64,000 nucleotides of DNA. It comes from an uncultured bacterium. GTDB lineage: Bacteria > Acidobacteriota > Aminicenantia > Aminicenantales > Saccharicenantaceae. Position numbers and translations under genes: made by a program. Position 1 is the stretch's first letter, and each line of letters starts with the position of its first letter. Where the stretch lies: the NCBI GenBank assembly GCA_963743755.1, contig CAVUQU010000002.1, positions 101,867 to 165,866 on the forward strand, written 5' to 3'. Below are positions 1-64,000 of this stretch, one piece after another. The notes below the pieces were generated by a model, which did no database searches, had not been told where the DNA came from, and worked only from the letters and a program-made list of their open reading frames with translations.

Positions 1-993
1 GGCCGAAATACCGGCCTTCGGCATCGAAGATGTCGTGGATATCCTGGGCCTTGCCTGGAGGCCTCTCCCAGGTCTGGACAAAGAGATGCCCCTGGTCGTC
101 GACGAAGAAGCTCCGATAATTGGCGTGGCGCGCGGAAAAATCGTAGGTCGGATTGACGCCGGAGGGCGCGCCTCTCTTCAGGAACTCGTCGATGTCGGCT
201 TTAGTGACCTTCAGCGGTTCGTAGTCACGCCTGATCTTGCGGTCCAGACGGCCGCTGGGATCGAAGACGTCGAGCTCATAGGATGTCGCGGTCCCGACGA
301 TCAGGCGATCCCGTGGATCCACGATCCACCTCGTTCGGGCCTTGAAGGGATCATGGCTTACGTCCTCGGGCCGGTCGAAGATCTCGGTCAAAACGGCCGT
401 CATGTCGGGGGCCATCTTCTTCAGCGATTCCCGGCCGCCCTTGATATCGGTCACCTTGACATAGATATCGGAGCGCGAATCGATGACCGGATCGGAAGTC
501 AGGCCCCGGAGGGGCACGTTCTTCTCGAAAACGCCATCCAGAGAGAAGAACACCAGCCGCCGGCCTAAAACGTCGTTGAAGACCAGGGTCTTCGATCCCG
601 CCGGGATGATAATGGAGAACGCGGCGCCGACCTCGCCGGGTCCCTGCCCGCGCCGGCCGATGGTCCGAAGATAGGCGCCCCGGTCGTCATAGACCTTGAC
701 GCAGGCGTCCTGGACATCGAGCACATAGAGGAGTCCCTCATCATCGACGGCCATGCTCCAGGGCCGGGCGAGCCCCTGATCTCCCGTTGAAGCCGGGCCT
801 CCGATCGTCCAATCTTCCCGGAGGCTCAGAACGGGCTCCTTATGGATCGGGTCCCTGGGATTCTGGACGATCGTTACGTCGCCTTCATTGAGAACGCGTC
901 CTTTCCAGATCTGGGCCTGGCCGGGCGTCGAGAGGGCGGCCACGAGGGCCAGGAAAGCGGCGGGCCGGCTCAGCCGGCGTTGCGGATATGGCA
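1..993 (-). CDS. secreted 6-bladed beta-propeller (NHL-like repeat) protein; N-terminal part only, the C-terminus lies beyond the window start
   Basis: Own minus-strand translation from ATG (991-993) stays open to position 1. It begins MPYPQRRLSRPAAFLALVAALSTPGQAQ (signal peptide), then shows repeated propeller-blade motifs (...LLYVLDVQDACVKVYDDRGAYLRTIGRRGQGPGEV..., ...SYELDVFDPSGRLDRKI..., ...HLFVQTW...). RBS GGAAAGGAG lies 8 nt upstream. Absent from the ORF track because there is no in-window stop. Confidence 0.55.
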
Positions 994-1179
994 TCTTCCG
1001 ATACTCCTTTCCCCTTGAGGGAGGACCGTCATGTGCCTTGCGACCATCATGCGCCATCCCCGGAGCTTTATCAAGTCCGGCCGGCATCCGGGGGGAGGGA
1101 TCGGCCGGGTTTGCCCTTTTCGCCGGCTCTTGCTAGAATCGCCCCGGAGCGAGCCCCGAGACGGAAGGAGTCGAACCGC

Positions 1180-2571
1180 ATGGATCCAGCAACGCTCCCG
1201 CCTGCCCCGTCGTCGACAAGACCAAGATCGCCCTGCCGCGCATCCTGAGCCTCTGGGACGTCGTCATGATCGTCATCGGCGGCGTCGTCGGCTCGGGCAT
1301 CTTCCTGTCCCCGTCGGAGATCGCCGCCGTCGTCCCGCGCCGCTCCTCATGCTGGCGGTCTGGGTCGTCGGCGGCCTGCTCAGCTTCTTCGGCGCCGTGG
1401 CCTTCGCCGAGCTCGGCGCGGCCATGCCCGAGGCCGGCGGCATCTACGTCTATCTCCGGGAGGCCTACGGCCCGCTCATCTCGTTCCTCTTCGGCTGGAC
1501 CCTCTTCCTGGTCATCGACTCGGGCTCCATCGCGACGCTGGCCGTCGCCTTCTCCCACAACATCCTGCCCCGATTCGTCGACATGACGCCCGCTCGTCAA
1601 GAAGCTCATCGCGGCGGGCTTCGTCGTCTTCCTGGGGGCCGTCAACTACGTCGGCCTCCGCTGGGGGTCGCGCCTCCAGAACTGCTGACGACCTACATCA
1701 AGACGGCGGCCATCGGCATCATCGTCGTCGGCGTCTTCTTCTTCACCAAGGGCCAGGGCAACGTCCGGAACTTCGTCGACCCGTGCCCGGGCCCGTTCAA
1801 CCTCGGCCTGCTCGGGGCGTTCGGCGTCGGCCTGGTCGCGTCCCTCTGGGCCTATAAGGGCTGGGAGTCGGCGACCTACAGCGCCGGGGAGGTCAAGAAC
1901 CCGCAGAAGAACCTGCCCCTCGGCATCCTCATCGGCACGGTCGCCGTCATCGTCCTCTACGTCCTGGCCAACCTGGCCTACCTCTACATCATGCCCGTCG
2001 GCAAGATCGCGGCCTCCGAAGGCCGGGTCGCGCTCGACGTCATGCAGATCGTCGGCGGGCCCTTCCTGGCCTCGCTCATCACCTTCCTCATCCTCTTCTC
2101 CATCCTGGGCGCGGCCAACCAGAACATGCTCTGCTCGCCCCGGGTCTATTTCGCCATGGCCCGCGACGGCATGTTCTTCAAGAAGATCGCCGAGTGCCAT
2201 CCCAGGTTCCTCACGCCCTCACGTCGCCATCGTCGCCATCAGCCTCTGGAGCATCCTCCTGACCCTGACCGGGACGTTCAAGCAGCTCTTCACCTACGTC
2301 ATCTTCGGCGAATGGATCTTCTTCGGCCTGACCGTCGCCGCGGTCATCGTTCTGCGCAAGAAGAAGCCCGACCTGCCGCGGCCCTACAAGACCTGGGGCT
2401 ATCCGGTGACGCCGATCATCTTCTGTCCTGGCCGCCGTCTACGTCGCGGTGGGATCGCTGCTCAGCTCCTTCAGGAACGCCATGTTCGGGCTGCTGATCA
2501 TCTGCCTGGGCATCCCGGCGTATCTCTATTGGAAGGGAAAGCTCGACAAGGCCGCCAAGCCCGCGGCTTGA
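1180..2571 (+). CDS. APC-family amino acid permease (frameshifted in this sequence)
   Basis: ATG 1180 is preceded by RBS GGAAGGAG. Conserved APC motifs are spread over three frames: KIALPRILSLWDVVMIVIGGVVGSGIF (frame of 1266), then LAVWVVGGLLSFFGAVAFAELGAAMPEAGGIYVYL...FGWTLFLVIDSGSIATLAV (frame of 1031), and a C-terminus ...YKTWGYPVTPIIFC...LGIPAYLYWKGKLDKAAKPAA read by eye to TGA 2569-2571. At least 4 frame changes. Confidence 0.7.
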
Positions 2572-2605
2572 AGAGAGCAGAAGGGCGGTCCTTCGGGAGG
2601 GCAGC

Positions 2606-3040
2606 ATGAAGTACTTCGTTCTCGGTTCGTCCTATGTCATCCGCCTGGACGCGGGGGAGAGGATCGTCGAGACGCTGAAGTCCCTCTGCGCGAGGGACGC
2701 GATCGGCGGCGGCTTCTTCGACGGCCTGGGCGCCGTCGGCGAGGCCGAGATCGGCCACTTCGACCCGGGCTCGAACGATTACACCTGGGTCAAGCTCTCC
2801 GGCCCGTATGAGATCGTCTCCCTCTACGGAAACATCGCGACCTTCGACGGCAAGCCCTCCATCCACGCCCACATCGCGCTCGGCGACAACACCTTCGCCG
2901 TCAGGGGAGGGCATCTCAAGGAAGCGGTCGTCTCGGTGACCTGCGAGATCACGCTGACCCGGTTCAGGGACGATATCGCAAGGACAAGGGACGAGATGAC
3001 CGGCCTCTTGAAGCTCGCCCTCGAGCCGGACGGGGATTGA
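2606..3040 (+). CDS. PPC-domain (DUF296) protein, plants-and-prokaryotes-conserved DNA-binding-like fold
   Basis: Intact 144-aa ORF with RBS GGGAGGG. Sequence (...GERIVETLKSLCARDAIGGGFFDGLGAVGEAEIGHFDP...YEIVSLYGNIA...PSIHAHIALGD...) recalls the DUF296/PPC family. Assignment is from memory of the family, not a search. Confidence 0.5.
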   Translation: MKYFVLGSSYVIRLDAGERIVETLKSLCARDAIGGGFFDGLGAVGEAEIGHFDPGSNDYTWVKLSGPYEIVSLYGNIATFDGKPSIHAHIALGDNTFAVRGGHLKEAVVSVTCEITLTRFRDDIARTRDEMTGLLKLALEPDGD

Positions 3041-3121
3041 CGGTCAGGGTCGAGTAAGCCGCCCGCCGGCCGAGCCAGGCGACGCGAAGGACATAGAGGC
3101 GTGGACTCAGGCGGGGGGACA

Positions 3122-4404
3122 TCAGCGCGGAGAGTTCCTTCGGCCGTCTTCGACGACGATCTTCCCATTCTTGATCACGGTCCGGACCGGATTCCGTCCG
3201 GCATCATAAGCCAGCGACACGTGGTCCGGGACGTCGCAGAGGATCAGGTCCATTTTCTTCCCGGCTTCGAGGCTCCCGACCGAGCCGTGCCGCCCGATGG
3301 CGTAGGCCGCGTTCCCGGTGCAGGCCATGATGGCTTCTTCGACCGTCAAGCCGAGGGTGAAGACGCCGAGCTGGAGGACGAAGGGCATCGAATTGATATG
3401 GGAGCTTCCGGGGTTGAAGTCGGACGCGAGGGCGATGACGGCCCCCGCGTCGACGAGGCGCCGGGCCGGGGCCCGCTTGTCCATCATCAGGAAGAACGAC
3501 ACGCCCGGGCAGGAGGATGGCCGCGGTGTCGCTCGCCCCGAGGCGGGCGATGCCCTCGTCGGAGACGGCGATGAGGTGTTCGGCCGAGACGGCCCCGACC
3601 TCGGCGGCCAGCTCGGCCCCGCCCTGCGAGACGAATTCGTCGGCGTGGATCTTGATCTTGAAGCCGGCGGCCTTGGCCGCTTCGGCCAGCCGCCGCGTCT
3701 CCTCGATCGAAAAGACGCCGGGCTCCGAGAAGACGTCGAAGAACTCGGCCAGGCCGCGCCGGGCGATCTCCGGGACGATCGTGTCGATGAGGAGGCGGAT
3801 CCAGTCCTCCCGCTTTTCGCGGTACTCCGGCGGGACCTCGTGGGCGCCCATGAAGGTCGGGACGACGTCGACGGGGTGGAGGGCGGCAGGTCGCGCAAGG
3901 CTTCGAGCTGCTTGATCTCGTCCTCGAGGTTGAGGCCGTAGCCGCTCTTGGCCTCGACGGTCGTCGTCCCGGTGAGGAGCATGCGGTCCAGCCGCTCGAG
4001 GCACAAAGCCAGGAGATCGTCGAGGCTGGCCGCCCGGGTCGCCTTGACCGTCGTCAGGATGCCCATGCCCCGCGCGGCCAGCTGCTGGTAGGTCCAGCCC
4101 TGGACCCGCAGCCCGAATTCGCGGGCCCGGTCCCCGGCGAAGGGGAGGTGGGTGTGAGCGTCGACGAAGCCGGGCAGGGCGACCTTGCCCCGGCCGTCGA
4201 CCGTGACGGCTCCCGGCTCGGGCTCGATCTCGGGCCAGGAAACCCTCTTCGTCCCCGGCGAAGACGACGACGCCCTCGCGACGAGGCGACCCAGCCGTTC
4301 TCGACGACGCCGATCTGCCGCAGGGCCGGGCCTCGCCGGGGCAGGGGCCCGGCGCAGGTCACGAGCTCACGGCAGCCGGCGACGACGAGATCAGCTGATG
4401 TCAT
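3122..4404 (-). CDS. hutI: imidazolonepropionase-like amidohydrolase (HutI family), frameshifted in this sequence
   Basis: HutI-type signatures across three ORF-track frames: N-term [19 protein letters not shown]...IGVVENGWVA (4054..4404), then TFMGAHEVPPEY...KIKIHADEF (3204..4004), then EAKSGYGLNLEDEIKQLEAL and C-term ...ALASDFNPGSSHINSMPFVL...IKNGKIVVEDGRR (3122..4066). Start codon ATG (rc of 4402-4404) overlaps the ftsZ stop by 14 nt. Confidence 0.65.
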
Positions 4405-5646
4405 GGGGCGATTTTCTCACGGTCGAGTGCTTGGTCCGGCGGATGAAGGAAGGCGTCTCGTAGCCGTCCCACTGTTTCTCGCTGAGCGACGACGGCTCCC
4501 ACAGGGGCGCCCCGGCTCCGGCCCCGCCGCCCGCGCCCTTGCCCTCGAAAAGATAGGGGGGCGTCTGCGGGCATGACGGGGAACGGCGCGGCCGGTCTTC
4601 CGGAACGCCGGGCGCGCGGGCGCCGGCTCGGCCGGCGTCGGGTCCGCGGCCTCGCGCTTTTCCTGGGGCTGGTCGAACCCGGTGGCGATGACCGTGACCT
4701 TGACCGTGTCCTTCATGGCCTCGTCGATGACCGTGCCGAAGATGATGTTGGCGTCGGGATCGGCCAGGCTGTGGATGAGCTGGGAGGCCTTGGAGACCTC
4801 GTGGAGGGTCATCGTCCTTGCCGCCGGTGATGTTGATGAGGACGCCGTGGGCGCCCTCGATGGACGTGTCGATGAGGAGCGGGCGACGAGATGGCCTTCT
4901 CGGCGGCCTCGACGGCCCGGTTCTCGCCCGAGGCGAGGCCGGTGCCCATGAAGGCCATGCCCATGCCCTTCATGACCGACTTGACGTCGGCGAAGTCCAG
5001 GTTGATCAGGCCGGGCTTGGTGATGAGGTCCGAGATGCCCTGGGCGGCCTGGCGCAGGATGTCGTCGGCCAGCCGGAAGGCGTCCTGGATCGAGGTGTCC
5101 AGGTTGACCGTCTGGAGGAGCCGCTCGTTGGGGATGGCGATGACCGTGTCCACGGCCGATCTTGAGCTCCTCGAGGCCCTGCTGGGCCTGCTTGGCCCGG
5201 ACCCGCCCTTCGAAGCCGAAGGGGAGGGTCACGATGGCGATGACCAGGATGTCGAGCTCGGCGGCCAGGTTGGCGATGATCGGCGTCGCGCCCGTGCCCG
5301 TGCCGCCGCCGAGGCCGGCGTCAGGAAGACCATGTCGGCGCCCTGGAGGATCTCGAGCAGGCGCTCGGTGTCCTCCATGGCCGCCTGCTTGCCCGGTCTC
5401 GGGCCGGCCGCCCGAGCCGAGGCCCTTGGTCAGCTGGGTGCCGATCTGGATCTTCGTCGTGGCCCTGTTGCCGTTGAGGGCCTGGACGTCGGTGTTGACG
5501 GCGATGAACTCGACGCCCTGGATGCCGTGCTCGATCATCCGGTTGACGGCGTTGCCGCCGCCGCCGCCGAGGCCGATGACCTTGATCTTGGCCCCGAGCT
5601 GGTCTTCGACGAGATGGAATTTCAGCCGGCTGGATTCGTCGCTCAT
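4391..5646 (-). CDS. ftsZ: cell division GTPase FtsZ (internal out-of-frame stretch in this sequence)
   Basis: N-term [59 protein letters not shown]. The middle sits in another frame (4809..5153: ...AISSP...[26 protein letters not shown]...[18 protein letters not shown]). The C-terminal tail [17 protein letters not shown] was found by own translation, ending at TGA (rc at 4391-4393). Confidence 0.9.
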
Positions 5647-5656
5647 GATGTCCTCC

Positions 5657-6883
5657 TTATCCTTCCTTGAACCAGTCTTTGAATCTGGCGATGGCGCCTT
5701 TTTTCCGGTCCTTGGCGAGACCGCGGTCCTGCCAGATGCGGAAGCCGTAGAGGATGAGCCCCACGGCCGTGGAGAAATCGGGGGTCGAGACGCGGTCGAC
5801 CAGGCCGCCGACGCCGCTCGGGTCGCCGCGCCGCACGGGCAGGTCGAAGATCTCCTCGGCGACCTCCTCGAGGCCCTCGAGGAGGGCCGTGCCGCCGGTG
5901 AGGACGATGCCCGAGTTCAGCGACTTGTCGTAGCCCAGGCGCTTGATGTCGGAGTCGACCAGCCGGAAGATCTCCTCGGCCCGCGGCTGGATGATGTCGG
6001 CCAGGAGCTGGCGCGACAGGACCCGGGGCTTGCGGCCCTTGCCGACCGAGGGCACCTCGATCGTCTCCTGGTCGTCCACGGGCGGGCCGGCGATGCAGCC
6101 GAACTTCTTCTTGATCCGCTCGGCCTCCGGGATGGGCGTCCGCAGGCCGACGGCGATGTCGTTGGTGAAGTTGTCGCCGCCGAGGGGGATGGTCGAGGTG
6201 TACCACAGGCTGCCCCGCTCGTAGATGGCCACCTCGGTCGTCCCGGCGCCGATGTCGATCTGAGCCCGACGCCGAGCTCGCGCTCGTCCTGGGTCAGGAT
6301 GGCCTGGGCCGTGGCGATCTGGTTGAGGACGATCTCCTCGACGCCGATCTCGGCCCGCGCGACGCAGCTCCGGAGGTTCTGGAGCGAGGTCAGCGGCCGC
6401 CGTGATGATGTGGACGTTGACCTCGAGCTTGATGCCGCTCATGCCGGTCGGATCCTTGATGCCGTCCTGGTCGTCGACGATGAACTCCTGGGGGATGATG
6501 TGGATGATGTCCCGGTCGGGCGGGATGGGGATGGCCTTGGACTGGTCGACGACGCGGCGGATGTCCTCGCGGGTGATCTCCCGGTTCTTGCCCGAGACGG
6601 CGACGACGCCGCGGCTGTTGAGGCTCTTGATGTGGGCCCCGGAGATGCCGAAGAAGGCCGAGTCGATCTCGACGCCGGCCATGAGCTCGGCCTCCTCCCG
6701 GGCCTTTTTGATGGCCGAGGTCGTCGCGTCGAGGTCGACGACGACGCCCTTGCGCAGACCGTGGGACTCGGCCGTGCCGATGCCGATGATCTCGACCTTG
6801 CGCTCTTCGGTGACCTCGCCGATGACGGCCACGACCTTGCGCGTCCCGATGTCGAACCCGACGATGTAGTTGTTCTTGGGCAT
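5657..6883 (-). CDS. ftsA: cell division protein FtsA (about 45-aa scrambled stretch from compensating indels)
   Basis: [24 protein letters not shown]...HIITAAA then nonsense [15 protein letters not shown]...RRAQ, then [39 protein letters not shown].... Re-reading the +1 frame through the scrambled part gives the expected [43 protein letters not shown]. Confidence 0.9.
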
Positions 6884-6886
6884 GGC

Positions 6887-7725
6887 TCAGTCTCCTTGGT
6901 CAGGTTGGGGGACGTCGTCCCCGGCCGGCTCCGCGGCCCGCACGTAGATCCGGCCGTCGAAGCCCATGTTGACGAGGGCCAGCGGCCCGAAGAGGCCTTC
7001 CCAGCGGTCCGGCTGCTCCGGAACAGGGCCAGGTCCGCGGCCGCGGACGCGGCGCCCGACGATGATGCGGACGGGGTCGTCCTTGAAGCGAAGCTCCATC
7101 GTCCCGAAGTCGCCGCAGCGGATCGTAGCCAGCCGGGCGCTTTCGGCGGCGGAGGGCAGGCCAGGAAGCACCGGCCGGCCGCCTCCCATTTCTCGCTGAA
7201 ATCAGAGGCGAAATCCCGTCGTCCGAGACGACCGGAAGAGCGTATTCGTCGGGGGAATAGACCGGCTCGAGGACGCGGCCCTCGCGCGTCGGCCAGGCCA
7301 GAGGCCGTCCGCGCTCGAGGAGGAGGAACGGCGTCCTCACCTCGACCGTGATCCGCAGCCGCGACGGGAAGATCTTCTGGACGCTGGCGTCCTCGACCCA
7401 GGCCAGGCGGCGGACGCCGGCCCGCAGGGTGTCGAGGTCGCAGAGGAGGATGTTGCCGAGGCGCGTCCCGGCGAAGTGGCTTTCCAGGGTCCGGCGCAAG
7501 TTGTCCTTGGCGCAGACGACCTCCACCTTGCGGATCGTCAGCTCGTCCCAGGTGATGAGGAAGAGATAGGCCTCCCGGAGAGGCCAGGAAGAACCCGGCC
7601 TGGAGCGCGATCAGGAGCAGGACGTGCTTGATCCCGAAGACGCGCCGCTTCCTGTCCTTACGGAGGGCGTGGGCCCTGCCGCCGGGGCGGAGGAACAGGC
7701 GGTGCGTGCGGACGTCGGTCGACAT
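6887..7725 (-). CDS. ftsQ: cell division protein FtsQ/DivIB (frameshifted)
   Basis: N-term [47 protein letters not shown] (TM helix) lies in the frame of 6439..8055. The POTRA/beta region is in 6900..7526 (...[61 protein letters not shown]...). The C-term is in 6887..7189. The start overlaps the murC stop (ATGTCTAG). Confidence 0.7.
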
Positions 7726-7727
7726 GT

Positions 7728-9123
7728 CTAGCTCCCGGCCTCCAGAACGGCGATGATGTCCGGGATCGTCCGGCTGACGTTCCCGGCCCCGAGGACGAGC
7801 ACGATGTCTCCCTGGACCAGGATCCCTTTGAGGAGGGCCGCGACCTTCGTCAGGTCGGGCTCGAAGTGGACCTGCTTGTGGCCGAACTGGCGGACCTCTT
7901 CGTAGAGGGCCTTCCCGGTCGACCCCGGCGATGGGGTCCTCGCCGGCCGGGTAGATCTCGGTCAGGACGAGGACGTCGGCCTGGTTGAAGGCGGTCGCGA
8001 AAGCCGTCATGAGCTTGGATAGCCGGGTGTAGCGGTGGGGCTGGAAGACGGCCACGACGCGGCGCGCGCCAGCCGCGCTTGGCCGCCTCGAGGGTGGCCT
8101 TGATCTCGGTCGGGTGGTGGGCGTAGTCCTCGATGACCATGATGTCGCCGACGGTCTTGCGCAGCTCGAAGCGGCGGCCCGTGCCCGGTGTAGCTCTCCA
8201 GGGCCTCGAGGATCGTCCGGGGCGGGATGTCGAGGTCCAGCCCGACCGCCGCCGCGGCCATGGCGTTGAGGATGTTGTGCATGCCCGGGACCTGGAGCTT
8301 GAGCGCGCCCAGGGGCTTGCCCTTGGCAGAAGGACCGAGGCGCTGCGGAACTCGTCGAAGGCGAAGTCCCGGGCCGAGAGGTCGGACTGGGCCGAGAAGC
8401 CGTAGGTGATGATGCCGGCGCTCGATCTGGGGGATGATGCTCTGGAGGTTGCGGGTCGTCGAGGCAGAGGATGACCGGGCAGTAGAAGGGGACCTTGTTG
8501 GCGAAGTTGATGAAGGTCGTCTTGAGGTCGTCGACGCCCTGGTACTGGTCGAGGTGCTCCTCGTCGATGTTGGTCAGGACGGCGATGAAGGGCGAGAGGT
8601 AGAGGAAGGACCGGTCGCTCTCGTCGGCCTCGGCGACGATGAAGTCGCCCGGCGCCGAGCTTGGCGTTGGCCCCGATCGTGTTCAGGCGGCCGCCGACGA
8701 TGATCGTCGGATCGAAGCCGCCGGCCTCGAGGACGAGCGCGGTCATCGAGGTCGTCGTCGTCTTGCCGTGCGAGCCGGCCACGGCGATGCCGTACTTCAT
8801 CCGCATGAGCTCGGCCAGCATCTCGGCCCGGGGGATGACCGGGATGAGGCCGGCCCGGGCCTTCGCCGGACCTCGACGTTGTCCTCGCGGACGGCCGACG
8901 AGATGACGACGACGTCGGCGTTCTCGAGGTTCTCGGCCCGGTGGCCGATGGCGATGCGGGCGCCGAGGCGCACGAGGCGGCGGGTGGCGTCGTTCTCCTG
9001 GAGGTCGGAGCCGGAGACATCGTAGCCGAGGTTGAGGAGGACCTCGGCGATGCCGTTCATGCCCGTGCCGCCGATGCCGACCATGTGGATGTGGTTGAGC
9101 TTGCGGTAGCCTTTCTTGGTCAT
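7728..9123 (-). CDS. murC: UDP-N-acetylmuramate--L-alanine ligase MurC (frameshifted)
   Basis: N-term [43 protein letters not shown] (8797..9123). Middle/C-term pieces [89 protein letters not shown] lie in other frames. Own translation gives a tail ...[28 protein letters not shown] ending at TAG (rc 7728-7730). Confidence 0.85.
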
Positions 9124-10251
9124 GCGGGGTTCTCCTTGCGGACGCCCGCTTCATCAGGGACAGGCAGAGGGCGGCGATCCGGCCGGCGGCGTCCTCGGCC
9201 TGGAGGCGGCCGACGGCCGCGCTCCATCGCGTCGAGCTCTCTCGGGATGGTCGAGGAAGCGCAGGATGCGCCCGGCGAGGCGCTCGGCCGTGGCTTCGGC
9301 CTCGGCCAGGACCTCGGCGCCCGCCGACGCGGTCGAGCTCGCGGGCGTTGCCGGTCTGGTGGTCTTCGGACGCCCCGGCGAAGGGGACGAGCAGGGCGGC
9401 CTTGCGGGCGGCGATGAGCTCGGCGCAGCGTCGTCGCGCCGGCCCGGCAGACGACGAGGTCGGCCTGCCCGAAAGCGGGCGGGCATGTCGGGGAAATAGG
9501 CCGCGATCCCGGCGCCCGGCGAAGCCGCTCGCGCCGGTAGGCGGCGGCCGGACCCGGCTCGAGATCGTTCTGTGCCGGTCTGGTGGGTCGAGCGCGCAGG
9601 CGGTCCTTCGCGGCGGCGAGCAGGGGCAGGGCGGCGGCGACGCGCTCGTTGAGGAAGCGCGAGCCCTGGCTGCCGCCGAAGACGAGGACGTCGAGACGTC
9701 GCCGACCGCGGCTTCGGCGGGCAGAGCGTAGAACTCCGTCCCGGACGGGATTGCCGAGGCCGACGCCCTTGCCCTTGAAGACGGGCAGGGTCGCGGCGAA
9801 GGCGACGACGGCCTTCGCCGCCCGCTGCCGGGCCAGGAGCCGGTTGGTGAACCCGGGCCGGGCGTTCTGTTCGAGGATGAGCGGTCGGCAGGCCGAGCCA
9901 GGAGGCCAGCAGGACGACGGGGCCGGAGCTGTAGCCGCCGACCCCGACGACCAGGGCCGGCCGGAGTCGCAGGCGAGGAGCCAGAGCGAATGGACGAAGG
10001 CCAGCGGGCAGGAGGACGAGCCCGCGGAGCGCTCTTGAGCCCGCGGCCCTTGAGCCCCTCGATGGGCATGGGCGACGAAGCGCACGCCGTGCTCGGCCAT
10101 GATCCGCGCTCGACGTCGCGGCGGCTGCCGACGTAGAGTGAGCGCGAGGCCGGGATCGCGGTCCCGGAGCTTCCGGCCGAGGACGAGGGCGGGGTAGAGA
10201 TGCCCGCCCGTCCCCCCGCCGCTGATGATGACGACGCGCGCGCTCCCTCAT
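9117..10251 (-). CDS. murG: undecaprenyldiphospho-muramoylpentapeptide beta-N-acetylglucosaminyltransferase MurG (frameshifted)
   Basis: Own translation from ATG (rc 10249-10251) gives [29 protein letters not shown]...; other segments are [39 protein letters not shown] and [21 protein letters not shown]...[24 protein letters not shown]. The stop TGA overlaps the murC ATG (ATGA). Confidence 0.8.
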
Positions 10252-11373
10252 ATCCGCGGCCCCCGTGTCCGCCCGGCGCCGGCGAGATGTGGAGCAGGAT
10301 GCCCGACGACGCCCAGGCGTGCAGACGAGCGACGAGCGGCCGTAGGAGATGAGGGGCAGGGGAATTCCCTTGGCCGGGCCGAGCCCCAGGACGACGGAGA
10401 TGTTCAGCAGGGCCTGGGCCGACGATGGCGAGGTCAGGCCCGCGGCGATGAGCTTGTAGGCCGCGGTCGGCGCCTCGAGGGCGATGTTCAGGCCGCGCCA
10501 GAGGAAGAGGCAGAACAGGCCGAGGGTGAACGATGGCGCCCAGCGAGGCCCGGTCTCCTCGCCGATGATCGCGAAGATGAAATCGGTGTGGGCGAAGGGC
10601 AGGAAATAGAGCTTTTGGGTGCTCTGGCCCAGGCTCACGCCGACGATCCCGCCCGAACCCACGGCCAGCTTGGACTGGGTGACCTGGAAGCCGTTGCCCT
10701 GCGGGCGTCCTTGTCGGAGGCGAGGAAGCCCTGGATGCGGTCGATGCGGTAGTCGGCCTGGACGAGATAGAAGACCGAAGAGGAGCCGGCCGACGAGGCC
10801 GGGGCGGCGAGGTAGCGCAGCTTGACGCCGCCGAGGAACAGGACCAGTCGCCGCCAGCGCCGGCGATCAGGACCGCGGTGCCGAAGTCGGGCTCGAGCAG
10901 GATGAGGCGACGACGCGCGGCGATCACGGCCGCGAGCACGGCCAGCGTCTTCTTGTCGTTGATGCTGTCCTTCCGGCTCTCGATGAACATCAGCCAGGAA
11001 CAGGATGAGGCTGATCTTGGCCAGCTCCGACGGCTGGAAGCGGAAACCCGGCAGGACGATCCAGCGGTTGGTGTTGGCCACGGACGGCATGACCAGACAG
11101 AGAGCCAGGAGCAGGCCCGTGAATCCGAGGAGGCCGTAGACGAAACGGGGCTCGAGGAAGAAGTCCTTCTTGACCGAGACCAGGAAGGCGATGACGGCGA
11201 ACCCGGCCAGCGCCCCGAGGATCTGCTGGACCATGAAGTGCAGGGACTGTCCGTATTTCTGACTGGCCATGAAGCTCGAGGCGCTGAAGACGAAGAAGAT
11301 GCCGAGCCCGACGAGGACGAGGGTGACCGCGAGGAGCTGGACGTCGAAGCTCGAAGCGGCGGCGCACGCTCAT
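10248..11373 (-). CDS. ftsW: SEDS-family peptidoglycan glycosyltransferase FtsW (frameshifted)
   Basis: Own translation from ATG (rc 11371-11373, RBS GGAG) gives [60 protein letters not shown]...[29 protein letters not shown]...[34 protein letters not shown]...[14 protein letters not shown]. It ends at a TGA that overlaps the murG ATG. Confidence 0.8.
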
Positions 11374-12753
11374 CTCCGGGCTCCCTTCTTCCGCAGGCCC
11401 GCGTCGAGGCGCCGGACCTCCCGCTTGAAGGTCCGGCCGCGCTCCTCGAAATCCCGGAACATGTCCCAGCTCGTGCAGGCCGGGGCCAGCAGGACGACGT
11501 CGCCGCGCACGGCGCCGGGCGAAGGCCGTCCGGACCACCTCGCGGTAGTCCGAGACCCGGTCGACGGGCACGACGCCGCCGAGCGCGGCCTCGATCTTAT
11601 CGGCCGCTTCGCCGACCAGGACGACCGATCGGACTCTCTTCCCGACGTCCTTGCGGAGAGGGGAGAAGTCCGCCGCCCTTGCCGCGCCCTCCGAGGATGA
11701 GGACGACGGGACGGTCGAAGCTGGCCAGGGCCTTGAGCGTCGCGGCGACGGTCGTCGCCTTGGAATCGTTGACGAAGCGGACGCCGCCCACGCGCCCGGC
11801 GTCCTCGAGCCTGTGCTCGAGCCCGCGGAACGAGAGGATCGAACGGCGGAGGGACGGGGCCGGGACGCCCAGGAGCCGGCCGACGAGGGCCGCGGCCAGG
11901 ACGTTCTCCAGATTGTGGGCGCCGGGGAGGGGGAGTCGCGAGACCGGCACGATCCGCTCCGTCCGGTCGCCGCGGACGACGACCCAGCCGTCCTCGACAA
12001 AGGCGCCGCGGGCGAGGCGCCGCTTCCGGCTGAAACCGCCGGACGGCGGAAGCGGCCTCCGCGGCCAGGCCCCAGACGAGGCGGTCGTCGCGGTTGAGGA
12101 CGGCCGCGTCGCCGGGGCCCTGCCGGAGGACGAGCTTCTTCTTGGCCCCGAAGTAGTCCTCGAAGGTGCCGTGCCAGTCGATGTGGTTCTCGGAGACGTT
12201 GAGGAGGACGGCGACGGCCGGCGTGAAGCGCTCGGTGATAGGCGAGCTGGAAGCTCGAGATCTCGGTGACGTAGACGTGGTCGTCGCGGCTCCTGTCGAC
12301 GAACGACGATGAGCGGCGTCCCGATGTTGCCGGCGAGACGGGCCTTGAGCCCCGCCTCCTTGAGCATCCTGTGAGACGAGGGTCGCCGTCGTCGACTTGC
12401 CGTTCGAGCCGGTGATGCCGACGATCCGGCCGCGGAGGAAGAGGAAGGCCAGCTCGATCTCCGGGACGACGGGCACGCCCTTGCGCGCGGGCGGCCTTGA
12501 TCTCGGCGAGGCGGCGGGACGCCGGGGCTGGGGACGATGAGGTCGGCTTCGAGGAAGGACTCCGGCCGGTGGCCGCCCAGCTCGAAGACGACGCCCGCGC
12601 TCGGCCAGGGGCCGGACCGTGTCACCGAAGGCCTCGGCCGGCTTCCTGTCGGTGACCCGGACGCGGGCCCCGCGGTCGAGGAGGAACGCGGCAGACGGCC
12701 CGGCCCGTTCGCTCGAAGCCGACGACGAGGACGTTCTTGTCCCGCAGTTCCAT
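11370..12753 (-). CDS. murD: UDP-N-acetylmuramoylalanine--D-glutamate ligase MurD (frameshifted)
   Basis: N-term [22 protein letters not shown] (inside ORF 12622..13626; ATG is rc of 12751-12753). Middle ...[18 protein letters not shown]...; C-term ...[31 protein letters not shown] (11370..12476). Its stop TGA overlaps the ftsW ATG. Confidence 0.85.
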
Positions 12754-12755
12754 GG

Positions 12756-13846
12756 CTATCTCAGTTTCAGGGTCGACAGGCTGAACAGGGCGAAGATGAT
12801 GCCCAGGATCCAGAACCGGACGACGACCTTCTCCTCGGGCCAGCCGGAGAGCTCGAAGTGGTGGTGGAGCGGGGCCATCTTGAAGACGCGCTTGCCGCCG
12901 CTCAGCTTGAAGTACGAGACCTGGATGAGGACGGAGAGCGCCTCCAGGATGAAGACGCCCGCCACCGTGAAGAGCAGGAATTCCTGCTTGATGAGCAGGG
13001 CGATGACGCCGAGCGTCCCGCCGATCGCAAGCGCTCCGACGTCGCCCATGAAGATCTGGGCCGGGTGGCAGTTGAACCAGAGGAAGCCGAGACAGGCCCC
13101 GGCGAGTGCGCCGGCGAAGACGGTCAGCTCGGCGGCGAGCGGCACCCGGACGATGCTGAGGTACTGGGACCAGAGGGCGTGGCCGGCGACGTAGGTCAGG
13201 GCGGTCAGGGCCGTGGCGCTGATCAGGGACAGCCCGATGGCCAGACCGTCCAGCCCGTCGGCCAGGTTGACGGCGTTGGAGGAGCCGACGAGGATGAAGG
13301 CGATCCAGGGCAGGTAGAGCCAGCCCAGATAGGGGACCCACTGCTTGAGGAAGGGGAAGCTCAGGCGGAGATCGAACTCGCCGCGCAACGCCCAGCCAGA
13401 TGAAGACGAGCCCGACCAGGGTGGCGAGCAGGACCTGGAGGACGATCTTCTGTCCGGGCCGGAGGCCGAGGGACCTCTTCCGGCGGAGCTTGAGGACGTC
13501 GTCGAGGAGGCCGACGAGTCCGAAGAGGACCATGGCGACGATGGCGACCCAGACGTAGATGTTCCCGAGATTCCCCCAGAGGAAGGTCGGGACGAGCGTG
13601 CAGAGGATGATCAGGAGGCCGCCCATGGACGGCGTGCCCTTCTTGGCGAAGTGGGACTGGGGGCCGTCCGCCCGGATCTCCTGGCCCGATCTGCTTCTTC
13701 CGGAGCAGCCGGATGAGCGCGGGGCCGAGCAGGAAGCTCAGAACGAGGGCGGTGATCCCGGCCAGGGCCGTGCGGACCGTGATGTAACGGAAGACGTTGA
13801 AGAAGAAGATCTGGTCGCGGAGCGGAACGAGGAGCCAGTACAGCAC
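12756..13846 (-). CDS. mraY: phospho-N-acetylmuramoyl-pentapeptide transferase MraY (frameshift near 13370-13390)
   Basis: GTG start (rc 13844-13846) with RBS GGAAAGGAG. N-term MLYWLLVPLRDQIFFFNVFRYITVRTALAGITALVLSFLLGPALIRLLRKKQIG; C-terminal part in 12756..13388 (...LSGGKRVFKMAPLHHHFELSGWPEEKVVVRFWILGIIFALFSLSTLKLR*). Confidence 0.85.
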
Positions 13847-13849
13847 GGT

Positions 13850-15234
13850 CTACTCCTTTCCTCGGGCCGTGAGGGTGGCGACGATCGCTTCCGTCTTCAT
13901 GCCCCGCGAGCCTTTGACCAGAACGAGGTCGCCGTCCCGGACGATGTCTGCGACGGCCGCGGCCGCGGCCCCGGAGTCGGGGAAGCGATGGACGGCGGCC
14001 GGATCCAGACCTGCCGCGACGGCGCCTTCGGCGATGAGGGCGGCGAGCGGGCCGACGGCGACGAGGACGTCCCAGCCGCCGCGGGCGACGGCGTCGCCCG
14101 CCGCGCGGTGGAACTCCGCGTTCGCCCGTCCCGAGCTCCAGCATGTCGGCCAGGACGGCGACTTTGCGCGCCGGCCGGCAGGGCGGCCAGGCTGCGGAGG
14201 GCCGCTTCGAGGGCCCGGGGATTCGAGTTGTAGGAATCGTCGTAGATGCGGACGCCGCCGGCGGGCCTCGACCAGGAGGCCGCGCCCGGCGGCCGGCCGA
14301 GCGACTCGGCGGCCGGCGCGATCTCGCCGAGCCGGAGGCCCAGGGCGTGGGCGACGGCCGCGGCGGCCAGGAGGTTCGCCACGGCGGCCTCGTTGACGAA
14401 GGGGAAACGGACGCGACCCCGTTCCTCTCCGCAGCGGAGGTCGATCTCGAAGCCGGCGAAGCCCTTCGGCGCGACGGCCTCGGCCCGGACGTCCGCCGCC
14501 CGGGTTCCGGCCGAAGGTCGACCTTGCGTCCGGCGAAGCCCGCGGCGATCCGGACGACGAGCGGGTCGTCGCCGTTGAGGACGGCCGTCGCGCCCGGACC
14601 GGCCCCGTCGAGGATCTCCTTCTTGGCCAGGGCGATCTCGTCGAGGCTCCGGAAGAACTGCAGGTGGACCGGGCTGACGTTGGTGATGACGGCCACGTCG
14701 GGCGGGGCGATCCGAGTGAGGGCCCGGATCTCGCCGGGCGCGCTCATGCCCATCTCCAGGACGGCCGCGTCGTGGTCCGGTCCGAGCCGCAGGAGGGACA
14801 GGGCCAGTCCGAGGTGGTTGTTGAAGTTGCCCTCGGACTTGAGGACCCGGAAGCGGGGGGCGAGCAGGGCGGCGGTGAAGTCCTTGGTCGTCGTCTTGCC
14901 GACGCTCCCGGTGATGCCGACGACCTTGACCGGCCGGCGGCGGAGGACCTCGCGGGCGAGGGCCTGGAGCGCGGCCACGGTGTCCGGGACCAGGACGAGA
15001 CCGAAGACCGGGCGGCGCGTCCGGGACCGGGCGGGAGACGACCGCGCCGGCCGCGCCCGCGGCGGCGGCGGCGACGACGAAGTCGTGCCCGTCGCGCTTT
15101 CCGGGGACGGCGAAGAAGAGCTCGCCGGCCGCGGCGAGCCGGGAGTCGATGCCGAAGCGGTCGAAGGCCAGGGCGGGGGAGCCCTGGAGGAGGTCCCCGC
15201 CGGTCGTCCGGGCGATGTCGTCGAGACTGAGCAC
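13850..15234 (-). CDS. murF: UDP-N-acetylmuramoyl-tripeptide--D-alanyl-D-alanine ligase MurF (several frameshifts)
   Basis: N-term (V)LSLDDIARTTGGDLLQGSPALAFDRFGIDSRLAAAGELFFAVPGKRDGHDFV; middle VKVVGITGSVGKTTTKDFTAALLAP...AVLEMGMSAPGEIRALTRIAPPDVAVITNVSPVHLQFF (13611..14978); C-terminal tail DLVLVKGSRGMKTEAIVATLTARGKE* by own translation, ending at TAG (rc 13850-13852). Confidence 0.8.
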
Positions 15235-15242
15235 GGCCACGG

Positions 15243-16710
15243 TCAGACCGCCTCTCTCGCGCGCAGTGATTTCCGCGGCGACCTCGACGTCGCTGAAGTG
15301 CACGGTCCGGTCCTTGAAGACCTGGTAGTCCTCGTGGCCCTTGCCGGCGATGATGACGATGTCGCCCTTGTTCGCCGTGGCCAGGGCCCGGACGATGGCC
15401 TTGCGGCGGTCCGGTTCGATCTCGTAGGTCTTGACGGCTTCCCTGACGAAACCGGCCTCGATGTCGGCGATGATCGCCCCGGGCTCCTCGGAGCGGGGAT
15501 TGTCCGAGGTCAGGACGGTCCAGTCGGCCAGCCGGGCCGCGACCCGGCCCATCCGCTCGCGCTTGTCCCGGTCCCGGTCGCCGCCGGCGCCGAAGACGAG
15601 AACGATCCGGCGGGGTTTGAACTCCCGGGCCGTCATGAGCACGTGCTCGAGGGCGTTGTCGGTGTGGGCGTAGTCGACGACGACCTGGATGCCGCGGTCG
15701 TTCGGGACGCGCTCGAAGCGCCCCGGCACGCCGGCCAGCGCGGCGACGCCCTTGACGATGTCCGCCGGCGCGACGTTGAGGGCCAGGGCGGCGGCCGCGG
15801 CGGCCAGCATGTTGTAGAGGTTGTGCCGGCCGACGAGCGTCGACTGGAGCCTCATCACGCCGCCGGGGTAGGCGACCTGGGCGTCGATGCCGGCCTCGGA
15901 CAGGACGAATTTGAGGGCCCGGACGATGGCCGCCGGCTCGAGCCCGAACGTGACCGTCGTCATGGGCAGCTCCGCGACGAGCCGCTGGCCCCAGGGATCG
16001 TCCATGTTGACGACGGCGGCGCGCTTCTTGTGGTTGAGGACGAACAGCTTCTTCTTGGCCTCGAAATAGTCCTCCATCGAGGGGTGATAGTCGAGGTGCT
16101 CGCCGCTGAGGTTGGTGAAGACGGCGACGTCGAACCCTACGCCCCAGACCCGTTTCTGTTCGAGGGCGTGGGAAGACACCTCCATGACGCAGTGGCTGAC
16201 GCCGGCCCCGAGCATCTCCCCGAGCAGGGCTTGCAGGTCGGGCGCTTCGGGCGTCGTCCGCGGCGCCGGGATCTTCCAGCCGGGCCGGCGGTACTCGATC
16301 GTGCCGATGACGCCGGGCGCGGTCCCGGCCGCCCGCAGGATCTCCTCGAGCAGGTAGGTGGTCGTCGTCTTGCCCTTGGTCCCGGTGACGCCGACGACCT
16401 TCATCCGGTCGGACGGGTGGCCGTGGAAGTTGGCCGCGGCCAGGGCCAGCGCCTCCCGGGCGTCGGCGACCTGGATCCAGGCCGCCCGGCCCGCGGGGGG
16501 CTTGGGCCACGCGGACAGCACGGCCGCGGCGCCGTTCGCCTCGGCCTCGGCGACGAAGTCCATGCCGTTCTGGGCCGCGCCGCGCAGGGCCGCGAAGAGG
16601 AAGCCGGGCCGGACCGCCTTGGAGTTGTAGGCGATGCCGGAGATCTCCAGGTCCCCCGCCGCGCCGCCCGACAGGACCGGGATGCCGAGGAAGACGTCGG
16701 CGAGCTTCAA
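15243..16710 (-). CDS. murE: UDP-N-acetylmuramoyl-L-alanyl-D-glutamate--2,6-diaminopimelate ligase MurE (apparently intact)
   Basis: Continuous ~489-aa reading from ATG 16710: MKLADVFLGIPVLSGG...KVVGVTGTKGKTTTTYLL...SSHALEQKRVWGVGFDVAVFTNLSGEHLDYH...DYAHTDNALEHVL...AGKGHEDYQ.... Ends by own reading ...ITARE..* near 15243. The start overlaps the ftsI stop (ATGA). Confidence 0.9.
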
Positions 16711-18452
16711 CGCGTCCTGCCTTTTCCCATCTCCGCGGTCAGGACGCCGGAGGGCAGGGGCCGTTCCGGCGGGACGCGGAGATAGCGGAGGACCTGGCGG
16801 GCGATGTCCCGGAACACGGGTGCGCAGGCCTGCCCGCCGTAGTAGTATTCCTTGGGCGAGTCGAGGACGATGATCATGCTGAGCCGCGGATTGTCGACCG
16901 GCGTGAAGCCGACGAAGGTCGCGGTGTAGTTCTTCGTGTAACCGCCGACGCCCGGGTCGTACTTCTTCGCGGTCCCGGTCTTCCCGGCGATGCGGAAGCC
17001 GTCGAGCCGGCCTTGCTTAGCCGTGCCCTCCTCGACGACGGCCTCGAAGACGCGGCCGACGAGGTCGGCGGCGGTCTTGGCGCTGATCGCCCGAACGGGA
17101 ACCTTGCCGCCCGCGGCTGCTGCGTCCGTCACGCCGTCCTTCACGATCCGGGGCGTGACCAGCAGCCCGCCCGTGGCGAAGACGTTCATCGCCCGGAGCA
17201 TCTGGAGCGGCGAGACCATGACCTCGTAGCCGATGGCCACATGGGGGAGCGAGTTCTTCCGGTTCCACTGGTCGGGCGGATAGAGCCGGCCGGAGACCTC
17301 GCCCGGAAGCTCGATCCCGGTCTTCGTCCCGATGCCGAAGGCCTTGATCGTCTCGTGGTATTCGGGGATGGTCAGCCGTTGGGCGAAGAGGACCGTCCCG
17401 ACGTTCGAGGACTTGATGAGGACCTGGGGGAAGCTCAGAACGTGCTCCCGGTCGTGATCGGTGATGGTCGTCCCGCCGACCCGGATGAATCCGGCGCTGC
17501 AGTCGAAGACTTCGGAGAAGCCGACCCGGTTCCGTTCCCGGGCCGCGGCCGCGGTGATGATCTTGAACGTCGAACCGGGCTCGTAGGAGACGGCGACCGG
17601 ACGGTTCATCCAGGCTTTCTCCGGACCGGGATAGTCGTTGAGGTCGTAGGTGGGCGAACTGGCCATGGCCAGGACCTCGCCGGATCCCGGGTCCATGATG
17701 ACGACGGCGCCCCAGGCCGCCTTGTGCTCGACCACGGCCCGGTCCAGCTCCTTCTCGGCGATGTACTGGATCGTCGTATCGAGCGTCAGGACGATGTCCC
17801 GGCCGGGCACGGGCGGCTGGAGGATCTGGGTCTGGTAGTCCCGACCGCCGTTGACCTGGTAGCTCAGCCGGCGCCCCTTCTTTCCCGCCAGCGGCTTGGC
17901 GAAGAGGTATTCGATGCCCCGGCTGGATTCGCCGGTCAGATTGATGCCGCCGATGACGTGGGCGGCCAGGGAGTCCATCGGATAATAGCGCCGCGTCCCC
18001 GGCTCGAGTGCGACGCCGGCGAGCTTCAGGGCCATGACCCCGGCCGCGGCCTCCTCGGTGACCTTGTTCTTCACGTAGGTGTACGCCGAACCTGAGGTGA
18101 GGCGGCCCAGGATGCGGGCGACATCATTCTCCGGGAGCCCGAGCTCCTTCTGGAGAGTACGGACCTTGCGCCGCGTCGCCTCCGGCGTCTCCTCGACGAC
18201 GGGCCGGATGATGACGGAAGGGGAGGGCAGGGAGCAGGCCAGGATCTCGCCGTTGCGGTCGAGGATGTTACCGCGCCGCGGTTCGATCGCCGTCTCGTCG
18301 AGGGCCTGGCGGAGAACGGCGGCCTTGGCCCGGGCGTGACCGACGACCTGGACCTGGACGAGGCGCAGGGCGACGACCGCGGCCCATGCGGCCAGGATCG
18401 CCGTCAGGACCTTGGTCCGCTTCCGGATGTCGTTCTCGTAGAATGTACGCAT
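16707..18452 (-). CDS. ftsI: peptidoglycan D,D-transpeptidase FtsI (PBP3), intact 581 aa
   Basis: N-terminal TM helix, PBP dimerisation domain, transpeptidase motifs STFK (EPGSTFKIITAAAA), SSN (KSSNVG) and KTG (AGKTGTAKK) all in one frame. Confidence 0.9.
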   Translation of the reverse strand: MRTFYENDIRKRTKVLTAILAAWAAVVALRLVQVQVVGHARAKAAVLRQALDETAIEPRRGNILDRNGEILACSLPSPSVIIRPVVEETPEATRRKVRTLQKELGLPENDVARILGRLTSGSAYTYVKNKVTEEAAAGVMALKLAGVALEPGTRRYYPMDSLAAHVIGGINLTGESSRGIEYLFAKPLAGKKGRRLSYQVNGGRDYQTQILQPPVPGRDIVLTLDTTIQYIAEKELDRAVVEHKAAWGAVVIMDPGSGEVLAMASSPTYDLNDYPGPEKAWMNRPVAVSYEPGSTFKIITAAAARERNRVGFSEVFDCSAGFIRVGGTTITDHDREHVLSFPQVLIKSSNVGTVLFAQRLTIPEYHETIKAFGIGTKTGIELPGEVSGRLYPPDQWNRKNSLPHVAIGYEVMVSPLQMLRAMNVFATGGLLVTPRIVKDGVTDAAAAGGKVPVRAISAKTAADLVGRVFEAVVEEGTAKQGRLDGFRIAGKTGTAKKYDPGVGGYTKNYTATFVGFTPVDNPRLSMIIVLDSPKEYYYGGQACAPVFRDIARQVLRYLRVPPERPLPSGVLTAEMGKGRTR

Positions 18453-18461
18453 GGCCGGGTC

Positions 18462-18759
18462 CTCAGCGGGACGTGTCCCTTTTCGTAGACGATCTCTTCG
18501 TCCTTGGGATCGACGAGGCCGAGCTTCTCCCGGGCGATCGATTCGACCCGGCGGGGATCGAGGAGATCGGCCTTGCGCAGCTTCAGCCCTTCGATATCGA
18601 TCTCGAGCTCGCGGATCCTGGCCTCGCTCCGGCCGAGGTCGAGACCGAGCTGGACCGATTCGGTCTGGTACCAGACGTAGAAGGTCAGGAGGACGACCCC
18701 CGCGAGGACGAAGGTCGCGACGACGGCGATGCCCTTCAGGTCGACCTTGCGCCGGACCA

Positions 18760-18760
<1 letters not shown>
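18462..18760 (-). CDS. ftsL: cell division protein FtsL (small bitopic, coiled-coil)
   Basis: MVRRKVDLKGIAVVATFVLAGVVLLTFYVWYQTESVQLGLDLGRSEARIRELEIDIEGLKLRKADLLDPRRVESIAREKLGLVDPKDEEIVYEKG.... It sits between rsmH and ftsI as in canonical dcw clusters. Its ATG overlaps the rsmH stop (ATGA). The C-terminal end is uncertain (a frame change is needed to reach TGA about 18462). Confidence 0.6.
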
Positions 18761-19653
<893 letters not shown>

Positions 19654-19657
<4 letters not shown>

Positions 19658-20121
19658 TCCGGCTTTCCTCGAGGGATGAGGCGGGCGATGCTCTCGAAAT
19701 CCTCGTCCGAGAGCGGTTTCTCCTCGAGGGTTCCGTCGAGAACGTCCTTGTTCCAGATCTCCAGGTGATTGGACAGACCCAGGACTTCGACCTCGTCGCG
19801 CAGCCGGGCTTTTTCCCGCAGGGCCTGGCTGATCAGAACGCGACCCTTGGAGTCGAGCTCGTGCCGCGAACCGTTCCGGTTGACGCGGAGCATGAACTTG
19901 CGGACATCGGGCCGGAGATGGAGGGCGCCGTCGGACGTGAGGTCGGTCATGGCCAGCCACACGGACAGCGGATAGATCTTGATCGAGTCGTCGGAGAGGG
20001 AGGTCACGAAGAGGTCCTTGCCGTAAACCTGTTCGATGACCTCGCGGAATTTTTCCGGGATCTTGATGCGGCCGCTGGCGTCGAGCCGCGCGGTGTAACT
20101 GCCTATCAGAACGTTGGCCAT
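19654..20121 (-). CDS. mraZ: division/cell wall cluster transcriptional regulator MraZ
   Basis: MANVLIGSYTARLDASGRIKIPEKFREVI...; tandem MraZ half-domains; first gene of the dcw cluster. The ATG at 20121 is chosen by its position relative to the promoter. The ORF track extends to 20157. Confidence 0.85.
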
Positions 20122-20156
20122 GATTATTTCGTCCCGCTTTGTCCCGTTTCTTCCCA

Positions 20157-20185
20157 AATATATGGGTTTCGATATCTGTTGTCAA
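20157..20185 (-). promoter_or_regulatory. sigma70-type promoter of the dcw cluster (Pmra): TTGACA-17 bp-TATATT, -10 about 30 nt upstream of mraZ ATG
   Basis: Minus-strand read: TTGACAacagatatcgaaacccaTATATTtgggaag...ATG. Both hexamers are at or near consensus; the spacer is 17 bp. Confidence 0.5.
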
Positions 20186-20286
20186 GCAAAATAAGCCCAA
20201 ATAAAGAGAGAAAGGAGGGGCCCTAACGATGGGCGGAGATCAGGGGCGGTACACCAGCGGTTGCGCGGGGACGGGCGGGGGCGGCC

Positions 20287-20553
20287 TCAGGCCGGGTTTT
20301 CAGACCCCTCTTCGCCGTCGGGCGAAGGCATCGCCGTGATGAGGTCGCGGGCCTTCGCGACGTTGGCCGCTTGGACGAAGATCTTGAATTCGGCCATGCC
20401 GTCGACGGTGAGCGGGTAGACGAAAGGCGCGGTCCGGCCGCGGACGATGGAGGCGATGCCGTGGCTCTCCAGAAAGTTCTTGATCAGGTCCGCTTCGAAC
20501 GGGCCCTGGACGCACGCGATCTCGACGAGGTCGGCGTTGTCGGTTTCCGGCAT
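20287..20553 (-). CDS. small DUF2007-like (putative signal-transducing) protein
   Basis: Intact 88-aa [42 protein letters not shown].... Family call is from memory and weak. Confidence 0.4.
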
Positions 20554-20981
20554 GGGGACCTTCCTTTCCAGTCGCGGAGATAATCGTCGAGGATGCGGCG
20601 ATGATCGAAAGCGAGCGGTCGGCTCCGGTCGCGGGGATCGGCCACGACGGCCGTCCGGGCGTCGTCGGCGCCCCGGGGAACGCCTTCGGCCCGGGCGACG
20701 AACACCGTCGAGATCGTATGCAGGCGCGGGTCCCGGTCCGGATCGGAGTAGGCCCGGAACTGGCCGACGAGCTCGACCGCAAGCGACGTCTCCTCGCGGG
20801 CTTCACGGACGGCGGCCGCTTCGAGCGTCTCGCCGTAGTCGACGAAACCGCCGGGCAGCGCCCAGCCGGGGGGCGGGTTCTTCCGCTCGATGAGGACGAT
20901 GCCGCGCTTCTTCCCGGCGATCCCGATCTCGATGATGATGTCGACGGTCGGGACGGGATTGCGGCAGCGGGAGCGGGCCAT
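20484..20981 (-). CDS. NUDIX hydrolase
   Basis: NUDIX box [24 protein letters not shown] within ...[25 protein letters not shown].... Start taken at the internal Met (MARSRCRN...), which lies downstream of a predicted -10. The 3' end overlaps the DUF2007 ORF by about 70 nt in another frame; this may be genuine or an indel artefact. Confidence 0.7.
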
Positions 20982-21027
20982 GATGTTTCGTGTCTGCGGG
21001 GCCATTGTAGGGGTCGTCCGCGCGCCT

Positions 21028-21033
21028 TGTCAA
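21028..21033 (-). promoter_or_regulatory. -35 hexamer (TTGACA) of predicted NUDIX promoter; -10 TACAAT at 21004-21009, spacer 18
   Basis: Minus-strand read: TTGACAaggcgcgcggacgaccccTACAATgg. Confidence 0.4.
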
Positions 21034-21034
21034 C

Positions 21035-21097
21035 GCAAGAAAATGGGGACGTTTCTGGATTTCGCCGAGAATACCAGAAACGTCCCCATTTTCTTGC
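21035..21097. repeat. palindromic element copy 1: 24-bp perfect arms GCAAGAAAATGGGGACGTTTCTGG / CCAGAAACGTCCCCATTTTCTTGC, 15-nt loop ATTTCGCCGAGAATA
   Basis: Arms are exact reverse complements. Same core as the copies at about 56460 and 60820, but with a C->T change in the left arm matched by a G->A change in the right arm. Confidence 0.8.
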
Positions 21098-21169
21098 GAT
21101 TTGGGCGCGGCAGTCCTCTTTGGATGACACCCCGCGGCGCCGTACGTTCCGCCATAAGGGGAGGGCGTT

Positions 21170-21185
21170 TGGCACGAATAGTGCT
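21170..21185 (+). promoter_or_regulatory. candidate sigma54 (-24/-12) promoter TGGCACgaataGTGCT (GG-N10-GC) 45 nt upstream of the 21229 ATG
   Basis: tTGGCACgaatagTGCt matches TGGCAC-N5-TTGCW except at the first position of the -12 box. It lies about 105 bp downstream of the centre of palindrome copy 1. Confidence 0.3.
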
Positions 21186-21228
21186 ATTATTATTAAGGAA
21201 AGAAGATGTGTGAACCGAGGAGTCTGCC

Positions 21229-23199
21229 ATGAAAAACGGGGGGATCCGGCGGATCGTCTTTTGCGCTGTTATTCTGGCCGCGTCCACCGGCCTTTGGGGG
21301 GCCGATCACTACAGGGTCGTCAATGGTCCGAAGGACTTTTATTTCGGCCACATCAGCTACATCGAGCCGACGCCCGAGGGGACGGATCCCAGCGTCCTTC
21401 GCGAAGGCCGTTCCGAGCCCGAGCCGGGCATCCTCAACACGCCCATCGGCCCGGGCGATACCGTCCGGACATCGGCCGACCGGCGCTGCGAGATCCAGTT
21501 CGACACGGGGACGATCGTCCGCCTCGACGTCGCGACCGAGGTCCGGGTCGAGACCATCCTGGCCCGCAGCCTGAGCGGCCCAGACGCGCTCTCGGTCCTG
21601 ACCCTCGGAAAAGGCCGCATCTACGTCATGTACAAGGAATACGGCCGCCGGGAGATGTTCCAGGTCCTGACGGCCAACGCGGCCGTCAAGCTGAAGCACA
21701 ACTCCGTGGCCCTGGTCTCCGCGGCCGCCGACGGAACGACCGAGACTCAGGTGCGGTACGGCCGGGCCCAGGTGCTCTTCGGCCCCGATCCCAAGCTCCT
21801 CGACGACCGGGCGGTGAAGAAGGGCGAGCGCTTGATCGTTTTGAAGGACCACCAGTTCGAGCTGGCCGCGGCCATCGACGGCACGGCCTTCGAGCTGTGG
21901 AACCGGGATGTCAACGCTCATTTCGAAGACCTCCACGAAGGCCTGACCTCGCTGCCGAAGCCCCTGCAGAAGCTGCCGCCGGCCGTGTTCTATTTCGCCC
22001 AGACCTACGGCAACCGCTACGGCGAATGGCTCTGGGACGATTTCTACGGTTACGTCTGGCGCCCCTTCATCGACAACGGCTCCTATCCGTGGGGCTGGAG
22101 CCCGTATTACTACGGCCAGTGGTCCTACGCCGCCGGCCAGATGTTCTGGGTCCCCCAGGAGCCCTGGGGCTGGATCCCATACCACCTGGGCGTCTGGCAG
22201 TGGGACAAGAAACACGGTTGGTTCTGGCTGCCCGGATCGATGTTCGCCCCGGCCTGGGCGACCTGGGACTTCTACTTCGGTTACGCGGCCTGGCGGCCCT
22301 GGAGCCTCTACGACTGGATGTACGACGGCTCTTACTGGGCGTCCGGGCTGGGCTGGTCGGGAGACGGTCTTTACTACTCCCCTTACTGGGCCAGCGGTCC
22401 GAATACGGCCGGCTCGCTCGGGAGGACCGTCGTCCGCAAGAACTCCCTGAAGCAGCCGGCGCCGGCGTCCCTGCCCATTCCCGCCGAGCTCCGGGGGCTC
22501 GTCAAGAAGGTGACGACCGCCTACGAGAACGGCGATCCCCGGATACGCGGCGGAGCGGACGAGATCTCGCGCCGCCTCGTCCTCGTCGCCAAGGACGATC
22601 TCGGCTCCCGGGCGATCCACGAGAAGACGCTGACCCTGGACGCGGTCTCGAAGCGGACCGTCGCTCCGGCCGGCGAAGCCGCCGTGTCGCAGACCGTGCC
22701 GGATCCCCGCCGTGAGGCCGCCCGCACCTTCCTCGGCGTCGACGGGCCCGTGACGTCGCCGAGAAAAGTCCCGGCCCCGGAATCCGTGCGGGTCGAGGGC
22801 CGGGGCATCACCGCCTACCCGTCCGCCCCCGCCGTCCGGACCGGTTTGCCGGTCCGCCGGACGGAAGCTCCGGCGATGCGTTTCCGCGATTGGAATCCCG
22901 ACCTGCGCGTCGCCCGCGAGCTCGGCGTCCGGATCGAGTATTCGAGCGCCCGGAACGAGGTGCGCTGCCCCGAGCTAAACCTCTCTTCGAGGGACAGGGA
23001 GCGGGCGACGGGGCTTTCCCCTCACCTGACCGCGCACGGCGTAAGCTACGGCCCGGCCGTTTCGACCGGCGGTGAGTACGCCGGCGGTTCGAGCGCCTCG
23101 CCTTCTTCGCGCTCGGCCGGAGTCCGGTCCGAGGGCGTTTCCACAGCGACGCGGGGGGAAGCCAAGAGCGGCGGCGAAGGCGGGAAGATCAAAAACTGA
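21229..23199 (+). CDS. secreted FecR-domain protein with Trp/Tyr-rich central region (function unknown), intact 656 aa
   Basis: Signal peptide MKNGGIRRIVFCAVILAASTGLWGA. FecR-like segment ...GPGDTVRTSADRRCEIQFDTGTIVRLDVATEVRVE.... Then an extraordinary aromatic-rich stretch DFYGYVWRPFIDNGSYPWGWSPYYYGQWSYAAGQMFWVPQEPWGWIPYHLGVWQWDKKHGWFWLPG...WSLYDWMYDGSYWASGLGWSGDGLYYSPYWASG. RBS GAGGAG. Confidence 0.6.
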   Translation: MKNGGIRRIVFCAVILAASTGLWGADHYRVVNGPKDFYFGHISYIEPTPEGTDPSVLREGRSEPEPGILNTPIGPGDTVRTSADRRCEIQFDTGTIVRLDVATEVRVETILARSLSGPDALSVLTLGKGRIYVMYKEYGRREMFQVLTANAAVKLKHNSVALVSAAADGTTETQVRYGRAQVLFGPDPKLLDDRAVKKGERLIVLKDHQFELAAAIDGTAFELWNRDVNAHFEDLHEGLTSLPKPLQKLPPAVFYFAQTYGNRYGEWLWDDFYGYVWRPFIDNGSYPWGWSPYYYGQWSYAAGQMFWVPQEPWGWIPYHLGVWQWDKKHGWFWLPGSMFAPAWATWDFYFGYAAWRPWSLYDWMYDGSYWASGLGWSGDGLYYSPYWASGPNTAGSLGRTVVRKNSLKQPAPASLPIPAELRGLVKKVTTAYENGDPRIRGGADEISRRLVLVAKDDLGSRAIHEKTLTLDAVSKRTVAPAGEAAVSQTVPDPRREAARTFLGVDGPVTSPRKVPAPESVRVEGRGITAYPSAPAVRTGLPVRRTEAPAMRFRDWNPDLRVARELGVRIEYSSARNEVRCPELNLSSRDRERATGLSPHLTAHGVSYGPAVSTGGEYAGGSSASPSSRSAGVRSEGVSTATRGEAKSGGEGGKIKN

Positions 23200-24472
23200 A
23201 GCCGGCCGCATAGGCCCGGACGATCTCGGGCAGTCGAAGGGCGATGCCGAGCCTGTCGACCTCCTTTTTGTAGTCCTCCAGGAATTCCCTGCGCAGGGGA
23301 TCGGCCGGTTTGAACTTATGCCCCAGCGGGTTGACCGGGCTGCCGTGGTAGTAGATCCGGTAGTCGAGGTGGGGACCGGTCGAATCGCCCGTCGACCCGA
23401 CATAGCCGACGATGTCGCCGCCCTTGAGGGCGGCCCCCTTGCGTACCCCCGAACCGAAGCGGCTCAGGTGGAGGTAGGCCGTGCCGTAGGCGTTCTTGTG
23501 GGTCATCTTGACGGCGTTGCCGGCCGCGCCGTCCCTCCCGGCGAAGGTCACGGTGCCGTCGGCCGTCGCCTGGACCGGCGTCCCGATCGGGGCCGCGTAG
23601 TCGACGCCGTAGTGCGGCCGGTAGATCTTGTGGATGGGGTGGAACCGGCTGGCCGTGAACCGCGAGGTGATCCGGGCGAATTTGATCGGCGAGCGGAGGA
23701 AATCCTTGCGCCGCGAGCCGCCGGCCTCGTCGAAGTAGTCGGACGCCTTGGTGTCCGGGTAGGTGTAGCGGTAGGCCCGGAAGACCCGGCCCTCGTTGAC
23801 GAACTCCGCGGCCAGGATGTCGCGATAGCCGGCGAAGCGGCCGTCGAGGTAGCGCTTCTCGACGAAGACGCGGAAGGAATCGCCCTTGCGCAGGTCGGTG
23901 TTGAAATCGATGTCCCAGCCGAAGCAGCGCTCGACCAGGTCGATGGCCAGGCTGTCCTCCTCGCCGGCCGCGTTCAGGGCCGCGATGAGGCTGTCTTCGA
24001 TGACCCCGGAGACGAAGGCGGTCCGGAACTCGACGGGGACGTACTTCATCTCCGCTTCGATCCCGTCCTCTTTCCGGCGGACGACGAGGTACTGCGTCGC
24101 GTCGACGTCGTACTCGAGCCTCTGCCACGGCCCGTCGGCCAGGGAGGCCAGGCGGATCTCCTGGCCCGCCCGGATCTTGCCCAGGTCGTAGACCGGCTTG
24201 ACCGATTCCCGGAGGTCGTGGATCTCGCGGTCGGAGAAGCCGCGCCGCTTGAGCAGATCGGCCAGGGTCGAGCGCGGGGTGACGAGGATCTTCTCCTCGA
24301 CGAGGGCCGGCCCGGGCGGAGGCGGGGCGACCACCGGTCCGGCGGCCGCGGCCGGCACGGGCGCGGCAGGCGGGAAGAGGGCCCTGGCCAGAAAGACGAG
24401 GCCTGCGGCCGCGCCGACGACGACCGCGACGGCCGCCGCGACGCGGGTCCTGTTCAGCTTGGCTCGGTCCAT
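23189..24472 (-). CDS. M23-family metallopeptidase (peptidoglycan endopeptidase-like), intact
   Basis: N-terminal TM/Ala-Pro-rich linker; C-terminal M23 motifs HYGVDYAAPIGTPVQATADGTVTFAG...GNAVKMTH...GDIVGYVGSTGDSTGPHLDY. Convergent with the FecR-like gene and overlaps its end by 11 nt. Confidence 0.85.
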   Translation of the reverse strand: MDRAKLNRTRVAAAVAVVVGAAAGLVFLARALFPPAAPVPAAAAGPVVAPPPPGPALVEEKILVTPRSTLADLLKRRGFSDREIHDLRESVKPVYDLGKIRAGQEIRLASLADGPWQRLEYDVDATQYLVVRRKEDGIEAEMKYVPVEFRTAFVSGVIEDSLIAALNAAGEEDSLAIDLVERCFGWDIDFNTDLRKGDSFRVFVEKRYLDGRFAGYRDILAAEFVNEGRVFRAYRYTYPDTKASDYFDEAGGSRRKDFLRSPIKFARITSRFTASRFHPIHKIYRPHYGVDYAAPIGTPVQATADGTVTFAGRDGAAGNAVKMTHKNAYGTAYLHLSRFGSGVRKGAALKGGDIVGYVGSTGDSTGPHLDYRIYYHGSPVNPLGHKFKPADPLRREFLEDYKKEVDRLGIALRLPEIVRAYAAGFSF

Positions 24473-24485
24473 CCTCTCGGCATTT

Positions 24486-25238
24486 TCACGAAGGGATGAC
24501 CTTGGGCTCGGTCTTCTTCCGGGGGTGTTTCTTGAATAGGCGGACCAGGGCGACCGTCGGTCCCGAGAGGACGTTCAGGCCGAAGTAGAGGAGCATGAAG
24601 TAGCGCGCGTAGAACAGGACGCCGAAGAGGGAGACGGCCACGACGAGGGCGGTGCGGATGTTGATGCGCTGGCCGATGAAGGCCTTGATGAAGTTCGGAT
24701 AGGGCAGCGTGCTGACCATGCACAGGGAGACGAGGAGCATGGCCACGGCGACGAGAAACCCGGACTCCCGGGTGGCCAGCGGGACGGGGTGGAAGTTGAC
24801 GATCGCGCACATGAACATGGCCGCCGAGGGGACGGTCAGGCCCTGGTAGTGCTTCCGGTCCGTCGGCACCTTGCTGCGGACGTTGTAGCGGGCCAGACGG
24901 AGGACCCCCGCGGTCAGGAAGACGAAGCTGAAGAAGACGGCCGGCGTCCCGGCCGTCTCCATCCCCCAGAAATAGAGCAGGATGGACGTCGCCAGCCCGA
25001 ACGAGACCGCGTCGGCCAGGGAGTCGAGCTCGACCCCGAAATCGGACGGCGTGTGGGTGGCCCGGGCGACCAGGCCGTCGAGCCCGTCCATCAGCGCGGC
25101 GATGATGATCAGGATCGCGGCCATCCGGTAGCGACCCTGGAACGTCAGCAGGACGCTCATGAAGCCGAAGAACAGGTTGGTCAGCGAGAACAGGCTGGGC
25201 AGGACGCTGACCCCGTACTGGACTTTTTTCGATCTCAT
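24486..25238 (-). CDS. pssA: CDP-diacylglycerol--serine O-phosphatidyltransferase (CDP-alcohol phosphatidyltransferase family)
   Basis: MRSKKVQYGVSVLPSLFSLTNLFFGF...AALMDGLDGLVARATHTPSDFGVELDSLADAVSFG (D-G..AR-G..G...D...D motif); multiple TM helices. The ATG overlaps the psd stop (ATGA). Confidence 0.75.
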   Translation of the reverse strand: MRSKKVQYGVSVLPSLFSLTNLFFGFMSVLLTFQGRYRMAAILIIIAALMDGLDGLVARATHTPSDFGVELDSLADAVSFGLATSILLYFWGMETAGTPAVFFSFVFLTAGVLRLARYNVRSKVPTDRKHYQGLTVPSAAMFMCAIVNFHPVPLATRESGFLVAVAMLLVSLCMVSTLPYPNFIKAFIGQRINIRTALVVAVSLFGVLFYARYFMLLYFGLNVLSGPTVALVRLFKKHPRKKTEPKVIPS

Positions 25239-25864
25239 GGTTGAACCTCGCCGATGACGGTCTGGCCGGCCTTGACCTTGTCGTGGAGCCGGACTTTCAG
25301 GACGACGCTCCGGGGCACGGTCAGCTCGACGCGCGACCCGAAGAACATCAATCCCACTTTCCCGCCGCGGGCCGCCGTGTCCCCGGCCTGGACGAAGGAT
25401 TTGATGCGGCGGGCGGCGACGCCGACGATCATCTTCATGACCGCGTCGATCGCCGCGCCTTTGAGGACGAGGGTCGTCGATTCGTTGTGCTCGCCGGCCT
25501 CGGGCTTGTAGGCGGGCAGGAACTTGCCGGCATGATGGTCGACCGAGGCCACGGTCGCGGCGAGCGGCGCGCGGACGATGTGGACGTCGGTGAGGGAGAG
25601 GAAGATGGTGATCCGCGAGACGGGGCCCGGCAGAGAAGGATGGGCGTCGAGGGCCTCGAGCCCCAGGACCTCGCCGTCGGCCGGGGAGACGAGGAGGTTG
25701 TCGCCCGCCGGCGGGACGCGGTCCGGGTCGCGGAAGAAGAAGGCGAAGGCGCAGGCGAGAACGAAGAAGACGACGGCGAGGACGCTGAGGCCGAGCGCGC
25801 CGAAGAGGAGGGCCAGGCCCGCCGAGGGGAGGATGAAGCGCAGGCCTTCTTTGGCGATCTTCAT
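25235..25864 (-). CDS. psd: phosphatidylserine decarboxylase (short archaetidylserine-decarboxylase-like type) proenzyme
   Basis: MKIAKEGLRFILPSAGLALLFGALG...DRVPPAGDNLLVSPADGEVLGLE...LTDVHIVRAP...KGQELGHFEFGSTV-like ...GKVGLMFFGSRVEL. Order is psd-pssA, coupled. Confidence 0.7.
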   Translation of the reverse strand: MKIAKEGLRFILPSAGLALLFGALGLSVLAVVFFVLACAFAFFFRDPDRVPPAGDNLLVSPADGEVLGLEALDAHPSLPGPVSRITIFLSLTDVHIVRAPLAATVASVDHHAGKFLPAYKPEAGEHNESTTLVLKGAAIDAVMKMIVGVAARRIKSFVQAGDTAARGGKVGLMFFGSRVELTVPRSVVLKVRLHDKVKAGQTVIGEVQP

Positions 25865-25872
25865 CGGGCTCC

Positions 25873-27345
25873 TCAGCGGTCGGCCCACGCGTGGGCGGCC
25901 AGGAAGGCCAGCTTGGCGGCGTCGGCCATGATGTCGGGATTGATCCGGTAGATCGTATCCCCGGTCTGGTGGTAGGCCAGGTGCGGTCCGTTCGAGCCGA
26001 AGCTGGCCGCGGGGATACCATCGAGGAAGAAGGGCGCGAAGTCGGAGCCGCGGACGCCGACGCCGCTGATGACGCCGAGGCCGCGGAGGATCTTGACCGA
26101 CGCGTCGGCCTCTTCGATCGTTCTCTTGAATTCGGCCGGTTCGGCCGAGACGGCGCCCCAGAGCCCGTCGCCCTCTCCGGTCATGTCGAAGTTGAGCATG
26201 CCCGCGACCTTGTCGAAAGGCCCCGGAACGTGGTCGACGAACCAGCCCGAGCCCTGGAGTCCCATCTCTTCCCCGCCGAACAGGGCGACGACGATCGAGC
26301 GCTTGGGCTTGCGGGCCAGCGCGGCGAAGGCCTTGCCGGCCTGCATGACCGAGGCGCTGCCGCTGGCGTTGTCGTCGGCGCCCGGGAAGAGCAGGCCCAT
26401 GTGGGCGCCGGTGTGGTCGAAGTGGCCGCCGATGACGACGCATTCCCGGCGCAGCTTCGGGTCGGAGCCTTCGACGTAGCCGACGACGTTGTAGCCGACG
26501 GCCTGGGGGAAATGCCGGGACTCGACGGCCAGGCGGATCTTGGCCTTGAGCGGGAACGAGACCGGCCGCTTCCAGGTCTGCAGGGATGTCCTAAGGTCCG
26601 CCGAGGTCGCATCGACCTCCTTGAGGATGGCGTCCATGACCTTGAGACCGATCATGGCCGGCGTGAACCCTTCGAGGAAGTCGCCGTTGGGATTGGAGGC
26701 GATCTCGTCGTAGATATAGATGATGCCGAGCGCGCCCTTGTCGCGGGCCGTCGTCATCCGGGTCCGGTGTTCGTCGAAGTGCACGTACTTGGGGTCGCGG
26801 TCGGGCGTGCCGCGAAAGCAGAGGACGAACTTGCCCTTGACGTCGAGGCCGGCGTAATCGTCATAGCCGATCTCTGGCGCTGAGATGCCCCAACCGGCGA
26901 AGACCGTCCCGGCGGTCCTGTCGCCGCTCGCGGAATAGAGCAGGGGCAGGAAGTCCTTCTCGGGAACGAGCTTCATCTCTTTAAACGCCTGGCCCTTGGC
27001 CGCGTCCGCCGGGCCGTCGGGCAGCAGGAGGGTCATCTCGGCCTTGTCGACGATCGTGTAGGGCGACGGGTAGGGCTGGAGGTAGCCGTCCTTGCCCGAA
27101 ATGGGCTTGAGTCCCCAGGCGGCGAGCTTCTTCGCCGCCCACTGGGCGGCGGCCGTGTAGCCGGGATGTCCCGTCAGCCGGCCGGCGTACTCGGGAGAGG
27201 CGAGGGTCTTGACGATGTCGTAGGTCTCGGCCGGGCTGATCGCCTTGAGGCCGGCCTTGAGATTGTTATCAACGAGTTGCGCCGGCAAGGCCAGAGCAAC
27301 GAGGAGAACGAGCGCCGTGATCGCGAGGGGACGGGTTTTCAGCAT
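25873..27345 (-). CDS. M28-family aminopeptidase with PA domain, secreted, intact (paralog 1)
   Basis: Signal peptide MLKTRPLAITALVLLVALALPAQL; FAGWGISAPEIGYDDYAGLDVKGKFVL (PA domain); GGHFDHTG...DDNASGSASVM...GGEEMGLQGS...FDM.G (M28 zinc ligands). Confidence 0.8.
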   Translation of the reverse strand: MLKTRPLAITALVLLVALALPAQLVDNNLKAGLKAISPAETYDIVKTLASPEYAGRLTGHPGYTAAAQWAAKKLAAWGLKPISGKDGYLQPYPSPYTIVDKAEMTLLLPDGPADAAKGQAFKEMKLVPEKDFLPLLYSASGDRTAGTVFAGWGISAPEIGYDDYAGLDVKGKFVLCFRGTPDRDPKYVHFDEHRTRMTTARDKGALGIIYIYDEIASNPNGDFLEGFTPAMIGLKVMDAILKEVDATSADLRTSLQTWKRPVSFPLKAKIRLAVESRHFPQAVGYNVVGYVEGSDPKLRRECVVIGGHFDHTGAHMGLLFPGADDNASGSASVMQAGKAFAALARKPKRSIVVALFGGEEMGLQGSGWFVDHVPGPFDKVAGMLNFDMTGEGDGLWGAVSAEPAEFKRTIEEADASVKILRGLGVISGVGVRGSDFAPFFLDGIPAASFGSNGPHLAYHQTGDTIYRINPDIMADAAKLAFLAAHAWADR

Positions 27346-27445
27346 GGGCCCAGGGGTCTCCTTTCCGGGCAAACTTCTTCCACCTGGGATAATAGGCCGT
27401 TCCGGGCTAAAAGTAAATCCGGACGGGACTGCCCCGCCTCCCGGG

Positions 27446-27640
27446 CTATTTCTTCAGCGAGCGCCGTCGGGCGATCTCCTTTTTGACGGCGGGGTGGAGG
27501 ATGAAGATGTAATAGAGGGCCAGGAGGGCCAGGATGAGCAGGAAGCGGGGCACGTTGCCCTTGGCGAGGGAGAGAAAAGCGAACACCAGGACGGCCAGGA
27601 GGCCACCCAAGTGGACGAAGGCGAAAAGGGTGTCTAACAA
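27446..27640 (-). CDS. small (64 aa) two-helix membrane protein, unknown function
   Basis: MLDTLFAFVHLGGLLAVLVFAFLSLAKGNVPRFLLILALLALYYIFILHPAVKKEIARRRSLKK, in an operon position between ppiB and the M28 gene. Weak evidence. Confidence 0.35.
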   Translation of the reverse strand: MLDTLFAFVHLGGLLAVLVFAFLSLAKGNVPRFLLILALLALYYIFILHPAVKKEIARRRSLKK

Positions 27641-27652
27641 GCGCCCCCGGCG

Positions 27653-28234
27653 CTACTTCACGACCGTGGCGGAGAGGATCGTGATCGGCGCGAGCGGGAC
27701 GTCCCCGTGGCCGCGCTTGTTCACGGTCGGGACCTTGGCGATGGCGTCGACGACGTCCATGCCGGCGACGACCTTGCCGAAGACGCAGTAGCCGAAGCCC
27801 TCGGGCGTGTTGTCCTTGTGGTTCAGGAAGGCGTTGTCCTTGAGGTTGACGAAGAACTGGCTGGTGGCGCTGTCGACGACGTTGGTCCGGGCCATGGCCA
27901 CGGTGCCGCGCGTGTTCTTCAGGCCGTTGCCCGCCTCGTTCTTGATGGCGGGATTGCCCGACTTCTGGCGCATCTCGGCGTCCATGCCGCCGCACTGGAT
28001 CATGAAGTTGGGGATGACGCGGTGGAAGATCAGGCCGTCGTAGAACTTGGCCTCGACGTAATCCAGGATGTTCTGGACGGTGATCGGCGCCTTGGCCGGA
28101 TAGAGCTCGATGGTGATGTCGCCCTGGCTCGTCTTGAACAGGACCTTGGGATTGGCCTCCGGGGCTTGAGCCATGACCGTGCCGGCCAGGAAGACCGTCG
28201 CGGCGAAGAGAACGGGCAGGATATTCCGGGTCAT
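27653..28234 (-). CDS. ppiB: peptidyl-prolyl cis-trans isomerase, cyclophilin type, periplasmic
   Basis: Signal peptide [22 protein letters not shown]; ...[14 protein letters not shown]...[24 protein letters not shown]...[15 protein letters not shown]. Confidence 0.85.
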
Positions 28235-28341
28235 GAGAACCTCCTAAGAGACTCGGTCAAAAAACCAAAATAGCAGATTCGGAAGGCCGAATCAAACGGG
28301 AGATGCTATAATGCCCCTTCGTTCTTTCAAGGAGCCAGCCC

Positions 28342-29529
28342 GTGAAAAAGCACGAAAGCCAGAGCCCTGAGACCCTCGCCATCCACGCCGGCCAAGCGCC
28401 GGACCCCGTCTACGGCGGGGTATCGGTCCCCATCTACCAATCCTCGACCTTCGCCTTCGCGAGCGCCGAGCAGGGGGCGGCCCGGTTTGCCGGGACGGAG
28501 AAGGGCTTCATCTACACCCGCATCGCCAACCCGACCGTCCGGGCCCTCGAGGAGAGCCTGGCGACGCTCGAGGGCGGCTTCGATGCCTCGGCCACGGCCT
28601 CGGGCATGGCCGCCGTGACGACGATCTACACGGCCCTGCTCGACAAGGACGCGCACGTCGTCGGCACCGCCTCGATCTACGGGCCCTCGCGGACGGTCAT
28701 CGAGAACGAGTTCTCCCGTTTCGGCGTCCGGTCGGATTTCGTGGACACGTCCGACATCCGCAACGTGGAAAAGGTCCTGCGGCCGGAAACGAAGCTCCTG
28801 TTCGTCGAGACGCCGGCCAATCCCACCCTGGCCCTGACCGATCTCAAAGCCTGTGCCCGGATCGCCCGCGAGCGGGGCATCACGTTCGTTGTCGACAACA
28901 CGTTTTCGAGCCCGCTGCTGCAGAATCCGCTGGCCTTGGGCGCGGACGTGGTGATGCACAGCCTGACCAAGTTCATCAACGGCCACAGCGACGTCGTGGG
29001 CGGCGCGATCATCGCCCGCGAGGAGGCGCTCCACAAACGGCTCCGCAAGGTCCTCGTTCTCATGGGCGGCACGATGGATCCCCACCAGGCCTGGCTCGTG
29101 TTGCGGGGGGTCCGGACCCTGGCGCTCAGGGTCGAGAAGAGCCAGGCCAACGCCGGCGCGCTCGCCCCCTGGCTGGCCGCCCACCCCAAGGTCGCCTGGG
29201 TGAATTATCCCGGTCTCGAGAGCCACCCTCAGCACGCGCTGGCCAAAGAGCAGATGAAGGGCTTCGGCTCGATGCTCTGCTTCGGCCTCCGCGGCGGCTA
29301 CGAGGCCGGCCGCAAGATGATCAACGCGGTGGAGCTCTGCACGCTGGCCGTTTCGCTCGGCGGCATCGAGAGCCTTATCCAGCACCCGGCCAGCATGACC
29401 CACGCCGGCCTGCCGAAGGAGCACCGGGAGATGGCCGGCATCACCGACGACCTCATCCGGCTGTCTGTCGGCTGCGAGGGCGTCGAAGACATCCGGGCCG
29501 ACCTCGATCAGGCCCTCGCCAAGGCCTGA
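28342..29529 (+). CDS. PLP-dependent Cys/Met-metabolism enzyme (methionine gamma-lyase / cystathionine gamma-synthase family), intact
   Basis: GTG start with RBS AAGGAG; TLAIHAG...YQSSTF...YTRIANPT...ASGMAA...HSLTKFINGHSDVVGGAI (PLP-lysine motif). A -10 TATAAT sits at about 28303. Confidence 0.8.
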   Translation: MKKHESQSPETLAIHAGQAPDPVYGGVSVPIYQSSTFAFASAEQGAARFAGTEKGFIYTRIANPTVRALEESLATLEGGFDASATASGMAAVTTIYTALLDKDAHVVGTASIYGPSRTVIENEFSRFGVRSDFVDTSDIRNVEKVLRPETKLLFVETPANPTLALTDLKACARIARERGITFVVDNTFSSPLLQNPLALGADVVMHSLTKFINGHSDVVGGAIIAREEALHKRLRKVLVLMGGTMDPHQAWLVLRGVRTLALRVEKSQANAGALAPWLAAHPKVAWVNYPGLESHPQHALAKEQMKGFGSMLCFGLRGGYEAGRKMINAVELCTLAVSLGGIESLIQHPASMTHAGLPKEHREMAGITDDLIRLSVGCEGVEDIRADLDQALAKA

Positions 29530-29630
29530 CGTGCCCGGCGGGCGTCGCGCGAATCGCCCGGGCGCTTTGACTTGGAGGCGGGACCGAACGTAGAATACTC
29601 CTCCATCCCGCCGACGAAGGAGGAGTCGTC

Positions 29631-31187
29631 ATGAAGAGTTCCCGCCGGTTCTACGTCGCCGTCCTGCTCGTTCTCGCCCTCGCGGGGACGGGCCTGCACT
29701 CCCAGGCTCCGAGACAGACCGCCGCGCCGCAGACGGACGAGGCCCGGATCCTCGAGGCCATGCACCTCATCCAGAGCCAACCCCTCTACGATTACGTCGC
29801 CGAGCTCGTCTCCGAGAAGTACGGCGGCCGGCTGACCGGAACCAAGGAATACGAGGCCTGCGTCGAGTGGGTCGAGTCCCTGCTCAAGGGCTGGGGCATC
29901 GAGCCCGGGGGGGAGAACGGGACCTACCGCCAGCTCTTCCCCAATCCCTACACCGTCGTCCATAAAGGCGGCGTCTGCGAGATGCTCATTCCGGCGGGGA
30001 AGGGCGGCGTCGTCAGAAAGAGCTACACGTACGAGGACGAGTTCATCCCGGGCGGCACGTCGGGCTCCGGCGAAGTGACGGCCGAAGTCGTCTACGTTGG
30101 TTACGGCATCACCGCCCCCGAGCTCGGCTACGACGACTACAAGGGCGTCGACGTCAAGGGCAAGATCGTGCTTCTGGACTCCGAGGTCCCGGTCGGTCCG
30201 GGCGAGAAGACCCTGGAGCAATTCAAGAAGTGGCGGCCCTACTCCTTCCATCAGTACAAGCTCAAGAACGCCGCCGCCCACGGGGCCAAGGGCATGATCT
30301 ACAACTACGGGCCCATCGGCAACCCCAACAACGCCTACGTCGAAGGATTCGTCTACCACCACGTCGGCACGGCGGTCGTCGAGGACGTCTTCGCCGGGAC
30401 GGGCCGGGTCCACAAGGACGCCGTGGCTGCGATCCGCAAGGACCTCAAGCCGCAGTCTTTCGCCACGGGCAAGACGATGACCCTCAGCAACAAGACCGAG
30501 CACCATCCCGACGGCGTCGGCATCAACCTCCTCGGCAAGATCACGGGGACGGATCCCGCCCTCAAGGACGAGGTCATCATCGTCGGCGGGCACCTCGACC
30601 ATCTCGGCCGGCTGTGGGAGCTTCTGCCCGGGGCGAACGACAACGCCACGGCAGTCGCCGTGACGCTGGGCGTCGCCGAAGCCATGGCCAAGTGCCCCGT
30701 CAAGCCCAAGCGGACGGTCGTGTTCTTCTTCTTCGGCAGCGAGGAGCAGAGCGAGGACCAGGGCACGGAGGGCTCGCACTACTACACGGAACACCCCATC
30801 TACCCGCTCGATAAGACGGCCGTCTTCATCAACATGGAGGGCCCCGGGGCGGGCGACAAGATCTCCGCATCGGGCGGGACGACCTATCCCGGATTCTGGG
30901 CGTTCGTCGAGAAGGCCAACACGGGCTTCGTCCACCGCGCGCTCAGCACGGGGCCGGCGTCCTACCCGGCCCGGCCGCGGCAGGACTCGGCCTGGTTCTT
31001 CTGGAAGGGCGTGCCGTCGCTGACCTTCGGCGCCCACGGCGGGCCGCGGTCACCCCTGCCGACCTATCACAACACGCGGGACAACCTGAGCCTCGTCACT
31101 CCGGAGATCATGGAGGACATCGCCCAGCTCCTGTTCATGACCATCATGGACATGAGCGACGAGCCTGCGCTCGACTTCCGCAAATAG
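29631..31187 (+). CDS. M28-family aminopeptidase with PA domain, secreted, intact (paralog 2)
   Basis: Signal peptide MKSSRRFYVAVLLVLALAGTGLHS; YVGYGITAPELGYDDYKGVDVKGKIVL; GGHLDHLG; NDNATAVA; FGSEEQSEDQG. Collinear in motif order with the 25873..27345 protein. Confidence 0.8.
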   Translation: MKSSRRFYVAVLLVLALAGTGLHSQAPRQTAAPQTDEARILEAMHLIQSQPLYDYVAELVSEKYGGRLTGTKEYEACVEWVESLLKGWGIEPGGENGTYRQLFPNPYTVVHKGGVCEMLIPAGKGGVVRKSYTYEDEFIPGGTSGSGEVTAEVVYVGYGITAPELGYDDYKGVDVKGKIVLLDSEVPVGPGEKTLEQFKKWRPYSFHQYKLKNAAAHGAKGMIYNYGPIGNPNNAYVEGFVYHHVGTAVVEDVFAGTGRVHKDAVAAIRKDLKPQSFATGKTMTLSNKTEHHPDGVGINLLGKITGTDPALKDEVIIVGGHLDHLGRLWELLPGANDNATAVAVTLGVAEAMAKCPVKPKRTVVFFFFGSEEQSEDQGTEGSHYYTEHPIYPLDKTAVFINMEGPGAGDKISASGGTTYPGFWAFVEKANTGFVHRALSTGPASYPARPRQDSAWFFWKGVPSLTFGAHGGPRSPLPTYHNTRDNLSLVTPEIMEDIAQLLFMTIMDMSDEPALDFRK

Positions 31188-31194
31188 GCCGGGC

Positions 31195-32184
31195 TTAAAT
31201 GTGGAGCTCGACGACGTCCTCGTCGGCGAGGACGTAATCGCGTGTGACCCGCAGGCCGTCGAGGCCGGCGGCGTTCCAGACGCGGGCGTACTGGAGCTTC
31301 TCCGCAAAATCCTTGTGGACGGCCTTGGCCATGTCCATCACCGTACTGCCGGTCCGGAGCGCGAACGGCGAGTCCTTCTCGGGCTTCTTCCCCGGGATCT
31401 TGCTGTAGACGCGGACGACGCGGAGCAGGCCGAAGATAGCCCGGCGCAGCGTTTCCAGGCCCCGTCCGGAAACAGCCGAAACGGGCAGGCGCTCGAACGG
31501 ACCGTCGAGCAGGACGCCGAGGTCCTCGAAAGCCCGGGGCGCCCCGGTGACGTCGATCTTGTTCGCGGCGAGGGCCGCGCGCTTGCGGAAGGGGAAGTAG
31601 GGCGGCGGGATGTCCGCGTCGGCCGGGACGAGCTCGACCTTGCGCTCCGCGAGCCGGCCGACGATGCCCTCGATCGCCGGGGCCGTGTCGGGATCGGTGA
31701 GGTCGGCGACGAGGAGGACGGCGTCGGCCATCTTGACCATTTCCGGGAACCACGTTTCCATGAGCTCGCCCGTGACCGGGGGCGCGTCGACGAGCTGGAC
31801 CTTGACGTTCTCGAACGGCATCATGAACGGAGCGGGGGAGCGGGTGGTGAAGGGATACTCGGCGATCTCGACGGCGACGCCGGTGAGGGCCTGGACGAGG
31901 CTCGATTTGCCGGCGTTCGGCGGACCGGCGAGGACGACCTGGCCGGCGCCGGACTTCTCGATCTTGTGCGTCGGCGCGTGCTTGGCCGTGGAGGCGCGCC
32001 GCTCGCCCTCCTCGCGGGCCTTGGCGATCTTCTGCCGGTACATGGCGAGGAGTTTGTCCGTGCCCTTGTGGTGGGGAATGACGCGGATGAGCCGCTCGTA
32101 AATGTCGATCTTCTCTTCGGGCGTGCGGGCCGTACGCAGCTCGGACTCGATCCTGTGGTATTCGGGCGGCAGGTTGGCCGGCAT
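31195..32184 (-). CDS. Obg-like/DRG-family GTPase with C-terminal TGS domain, intact
   Basis: MPANLPPEYHRIESELRTARTPEEKIDIYERL...; G1 GPPNAGKSS; ...FTT...; G3 DAPP; G4 NKID; C-terminal TGS-like ...VRVYSK.PGKKP.KDSPFALRTGSTVMD.A..VH.DF.... The start is chosen at the internal ATG; see the leaderless-promoter finding. Confidence 0.7.
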   Translation of the reverse strand: MPANLPPEYHRIESELRTARTPEEKIDIYERLIRVIPHHKGTDKLLAMYRQKIAKAREEGERRASTAKHAPTHKIEKSGAGQVVLAGPPNAGKSSLVQALTGVAVEIAEYPFTTRSPAPFMMPFENVKVQLVDAPPVTGELMETWFPEMVKMADAVLLVADLTDPDTAPAIEGIVGRLAERKVELVPADADIPPPYFPFRKRAALAANKIDVTGAPRAFEDLGVLLDGPFERLPVSAVSGRGLETLRRAIFGLLRVVRVYSKIPGKKPEKDSPFALRTGSTVMDMAKAVHKDFAEKLQYARVWNAAGLDGLRVTRDYVLADEDVVELHI

Positions 32185-32203
32185 AGGAAAATTATAGCAA
32201 GAA

Positions 32204-32295
32204 GGGGTCAAACCTAAACAAATTAACTTTCTGGGCGTCTCCGGTAGTCCCCTCTAAAGAAACCGGGAAAGGTTAATTTGTTTAGGTTTGACCCC
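32204..32295. repeat. AT-rich perfect inverted repeat: 28-bp arms GGGGTCAAACCTAAACAAATTAACTTTC / GAAAGGTTAATTTGTTTAGGTTTGACCCC separated by about 35 bp
   Basis: Arms are exact reverse complements (read by eye). Lies in the about 340-bp AT-rich divergent region between the DRG GTPase and gyrB. Confidence 0.8.
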
Positions 32296-32445
32296 CTCTC
32301 ACCCCCTCCTAACTGTGAGAAAAAAAGACCCCTTCGGACGTCTCTGTCAAAGGGCCCGCTAAACGTCCCGGTCGGGGGGTCGAGAAAGTGCCGTAAAACG
32401 TTGATATCAAACAATATTAAATTCAGCTAAAATCGCGCTTTTTTC

Positions 32446-32478
32446 TTGCTTTCAGGGCCCCCGATTTGGTACAATAGT
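32446..32478 (+). promoter_or_regulatory. candidate gyrB sigma70 promoter TTGCTT-18-TACAAT
   Basis: ttTTGCTTtcagggcccccgatttggTACAATag, about 75 nt upstream of gyrB ATG 32553. Confidence 0.35.
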
Positions 32479-32552
32479 TCCGAGAAAAATGGCCCCCGGG
32501 TCCCGTGTCGCGCAAGCGCCGGGAACCCGCATTTTTTTATAAGTGAACGGAC

Positions 32553-37425
<4,873 letters not shown>

Positions 37426-37519
37426 TCCCGGACATCGGCCTGGCCCTCGTGCGAATTCCTCTATTTGAAATCCCTGCCTTCAATTCTATATATTGAGTGA
37501 GGGGAGGCCAGGAACGAGC

Positions 37520-39002
37520 ATGCCCGGGAAACGGCGCTGGAAATCTGACGGGCGTTGGGACATGGCCGTTGGGGTGGCCTTCCTGCTGCTGGCGCTGGCG
37601 ACCTGTTGGGGCACGATCGGATCCGGTTTTCAGCTGGGCGGGGATGAGCATCATGAGGTCACCAAAGCGTTCTTGTGGTCCGAGGGATTCAGGCTCTACC
37701 ATGAGATCTGGAACGACCAACCACCGCTGTTGACGGTCCTTCAGGGCTCGCTCTTCAGGTGGTTTGGAGTTTATGCCGTTCTCGCGCGGGGGCTGGCCTT
37801 GGCTTTCGGAGCGTTGCTGGCGGCCGGTCTTATTTCGCTTGGTGCGCAAGAGCCTCGGCGTGCCGGCGGCGTTCGGGGCGCTGTTCAGCCTGTTGGCCGC
37901 GCCCCATGTGTTCGAACTCAGCCTTTCGCCCATGAGCGAGGTCCCCGCCTTCGCCGTCGGCCTTGGGGCTCTGGGAGCGATCCGGCGCTGGGATAAGGAT
38001 GGCCGCGGCGTCTGGCTGGCGATCTCGGGATTGATCCTGGCGTTCGCGCTCGAGATCAAGGTGACGGCGGTCCTTCTCGCTCCCGCGCTGGGCCTCGAGC
38101 TGGCGATCCTCACGCTGGCCCGATCAAAGACCGGGAGGATGGCTAAACTGGCCCGCAACGGGGCGATCTGGGGCGGGAGCGTTCTCGGCGGATTGGTCCT
38201 TCTGGGCCTGGCGCTGGGAACCGGCTATCTCCAGGCCTATGCCTCGCACTTTTCGACCTTGGGCCAGGCGGCGGCGGCCGAGGTCCGCCAGCTGGCGTTC
38301 ACACTCGGCGATCTCCTGAGGTATCGGCAGGCCCTGGTGGCGTTGGCGGCGGCGCTGGGCCTCGCGGCTTGGCGGCGGCATTGGAGGCCGCTCGCGTTTC
38401 CCCTGGCGCTCTTCGCCACGGCCCTCGCCGTTCATCTCGTTCATCGCCCGTTCTGGCCCTATTATTATCTCCATTTCGCAGTGCCCATCGCGTGGCTGAT
38501 GGGTTACGCCGTCGGAGAGCTGTGGAAGGCGGCGCTCGACGCGGTCCGGCGCACCACACCCCGGCTCTCTCTTTGGGGCGCCGGCCTGGCCCTGGCTGCG
38601 GCCCTCCTGAGCGCCGGAGTGGTCGCTTACGCCGGGGTCACACTCGCGTCGGAGACAAAGAAGATCCGCGGCGTGCGCCGGGTCGATGCCGATCCTATCG
38701 TCGCGGCGATGAAAGCCGCCGCGCCCGGCACGCAATGGGTCTACACGCGGGCCACGATGTACGCCTTCCATGCCAAGCTGCGGGTGATCCCGGAGCTGGC
38801 GTTGATGCCGCGGAAGCGTTTTTGGTCCGGCCAGATCACTCGAGCCGGGATATTGGCCCTGGTGAAGCGCTACAGGCCGGAGCAGCTCCTGCTGGATGAC
38901 CGGGACATGGCCGACGCGGAGATGGCGCAGTTCGTCGGCGAACACTATAGGCCCTCGACCCGGGACGCCGGTCTGACGCTTTGGCTCAAGGCCGGACGAT
39001 GA
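37520..39002 (+). CDS. GT39/GT83-like (ArnT / PMT family) integral-membrane glycosyltransferase (frameshift about 37800-37860)
   Basis: ATG 37520 with RBS GAGGGGAGG; ...LATCWGTIGSGFQLGGDEHHEVTKAFLWSEGFRLYHEIWNDQPPL (the first periplasmic loop Asp-Glu motif typical of ArnT/PMT); 10+ TM helices continue in 37764..39002. Confidence 0.6.
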
Positions 39003-39070
39003 TCCTGACCCGCCGGGATCCGACCATGGCAGGGCCAAGCGAAGGAAGTCGGTGAACGCAGAGGGGAAGC

Positions 39071-39793
39071 ATGATCTCCGTCATATTGCCGACGTACAAC
39101 GAAGCCCAAAACATCGCTCGCATCATCTCGGCGATCACGAAGGTTTTTTCGGATGAAGCGATCGAGGGAGAGGTGATCGTCGTCGACGACAATTCGCCGG
39201 ACGGGACCGCCCGTATCGCTTCGGGTCTCTCGGGGTCCTGCCCGGTCCGCGTTCGCGTGCGGACGGGGACGAGAGGCCTGTCGAGAGCCGTCATCGAGGG
39301 TTTCGGCCTGGCGGGGGGAGACATTTGCGTGGTCATGGACGCGGACCTGAGCCACCCGGTCGACTCGATACCGGCCCTGATCGGACCCATTCTCGCGGGG
39401 ACCTGCGATATCGTCGTGGGCAGCCGCTACCTGGCCGGAGGCGGAGTCCCGGACTGGCCTTGGCGAAGAAGGCTGGTCAGCCGGGCGGCCGGGCTTCTGG
39501 CCGGGGGAGTCACCACCCTCTCCGATCCGACGAGCGGATTCATGGCCGTGAAAAAGGACGAGCTCGAAGGAGTCGAACTCGATCCCCTGGGCTGGAAGAT
39601 CGTGCTCGAGGTCGTCGTGAAAACTAAAGCCCGGGTGCGGGAGATCCCGATCGTATTCAGAGACCGGACCCAGGGCCAAAGCAAGTTCGGCGTCAGGGCC
39701 CAGGTGGATTACCTTCGCCAGCTCCGGAGGCTCTACGCTTTCCGGTATCCGCTGTTTCGCAAGAGGCGAAGCCGGTCTCTCCCTAAGAGATGA
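39071..39793 (+). CDS. GT2 polyprenol-phosphate glycosyltransferase (dolichol/undecaprenol-phosphate mannose or ArnC-like synthase), intact
   Basis: MISVILPTYNEAQNI...VIVVDDNSPDGT...VVMDADLSHP...SRY...GFMAVKK...; classic DPM1/ArnC-like GT2 core. Confidence 0.8.
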   Translation: MISVILPTYNEAQNIARIISAITKVFSDEAIEGEVIVVDDNSPDGTARIASGLSGSCPVRVRVRTGTRGLSRAVIEGFGLAGGDICVVMDADLSHPVDSIPALIGPILAGTCDIVVGSRYLAGGGVPDWPWRRRLVSRAAGLLAGGVTTLSDPTSGFMAVKKDELEGVELDPLGWKIVLEVVVKTKARVREIPIVFRDRTQGQSKFGVRAQVDYLRQLRRLYAFRYPLFRKRRSRSLPKR

Positions 39794-41008
39794 CGTCGAC
39801 GCTCAGGGGGAACTTGGACAGGGGCTCGCACCCTTCGGGGCCGATGACGATCGGGTTCTCGTAGCGGAATCCGATGTTCTCTTCGGGGCAGGCGTACTGC
39901 ATGGCGCAGATGAGCACCTCGTTCTCCCGGTAGAGGTGGTCGGGATTGGTCCAGTAGGGGAAGGGGCCGTCGTTCATCCCGATGCGCCATTCGTCGCCCA
40001 TCATCCCGATGCCGTGCTCGAAGCCCGGCACCATGTAATCGGCGAAGCCGCGGTCCTCGGCGAAGCCGATCATCTTCTCGGCCAGCTCCGAGGGAGTGAT
40101 GCCCGCCCGGTAGGTCTTGAGCGTCAGGGCCACGATGTCGGTGAAGTTGAGGGCATGCCAGCGCTGTCGGTCGCTCGCCGGGGCGAGAAGATAGTTGTGG
40201 GAATGGTCGCCCAGCGCCCAGCGGAACATGGCGTGGATGTCGACCATGAGCGGCTCGCCGGGCCCTGAGCTCCCGACGCGAGGCCGGCGTGCATGCGCCG
40301 CCGGTAAGGCCGGTGCGGTAGCCCGACGCGATCTCGTTGCCGCCGGTGAACGACCATTCCCATTCGCTCCCGGCCTGGCGCATGGCCAGGGCCGCCAGGC
40401 CCGCGATCTCGGTCTCGGTCAGCCCCTTCTAACCGCCGTCCCTCAGGGCCTCGAAGACGGCCTCGTGCCCGATGTCGACGATGCGCGAGGCCTCGCGGAA
40501 GCGGTTGATCGTACCCGCGTCCTTGATGAGCGACAGCCGGTCGACGAGGTCGTGGGCGTTGACGAGCTCCGACGGCGCCAGGGCGTCGCGGAAGCGCTCG
40601 AACTCGTAGTGGGTCAGGTTGCCTTCGGGCAAGATAGTTCGACATCCCGCTCTCGATGCCGATGCGGCCCCGTTTCCCCTTGAGCAGATCCTTGACGAAG
40701 TCGGCGATGAGCTCGATCTGGTCCTGGCCGCCCATGGGCGCGAAACCGAAGACGCGGTCTTCGGGAAGCCAGGACTCGTCGGCGACGCGGGCGGCGTCGA
40801 TGACGAAGGTGAAGGCGGCCGGCCGGCCTTCCGCAGGGATGACGACGAAGCTCCGCCAGGGGCAGAACGCGTCGAGGAGCCACGACAACGTGCGCAGGCG
40901 CGAACCGAGGTAGACGTCGATCCCGGCCCGGGCCATCTCCGCCTGGAGGGCCCGGACGCGGCCGGGAAAATCGATGAAGTAGGGGCTTTGCGGATCGACG
41001 GTCTTCAT
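39783..41008 (-). CDS. M24-family metallopeptidase (Xaa-Pro aminopeptidase/creatinase-like), frameshifted
   Basis: N-terminal creatinase-like domain MKTVDPQSPYFIDFPGRVRALQAEMARAGIDVYLG...; middle ...NRFREASRIVDIGHEAV; C-terminal pita-bread domain ...VPGFEHGIGM...NEVLICAMQYACPEENIGFRYENPIVI in three frames. Confidence 0.7.
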
Positions 41009-41018
41009 GCCGCCCTCC

Positions 41019-41423
41019 TCAATACGTCGCGGGAATGCCGGCCAGGACCTTGTTCAGCCGGTCGGCGATCGCGGCCAGCTTCAGGGCCTTGATCATGTTG
41101 CCCTTGAGCTTGAGCTTCCCGGTCATGAGGGCCTTCTGGGCGCCGATCTCCGCCCGGGAGATCTGGGCGAAGACGTCGTAGGCGCCCGTGATGCGGAACT
41201 CGGCCTCAGGCGGTTCGCCGGTCCCCAGCGCCAGCTCGGCCAGCGCCCCGTCCGCGAAGCGGAAGAGCAGGTACTTCGATCCGCCGCCCGGGCAATCGAG
41301 GTAGACGTTGGACATGGACGACGTGATGTGGTTCATGCGGTCCGGCGTCAGCTCGGCTTTGAGGCGGCGCTCCGCCTCGGCCCGCCATTCTTCCGACAGG
41401 TACTGGAACGTCGTCATGGGCAC
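41019..41423 (-). CDS. SCP-2 sterol-transfer-domain protein, intact
   Basis: 134-aa ORF ending ...LMTGKLKLKGNMIKALKLAAIADRLNKVL, which matches the SCP2 C-terminal helix pattern (memory-based). Confidence 0.6.
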   Translation of the reverse strand: MPMTTFQYLSEEWRAEAERRLKAELTPDRMNHITSSMSNVYLDCPGGGSKYLLFRFADGALAELALGTGEPPEAEFRITGAYDVFAQISRAEIGAQKALMTGKLKLKGNMIKALKLAAIADRLNKVLAGIPATY

Positions 41424-41524
41424 CTCCTTCAGGCCCTCCTTATAGACCAGGCGCCCGGGGCTGTCAATCGGCCGGCCCGCCGCGTCCTTGACGCCGGGCG
41501 ACGGCCTGGACTATCCTCTCGGTC

Positions 41525-42241
41525 GTGAAGACCGAAGCCGCCCCGGCCCGCATCTGGGAGATCGACTTCCTGCGCGGCGTCTCCATTATTCTCATGGTCG
41601 GCTACCATCTTCTTTACGACCTGGGCGAGTTCCGGGGGATGACCAAGGTTCTCTTTTTCTCGACGGACCTGAACAGCACCGGCTGGACGATCGCCCAGTC
41701 GTTCTTCGCCGCGCTCTTCGTCCTGCTCTCGGGGATCAGCAGCACGCTCAGCCGGAGCAACTTCCGTCGCGGCCTGAGGCTCCTCGCCGTTTCCCTCGCC
41801 GTCACCGCCGTCACCTACATCATCGACCCGTCGCAGGCCATCTGGTTCGGTATCCTCCAGTGTCTCGCCTTCTCGATGCTCCTCTACGGTGCGGCTTTCG
41901 CGAAGGCCCGGCCGGCTGCCTGCGCAGCCTGGGGAGCGCTCGTCATCGCCCTCGCCGCCGTGCTTCCCGCCGTCAAGCAGGCCTTGGTCCTGCGCTCCGA
42001 TTGGCTGCTGCCCTTCGGCATCCCCGGCCCGGGCTTCTCGTCCTTCGACTATTTCCCCCTCATCCCCTGGTTCGGGGTGTTCCTCGTCGGGGCGGCCCTG
42101 GGCAAGACGGTCTACGCCCCGCGCCGGAGCCTTCTGCCGTGGCGCCTGCCGGTAACCTTCGTCAACATCGCCGGCCGACACTCGCTCCTGATTTACATCG
42201 TGCATCAACCCGTCCTCTATCTCATCGGCCTCGCGAGGTAG
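41525..42241 (+). CDS. DUF1624 / heparan-alpha-glucosaminide N-acetyltransferase-like (HGSNAT catalytic domain) membrane acyltransferase, intact
   Basis: ...RIWEIDFLRGVSIILMVGYHLLYDL... followed by 7-8 TM helices; the family call is from the N-terminal DFLRG..I..M...H motif. Confidence 0.6.
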   Translation: MKTEAAPARIWEIDFLRGVSIILMVGYHLLYDLGEFRGMTKVLFFSTDLNSTGWTIAQSFFAALFVLLSGISSTLSRSNFRRGLRLLAVSLAVTAVTYIIDPSQAIWFGILQCLAFSMLLYGAAFAKARPAACAAWGALVIALAAVLPAVKQALVLRSDWLLPFGIPGPGFSSFDYFPLIPWFGVFLVGAALGKTVYAPRRSLLPWRLPVTFVNIAGRHSLLIYIVHQPVLYLIGLAR

Positions 42242-42279
42242 GGCGCTATGCCGTCATCCCGACAGTCGAGGAGGTTCCC

Positions 42280-43644
42280 GTGAGCGGTCTGAAAACCTTG
42301 TCCCGGCGCCGTTTCCTGCGCTCGTCGATCGCCGCGGCCGCCTTCGCCGCCGTTCCGTCGGCGGCGATGATCGTGCCGCGCCGCGTCCTCGGCCGCGGCC
42401 CGACGCCGCCGAGCGATATGCTGGGCATCGCCGGGATCGGCATCGGCGGCATGGGCGCGGCCAACCTCAAGGCCCTCGAGGAAGAGACCATCGTCGCGCT
42501 CTGCGACGTCGATCCCGGCTACGCCGCCGCGACGGTCAAGCGCTATCCGAAGGCCCGGTTCTACACCGACTACCGCGCTCTCCTCGACAAGGAGAAAGGC
42601 GTCGACGCCGTGGTCATCGCGACCCCCGACCACACGCACGCCGTCATCACCATGGCGGCGCTGCGGGCCGGCAAGCACGTCTATACCCAGAAACCCCTGA
42701 CCCACAGTGTCTGGGAAGCGCGCGAGCTCACGCTCGCGGCCCGGGCGTCGAAGCTCACGACCCAGATGGGCATCCAGGGCCATTCGGGCGAGGGCATCCG
42801 CCTCGTCGTCGAATGGATCCGGGCCGGCCTCATCGGCGAGGTCCGCGAGGCGGACGCCTGGTGCGACCTGTCCTACTATCCCTGGGGCCACGCGTACTGG
42901 AGCTCGAAATGGGGCGAGCGTCCCGCCGACGCACCCGTTCTCCCGTCCGGCCTGTCCTGGGATCTTTGGATCGGGCCGGCCCCGTTCCGGCCGTACCATC
43001 CGGCCTACCATCCTCTGGTCTGGCGCTGCTGGTGGGACTTCGGCGTCGGCATGATGGGCGACCGTGGGGCCCACACCCTCGACGCCGCCGTCTGGGCCCT
43101 CGGCCTCGACGCTCCCGAAACGGTCGAGGCCACGAGCCTGGGCCTCAATCCGGAGACACATCCGCTCTCGGCCGTCGTCACCTACCGCTTTCCCGCCCGC
43201 GGCGGCCGGCCGCCGGTCAAGCTGACCTGGTACGAAGGGACGCGGGCGCCCCGTCCGGAGGCCCTCGAGGACGGCCGGAAGATGCCGGAGGAGGGCGGCC
43301 TCGTCTTCAAAGGTTCGAAGGGGCTCGTCATGTGCGGCGTCTACGGCGATTCGCCCCGCCTCGTCCCCGAGTCCCTGATGCGCGACGCGAAACGGCCCGA
43401 GCGGTCGATCCCGCGGATCGAGGGCTCGCACGAGCAGGACTGGGCCCGGGCCTGCAAGAAAGGGGAGAAGGCCGGGGCGGCCTTCGAGTATTCGGGACCC
43501 CTGACCGAGATCTGCCTGCTCGGAAACGTGGCCAAGAAGCTCGACACACGCATCGCCTGGGACGCGGCGAACCTCCGCGTGACCAACGTTCCGGAGGCCG
43601 AGGCGCTCATCCGGCGTCCCTGCCGGCCCGGCTGGAATCTCTGA
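42280..43644 (+). CDS. TAT-exported Gfo/Idh/MocA-family NAD(P)-dependent oxidoreductase, intact
   Basis: GTG start with RBS GAGGAGG; twin-arginine signal SRRRFLRSSIAAAAFAAV; Rossmann GIAGIGIGGMGAANLKAL...CDVD; ...EKPLT (QKPLT). Confidence 0.8.
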   Translation: MSGLKTLSRRRFLRSSIAAAAFAAVPSAAMIVPRRVLGRGPTPPSDMLGIAGIGIGGMGAANLKALEEETIVALCDVDPGYAAATVKRYPKARFYTDYRALLDKEKGVDAVVIATPDHTHAVITMAALRAGKHVYTQKPLTHSVWEARELTLAARASKLTTQMGIQGHSGEGIRLVVEWIRAGLIGEVREADAWCDLSYYPWGHAYWSSKWGERPADAPVLPSGLSWDLWIGPAPFRPYHPAYHPLVWRCWWDFGVGMMGDRGAHTLDAAVWALGLDAPETVEATSLGLNPETHPLSAVVTYRFPARGGRPPVKLTWYEGTRAPRPEALEDGRKMPEEGGLVFKGSKGLVMCGVYGDSPRLVPESLMRDAKRPERSIPRIEGSHEQDWARACKKGEKAGAAFEYSGPLTEICLLGNVAKKLDTRIAWDAANLRVTNVPEAEALIRRPCRPGWNL

Positions 43645-43665
43645 ATCGGATCCTGGAGAACCAAC

Positions 43666-46076
43666 ATGAACCGATCGATCGCGACGATCCTCCTGTCGGC
43701 GGCCTTGGCCTGGCCGCAGCCCAGCGCTTCGGCCGGCGCCGTCACGCCGGCCGTCCAGCAAAAAGCCCGCCCGATCCCGCTCCGCGACGTCCGTCTGACC
43801 GGCGGCCCGCTGAAACAGGCCCAGGACCTCAACGCGAAGTACCTGCTCGTCACTCTCGTCCGGACCGGATGATGGCTTTCCTCCGCAAGGCCGCCGGCCT
43901 CGAGCCCAAGGCACCAAGGCTACGGCGGCTGGGATGGGGACGACCGCCAGCTCACCGGCCACATCGCCGGCCATTACCTCTCCGGCGTGAGCCTGATGTT
44001 CGCCGCGACCGGCGATCCACGCTTCAAAGAGAGGGCGGACTATCTCGTCTCCGAGCTCGAGGCCGTGCAGGACAAGCACGGCGACGGCTACATCGGCGCC
44101 CAGACCGACCGGGCCAAGACGCCGGGCAAGGCCCTCTTCGATCAGGTCGCCGCGGGGGACATCCGCTCGGCCGGGTTCGACCTCAACGGCATGTGGTCGC
44201 CGTGGTACGTCCAGCACAAGATCTTCGCCGGCCTGCGGGACGCCTACCGCTTCGCCGGCAACCGGACGGCGCTCGAGATCGAGACGCGCTTCGCGGCCTG
44301 GGCCGAGCGCGTCCTTTCCAAGCTCGACGACGCGCAGATCCAGAAGATGCTCGGCACCGAGTTCGGCGGCATGAACGAGGTCCTCGTCGACCTCTAGGCC
44401 GACACCGGCGACGACCGCTGGCTCCGCCTGGCCGACCGCTTCGAGCACCGGGCCTTCGTCGAGCCCCTCGTCCGGGGCGAGGACATCCTCCGGGGCAAGC
44501 ACGGCAACACCCAGGTGCCGAAGATGCTGGGAGTGCTGGCCCGCCATATCTTCACGGGGCGGCCCTCCGACGGCGCCGCCGCGCAGTTCTTCTGGGAGCG
44601 GGTGGCCCATCACCACAGCTTCGCCACCGGCGGGCACGGCAGGAACGAGTATTTCGGCGAACCGGACAGGTTCGGCGACATGATCGATGGCCGGACGGCC
44701 GAGACCTGCAACGTCTACAACATGATCAAGATGACCCGGGCCCTCTTCGCCCTCGATCCGCAGATGCGCTACGCCGACTTCCACGAGCGGGCCCTCTTCA
44801 ACCATATCCTCGGCTCGATGGACCCCGCCGACGGCGCGACGTGCTACATGGTCCCCGTCGGCCAGGGCGTCGTCCGCGAATATCAGGACATGCAGGAGGA
44901 CTTCACCTGCTGCGTCGGCTCGGGCATGGAGAGCCACGCGCTGCACGGCGACGGCCTCTACTACGAATCCGGGGACACGCTCTGGGTCAACCTCTATGCG
45001 CCGTCCGTCGCGGACTGGAAGGCGGCCGGGGTCAGTCTGACCATGACGACGTCCTTCCCGGAAGGGGAGGACGCCGCTCTGACGATCGGAACGACGAAGC
45101 CGCGCCGGTTCACGGTCGCGCTGCGCCGTCCGTTCTGGGCGGGCGAGGGGTTCTCGGTCGAGGTCAACGGCAAGGCCGTGAAGGACCCGGGCCCGGCCGG
45201 CACGTACGTCCGCATCACCCGGAAGTGGAAGTCGGGCGACAAGGTGGCCCTGGTCCTTCCCAAAGCGCTCCGGCTGGAGCCCTTCCCGGCGATCCGGACC
45301 GGGCGGCGATCCTGTGGGGCCCCCTCGTCCTGGCCGGCGACCTGGCCCCCATCCCGAAGAGACAGCCCCGCGACGAGGCCGTCGCGACGCCCGCGACGGC
45401 GTCCGAATGGCCGACGACACCCGTGCTCGTGACCGCCGAGACGTCACCGGACAAGTGGATCACACCGGCGGAAGGCCGGCCCGGCGTCTTCCGGACCGCG
45501 GGCGTGGGCCGCGACCGGGACGTCGACCTCGTTCCGTTCTATCGCCTGCACCGGCGCGTCTATACCGCCTATTGGGACATCCTGACTCCGAAGGAATGGA
45601 CGGAGCGGGCGGCGGCCCTGAAGGCCGCCGAAGAAGCCCGGCGCAAGCTCGATGCGGCCACGGTGGCCTTCGCCCAACCCGGCCAGATGCAGGCCGAGAG
45701 GGACCTCGCCATGCAGGGCGGAAAGACGTCGCCCGTCCAGATCCGCGGCCGCTACGGCCGCCGGGCCGAGGACTGGTTCTCGTTCGACCTCCCGGTCGAC
45801 CCCGCGTCCCCGCTCGAGCTCGTCGTCACCTATAACCGCGACGAGCGGGCCGACCGCGCCTTCGCCGTCCTCGTCGACGGCCGGAAGGTGGGGGAGGAGC
45901 GCATCGCCCGGCGCAGTCCCCAGGAAAAGGAGGGTTTCTTCGACGTCGCCTACCGCATCCCGGCCGAGGCCGTTGCCGGCAAGGCGAAGGTCACGGTCCG
46001 GTTCGAGGGGATCGAAGGCCGCGAGACCGCCACTGTGTTCGGCATCCGCGTCATCCGGGACGACCAGCGCCCTTAA
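43666..46076 (+). CDS. GH127-family (DUF1680, HypBA1-like beta-L-arabinofuranosidase) secreted protein; disrupted here by about 3 frameshifts and one in-frame TAG
   Basis: Signal peptide MNRSIATILLSAALAWP. Segments GYGGWDGDDRQLTGHIAGHYLSGVSLMFAATGDPRFKE...; ...NEVLVDL*ADTGDDRWL (TAG 44395-44397, in frame); ...FFWERVAHHHSFATGGHG.NEYFG...TAETCNVYNMIKMTRALF...DFTCCVGSGMESHALHGDGLYY (catalytic Cys/Glu region); C-terminal domain to 46076. Confidence 0.75.
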
Positions 46077-46285
46077 GTCCGCGGCCTTAGGCCCGGCTAT
46101 CCGATCGGCCCGAGACGGAAGAGGCAGATATACAGATCGTCGGCTTCGAGCGATCTGTCGATGCACTCGAGGACGAACCCGGCGTCGGCGAACACAAAGA
46201 GCCGGGGCCTTTTTCCGTTCGCCCTCCTCCTCCGGCGCGGTGTCTTGATATCGGGCGACCGATATCTCAGGACTCGCTAACCGGG

Positions 46286-47536
46286 TCACTTACCGAAGGT
46301 CCGGGCCGGCATGCCGGGCAACAGGAGGAAGATGTCCTTATAGAAATGCCGGACCTGATCGATCTTGCCGGGCGCATCGCCTTCGAGCTTGATGGGGAGA
46401 TGGGTCAACGCGATGTGCCCGGGCGCGAGGACCTCTTGGAGGAAGCGGGCGCAATTCGGCTCGAGCGGGAACCAATAGTGGACAATGGCCAGGTCGATAG
46501 GAGCGCCCCCCAGTCCGAACCCCTGGAAGACGTCGGGCTTGCCGTTGGTATCCCCTTCGTGCCAGATGTGCCGGCCGCCGAGCTCGAAGAGGAACATGAG
46601 GTTCATCGGGGTGTCCCTGTCGCCGCTGTGGAGGGTGCGGCACGCCGTGAGGGAGATCCCCTTCAGGTCTTGGGTCTCTTTCTCTCCGACCTTGAGGTCG
46701 ATTGCGACGACGCGGGGCCCGATTTTGGCCCAGTCCGCCGACGCCCGGCGCATGGCCTCGACGGCGTCCGCGGGGGCCAGGAGGAGGGGCTCGGAGTGGG
46801 TTTCCAGATAGCGAACAGCCAACCCGGCGTCGAAATGGTCGGGGTGATCGTGGGTGACAAGGACGAGGTCCACGCCGTCGAAAGGCGCGGCCCCCGTCAT
46901 GATCTTCTCGAGCGCCTCGGGCTCGGGGGCCCGGTATTCCGGATTCGGCTTGTCGAAGAGGGCGTCGATGAGGACTTTGGTGTCCCCGGAGCCGACCAAG
47001 ACGCCCATGTTGGCGACATAGGTGAGTTCGAGCGGCCTCTCCTTCGCGAAGGAGAAGTGCTGCTGGACCATCACCCAACGTCTGTCCCGTTTCTCCAGCA
47101 CGCCTGTCCAGCGGGCGTTCTCCCAGTTCGCCGGCCGTCCCTTCCACTCGTTGATGTCGTCGAGGATGGCGAAGAACCAGGCGACTTCGCCCGATCGCGC
47201 GAGCTTGATCCGGAGATCCCGAACCTCGAAGCGGACCGCCTTGAAATCGGGGCTCCGCCAGAGCGCCTCCGCTTTTTTAAACTCATCGATGCCCTTGACG
47301 ACGGTGCCGTCCGGATGGACCTCGAGAAAGTCCGGATCGTCCGCGATGACGCCGTAAAGAAGCCCGAAGTCCTTGTCTTTGGCCCAGCCGATCGCGTCCC
47401 GGATGGCCTGTTCGATGCGCGCCTTCTCGCTTTCCTCGGCCCGGCCGACGCGCGCCGACAAGCTCCCCGCGGCGAGCGCGGCGGCGATGACGACGAGCCC
47501 GGCGCCGGCCGCCGCCCATGCCAGCCGTTTTTTCAT
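46286..47536 (-). CDS. fusion protein: N-terminal SnoaL/NTF2-like domain + C-terminal MBL-fold metallo-hydrolase, secreted, intact
   Basis: Signal peptide MKKRLAWAAAGAGLVVIAAALA; NTF2-like ...DEFKKAEALWRSPDFKAVRFEVRDLRIKLARSGEVAWFFAILD...; MBL motif LVLVTHDHPDHFD ... H..D... RBS GAGG. Confidence 0.65.
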   Translation of the reverse strand: MKKRLAWAAAGAGLVVIAAALAAGSLSARVGRAEESEKARIEQAIRDAIGWAKDKDFGLLYGVIADDPDFLEVHPDGTVVKGIDEFKKAEALWRSPDFKAVRFEVRDLRIKLARSGEVAWFFAILDDINEWKGRPANWENARWTGVLEKRDRRWVMVQQHFSFAKERPLELTYVANMGVLVGSGDTKVLIDALFDKPNPEYRAPEPEALEKIMTGAAPFDGVDLVLVTHDHPDHFDAGLAVRYLETHSEPLLLAPADAVEAMRRASADWAKIGPRVVAIDLKVGEKETQDLKGISLTACRTLHSGDRDTPMNLMFLFELGGRHIWHEGDTNGKPDVFQGFGLGGAPIDLAIVHYWFPLEPNCARFLQEVLAPGHIALTHLPIKLEGDAPGKIDQVRHFYKDIFLLLPGMPARTFGK

Positions 47537-47546
47537 GTCCGCGACC

Positions 47547-49356
47547 TCACTTCTTCCCGGCCGTCCGGAGCTTCTCGACGATGTCGGCCCGGACCCAGTA
47601 GGCGTGGCTCTCGCCGCCGCGCTGGCTCAGGAAAAAGAGATATTTGCCGTCGGCGGTGACGATAGGGCACAGCTCGATCGACGGGCTGTTCACTTCGGGG
47701 CCCATATTCACGGGCGCGGTCCAGGCGCCGTCCGGGCCCCGGAAGCTCGCCCAGAGATCGTATTGGCGCGAGAACAGGAGGTAGCTCCCGTCCGGAGCGA
47801 CGAAGGGCGTATCCTCGATCTCGGGGGAGTTGATGGGTTCGCCCAGATTGACGGGCTTCCCGTACGCTCCGCCGGAGAGACGGGCCACGTAGATGTCGTT
47901 CAGGCCGCGGCTGTCCGGAGCTCGTCCGGCGACATAGAGGCTTGCCCTTCCGGTCGAGCGAGAACTCCCAGTGCATATTGACGGAGTTGACGTTGGGATC
48001 GAGGGGCCTGGGCTCGCCCCAGCCGGAAGGTGTCCTGTCCGTGTACCAGATCTTCTCGCTCCCTCTTGGCCGTTTCCCCGGGAAGCGGCCGGCGGGAGAT
48101 GAAATAGAGCCTTTTCCCGTCGGCCGAGAAGAAGGGTACGTCGTCCGGCCTGTCGGGCCCGAGAAGGGCGCCCAGGCCGGCGGCGTCCAGCGGCCGTTGA
48201 CGCGTTTCATCGTCAGCAGGCCGCCGCGCGAATAGATCTCGCCGGGGAACGTCATCATCGGCGCCCAATAGACCTCGTTCCCGTCCGGAGAGAAAACGGC
48301 CGTGCTGTGGAGGCCCCAGACCGAGGAGATGATGCCCGGGGCGAAGAGTTCGGGCGTGTCTCCGGGGGGCTTCTGTCCCAAGTACTCGCCCTCGAGGACC
48401 GGGAACCGAGTCTCCGAAAGGTCGGCGCCCTTTTTGGCCAGCAACCCCGCCACGGCGTCCATCTTCCGCTCAACGGCGACATTGTAAGCGGTCTGGCCCA
48501 TGAGGGTCCGGGTGTCCACGGGTGCGCCCCGTTCGATCAGGCCCCGGGCGACCTCGGTCCGGCCGTCCCGCGCGGCGTAATGGAGCGGGGTCCAGCCGAA
48601 GCGGTCGGCCTTGGACTGCGGGAAGCCCTTTTCGATCAGAAGTCCGACGATCTCGGCCGACCCTCCGGCCGCGGCGGAATGGAGGAGCCCTTCGCCGGCC
48701 GGGCCGAGGGCCGTGAGGTCCTGCCCTTTCTCGATCAGCCGGTGGAAGAGCCTCGTCAGGCCGTTGGCCGCGGCTTCGGAGAGAGCGTCTACCCATTTAT
48801 CACCGGACTCCGGTACGTTGGCCCCTTTCTCGAGGAGCAGATCGACGAAGTCGGCCTTGCCCCGCCAGGTTGCGAGCTCGAGGGCGGTGGAACCGAATTT
48901 GTCCTCGGCGTTGACGTCCGCCCCGGCTTCGATGAGGACGCGGCCGGTGGCGGCCTGGCCCCGCTCGCGGGCGCAGAGGATCAGGGCCGTCCGCTGGTAG
49001 TCGTCCCGCGGCTCGATAGCGGCGCCCCGCTCGAGGAGCGCGGCCACCGCGTCCCGGTGGTCGTTGATAGCCGCCAGGTGGAGCGGGGTCTTTCGTCCCG
49101 CGCCAGGGAGATCGAGCTTCGCGCCTTTGTCGATGAGGAACGAGACGAGGTCCGCGTCCCCGAGGGCAGCGGCGTAATGGAGCGGGGTGTCGTCGGCGCC
49201 ATCACGCTCCGAGACGAGCCGAGGCGATTTCTCGACCATCGCCTTGACGGCCGGGATATCGCCATTGCGGAGCAGATCGAAGACCTCCTGGGCCCGGGCA
49301 GGGATGGCCAACGTCGCCGTCAGCAGAAGAGAGAGGATCAAGGCCGGTTTCTTCAT
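47547..49356 (-). CDS. secreted ankyrin-repeat + PD40/TolB-like beta-propeller fusion protein (C-terminal half frameshifted)
   Basis: Signal peptide MKKPALILSLLLTATLAIPARA; at least 7 ANK repeats (...TPLHYAAALGDADLVSFLIDKGA..., ...TPLHLAAINDHRDAVAALLERGA..., ...WTPLHYAARDGRTEVARGLIERGA...); C-terminal PD40 repeats ...DTPFVAPDGSYLLFS...SPSIELCPIVTADGKYLFF... (47547..47888). Confidence 0.7.
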
Positions 49357-49572
49357 CGCGGTCTCCTCGGGTGGATCAGCGTAAAGTTAGTTCACAGCTT
49401 TACGGCCAGAGCGGCCCGGGGCGAAAAGTCCCCCCATGCGGCCCTGATCGTGGCTGTCACCCCATCATGACTAGCAAGCGCCGTGCCAGACGCCGTCGGG
49501 AATGAAGGGGTCGCCCTCCCGGTCGAAATATGATAAAATAGATAGGAATTAGGGAGTATGAGGAGTGATGCA

Positions 49573-50052
49573 ATGAATCGGACGATCCGGCTGCTCGCCG
49601 CCTGCGGTTTCATCTTCCTCGCGTTCGCGGCCCTGGCCGCGGCCCAGCCCGCCGGCTCCTGCTGCAATTCGCCGGGCGTCACCCCGAGCGGCAAACAGGG
49701 GGAGCCCGTCTTTCAGGACCTGGCCAAGTCCGGCAAGAAATGCTGGATCGGCGAGGTCAATTACTTCACCTGGGAATTCGACAAGACACCGAAGATGGGG
49801 ATGTCCGTCCTCATCGTCAAGCTCTACGACAAGGACGGCCGGCGCGTCTCCGACCTGACGATCACGGGACGCTGCGACATGCCGTCGATGCGCGGCGCCC
49901 ACGACACCGGCGAGGTCGCTTTCAAGACGAACAGGGCCGGCGATTACCTGCTGCCCGTCAACGTCGTCATGCCCGGCGACTGGGAGGTCCTGCTGACCTT
50001 CTCCCGCAACGGCATCGTCATCTTCCGGGGCCGCATCACGTTCGATGTCTGA
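49573..50052 (+). CDS. small secreted YtkA/FixH-like domain protein with CC and Met/His motifs (possible periplasmic Cu-binding protein)
   Basis: Signal peptide MNRTIRLLAACGFIFLAFAALAAA; ...GSCCNSPG...; ...CDMPSMRGAHDTGE... (Met/His cluster); ends ...GDWEVLLTFSRNGIVIFRGRITFDV, like the Ig-like YtkA fold. RBS AGGAG. Assignment is tentative. Confidence 0.4.
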   Translation: MNRTIRLLAACGFIFLAFAALAAAQPAGSCCNSPGVTPSGKQGEPVFQDLAKSGKKCWIGEVNYFTWEFDKTPKMGMSVLIVKLYDKDGRRVSDLTITGRCDMPSMRGAHDTGEVAFKTNRAGDYLLPVNVVMPGDWEVLLTFSRNGIVIFRGRITFDV

Positions 50053-51085
50053 GCCGCGCGATCCGGCGCCGAACCTTCCCGCGCGTGTCGCGTGTCGGGC
50101 CGGGACGAGAGCGCTCATCGCCGGGATCTTCCTCGTGGCGGGTCTCGCCCCCGGGCTCCTGCGGGCCCAGAGCACGCTCCTCTTCCTCGAGCTCCAGGCG
50201 GTCGGCGCGTATTCGACCGCCGCAAACGGCATCGAGCTCTTCTCGCTCATGCCCGACGACGCCATGCAGAAGCCCAGTCTCGGCTTCGACCTGGTGAAAA
50301 GGTTCTCGGGGAGGACCGGCGATATCGGCGTCCTGGCCGTCCAGGCCCGCCTGGCCTACGACCAGGAAGGCGATCATAAGCTCGAACCCCAGCTCTACAA
50401 CGCCTATTTCCGCCTCAAGACGAAAGTCGCCGGCATCTGGATCGGCCACAACCGGCCCGCCCTCGGCCTCTCTTCCGTCCTCGACGGCCACGCCCTCCTC
50501 CTGCCGGCGCCGGCCATGCTCGGGTACGGCTTCGACCGGGACTGGGGGGTCGGGCTGGAGCGGGATTTCGGTTGGGGGAGCGCCGCCGCCTCGTTGACGG
50601 CGGGCAGCGGCATGCCGCTCTATTTCAAGGGCAATTTCCTGGCCGCGGCACGGGTCTCCAAGGGCGTCCCGGCCCGCGACAATTACAGCGTCGGCCTGTC
50701 CCTGGCCCGCGGCGACGTCCTGGAGACCATGGGTTACACGCTCGTCGGGCCGGAGCCCATGGCTTGGACCGCCGCGGCGATCGACGCGACCTACTTCTGG
50801 CGGAACTTCGAGAACCGGGCCGAGATCCAGCTCGGCCGCCGCGACGGGGCCGCCGAGTTCCTCTTCTTCTGGCGGACGGGGCTGTCCCTGCTCGACGAGG
50901 GCCGGCTCAAGGTCGAAGCCCAGCCGGTCCTGACCCGGCGGGCCGGCGCCTGGGATTATTCCCTCGGCTCCGGACTGACCTATCTCGTCAGCGCGGACCT
51001 GGCCGCGAGGGGCGCCGTCCTCTACGACCATGCCCGGAGCGACGTCCGGTTCGTCGTGCAGCTGTATTTCTACAAGAGGTTGTGA
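50045..51085 (+). CDS. predicted outer-membrane beta-barrel protein, intact
   Basis: Signal-like N-terminus ...RALIAGIFLVAGLAPGLLRAQS; alternating hydrophobic beta-strand patterns throughout; C-terminus ...RFVVQLYFYKRL. The start overlaps the upstream stop by 8 nt. Confidence 0.4.
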   Translation: MSEPRDPAPNLPARVACRAGTRALIAGIFLVAGLAPGLLRAQSTLLFLELQAVGAYSTAANGIELFSLMPDDAMQKPSLGFDLVKRFSGRTGDIGVLAVQARLAYDQEGDHKLEPQLYNAYFRLKTKVAGIWIGHNRPALGLSSVLDGHALLLPAPAMLGYGFDRDWGVGLERDFGWGSAAASLTAGSGMPLYFKGNFLAAARVSKGVPARDNYSVGLSLARGDVLETMGYTLVGPEPMAWTAAAIDATYFWRNFENRAEIQLGRRDGAAEFLFFWRTGLSLLDEGRLKVEAQPVLTRRAGAWDYSLGSGLTYLVSADLAARGAVLYDHARSDVRFVVQLYFYKRL

Positions 51086-51122
51086 GGATCCGAAAAGTTC
51101 GGGAACGGCGACGGAGGTTCGT

Positions 51123-51777
51123 CATGAGAATGAAGAGAACGATCGTCCTCGCGGCGGCGGGGCTCGTCCTGGCCGCGGCCGCGTTCCTCCTTCACGCCGC
51201 CGTCGGCTGCGACCTCAACGATCCGGACCGGGACGTCAAGCGCCTCTTCCCGGGCTCGACCGGATTCAAGACGCTCTACGTCTCCATCTCTAAGAAAGGC
51301 GGCGACGAGCTCTTGAAGAGGATCGAGGCCCGCCTGGGCGACCGGTTCACCGGGCTCTTCGAGACGGCCGACGTGCCGTACACGATGTACGAGATCTACA
51401 AGGGCGAGGACCTCATCGGCTACATCCACGGCGTCAACCAGAAGGGGACGTACGGCGGCCTCCAGGTCTTCCTCGCCCTCGACACCGCCGGCGTCATCCG
51501 GGGCTTCTACTACCAGAAGCTGACCTCCAAGGCCGCGAAGGCCTTTCGCTCGCTCGCCTTCGGCGAGCAGTTCCGCGGCCTGAGCCTGGAGGATTTCTAC
51601 AGGTACGACGTCGTGTCGGGGCGGGAGGATCCCGCCGGCCCTGTCGGCCGCATCGCCAATCCCGACCCGGGGGCCGAGAAGGATTTCCGGGCCACCCTGC
51701 GGGCGGTCAAGAAGAACCTCGTCCTCGTCGACGAGTTCCTCCTCGGCAATCCCCACCTGAAATTCTTCAAAGGATAG
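51123..51777 (+). CDS. FMN-binding-domain (FMN_bind, NosR/NqrC/RnfG-like) periplasmic protein
   Basis: Signal/TM MRMKRTIVLAAAGLVLAAAAFLL; ...YTMYEIYKGEDLIGYIHGVNQKGTYGGLQVFLALDTAGVIRGFYYQK... This resembles the covalent-FMN attachment region (S/T-GTY..G) of FMN_bind domains. RBS GGAGG. Confidence 0.55.
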
Positions 51778-51783
51778 CTCCGC

Positions 51784-52981
51784 ATGAAAAAGATCTCCGT
51801 CTTCGCGGTGGCCTATAAGACCCTCCTGCGCAAGAGGACGAGAAGCCTGCTCACCGTCCTGGGCATCGCCATGGCGGCCTGGGTCCTGGTCAGCCTGTTC
51901 GGCTTCAACAAGGGCTACGAGACCTCCCTCAACCGGGACATCGACAACCTCGGCTTCCAGATGCTCGTCGTGGCCAAGGGCTGTCCCTACGAGGCGGCGA
52001 CGCTGATGCTCAAGGGCGGCACCGGCCTCAAATACATGGACGAGACGATCGCGGCATCGATCGCCGCCGAGCCCGAGGTCGACGGCGTGACGCCCATGCT
52101 CATGCAGGTCGTCTTCGACCCGAACAAGGGCGAGACCGGAGGCATGGCCGCGTTCCTCGGCGTCGACCCCGTCACGTTCCCCAAACTCAAGAGCGCCCTG
52201 CCGTTCAAGTCCGGCGGCTGGTTCGAGGCGCCCGAGGCGGCCGAGGCCGTCTTCGGCTACGAGGTGGCCGAGCTCGAACAGCGCGAGGTCGGCGACCTCT
52301 ACCTCATCCCCGAGAAAGAGGTCGAGGTCAAGGTCGTCGGGATCCTCGAACGGACGGGGACCCAGGACGACGGAACGATCTTCCTGCCCATCAGGACGGT
52401 CCAGAAGATCTTCGGTCTCCGCCAGCTGACCTCGATCGGCATCAAGGTCAAGAAGGACGCGGACCTCAAGGCCTTCGAGGACAAGATGTACAAGCTGCCC
52501 GACGTCCAGGTGGTCAGCCTGAGCCAGGTCAAGACGACCATCATGACCCTTGTTTCGACGGCCCGGGTCATGGTCTTCTCGATCGCTCTCATCGCCATCC
52601 TCATCGCCATGATGGGCGTCATCAACACGGTTCTGATGTCGGTCATGGAAAGGCGCCAGGAGATCGGCATCCTCAAGTCCATGGGGGCGATGGCCGGGGA
52701 CGTCTTCAAGCTGGTCTGGCTCGAGACGATCATCCTCTGCCTGTGCGGCGGCTTCCTCGGCACCGGCCTGGCCCTCGATAACGGCCCGGCTGACGGATAT
52801 CCTGGTCCGCCGGCTTCTGCCGTACTCGCCGAGCGGGGGCCTCGTCGCGATCGACCCCGGGCTGGTCCTGGCGACGCTCGGCGTGGTCACTGCGATCGGC
52901 CTGGCCAGCGGCATCTACCCGTCCTGGAAAGCGGCCCGGATGAGGCCGCTGGACACGATCCGCAGCGAGGAGCAGTCGTGA
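51784..52981 (+). CDS. MacB/FtsX-type ABC transporter permease with large periplasmic domain (frameshift about 52790)
   Basis: MKKISVFAVAYKTLLRKRTRSLLTVLGIAMAAWVLVSLFG (TM1); about 230-aa periplasmic domain; ...TARVMVFSIALIAILIAMMGVINTVLMSVMERRQEIGILKSMGA (FtsX TM2-3). C-term ...SGIYPSWKAARMRPLDTIRSEEQS* by own reading. Confidence 0.8.
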
Positions 52982-53673
52982 GCGCCCGGGCCGCCTTCTC
53001 GATCGAAGCCGAGCACCTCCGCCGGGTCTACCGCCGCGGCCAGGAGGAGATCGCCGCCGTCGACGACGTCTCCCTCCGGATCGAGCGAGGGTCGTTCCTC
53101 TCGGTCGTCGGACCGTCGGGGTCGGGGAAAACGACGCTCATCAACGTCCTCGGTTGTCTCGACAATCCGACCTCGGGGCGGCTCACGCTCGGAGGCCGCG
53201 TCGTCTTCGAGGATGGCAAGGGGCTTTCGGAGGCCAAGCTGACGCGCATCCGGCGGGACGTCTTCGGCTACATCTTCCAGAAATTCTACCTCATCTCCAC
53301 GCTGACCGTCCTCGAGAACGTCATCCTGCCCTTCACCTTCTTCAGGAAGCCGGGCGCCGAAGAGGACGTCGGGCGCGTCCTGAAACTCCTCGGCCTCGAC
53401 AAGCGCGCCGGCCATCTGCCCGGCCAGCTCTCGGGCGGGGAGATGCAGCGCGTGGCCATCGCCCGGGCCCTGGTCAACAAGCCCGAGATACTCCTGGCCG
53501 ACGAGCCGACGGGCAACCTCGACACGGCCCGGAGCGAGGAGATCGGGACGATCCTCAAGGACCTCAACGAACGGCAGGGCCTGACGGTCATCCTGGTCAC
53601 CCATAACCCCAGGCTGGCCGCTCTGGCCGGCCGGACGATCGAACTGCAGGACGGCAGGATCCGTTCAGCTTGA
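52978..53673 (+). CDS. ABC transporter ATP-binding protein (MacB/LolD-like), intact
   Basis: GTG start overlapping the permease stop; Walker A GPSGSGKTT; Q-loop; signature LSGGEMQRVAIARAL; Walker B ILLADEPTGNLD; H-loop VTHN. Confidence 0.9.
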   Translation: MSARAAFSIEAEHLRRVYRRGQEEIAAVDDVSLRIERGSFLSVVGPSGSGKTTLINVLGCLDNPTSGRLTLGGRVVFEDGKGLSEAKLTRIRRDVFGYIFQKFYLISTLTVLENVILPFTFFRKPGAEEDVGRVLKLLGLDKRAGHLPGQLSGGEMQRVAIARALVNKPEILLADEPTGNLDTARSEEIGTILKDLNERQGLTVILVTHNPRLAALAGRTIELQDGRIRSA

Positions 53674-53728
53674 CAGGGCCCCCGGGGAAATATACGATCG
53701 GGCCACTTTTGTAAAGAAGAGAGGGAAA

Positions 53729-55547
53729 ATGGTCACAACTCTGGCCGGACTCTTGGCCAACACCGTCGAGACTTATCCGAAACCCGATCTCATGCTCTTC
53801 AAGAAGGACGGGGCCTTTACGCCCATCTCCACCCGGGAGTTCGGGGAGAGCGTCAGGAACCTGGCGCTCGGGCTCAGGGCCCTGGGCTTCGAGGCGGGGC
53901 AGAAGCTCTGCCTCCTCTCGGAGAACAGGCCGGAGTGGAGCATGACCGACTTCGCGACGCTCACGGCCGGCGGACTGACCGTGCCGATCTACACGACCCT
54001 CGTCCCGGACCAGATCCGCTACATCATCGACGATTCGGACGCCGCGATCGTCGTCGTCTCCAACGCCGACCACTGGAAGAAGATCGAGATCCTGAGGCCC
54101 GGTTTGACCAAGGTCCGTCACTACATCACCTTCGCCGACGCGGCCCCGGCCGGCGCGCTGACGCTGAAGGAGGTCCTCGAAAAAGGGAAGGCCCTGGCCG
54201 CGGCCGAGCCCGGCCTCTACGGCGAGCTCGTAGCCCGGGTCAAGCCGGAGGACGAAGCGACCCTGATCTACACCTCGGGGACGACGGGCGTCCCCAAGGG
54301 CGTCATCCTGACGCACGACAACCTCGTCAGCAACATCCGGACGGCGGCTTCCCTCGTCGAGTTCACGGACAAGGACACCGCGCTGTCCTTCCTGCCGCTC
54401 TCCCACGTCCTCGAGCGGATGGTCATGTTCACCTACATCTACAAGGGCTGCACCGTCGCCTTCGCCGAGAGCGTCGAGGCGGTGGCCCAGAACCTGCTCG
54501 AGGTCCGGCCGCACATCATGGTCAGCGTCCCGCGGGTCTTCGAGAAGATCTACACCAAGGTCATGGACCAGGTCCTGACCAGCCCCGCGCTGCGGCGGAA
54601 GATCTTCTTCTGGGCCCTCAAGGTCGGCAAGGCGTACGGGGCCCTGAAGATCGACGGGAAGCCTGTCCCGGCCGGGCTGAGCCTGCGCCAGGCGATCGCC
54701 GCCAAGCTCGTCTTCTCGAAGATCACCGCCAAGACGGGCGGCCGGGTCCGCTTCTTCGTCTCGGGCGGGGCGCCGCTGTCGAAGGACATCGCCGAATTCT
54801 TCTACGCCATCGGCCTGGTCATCCTCGAAGGCTACGGCCTGACCGAAACCTCGCCGCTTCTCTCGATCAACACGTTCGAGGCCATCCGCATGGGCACGGT
54901 CGGCAAGCCCGGCACCGGCATCGACATCAAGATCGCGCCGGACGGCGAGATCCTGGCCCGCGGGCCCAACATCATGAAGGGCTACTACAAGAAGGAAGCG
55001 GAGACCCGCGAGGTCCTCGAAGGCGGCTGGTTCCACACCGGCGACATCGGCCAGTTCGACGCCGACGGTTTCCTGATCATCACCGACCGCAAGAAGGACC
55101 TCCTCGTCACCTCCGGCGGCAAGAACATCGCCCCCCAGCCCATCGAGAACATGGTCAAGTCGAGCCCCTACATCGTGAACGCCGTGGTCATCGGCGACCG
55201 CCGGCGCTTCGTCGCGGCCCTCGTCGTGCCCGAGCTTCGAGAAGCTCGAGGCCTACGCCAAGGCCCAGGGCATCGCCTTCGCGACCGTCGAGGATCTGTG
55301 CCGGGACCGCCGCATCGTCGACTTCCTCAAGTCGGAGGTCGACCGGGCGACGCCGCTCCTCGCCTCCTACGAGAGGATCAAGAAGATCGCCGTCCTGCCG
55401 CGCGATTTCGACATCGAGCGGGGCGAGATCACGCCGTCCCTCAAGGTCCGCCGGGCCAACGTCACGGCCGAGTACCAGAACGCGATCGACGCGCTGTACC
55501 GGGAGGACGCGGAGGAGGGGCGGGACGACGGGGCGATCGGCGGCTGA
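53729..55547 (+). CDS. long-chain-fatty-acid--CoA ligase (AMP-dependent synthetase, FadD/ACSL type), frameshift about 55240
   Basis: AMP-binding motif LIYTSGTTGVPKGVILTH; ...GYGLTETS...; GWFHTGDIG; ...LKVRR.. tail EKLEAYAKAQGIAFATVEDLCRDRRIVDFLKSEVDRAT... in the second frame. Confidence 0.85.
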
Positions 55548-55561
55548 CGCGGCCGCGGGGC

Positions 55562-56305
55562 CTATTCGGCGGCCGCGGGCCCGGGCTTGACCGGCTCGGG
55601 CTTGACCGTCAGGTAGAGGATGCGGCCGCAGTTCTCGCAGAGGACGACCTTGGCCTTGTCGCGGATCTCGTTGAGCATCTGCGGGCGGACGCGCATGTGG
55701 CACATGGCGCAGAATTCCCCGGTGACGGGGGAGAGGGCGGCGCCGCCCTTCTTCTGGGACAGGGACTCGTAGATCTTGAGCTGTTCGCGGGGGATGCAGG
55801 GGACGAGGGCCTCCCGCTCCTTGTTCAGGACCGCGAAGCGGGATCCGGTCTCCTTCAGCTTCTCGTCGAGGACGAGCTTTTCCTTCTCGAGGACGTCCTT
55901 CTCCTGGCTCTGCTTGTGGAGGGCGGCCTTGATCTCCTCCTCGACGTCGTCGGCGGCCAGCATCTCGGCGATGATGGACTCCTCGATGCCGTCGATCTTG
56001 CGCTGGGTCTCTTCGAGCTCGTGGAGGAGCGAGGTGTATTCCTTGTTGGTCTTGACCTCGTTCAGCTGGCGCTTGTATTTCCCGACCTGGACCTTCATGT
56101 CCTTGACCTCGTTCTCGAGGTCGCGGCGCTTCTTCTGGTTCTGGGCCATCTTGTCCTTGGCGTCGGCGACGAGCTTCGTCGTGGCCTGGATGCGCTTGTC
56201 GACGTCCTGGACGAGGCGGGGGATGCCTTCGATGACGAGGGCGGCGTTCCGGATGTCGGAATCCAGCTGCTGGAGCTGGATGATCAGTTCGAAATCGATT
56301 TCCAC
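55562..56305 (-). CDS. coiled-coil + C-terminal C4 zinc-ribbon protein (DUF164 / COG1579-like), intact
   Basis: Long heptad-rich region (...LENEVKDMKVQVGKYKRQLNEVKTNKEYTSLLHELEETQRKIDGIEE...) then CAMCHMRVRP...LCENCGRILY. Confidence 0.6.
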   Translation of the reverse strand: MEIDFELIIQLQQLDSDIRNAALVIEGIPRLVQDVDKRIQATTKLVADAKDKMAQNQKKRRDLENEVKDMKVQVGKYKRQLNEVKTNKEYTSLLHELEETQRKIDGIEESIIAEMLAADDVEEEIKAALHKQSQEKDVLEKEKLVLDEKLKETGSRFAVLNKEREALVPCIPREQLKIYESLSQKKGGAALSPVTGEFCAMCHMRVRPQMLNEIRDKAKVVLCENCGRILYLTVKPEPVKPGPAAAE

Positions 56306-56334
56306 TCTCCGCCTTTCTCCGGGCCCTCGGTCAC

Positions 56335-56406
56335 ATGGGCCTACCAGGATTCGAACCTGGGACCAACCGGTTATGAGCCGGTGGCTCTACCGCTGAGCTA
56401 TAGGCC
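56335..56406 (-). tRNA. tRNA-Met (anticodon CAT), elongator-like; tRNA-Ile2(LAU) cannot be excluded
   Basis: Minus-strand read GGGCCTATAGCTCAGCGGTAGAGCCACCGGCTCATAACCGGTTGGTCCCAGGTTCGAATCCTGGTAGGCCCA. It has a 7-bp acceptor stem GGGCCTA/TAGGCCC, D-arm GCTC/GAGC, anticodon stem ACCGG/CCGGT with loop CTCATAA, and T-arm CCAGG-TTCGAAT-CCTGG. CCA is not encoded. G1-C71 pairs, so it is not the bacterial initiator type. Confidence 0.85.
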
Positions 56407-56416
56407 CTCGGCCCCT

Positions 56417-56445
56417 CTTTATAACAAAATATTGACCAGCCGTCA
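56417..56445 (-). promoter_or_regulatory. candidate tRNA-Met promoter TTGACG-17-TATAAA
   Basis: Minus-strand read TTGACGgctggtcaatattttgtTATAAAgaggggccgaGGGCC(tRNA). Confidence 0.4.
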
Positions 56446-56459
56446 ATTACGAAATGGAT

Positions 56460-56514
56460 GCGAAATGGGGACGTTTCCGGTTTTCGCCGCGAAAACCGGA
56501 AACGTCCCCATTTC
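56460..56514. repeat. palindromic element copy 2: 24-bp perfect arms CGAAATGGGGACGTTTCCGGTTTT / AAAACCGGAAACGTCCCCATTTCG, loop CGCCGCG; ends at the rpoD stop codon
   Basis: Exact reverse-complement arms. The left edge shows a partial tandem duplication (GAAATGG atgc GAAATGGGG). Coordinates are +/-1. Confidence 0.8.
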
Positions 56515-56515
56515 G

Positions 56516-58136
<1,621 letters not shown>

Positions 58137-58197
58137 GGCGCGCACCTCTTTTCCCGTTCCCTGTTCTATGACGGCATCGCATGACGTTTTCTTCCCT

Positions 58198-59922
58198 TCA
58201 CTGGAGCGACAGGATCTGCTTGGTGACATCCTGCTTCTGGTAAAGGAGGGCCAGGAGCTCCTCCTTCTCGCCGGCCTTCTCCGACCGGGCGATATCCCGC
58301 TGGATGGATTTGAGGCGGTTCTGGAGGTGGACCCGCCGCAGGGACCTCAGGCATTCCTGGGCCTCCTCGACCGTGCCCGCCGAGGCCTTCTCGAACAGGG
58401 CCGTGGCCAGCTGGGACAACAGGGCGGGCGGGACCTTGCCCTGGAGGCTGGGGAAGCTCCAGTCCTCGTCGTTCTTGAAGCCGGCCATGATGTGCTGGAA
58501 GACCTGCTCGCCCCGCAGGCCCTGGAAGATCTCCCCGCCGCATTCGGCGAAGATCTCGTGGGCGATCGCGCGGTCGGTCATCAGGATCTGGAAGAGGCGC
58601 TTCTCCGCCGGGCAGAAGAGGCCCGGCTCGTCCGCGGCTTTGTCCGGGCCTTTGCGGCCGACGAGGCTCCGCAGGAGCTCCTCGCCGATGCCGAGCTTCG
58701 AGCTGGCCCGCCGGAGGTATTCGCTCCGGGCGACGGTATCGGGGACCTTCTCGATCTCCCGGACGACGGCGTGGGCGACCTTGCCCTTCTCCTCGGGGAC
58801 GCTCATCCGGGCGCCGGCCGTCATAGCGTCGATGAGGAAGTCCAGCCCGCTCACGGTTTTCTTCAGCAGGGACTGATATTTGTCCCGGCCGTGCTTCTTG
58901 ATGTAGGCGTCGGGGTCGAGGCCGTCGGGAAGGACCAGGACCTCGACGTTGAGGCCCTTCTCGAAGCCGATGGGCACCGCCCGGGCCATGGCCGTGCGTC
59001 CGGCTGTGTCGCCGTCGTAATTGATGATGAGGCGCTGGGCGAAGCGCATGACCTGGCCGACCTGCCAGGCCGTCAGGGCCGTGCCCAGCGAGGCGACGAC
59101 ATTGGTGAAACCCGCCTGGTAGAGCGACGAGAAATCCGTGTATCCCTCGACCAGGATGGCCGTGCCCTCCCGGCGGACGGCGTCTTTGGTGAAGTTCAGG
59201 CCATAGAGGAGCTTCCCCTTGGAGTAGAGGGGCGTCTCCGGCGAATTGAGGTATTTCGGCTCGGCGTCGACGATCGTCCGCCCTCCGAAGCCCACGACCC
59301 GGCCGGTCAGGCTGAAGATGGGGAAGATGACCCGGCCCCGGAAACGGTCGCGGTACTCGCCGGGCCGCGACCCGGGCAGGACGAGTCCGCCCTTCTCGAG
59401 CAGCGACACCGGGACGTCCTTCGACCGGAAGGCATCGAGGAGGGCGGTCCACGCGTTCAGCGCGTAGCCGATCTTGAGCGTCTGGATGGTCTCTTCCGAG
59501 AGGCCCCGATTTTTCAGATACTCGAGGGCCTTTTTGCCCTCCTGCGTGTTGTAGAGGTTCTTCTTGAAATAGCCGACCGCGAGCTCGTTCGTCTTGAACA
59601 GCTTCTCCTCGAGCTTGAGGACTTCGGGCCGGACCCGTTGCTGGGCCGGCAGGGGGATGCGGTATTTCTCGGCCAGGCTCTTGAGCGATTCGGGGAAGGT
59701 CAGGTTCTCCCGCTCCATGAGCAGGGAGAAGACGTCGCCGCCGACGCCGCAGCCGAAACAGTGGTAGAGCTGCTTCTCCTCGTCGACGGTGAACGAGGGC
59801 GTCTTTTCGGTGTGGAACGGGCAGAGACCGACCCACTTGCGGCCGCGCCGCTTCAGGGTCGTGTACTGGGAGGCGATCTCGACTATCGACGAGGCTTGCC
59901 TGACCTGGTCAATGATCTCCAT
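58198..59922 (-). CDS. dnaG: DNA primase DnaG, intact 574 aa
   Basis: Zn-binding CPFHTEKTPSFTV..YHCFGCG; TOPRIM ...ILVEGYTDFSSLYQAGFTNVVASLGTALT...INYDGDTAG. Confidence 0.9.
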   Translation of the reverse strand: MEIIDQVRQASSIVEIASQYTTLKRRGRKWVGLCPFHTEKTPSFTVDEEKQLYHCFGCGVGGDVFSLLMERENLTFPESLKSLAEKYRIPLPAQQRVRPEVLKLEEKLFKTNELAVGYFKKNLYNTQEGKKALEYLKNRGLSEETIQTLKIGYALNAWTALLDAFRSKDVPVSLLEKGGLVLPGSRPGEYRDRFRGRVIFPIFSLTGRVVGFGGRTIVDAEPKYLNSPETPLYSKGKLLYGLNFTKDAVRREGTAILVEGYTDFSSLYQAGFTNVVASLGTALTAWQVGQVMRFAQRLIINYDGDTAGRTAMARAVPIGFEKGLNVEVLVLPDGLDPDAYIKKHGRDKYQSLLKKTVSGLDFLIDAMTAGARMSVPEEKGKVAHAVVREIEKVPDTVARSEYLRRASSKLGIGEELLRSLVGRKGPDKAADEPGLFCPAEKRLFQILMTDRAIAHEIFAECGGEIFQGLRGEQVFQHIMAGFKNDEDWSFPSLQGKVPPALLSQLATALFEKASAGTVEEAQECLRSLRRVHLQNRLKSIQRDIARSEKAGEKEELLALLYQKQDVTKQILSLQ

Positions 59923-59952
59923 GAATGCTTTTGGACCCGCGCGTTCTCATAG

Positions 59953-59981
59953 AATATAGGGACGGGACAGCACCTTGTCAA
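59953..59981 (-). promoter_or_regulatory. dnaG sigma70 promoter TTGACA-17-TATATT
   Basis: Minus-strand read TTGACAaggtgctgtcccgtcccTATATTctatgag...; same hexamers and spacer length as the mraZ promoter. Confidence 0.45.
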
Positions 59982-60030
59982 GGTGTTCTATCTATTATTC
60001 TTTCGGACGTTTTCCGCCCGTTCCTATGCG

Positions 60031-60774
60031 CTAGAGATGGTTGATCTGGCTGGCCAGGAAGGCCGCCCCGAAGCCGTTGTCGATGTTGACCACGGCCACT
60101 CCGCCCGGGCAGGAGTTGAGCATGGCCAGCAGGGCGGCAAGCCCCTTGAACGAGGCCCCGTAGCCGACGCTCGTCGGCACGGCCACGACGGGGACCCGGA
60201 CGAGGCCGGCGACGACGCTCGGCAGGGCGCCCTCCATGCCGGCGACCGCGATGATCACGCGGGCCTGCCGGAGGCGGTCGTACTGCCCGAGGAGGCGGTG
60301 GAGTCCGGCGACACCGACGTCGTAGATGCGCTCGGTCGCGTTGCCCAGGACCTCCGAGGTCACGGCCGCTTCCTCGGCCACCGGGATGTCCGAGGTCCCG
60401 GCGGTCAGCACGACGACCGTGCCCCGGCCGGCCGGGGGAGGGGACTGGATCCGGCTGACCGTCCGGGCCGCCTCGTTATAGACCGCGCCGGGGAGCTTGG
60501 TCCGGATCTTGGCCCAGGCGGCGGGTTCCACCCGGGTGACGAGCAGGTTCGAGCCCTTGCCGAGGATCTCCCGGGAGATGCGGACGATCTGGTCCGGCGT
60601 CTTGCCCAGCCCGAAGACGACCTCAGGCGAACCCTTGGCGACCTCGCGGTGGTGGTCGACTTTGGCGAAATCGAGTTCGCAGTAAGGAAATCCCTCGAGG
60701 AGCTCGAGAGCCTTGGCGGGCGCGAGCTTGCCGGAGTGGACTTTCTCCAGGATCTCTTCCAGGCGCTTTTTCAC
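60031..60774 (-). CDS. PurE-like (NCAIR-mutase fold) protein with N-terminal extension, COG1691/LarB-like, intact
   Basis: C-terminal half ...VVVLTAGTSDIPVAEEAAVTSEVLG...RVIIAVAGMEGALPSVVAGLVRVPVVAVPTSVGYGASFKGLAALLAMLNSCPGGVAVVNIDNGFGAA matches the PurE fold; the about 100-aa N-terminal domain is as in LarB-family proteins. Call is memory-based. Confidence 0.55.
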   Translation of the reverse strand: MKKRLEEILEKVHSGKLAPAKALELLEGFPYCELDFAKVDHHREVAKGSPEVVFGLGKTPDQIVRISREILGKGSNLLVTRVEPAAWAKIRTKLPGAVYNEAARTVSRIQSPPPAGRGTVVVLTAGTSDIPVAEEAAVTSEVLGNATERIYDVGVAGLHRLLGQYDRLRQARVIIAVAGMEGALPSVVAGLVRVPVVAVPTSVGYGASFKGLAALLAMLNSCPGGVAVVNIDNGFGAAFLASQINHL

Positions 60775-60819
60775 CCGTCCATTTTACCACATCCGCCAAG
60801 CGACCGGACAATGGGGACG

Positions 60820-60870
60820 TTTCCGGTTTTTCGCCGCGGAAAACCGGAAACGTCCCCATTTTCCGATGTT
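60820..60870. repeat. palindromic element copy 3: 21-bp perfect arms CAATGGGGACGTTTCCGGTTTT-like / AAAACCGGAAACGTCCCCATT, loop TCGCCGCGG
   Basis: ATGGGGACGTTTCCGGTTTT at about 60821-60840 is the exact reverse complement of about 60850-60869; the A/T pair extends the arms to 21 bp. Coordinates are +/-1. Confidence 0.8.
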
Positions 60871-60878
60871 GTCAAAGG

Positions 60879-60907
60879 CGGGCAAGTCGTGTAAAATAAG
60901 CGCAATT
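60879..60907 (+). promoter_or_regulatory. candidate sigma70 promoter TTGTCA-17-TAAAAT for the TPR-glmU-ACT-OCD operon
   Basis: TTGTCAaaggcgggcaagtcgtgTAAAATaagcg begins 8 nt after the right arm of palindrome copy 3; a GTG start lies about 35 nt downstream with RBS GAGAGGAACAACC. Confidence 0.4.
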
Positions 60908-60940
60908 CAACTCCAATCGAGAGGAACAACCGTGCGCGAA

Positions 60941-61438
60941 CAACGATCGAAGAAGGACGAGTATCAGAAAGCCCTGGCGGCCTACGGCCTGGCCGTCAAG
61001 GAATTCCAAAAAGGCGAGTTCGAGAAGGCCGCCGAGTCGTTCGGCGCTTTCATCGAGAAATTCCCGGCCGAGAAGGAGATCGTCGACCGGGCCCGGACGT
61101 ACATCGCCATCGCCCGGAAGAGGCCGAAAAAAGAGATTGCGCCGCCCAAGAGCTTCGCGGAACACTACCGCGCCGGCGTGGTCAAGATCAACCAGAAGGA
61201 TTACGAAGGGGCGGTCAAGATCCTGGAGAAAGCGCTGGAGTTCAAGGAGAACGAAGGCCTCGTCTATTACCTGCTGGCCGACGCCCATAGCCTGATGGGC
61301 CAGGGCGACGCCTCGCTCGATCTGCTGAAGAAGGCCGTTCAGAAGGACAGGAACTTCTCCATCCTCGCCCAGAACGAGCCCGATTTCGAGGCGCTCTGGG
61401 ACGACAAGAAATTCAAGCTCATCACCAAGCTGGCATGA
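60941..61438 (+). CDS. TPR-repeat protein
   Basis: GTG start ([37 protein letters not shown]...); at least 3 TPR-like helix pairs (...[49 protein letters not shown]...). Its stop overlaps the glmU ATG. Confidence 0.55.
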
Positions 61439-62748
61439 AAAGAAAAACCGTCGTTCTCTTCCTGGGGGGAAAAGAGGACGCGGTCTTCCGGCCGGTCCTC
61501 GGACGGCCGCTCGGCGCCTACGCGTTCGAGGCCGTTTGCGGGCTCGGCCCCGATGCCGTCCTGGTCCTGGCCGAAAGCGGCGTGCGAGACGGCTGGGAGG
61601 CCCTGATCGAAAGCGCCGGCCCGAAAACGCCCGTCTTCCTGCTCGCCGCGAAGAAGGCCAAGGGTGGCCGTCGCGGGGATTCCCTCGCGGCCCTGCTCGC
61701 GGCCCGGACCGTCCTCGAACGATACCCCGATTGCGACGTTCTGATCGTGCCGGCCGATGTGCCTCTCATCCGCGAAAAGACCTTGAGAGCGCTGCTGCGT
61801 CCCCACGTCGTCAAGCGCCAGTCCCTGACCTTCCTCGGCGTGGGAGGGCAGAGCGGGATCTCGGACATCCTGGCCGTGCGGTCGTCGGACGCCTTCCCGT
61901 TCCTCCGCGGGATTTCCCCGTCCGGCGGCATGGCCGGATTCGAGGTCCTGGCCCGGCGGCTGGTCGAAGCGGGGAAGCGGATCGGCTTCCACGAATGCTC
62001 GGACGCCGAGGAAGCGGTTCCGGCCGCGGACGCGACCGCCGTCGGTAAGGCCGCGGCCCGGCTCCGGGAGCGCAAGAACGACGCACTCGCCCGCGCGGGC
62101 GTCGTTTTCCTCGATCCGGCCTCGGCCTGGATCGACTGGGCCGCCGAGATCGGCCCCCGGACGGTCGTCTATCCCACGGTCGTCATCGAAGGCGCGACGC
62201 GCGTGGGCGCCGACGGCCGCATCTATCCGCACGTCCACATCATGTCTTCGACGATCGGCGCGCGGGTGAAGGTCCTGACCTCGACGGTCATGGAGGACAC
62301 GGTCCTCGAGGACGACGTCCAGGTCGGGCCGTTCTCCCGGTTCCGGCCCAAGACGCGGGTCTGCGCCGGGGCCAAGGTCGGCAATTTCGTCGAGATGAAA
62401 AACACCGTCTTCGGCCGCGGCTCCAAGGCCCAGCACCTGAGCTACGTCGGCGACAGCACCGTCGAGGAGGGCGTCAACATCGGCGCCGGGACCATCACGT
62501 GCAATTACGACGGCGTCTCGAAGAACCCCACCCACATCGGCGCCGGGGCCTTCATCGGCTCGGGCACGGAGCTCGTCGCCCCGGTCAAGGTCGGGCGGGG
62601 CGCCTACATCGCCGCGGGCTCGACCATCACCAAGGACGTCGCCGCCGGCGCCCTGGCCGTCGCCCGGGCCCATCAGGTCGAGAAGCCGGGCTGGGCCCTG
62701 GAGCGAGCCCGGAAGATGAACAAGGCAGGGGGGGGACACAAGCCATGA
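61435..62748 (+). CDS. glmU: bifunctional GlmU-like protein (sugar-1-P nucleotidyltransferase + left-handed beta-helix acetyltransferase); the N-terminal signature is atypical
   Basis: C-terminal LbH region ...[87 protein letters not shown]...[11 protein letters not shown] aligns closely with E. coli GlmU (recalled). N-terminal ...[23 protein letters not shown] matches GDVPLIS. The L-x-G-K-G-T-R-M pyrophosphorylase motif reads [17 protein letters not shown]. Confidence 0.75.
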
Positions 62749-63140
62749 AACGCAGCGAGATCCGACAGTACTTCAAGAACGGCCGGGCCGTCGTCTCGCC
62801 GGGGACCTACGCCATCGTCAAGTCGCGCCGGGCCCTGGTGAACGCCTTCGCCGTGATCAAGGACGACCGGGAGACGACCTGCATCATCGACGAGGCCAAG
62901 CTCGGCTCCCAGAAATTCCTAGGCTTCGAGGGCGACTGGCGGCTGATCACCTTCGACATGGTCCTACCGCTCAGCCTGGTCGGTTTCTTCGCCGCGGTCT
63001 CCGGGGCCCTGGCCGACGCCGGGGTCAACATCTTCGCCGTCTCGGCCTATACGACGGACCACGTCTTCGTCAAGAGCCTGAAACTCGACGTCGCCGTCAA
63101 GGCCCTGGAGAAGATGGGCATGACCGTCCGGCAGCCCTGA
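62745..63140 (+). CDS. ACT-domain-like small protein (DUF/ACT_7-like), intact
   Basis: 131 aa. ...[25 protein letters not shown]... then ...[58 protein letters not shown] is a typical ACT beta-alpha-beta-beta-alpha-beta unit. ATGA overlap with glmU. Confidence 0.5.
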
Positions 63141-63144
63141 GCCA

Positions 63145-64000
63145 TGCCGGCCGTCGTCCCCCTCGCCGAGATCAAGCGGGCCCTGGCCGCGATCGACCCG
63201 TTGCCGCTCATCGAGGCGGGTTTCGTCGCCTATTCGCGGGGCGAGGTCGTCGTGCCGCCGGTCGGCGAGCTCGTCTTCGACGACCCGCCCGGCGACGTCC
63301 ACATCAAGTACGGCTACATCCGCAAGGACGACGTCTACGTCATCAAGATCGCCTCGGGGTTCGTCGACAATCCGAAGCGGGGCCTGCCGTCGGGCGACGG
63401 CCTGATGCTCGTCTTCAGCCAGAAGACGGGCGCCCTCGAGGCCATCCTCCTCGACGAGGGCTACCTGACTAACCTGCGGACGGCCGCGGCCGGGGCCGTC
63501 GTTGCGAAGTACCTGGCGCCGGAGAAGGTGACGGCGGTCGGGATCCTGGGCGCCGGCGTCCAGGGCCGGATGCAGCTCGAGTGGCTCCGGCGCGTGCGGC
63601 GGTTCGACCGGGCGGTCGTCTGGGGCGTCGACGAAAGCGAGCTCGAAGCCTACAGGCGGGACATGGCATCGCCCGGCCTCGAGATCCGGACAACGCTGCG
63701 GGCCGAAGAGGTCGCCGCGGCGGCGAACCTCATCGTCACCTGCACGCCCTCGACGACGCCGCTCCTGCAGGCCGGTTGGATCCGGCCGGGGACGCACATC
63801 ACCGCGATGGGCTCCGATACCGCCTCGAAACAGGAGCTCGATCCGGCCATCCTGGCCCGGGCGGACCGGGTCGTCGTCGACAGCCTGAGCCAGTCTGAGC
63901 TCCGGGGCGAGGCCTACCGGGCCGTGAGCGCCGGCGCGATCGGAAGGGAGCGGCTGGTCGAGCTGGGCCGCGTCATCGAGGATCCCGGGTCGAGGCGCGC
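63145..64000 (+). CDS. ornithine cyclodeaminase / mu-crystallin family protein (3' end beyond window)
   Basis: ...LTNLRTAAAGAVVAKYLAPEKVTAVGILGAGVQGRMQLEWL (Rossmann GxGxQ) ...LIVTCTPSTTPLLQAGWIRPGTHITAMGSDTASKQELDP.... Confidence 0.7.

Follow-up and report, generated by a model that had tools for sequence, protein, structure and literature searches.

A conserved five-gene module with a MacB-type ABC pump, a porin-like barrel and a putative copper chaperone in Candidatus Aminicenantes and other anaerobes

Results

The window, a 64,000-nucleotide stretch of a Candidatus Aminicenantes genome, carries five co-directional genes on the plus strand (49573-53673), and their tight coupling, as described in the initial annotation, was confirmed from the open reading frames and the sequence. 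The first gene, g1 (49573-50052, +; 159 aa), encodes a secreted YtkA-domain protein, and its ATG is preceded by a GAGGAG ribosome-binding site at a spacing of 7 nt. It overlaps by 8 nt with g2 (50045-51085, +; 346 aa as called), which encodes a porin-like outer-membrane beta-barrel. After a 38-nt gap follows g3 (51124-51777, +; 217 aa), the exported or anchored product of which belongs to a small uncharacterised family, and after a further 6 nt g4 (51784-52981, +; approximately 399 aa once the frame is corrected), which encodes a MacB-type (type VII ABC) permease. The stop of g4 overlaps the GTG start of g5 by 4 nt (GTGA), and g5 (52978-53673, +; 231 aa) encodes an ABC ATPase of the LolD/MacB/FtsE type. 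In the window, g4 and g5 are read as one fused 629-aa open reading frame, and a 1-nt insertion near 52778, mapped against the related loci L003, L005, L018, L002 and L012, shifts the g4 frame; the relatives do not carry it, and g4 is intact in L002 (398 aa). The insertion is probably an assembly error; if it is real, this frameshifted copy may be non-functional.

Upstream of g1, the reported TGaTAAAAT element is present as an extended -10-like sequence read directly from the DNA (TGATAAAAT, 49531-49539, +). It is followed by ATAGGAATT (49542-49550, +), and the whole AT-rich promoter-proximal element spans 49531-49550 (+). A strict sigma-70 scan gave no site at this element, and among related loci only L018 and L030 show conservation of 49519-49564. 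ATAGGAATT corresponds to the right half of a palindrome, TCCTAT-N7-ATAGGA, which is found in full 5' of g1 in approximately 25 Aminicenantes loci and is absent in its full form upstream of the window's own g1. The inverted repeat CGTAAAG-N11-CTTTACG, previously placed at 49383-49407, actually lies at 49380-49404; it was found in none of 162 related loci, and a 7-bp inverted repeat within 216 bp is near chance expectation. A separate promoter-like site (53670-53698) precedes the gene downstream of g5.

The module is colinear in approximately 80 species-level genomes of at least seven phyla, and its carriers, which include Aminicenantes, Desulfobacterales (including Ca. Electronema), NC10, Krumholzibacteriota, Cloacimonadota, Chitinivibrionia and others, are anaerobic. 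Flanking genes are unrelated and differ between lineages, and permuted gene orders occur only as blocks (g2-g3, g4-g5 and g1). Because the order g1-g2-g3-g4-g5 recurs across phyla, the objection that the neighbourhood might not be conserved in any relative clearly fails. We also found a sister module (type B), which shares 26-28% identity with the window-type module (type A) in g2, 44-54% in g3, 49-51% in g4 and 53% in g5, and which carries a DUF4920-like lipoprotein with a C-x2-G-C-W motif in place of g1. The g2 gene always lies directly 5' of g3. Of the approximately 115 loci with both g4 and g5, nearly all have the two as direct neighbours in this order.

For the g1 product, the Pfam YtkA model was matched with 34.4 bits (cut-off 25.9) and FixH only below its cut-off. 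Two motifs are conserved, DMPSMRGAH and VVMPGDWEV. The proposed Met/His cluster is kept in 72/72 orthologues (MP.M.G.H in 70, MPSMGSAH in the remaining 2), whereas only close relatives have the CC pair or the Cys in "RCDMP". In the PDB, g1 comes closest to 9ll2, "Copper resistance protein" (E 0.74, with the motifs aligned), a YtkA-domain protein of H. pylori whose Met-rich loop aligns with the g1 motif and which is most probably CrdA. CrdA is a secreted copper-resistance protein whose gene accompanies those of a pump and an outer-membrane protein (PMC12319023), and the characterised YtkA proteins, CtaK and the C-terminal domain of YcnJ, act in copper trafficking (PMC13344008). The g1 product is a putative periplasmic Cu(I) chaperone.

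The outer-membrane barrel predicted for g2 was borne out by structural modelling. Its AlphaFold2 model (pLDDT 68.5) consists of approximately 16 antiparallel strands and, by Foldseek against the PDB, matches the porins OmpU, OmpF and Omp32 (E 5e-10, TM approximately 0.55); the models of g2 and g3 are of moderate confidence only (pLDDT 65-69). There is no Pfam match to g2, and the sister-module homologue matches Porin_4 (41 bits) and also Porin_O_P. The protein probably starts later than called, with the mature form beginning near STLLFLELQAVGAYS.

The identification of g3 as a periplasmic FMN_bind protein was dropped. No Pfam or NCBIfam model matched g3 (FMN_bind not at E<=0.1), FMN_bind matched none of 33 diverse relatives at E<=1, and the flavinylation motif D..[ST][GS]A[ST] occurs in 0/269 proteins of the family, in which the residue at the equivalent helix start (candidate Thr191) varies among A, T, I and V. 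In addition, the module has no recurrent neighbour among apbE, other redox genes or genes of membrane electron transfer. The g3 model (pLDDT 65) is weakly suggestive of an RnfG/NqrC-like fold: the top Foldseek match in the PDB is RnfG (7zc6_G; E 4e-3, TM 0.43-0.49), NqrC is also matched, and a family profile finds both at E 0.4-0.8 over the same region. Just past the N-terminal hydrophobic helix lies an invariant Cys29 in AAVGC-x-L-x-x-P-D, and GC.L..P is kept in 82/82 and 57/57 loci. The lipobox rule is satisfied by the window's g3, but by only 62/120 close homologues. Relatives of g3 are encoded in 419 genomes, and some distant ones carry a fused DUF3179 domain, whose family includes CxxC/UxxC members.

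The permease and ATPase assignments stood. The g4 product matched MacB_PCD (68.8 bits) and FtsX (70.5 bits), has a periplasmic domain of approximately 220 aa, and finds MacB (5gko, E 3e-21) as its best PDB match; its NCBIfam scores against LolCE, FtsX and MacB are far below the cut-offs. The motifs AKGCPYEAATLMLKGGTG, FDPNKGE and RTGTQDDGTIF are invariant, and KGCPYEA is present in 72/72 type A and 35/35 type B orthologues. The g5 product matched ABC_tran with 108 bits, and its top NCBIfam models (MacB N-terminal domain, LolD and DarD) were all below equivalog cut-offs. As initially noted, there is no adaptor: no HlyD/membrane-fusion gene was found among the clustered genes or, in relatives with conserved synteny, within the annotated ±10 kb. 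These comparisons support the view that the five genes are a self-contained, conserved unit that has a MacB-type ABC pump and lacks an adaptor.

The surroundings of the sister module provide a link to copper. A Trns_repr_metal gene lies directly 5' of it in 16 of 35 evaluable loci (19 such matches in total), and all 17 full-length repressors aligned keep the CsoR fingerprint Y-C...H-x3-C, together with a conserved N-terminal His. The best NCBIfam match of the repressor is the copper sensor RicR (75.6 bits; RcnR and FrmR, 29-33 bits), and a canonical box, ATACCCC-N-GGGGGTAT, is placed between the -35 and -10 elements. Fingerprint and operator are of the copper type. CsoR repression is relieved when Cu(I) is in excess; members of the family can also sense Ni/Co, persulfide or formaldehyde. 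A YHS-domain gene adjoins the sister module in 10 loci. Neither a csoR gene nor a CsoR box was found in the window or in any of the 82 type A loci.

Discussion

The module, the YtkA protein, the barrel and the pump without an adaptor, all proposed in the initial annotation, stand, whereas the flavoprotein and the redox coupling do not. As that annotation suspected, the combination was not found as a described system in the literature searched. The likeliest reading is that the module represents a copper-handling system of a new kind. Both the sister module, with its CsoR and YHS linkage, and the H. pylori copper-resistance structure strengthen the connection to metal, and CsoR control of the sister module suggests defence against copper excess rather than the cofactor insertion also considered before.

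We propose that the five genes would form one envelope machine for periplasmic Cu(I), and possibly also Ag(I). Its most likely service would be to defend against copper in anaerobes, to which the oxygen-dependent CueO route of detoxification is not available. Secreted g1 would capture Cu(I) through its conserved Met-Met-His motif. The g4 and g5 proteins would form a homodimeric MacB-type (type VII) ABC motor, which would not carry substrate across the inner membrane but would use ATP hydrolysis to move the periplasmic domain with its invariant Cys. We guess that g3, with its invariant N-terminal Cys and its position after the porin gene, may be the partner or adaptor replacing a MacA-type fusion protein, and the g2 porin would be the exit route over the outer membrane. 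Copper as the substrate, the outward direction and the roles of the Cys residues are what we infer from these features, as is the pairing of g2 and g3 in an outer-membrane sub-complex. We know of no mechanism by which a MacB-type motor is coupled to a 16-strand barrel without a periplasm-spanning adaptor, and a 16-strand porin is a passive channel. A precedent for split, adaptor-less MacB-type pumps with small periplasmic metal chaperones is given by PA4063-PA4066 and ZrgABCDE (PMC11481552). Altogether, we give ATP-driven, adaptor-less removal of periplasmic Cu(I) in anaerobes a little less than an even chance.

Outward transport should not be taken for granted, because the YtkA protein CtaK supplies an oxidase with copper instead of removing the metal (PMC13344008). 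Copper acquisition or cofactor delivery is a less likely alternative: the porin would admit scarce copper from sulfidic surroundings, g1 would capture it as CtaK or PCuAC does, and the motor and g3 would help to load cuproenzymes of the periplasm or membrane such as NosZ or haem-copper oxidases. This reading, near the initial annotation's idea, agrees with the typical use of porins in uptake routes, the FtsX-type ABC systems accompanying P19/FTR1 iron-uptake clusters, and the lack of CsoR at type A loci. CtaK and the YcnJ YtkA domain, moreover, support CuA-site assembly and copper supply (PMC13344008). However, the sister module, behind its CsoR-type repressor and canonical operator, would be switched on by copper excess, genes for cuproenzymes, CopD/FTR1-type importers or Sco do not recur beside the module, and among solved YtkA proteins the one nearest to g1 is a protein of copper resistance.

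A non-metal cargo (lipid, lipoprotein, peptide or envelope precursor) is unlikely. By analogy with Lol, FtsEX and DevBCA, g1 would then be a structural Ig-like partner of a MacB-type exporter or extractor, with g2 and g3 as outer-membrane acceptor. Most characterised MacB-family members do handle non-metal cargo, the best g4 and g5 scores are against MacB, LolCE and LolD models, the window's g3 satisfies the lipobox rule, and the invariant g2-g3 pairing resembles barrel-lipoprotein complexes. Nevertheless, those scores are all far below cut-offs, the conserved residues (Met, His and Cys) are of metal-ligand type, the small partner is swappable between two unrelated metal-motif proteins, and the CsoR and YHS linkage would have no obvious role. 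Slightly less likely again is a soft metal or metalloid other than copper, for example Ag(I), Hg(II), Cd(II), Zn(II), Ni(II) or the metal-sulfide and thiolate species of anoxic sediments. It is general chemistry that Met/His and Cys motifs are ligands of Ag(I), Hg(II) and Cd(II) as well, the carriers are sediment anaerobes, and the CsoR family includes the Ni sensors InrS and RcnR, a point to which the N-terminal His of the sister repressors adds. The PA4063-66 and Zrg systems act on Zn or Co (PMC11481552). In contrast, the operator, the Y-C/H/C fingerprint and the RicR score favour copper sensing, and YHS and YtkA are copper-associated domains. The redox machine initially suggested, in which g3 would be ApbE-flavinylated and pass electrons to a metal or cofactor, is very improbable. 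The RnfG and NqrC matches of the g3 model and profile, the DUF3179 fusions and the use of FMN_bind or thioredoxin proteins in P19 clusters (PMC8238504) speak for it; the missing FMN_bind matches and flavinylation motif, the variable Thr191 position and the lack of recurrent apbE or electron-transfer genes largely refute it, and a module with flavin is not supported by the sequences.

Copper removal, the reading we prefer, can be set against several known systems. MacAB-TolC and the type VII superfamily share with g4 a periplasmic MacB_PCD domain and a four-helix FtsX domain, and with g5 the LolD/MacB-type ATPase, and mechanotransmission as by MacB would be expected by analogy. Here, however, ATPase and permease are on separate genes, a MacA/HlyD adaptor and a TolC-type duct are both absent, the pump is accompanied by a 16-strand porin, a protein of RnfG-like fold and a YtkA protein, and the periplasmic domain has a family-specific invariant KGCPYEAATLMLKGG motif. 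H. pylori CrdAB-CzcBA and E. coli CusCFBA likewise combine a pump of the inner membrane with an outer-membrane protein and a small, secreted copper protein that has a Met motif, and the YtkA domain is common to g1 and 9ll2; those systems use an RND pump plus fusion protein instead of a MacB-type ABC transporter and, in the outer membrane, a TolC/CusC-type factor rather than a porin-like protein, and they have no counterpart of g3. With copZA-type copper-defence operons, the sister module shares the CsoR-fingerprint repressor and the ATACCCC-N-GGGGGTAT operator, whereas the window's own module has neither, and the regulated genes are a porin and a MacB-type set instead of a P-type ATPase.

PA4063-PA4066 (Pseudomonas aeruginosa) and ZrgABCDE (Vibrio cholerae), whose transport direction is debated, also have a split MacB-type pump, small periplasmic metal-binding proteins, no adaptor, and an operon under a metal-sensing repressor (PMC11481552). 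By their descriptions, these systems have unrelated partner proteins and no porin, handle Zn and Co, and are under Zur control. RnfG and NqrC (FMN_bind, PF04205) resemble g3 in structure, in a sub-threshold profile match over the central sheet (GY..v...G..G.i.v.v.....G.I) and in an N-terminal hydrophobic anchor or signal; g3 differs in having no Pfam match, no S/T-G-A-T attachment site and no Rnf/Nqr partner genes, and it alone has the invariant N-terminal Cys motif. P19/FTR1 iron-uptake clusters contain FtsX-type ABC components and share with the module an FtsX-type pump, a metal-binding beta-sandwich protein in the periplasm and a small accessory protein outside the cytosol. In some lineages that accessory protein is FMN_bind (PMC8238504), whereas g3 has neither the flavinylation motif nor the Pfam signature; here both the FTR1 permease and P19 are absent, and the sister module appears to be copper-regulated.

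Conservation and composition of the module

The five plus-strand genes g1 to g5 (49573-53673) form an adaptor-less MacB-type module, probably a metal system, and their fixed five-part combination is new to the literature that we searched. Our understanding of MacB-type transporters rests mainly on MacAB-TolC, LolCDE and FtsEX. When relatives of g3 were sought by a scan of genomes, one per species, 419 genomes were found to carry one. The five window proteins then served as queries for profile searches of the best 80 loci, and the order g1-g2-g3-g4-g5 was kept in almost every sufficiently long locus. The conservation of the neighbourhood, which the initial annotation had named as a check, was thus borne out across phyla. 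Among the carriers are Aminicenantes, Desulfobacterales and other Thermodesulfobacteriota (with three Ca. Electronema genomes), NC10 and Chitinivibrionia, as well as Krumholzibacteriota with the order g2-g3-g4-g5-g1 and Cloacimonadota with the order g4-g5-g1-g2-g3. Parts of the locus are also present in MAGs of two cultured species, Desulfatirhabdium butyrativorans and Desulfonema limicola. The flanking genes are unrelated from lineage to lineage, and only lineage-specific synteny was seen around the window-like loci (type A), with no recurrent extra neighbours such as apbE, regulators or cuproenzymes. Through these rearrangements g2-g3 and g4-g5 stay paired and only the small protein moves, which suggests that one pair belongs to the outer membrane and the other to the inner membrane, with the small protein as a shuttle. 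At one Desulfobacteraceae locus (L061, 5890-6381), a small exported His/Asp/Arg-rich protein (…GYPGYHHSDSYDRHGDRDDQSSRGHDRNR…) is encoded directly upstream of g1 and may be a further metal-binding accessory.

The permease g4 (51784-52981, +) and the ATPase g5 (52978-53673, +; GTG start overlapping the g4 stop) belong to the MacB/FtsX type VII ABC superfamily, as judged by the permease architecture and an ATPase of the LolD/MacB/FtsE group. In Pfam, g4 matched FtsX over residues 266-388 (70.5 bits) and MacB_PCD over residues 21-235 (68.8 bits), each beyond its cut-off, and its closest solved relative is MacB 5gko (E 3e-21). g5 matched ABC_tran at 108 bits, its top NCBIfam matches were the MacB N-terminal domain, LolD and FtsE, and the motifs GPSGSGKT, LSGGEMQR and LLADEP are readable. 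In the periplasmic domain of g4, AKGCPYEAATLMLKGGTG, FDPNKGE and RTGTQDDGTIF were kept in all 72 orthologues. Membership in the established equivalogs was ruled out by NCBIfam score (MacB, 79 vs 966 bits; lolCE, 75 vs 362; FtsX, 37-40 vs 225-255). The initial annotation had described a MacB-type exporter with no membrane-fusion adaptor, and the MacB-type pump and the lack of an adaptor were both upheld: no HlyD or OEP family was matched in Pfam by any of the five proteins, no fusion adaptor or TolC-type factor is annotated within ±10 kb in L001 and L002 (two syntenic loci), and none recurs in the flanks of other lineages.

The second gene, g2 (50045-51085, +), whose real start is probably downstream of the called one, matched no Pfam or NCBIfam family in the window copy. 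AlphaFold2 modelled it (pLDDT 68.5) as about 16 antiparallel strands arranged in a barrel, in line with the outer-membrane beta-barrel expected from the sequence. The model gave 164 PDB matches at E<=1e-3, of which OmpU, OmpF and Omp32 were the best (E 5e-10, TM about 0.55). An N-terminal hydrophobic signal was seen in g2 and its orthologues. The homologue in the second form of the module (type B, 26-28% identity) matched Porin_4 (41.3 bits; cut-off 27) and Porin_O_P (25.6 bits; cut-off 20.9). With its modelled 16-strand barrel and its signal peptide, g2 is predicted to have the general-porin fold, with no porin sequence-model match of its own.

Evidence for a copper link

The first gene, g1 (49573-50052, +; GAGGAG ribosome-binding site 7 nt upstream), encodes a secreted protein that matched the YtkA-like domain PF13115 over residues 70-139 (34.4 bits; gathering score 25.9), with the FixH match under its cut-off in Pfam. 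Its orthologues in L001 and L002 are likewise YtkA in precomputed annotation. The motifs MPSMxGxH and VVMPGxWEV were kept in 72 of 72 orthologues, two of which have a one-residue variant, so the YtkA-type protein with a Met/His cluster in the initial annotation is well founded. Two further features named there, the CC pair and the RCDMP cysteine, proved to be confined to close relatives. The sole PDB sequence approached by g1 is 9ll2, the Helicobacter pylori 'Copper resistance protein', with a weak pairwise E of 0.74, and the MMPEMPGMPAM loop of 9ll2 aligns with DMPSMRGAHD of g1. The YtkA domain is unmistakable in this entry (68.5 bits), which shares 95% identity with an H. pylori protein and is most probably CrdA. 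CrdA is secreted and needed for copper resistance, and its gene lies together with those for the outer-membrane protein CrdB and the CzcBA pump (PMC12319023). The YtkA domains with a known role, namely CtaK and the C-terminal domain of YcnJ, serve copper trafficking (PMC13344008). By sequence comparison, g1 appears to hold a copper-ligand-type Met/His motif in the same loop as this copper-linked YtkA member.

A pointer to function came from the type B module, which turned up when distant g3 relatives were used to search metagenomes. The search returned 57 such loci (within L097-L160, e.g. L118 6625-10840, L100 6628-10794 and L110 6284-10840), which have the order porin, g3-like, small protein (about 125 aa), g4-like and g5-like, at times with a second ATPase. 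Identity to the window proteins is 26-28% for g2, 44-54% for g3, 49-51% for g4 and 53% for g5; KGCPYEA was kept in 35 of 35 and GC.L..P in 57 of 57 loci. In place of a YtkA protein, the small gene product here resembles DUF4920 (E 8.6e-5, just short of the cut-off); it usually carries a C-x2-G-C-W motif, and often it is a lipoprotein. All parts of the module fall in known superfamilies except this protein and g3.

A Trns_repr_metal gene (90 bits) lies immediately upstream on the same strand in 16 of the 35 type B loci with enough upstream sequence, among 19 matches to this family in total. The Tyr-Cys...His-x3-Cys pattern of copper-sensing CsoR was found in all 17 aligned regulators, and the best NCBIfam match was the copper sensor RicR (75.6 bits; RcnR and FrmR, 29-33 bits). 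Ahead of each such gene is a promoter consisting of TTGACA, then ATAGGGTAGGGGGGTATGG or ATACCCCCTGGGGGTATAG, then TATAAT. Between its -35 and -10 elements stands a candidate CsoR box, ATACCCC-N-GGGGGTAT, which was recovered exactly by pattern search at 13 type B loci; we take this GC-rich dyad to be of the known CsoR operator type. Since CsoR lets go of DNA at excess Cu(I), we infer that the sister module would be a copper-excess response. A YHS-domain gene (36 bits) adjoins the module at ten type B loci. Downstream of the ATPase, an AhpC/TSA-redoxin-type lipoprotein with weak SCO1/SenC similarity or an Rrf2-family regulator is encoded at some loci (L118 11142-11627, L106 11492-11914), and neither is widely recurrent.

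The g3 protein is not a recognizable flavoprotein

The g3 protein (51124-51777, +) had been read as a periplasmic FMN_bind flavoprotein, and this reading did not hold. No Pfam or NCBIfam model matched g3, its sequence found nothing significant in the PDB, and its family is a small one, for which 278 representatives were found at E<=1e-3 in a set of 1.84 billion. For FMN_bind (PF04205) itself, there was no match in g3 at E<=0.1 and none among 33 diverse family members at E<=1. The AlphaFold2 model (pLDDT 65) had RnfG and NqrC as its best but weak matches (E 4e-3 to 0.1, TM 0.3-0.49), and the family profile reached the same two proteins at E 0.4-0.8, with the match falling in the equivalent central sheet. 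The ApbE flavinylation motif D-x-x-[ST]-[GS]-A-[ST] was present in 0 of 269 family members, and the would-be flavin-bearing residue varies across the family (A 54, T 48, I 35, V 11). From the missing domain match, the weak fold match and the absent motif, g3 is at most a distant, flavin-less relative of the FMN_bind fold.

The mature protein opens with AAVGC-x-L-x-x-P-D in 82 of 82 cases. A lipobox rule matched the window g3 but only 62 of 120 close homologues, and many relatives have an AxA-type signal-peptidase site ahead of the Cys or a non-lipobox residue at -1. Two proteins (P0251 and P0260) have the g3 domain duplicated in tandem. On marine metagenome contigs (L083-L096), distant g3-like domains are fused to DUF3179 (P0271, P0280, P0283, P0284 and P0302), a family that includes CxxC/UxxC selenoprotein members. 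The fused proteins bear an additional C-x4-5-C pair; porin and ABC genes are mostly absent from these contigs, on several of which the opposite strand holds a weak DUF4920-like ORF. A metagenome scan with one of the fusion proteins as query found nothing.

Possible mechanism and significance

We tentatively propose, at somewhat less than an even chance, that g1-g5 perform ATP-driven handling of periplasmic Cu(I) for copper defence. Periplasmic Cu(I) would first be bound by g1 or the DUF4920-like protein as chaperone, and the MacB-type motor g4/g5 would power its transfer within the periplasm, with no substrate passing over the inner membrane, by the precedent of the family. g3 would be the stand-in for the absent adaptor, and the porin g2 would be the way out. 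Several observations weigh against copper defence. Neither a csoR gene nor a CsoR box was found in the window or at the 82 type A loci. Furthermore, we know of no case of a MacB motor coupled to a passive porin, the structure models are of moderate quality, and the role of g3 is assumed. The YtkA protein CtaK supplies copper rather than removing it, and copper acquisition or delivery is accordingly a rival, although an unlikely one. The Met/His motif of g1 and the CsoR-type regulators of the sister form both point to copper; a non-metal cargo is improbable, and another soft metal just slightly more so. A flavin-based redox machine, as the initial annotation had suggested in proposing a redox-coupled metal or cofactor machine, is very improbable after the results for g3.

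Within the copper-defence reading, a more specific proposal is a trans-envelope metal relay that dispenses with both fusion protein and TolC duct, and which in its entirety we regard as unlikely. In this relay, a type VII ABC motor would mechanically load Cu(I), via an invariant periplasmic Cys, onto an exchangeable soluble chaperone of the YtkA or DUF4920 type, and the chaperone would then pass it to a porin capped by g3, the protein with the RnfG-like fold. The relay would be the chief defence against periplasmic copper in many anaerobic phyla, in which oxygen-dependent oxidases cannot serve. Its hand-over logic is like that of Lol, but its load would be a metal ion. MacAB-TolC, in contrast, uses a MacA/HlyD adaptor and a TolC-type outer-membrane factor, neither of which is in the g1-g5 module. 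P19 clusters also contain FtsX-type ABC parts. Some of them pair with FMN_bind or thioredoxin proteins (PMC8238504). As precedents for a module such as g1-g5, PA4063-66 and Zrg are split MacB pumps that have periplasmic metal chaperones and no adaptor; the direction of these pumps is debated (PMC11481552).

The module bears on how such metal-linked adaptor-less members work, and its five fixed parts, sharp invariant motifs, two interchangeable chaperone types and one form with textbook CsoR control make it a clean, testable case. No literature was found on DUF4920, on the PDB codes or on a CsoR-linked FtsX system resembling the module, and the searchable literature held no description of the five-part combination, the family-specific motifs or the CsoR-linked sister form. 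If copper defence is true, it would explain periplasmic Cu(I) clearance in diderm anaerobes of little-studied phyla (Aminicenantes, Desulfobacterota including cable bacteria, NC10, Krumholzibacteriota and Cloacimonadota), and it would give roles to two uncharacterised families, that of g3 and that of the DUF4920-like proteins.

Upstream elements and the window copy of g4

The extended -10 element noted initially (TGaTAAAAT) is present at 49531-49539 and is common to the window, L018 and L030. Elsewhere in Aminicenantes, at about 25 loci (L003 6335, L005 6365, L009 6293, L002 8410 and about 20 more), the -10 box directly before g1 is covered by a perfect palindrome, (AAT)TCCTAT-ATAATNC-ATAGGA(ATT), which looks like a putative repressor operator. 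The window, L018 and L030 are without it and have another promoter variant in common; the window retains the right arm alone (49542-49550), and the full palindrome had no match there even at 3 mismatches. The short inverted repeat that had been reported upstream is really at 49380-49404 (a shift of 3 nt), and it was dismissed as a regulatory element since it is unconserved in 162 loci and near chance expectation. The upstream region matched no Rfam family and no riboswitch.

In the window, where G+C is 61-74%, g4 is frameshifted, and g4 and g5 merge into a single 629-aa ORF in the ORF listing. One extra base near 52778 (CTCGATAACGG in the window vs CTCG-TCACGG or similar in five relatives) puts the permease out of frame, and the shifted frame by chance runs on into the ATPase frame. 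In the Illumina-assembled relative L002, the permease is intact at 398 aa. The frame also changes in the ankyrin/TolB-like gene (47533-49356, -; continuing as an ORF at 47547-47888) and is lost after about 480 aa in the acyl-CoA synthetase gene (53729-55600, +). Similar breaks occur in L001 and L003 from the same project, of which L003, from a Microflora Danica MAG, is the nearest locus (95.5% nucleotide identity across the cluster). The closest relatives of the window place it in Candidatus Aminicenantes (Acidobacteriota). Since several window genes are affected, an assembly error with long-read-type indels is the likeliest source of the insertion, ahead of a genuine pseudogene.

Right behind the g5 stop, a promoter-like TTGACA-17-TACGAT (53670-53698) precedes the acyl-CoA synthetase gene, so the transcription unit would close at 53673. 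Further downstream, the CT398-like zinc-ribbon gene and rpoD flank a tRNA-Met (CAT) gene (56336-56407, -), and the synteny downstream of the module (AMP-binding, CT398, rpoD, dnaG) is kept in Aminicenantes.

Follow-up and report, generated by a model that had tools for sequence, protein, structure and literature searches.

The three palindromic repeats in the 64-kb stretch of DNA analyzed here (the window) are probably non-autonomous elements of the REPIN or MITE kind, each made of two TIRtron terminal inverted repeats set head to head after loss of the gene. TIRtrons are genes for TIR-associated tyrosine transposases (TIRYTs) together with their terminal inverted repeats (TIRs), and some TIRs form moderately abundant families of single units, dimers, and clusters (Di Nocera, De Gregorio & Rocco 2013, PMC3733652). 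The palindromes are thus a new member of a known, little-studied kind of repeat and not a new regulatory system. They belong to a multiphylum family with dispersed whole copies, motif variants that change with the transposase lineage, and lineage-specific presence. From these sequence comparisons we infer that the palindromic repeat is probably mobile.

An initial annotation of the window had described three strong palindromes. All three are present, as judged from the window sequence and its inverted-repeat arms (Table 1), and its coordinates needed small corrections; those of copy 3 (60820-60870) were about 10 nt off. The sequence GGGGACGTTTC ... GAAACGTCCCC is common to the three copies, and the center between the arms of copy 2 is a single nucleotide. 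As had been claimed, TCGCCG is found in all three centers, all three copies are intergenic, and a paired change distinguishes the copies: T at 21056 goes with A at 21076 in copy 1, against C and G in copies 2 and 3. The A/T runs said to flank the arms are clear in copy 1 only (GAAAAT/ATTTTC), with GAAAT/ATTTC at copy 2 and ACAAT/ATTTT at copy 3.

Table 1. Palindromic elements of the window with their neighboring genes and promoters
Feature	Position	Strand	Details
Copy 1, palindromic element	21034-21098	.	Arms 21034-21063 and 21069-21098, 30 nt, 93% complementary; cores 21045-21055 (GGGGACGTTTC) and 21077-21087 (complement, GAAACGTCCCC); linker TGG/CCA
Copy 2, palindromic element	56461-56515	.	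Arms 56461-56487 and 56489-56515, 27 nt, 100% complementary; cores 56467-56477 and 56499-56509; linker CGG/CCG
Copy 3, palindromic element	60805-60865	.	Arms 60805-60834 and 60836-60865, 30 nt, 93% complementary; cores 60813-60823 and 60847-60857; linker CGG/CCG
NUDIX gene	20484-20981	-	Left neighbor of copy 1
FecR/DUF6600 gene	21229-23199	+	Right neighbor of copy 1, divergent from NUDIX gene
Promoter TTGACA N18 TACAAT	-35 at 21033-21028	-	-35 directly abutted by copy 1
tRNA-Met	56336-56407	-	Promoter TTGACG-N17-TATAAA, -35 at 56446-56441
rpoD	56516-57910	-	dnaG-rpoD operon; copy 2 starts one base past stop codon
AIRC-domain gene	60031-60774	-	Left neighbor of copy 3
TPR gene	60932-61438	+	Right neighbor of copy 3, divergent from AIRC-domain gene
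Promoter TTGTCA N17 TAAAAT	TTGTCA at 60869, TAAAAT at 60897	+	Copy 3 ends 3 nt upstream

The 17-mer AATGGGGACGTTTCYGG matches the window six times, once in each arm and with 0 mismatches, compared to 0.26 matches expected from shuffled sequences. No sites beyond these six arms were found in the window when up to 3 mismatches to AATGGGGACGTTTCYGG were allowed, and a 24-nt arm query with up to 6 substitutions recovered the same six arms and nothing else. A candidate decayed fourth copy at 32334-32370 was rejected because its 5 mismatches are at chance level (2.9 such matches expected per simulated window). The three hairpins are predicted to fold as RNA at -46 to -52 kcal/mol (z-scores relative to shuffles, -7.8 to -10.7). 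The description of a dyad-symmetric repeat family that is not CRISPR is supported.

The family extends far beyond the window. A species-level scan (one genome per species) with the pattern GGGGACGTTTC-N5-35-GAAACGTCCCC returned at least 119 loci in dozens of assemblies from several phyla, many genomes having several loci, where by our own estimate about 2 matches would be expected by chance. Among the loci listed, the hosts belong to Bacillota (mostly Clostridia), Omnitrophota, Aminicenantes, and Planctomycetota and, in a few cases, to other phyla. The copies listed follow a common design, X-GGGGACGTTTC-linker(2-3 nt)-X' ... X-linker-GAAACGTCCCC-X', in which X varies by lineage: it is GGGACAY in many Clostridia, AAAAAT or GAAAAT in Omnitrophota, Planctomycetota, and Aminicenantes, and (C)GAAAAT-like in the window copies. 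Across the family the core-to-core distance ranges from 5 to 35 nt, and additional (X-core) units often lengthen the palindrome on both sides. Half-units of the form X-core-X' are also found alone, and tandem arrays occur as well. A Lutisporaceae genome contains four copies of an identical asymmetric 49-nt element at unlinked loci, all with the same non-complementary linker (GCG versus GGG). This identity, which includes the mismatched linker, indicates that the whole palindrome is the unit that is copied.

A metagenome scan for the subtype found in the window (YGG/CCR linker) returned only eight loci, of which L132, L134, and L137 are similar to copy 1, and no transposase was found in these eight. 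Palindromes of the GGGGACGTTTC/GAAACGTCCCC type numbered 0 in IMG/VR, and blastn against PLSDB gave matches no better than chance; a phage or plasmid origin was rejected on these grounds. A full-text literature search for the 11-mer returned unrelated primers only. Some individual loci have features of their own. At L063, two 97% identical copies of a 152-nt segment containing the element (1558-1709 and 2638-2789) surround RHS-type toxin C-terminal cassettes (GPNLYVYCKNDPVN...), with a 6S RNA 86 nt downstream of the second one. At L031, an element copy is located 25 nt upstream of a tRNA. At L075 (5137-5320), a solo unit, TGGACAA-GGGGACGTTTC ... GGACGTTTC-CC-TTGTCCA, is split by ~150 nt with inverted ends GAGACTGCTGAAAA and TTTTCAGTGGCTTC. 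A 9-nt duplication of GGACGTTTC is present on the flanks of this interruption, as if a further small element had entered the core.

The initial annotation had seen no transposase, which is true within the window, where no Y1 gene was found, nor was one found in the few Aminicenantes loci examined; elsewhere, however, the motif flanks genes for Y1 tyrosine transposases in inverted orientation. A regular expression for HUH and Y motifs, applied to all loci examined to find transposase genes, identified two genes adjoining elements, in L054 (Omnitrophota) and L075 (Eubacteriales). Both gene products match PF01797 (Y1_Tnp; E values of 7.6e-15 and 6.4e-13), and their best NCBIfam match is to REP-associated tyrosine transposase at 70.6 to 70.8 bits, below the cut-off of 80. 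The L075 transposase gene has a unit on its upstream side only. A profile search returned thousands of homologs, about 225 aa long in Omnitrophota and about 251 aa in Bacillota, some of which are named RayT by their sources. HUH (NHVH) and Y (YIxxNP) motifs are present in the motif-flanked transposases.

The context of five homologs was examined (L140, L142, L144, L145, and L146), and all five have the core or a variant of it upstream and the complement downstream. In L140, a full palindrome is found 65 nt upstream and AAATA-GAAACGTCCCC lies across the stop codon. L144 (Natranaerovirga) has AGACAA-GGGGACGTTTC-TGT-TGTCTT about 50 nt upstream and GAAACGTCCC 7 nt past the stop codon, and L145 (Paramaledivibacter) has GGGACGTTTC upstream and a tandem of GAAACGTCCCC units downstream. 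The motif differs in L142 (variant GGGGACGGTTC) and L146 (variant GGGGACGGTCC), each with its own complement downstream, and these variants recur in other copies at the same loci, including a complete palindrome at 4508-4565 of L146. Two of five more distant homologs in viral contigs have the same arrangement, one with the exact core (L152) and one with GGGACAGGTTT and its complement (L153). In L140, L142, L144, L145, L146, and L152, the core lies 45 to 110 nt before the start codon and the complement lies 0 to 30 nt past the stop codon or across it. In all, seven other genomes contain a Y1 (HUH) gene with the motif or a matched variant upstream and the complement downstream.

For five of these transposases, BLASTP against reference TIRYT and RAYT sequences (PMC3733652, Additional file 5) gave E values of 1e-20 to 1e-48 against published TIRYTs, 1e-11 to 1e-16 against the divergent Acidobacteria-type TIRYT, and only 1e-3 to 1e-12 against canonical RAYTs. 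By sequence similarity, the motif-flanked transposases are of the TIRYT type and not canonical RAYTs, and it is membership in the family that would tie the window copies to a TIRYT in their own genome. A phmmer search with an IS608 TnpA query gave no match, and neither did a PDB sequence search with the transposase. Element-flanked ORFs in L063, L013, L104, and L045 were rejected as transposases because they are RHS-toxin tips or unrelated genes, and a weak tblastn match in L070 is not a transposase. The Omnitrophota TIRYT genes share a conserved 5' leader, (c)cttcttt-ACGTCTATT-nn-GTAGA-gggagg (L140, 2940-3000; L142, 2930-3000; L146, 2440-2500). The pyrimidine stretch of this leader can pair with the Shine-Dalgarno sequence, and the leader may be a translational control hairpin.

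The paired change in copy 1 had been taken as an argument for selection on the hairpin itself. Beside the fixed 11-mer, at 9 positions on the inner side and about 7 on the outer side, 64 to 94% of 130 copies pair (27 to 73% in shuffles), and nearly every one of these positions shows all four types of Watson-Crick pair. Within a genome, the 13 variable positions include on average 1.6 differences between the two arms of a single copy and 2.7 between arms of different copies. Arm pairing is widespread and kept through many different base pairs, but it is not always perfect. Because the arms are two copies of one terminal repeat and the elements are copied whole, paired differences need no selection on the hairpin. 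Template switching in quasipalindromes can also carry a change from one arm to the other. Arm pairing follows from the construction of the element and is no proof of hairpin selection. The initial annotation had named an origin as REP or MITE copies as the outcome that would refute structural selection. The element is REP/MITE-like, and at the level of the family the argument for selection on structure does not hold.

Gene context among the loci listed was tandem in 79 cases, convergent in 21, and divergent in 7. Divergent contexts, rare in the family (5 of about 105 outside the window), are those of two of the three copies within the window, which speaks somewhat against the main reading. From the core, the nearest stop codon was a median of 26.5 nt away and the nearest start codon a median of 107.5 nt, and 49% of the element sides that face a gene 3' end were within 25 nt of the stop codon (loci listed). 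Placement close to stop codons is the distribution known for REP elements, and it makes binding of a regulator at promoters an unlikely general role for the family. All-against-all clustering of the 2398 ORFs at the 119 loci listed produced housekeeping families only (ABC ATPases, response regulators, and similar proteins), and no recurrent partner gene was found beyond these.

Homologs of its RpoD assign the window to Candidatus Aminicenantes. Within the window, all three copies touch promoters, copies 1 and 3 sit between divergent promoters, and a gene 3' end precedes copy 2 only. The rpoD gene beside copy 2 is split (minus strand, 56516-58229): region 1.1 is in an ORF at 57801-58229 that is 92% identical to the N terminus of P0004, and the remaining ORF (56516-57910) encodes 464 aa, compared to 538 to 541 aa in orthologs. 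The split is due to a frameshift that is either genuine or introduced during assembly.

The orthologous spacers were compared in two relatives, L130 and L131, whose RpoD is 94% identical and whose genes follow the same order (GlmU-like, TPR, AIRC, dnaG, rpoD, tRNA-Met, CT398-like). The element was absent from both comparable spacers and from 17 to 21 kb overall in these relatives, and it was not found in the more distant relatives L120 to L129. In L130 and L131, the tRNA-Met, TPR, and AIRC promoters have kept their -35 and -10 sequences. Since these promoters are conserved without the element, they are older than the element and not part of it. On both sides of copy 3, homology with L130 and L131 returns no more than a few bases from the element (at CGG and at ATTGTCC, respectively), and the relatives' spacers are too diverged to yield clean insertion boundaries or a target site. 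By this comparison, the window copies are lineage-specific insertions and not conserved operators. Other palindromes (GGGAAATATC...GATATTTCC-like and others) occupy the rpoD/tRNA-Met and TPR/AIRC spacers of relatives (L120, 4110-4660; L130, 6960-7405), and these spacers seem to be colonized by different repeat families in each lineage. A run of about 60 C in the AIRC-gene region of L129, a 2.4-Mb Aminicenantes contig (about 7350-7430), which cuts the called gene short at 142 aa, is probably an assembly artifact.

The elements could instead be intrinsic (bidirectional) terminators that the host evolved in place, their shared sequence reflecting good terminator design. Very stable GC-rich stems with short A/T runs outside, the location of copy 2 directly after the rpoD stop codon, the crowding of the family's 3'-facing sides near stop codons, and the T runs that follow the arms of Omnitrophota and Planctomycetota copies would all fit such a role. 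We nonetheless consider this origin unlikely, because copies 1 and 3 lie between divergent genes with nothing there to terminate, clostridial copies have no T run at all, and relatives terminate rpoD without the element. A consensus terminator scan called none of the three window copies, whose T tails are only 3 to 4 long. Above all, an identical core of 11 plus 11 nt across phyla and at transposase flanks is not possible by convergence.

It is very improbable that the palindromes are operator or activator sites at which a dimeric DNA-binding regulator acts on adjacent promoters. The same promoters are kept in relatives that lack the element, the would-be targets (NUDIX, TPR/GlmU, and tRNA-Met) are unrelated, and arms of 27 to 30 nt are far longer than operators; furthermore, the spacing between cores is too variable across the family (5 to 35 nt), and among the loci listed 21 members lie between convergent genes and most are at gene 3' ends. 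These points outweigh the position of all three window copies against sigma-70-like promoters: in copies 1 and 3, CCCCATTTTC is 5 nt away from the -35, and the copy 2 palindrome ends 14 nt upstream of the -35 of the tRNA-Met promoter. ParB/Noc, CIRCE, sigma-54, and ECF sigma sites were rejected on motif order and spacing, which do not fit. We also give very little credence to a structured non-coding RNA, or an RNA element selected for its hairpin, as the identity of the repeat. An Rfam search at the gathering threshold gave no match at the elements in the window or at 18 other loci (the only match in the window was the tRNA), solo half-units occur, and the symmetric element forms the same hairpin from both strands with no preferred strand. 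The strong covariation-like pairing in 130 copies and the extreme predicted folding speak for an RNA, but such pairing is expected when the arms are copies of one DNA repeat and the element is copied whole.

We therefore favor gene-less TIR dimers, and known systems suggest how they could spread. The 11-mer is presumably conserved across phyla as the sequence read by the transposase. By analogy with IS200/IS605 and REP-RAYT systems, a TIRYT-like transposase would copy the gene-less dimers in trans. The likely substrate would be single-stranded DNA with the element folded as a hairpin, and the enzyme may recognize the small X/X' hairpin and cleave or join nearby within GGGGACGTTTC, if it acts like IS200/IS605 TnpA and Escherichia coli TnpA-REP. 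A cognate gene would be present, or would once have been present, elsewhere in the genome from which the window comes. At their current sites, the very stable hairpins could stop or stabilize transcripts and would otherwise be tolerated passengers. A terminator or insulator role, either blocking read-through or protecting mRNA 3' ends, is plausible by analogy with REPs, and copy 2 may insulate the tRNA-Met promoter from rpoD read-through. More tentatively, and with some doubt on our part, TIRYT (subclass 2.1) transposases may drive REPIN-like populations through one strict 11-nt motif, GGGGACGTTTC, in at least five phyla, which would imply repeated horizontal transfer of transposase and repeat, and some high-GC Aminicenantes copies may have been co-opted as read-through barriers directly upstream of promoters.

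A large branch of HUH tyrosine transposases that has hardly been studied thereby gains a concrete substrate open to testing, an 11-nt motif between short lineage-specific stems. REPIN-like populations also extend beyond the Proteobacteria, into uncultured phyla such as Aminicenantes and Omnitrophota, and for annotation the repeat accounts for striking palindromes that could be mistaken for operators, riboregulators, or terminators.

The closest described relatives are the TIRtrons. Many TIRs share GGGGWSAS (PMC3733652), and Quentin et al. (2018, PMC6006769), who equated TIRYTs with TnpA_Y1 subclass 2.1, gave the flanking consensus as GGGG[AT][CG]A[CG] and found no REP-like sequences near subclass 2.1 genes. 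The genes found here resemble TIRtrons in their TIRYT-like products, in GGGG-initiated inverted repeats at near-constant distance, and in a 3' repeat that overlaps or abuts the stop codon. The family repeats are likewise dispersed as singles, dimers, and clusters, three of the dimers being in the window. In contrast, the family motif is GGGGACGTTTC, whose GGGGACGT matches GGGGWSAS at 6 of 8 positions, and the window contains no TIRYT gene; neighboring clostridial units (GGGGACAC) match the consensus at 8 of 8 positions. Hosts among the Aminicenantes, Omnitrophota, and Clostridia and an exact cross-phylum 11-mer were not reported for TIRtrons.

With REPINs and REP-RAYT systems (Bertels & Rainey 2011, PMC3116915; Nunvar 2010; Ton-Hoang 2012) the family shares an inverted doublet of short palindromic units that forms one long hairpin, extragenic copies that lie mostly downstream of genes and form populations within one genome, and a single-copy cognate Y1 transposase gene flanked by the repeat. 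Unlike REPs, neither the three window copies nor the family has GTAG/GTGG at the foot of the hairpin, and the conserved part is a 13- to 15-nt "loop" between short X/X' stems and not the stem. The transposases are not canonical RAYTs (Bertels groups 2/3), as they fall below the NCBIfam cut-off and are nearer to TIRYTs by BLASTP. Furthermore, REPIN-RAYT systems are described as mostly vertically inherited, whereas this family crosses phyla.

CGTC-tagged REPs, as described in PMC3733652, have the tag followed by an 8- to 9-bp stem starting with A/T pairs, a 4- to 5-nt loop, and a CCA tail, with no associated transposase. The present family resembles them in having CGTC in its core (GAAACGTCCCC), in occurring mostly as head-to-head dimers, and in lying downstream of genes, but membership was rejected because the CGTC-stem-loop-CCA anatomy is absent in the window copies and the family. 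Intrinsic terminators, and elements of the Correia and ERIC types that serve as terminators or promoters, also form stable intergenic hairpins bordered by A/T runs and may likewise affect read-through and mRNA stability. The family differs from them in its sequence-specific core, common to several phyla and to transposase flanks, in the lack of direct target-site duplications, and in that only one of the three window copies follows a gene. A MITE of a DDE transposon was rejected because the flanks of a copy are mutual reverse complements and there are no direct target-site duplications, and the "CnGA-foot" hairpins of class 3 TnpA_Y1 have a different sequence.

Two other hairpins were noted in the course of these comparisons. 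A low-GC spacer of the window (32200-32299) contains a second, unrelated palindromic element, present there as a single copy, with 31-nt arms that are 94% complementary and 38 nt apart. Its arms contain GGGGTCAAACCTAAACAAATTAAC, and GGGGTCAA matches the TIRYT TIR consensus GGGGWSAS at 7 of 8 positions, and it may be a dimer of another TIR family. In subclass 2.6 (PMC6006769, Additional file 2), an "atypical" REP-like hairpin near a Bacteroidetes Y1 gene of Pedobacter saltans, CTGT-CCGTAGAG-TTAAGTGAAACGT-CTCTACGG, combines a stem of 8 bp with a loop of 13 nt in which GAAACGT is found. The hairpin resembles an X-core-X' unit, which may be a coincidence.
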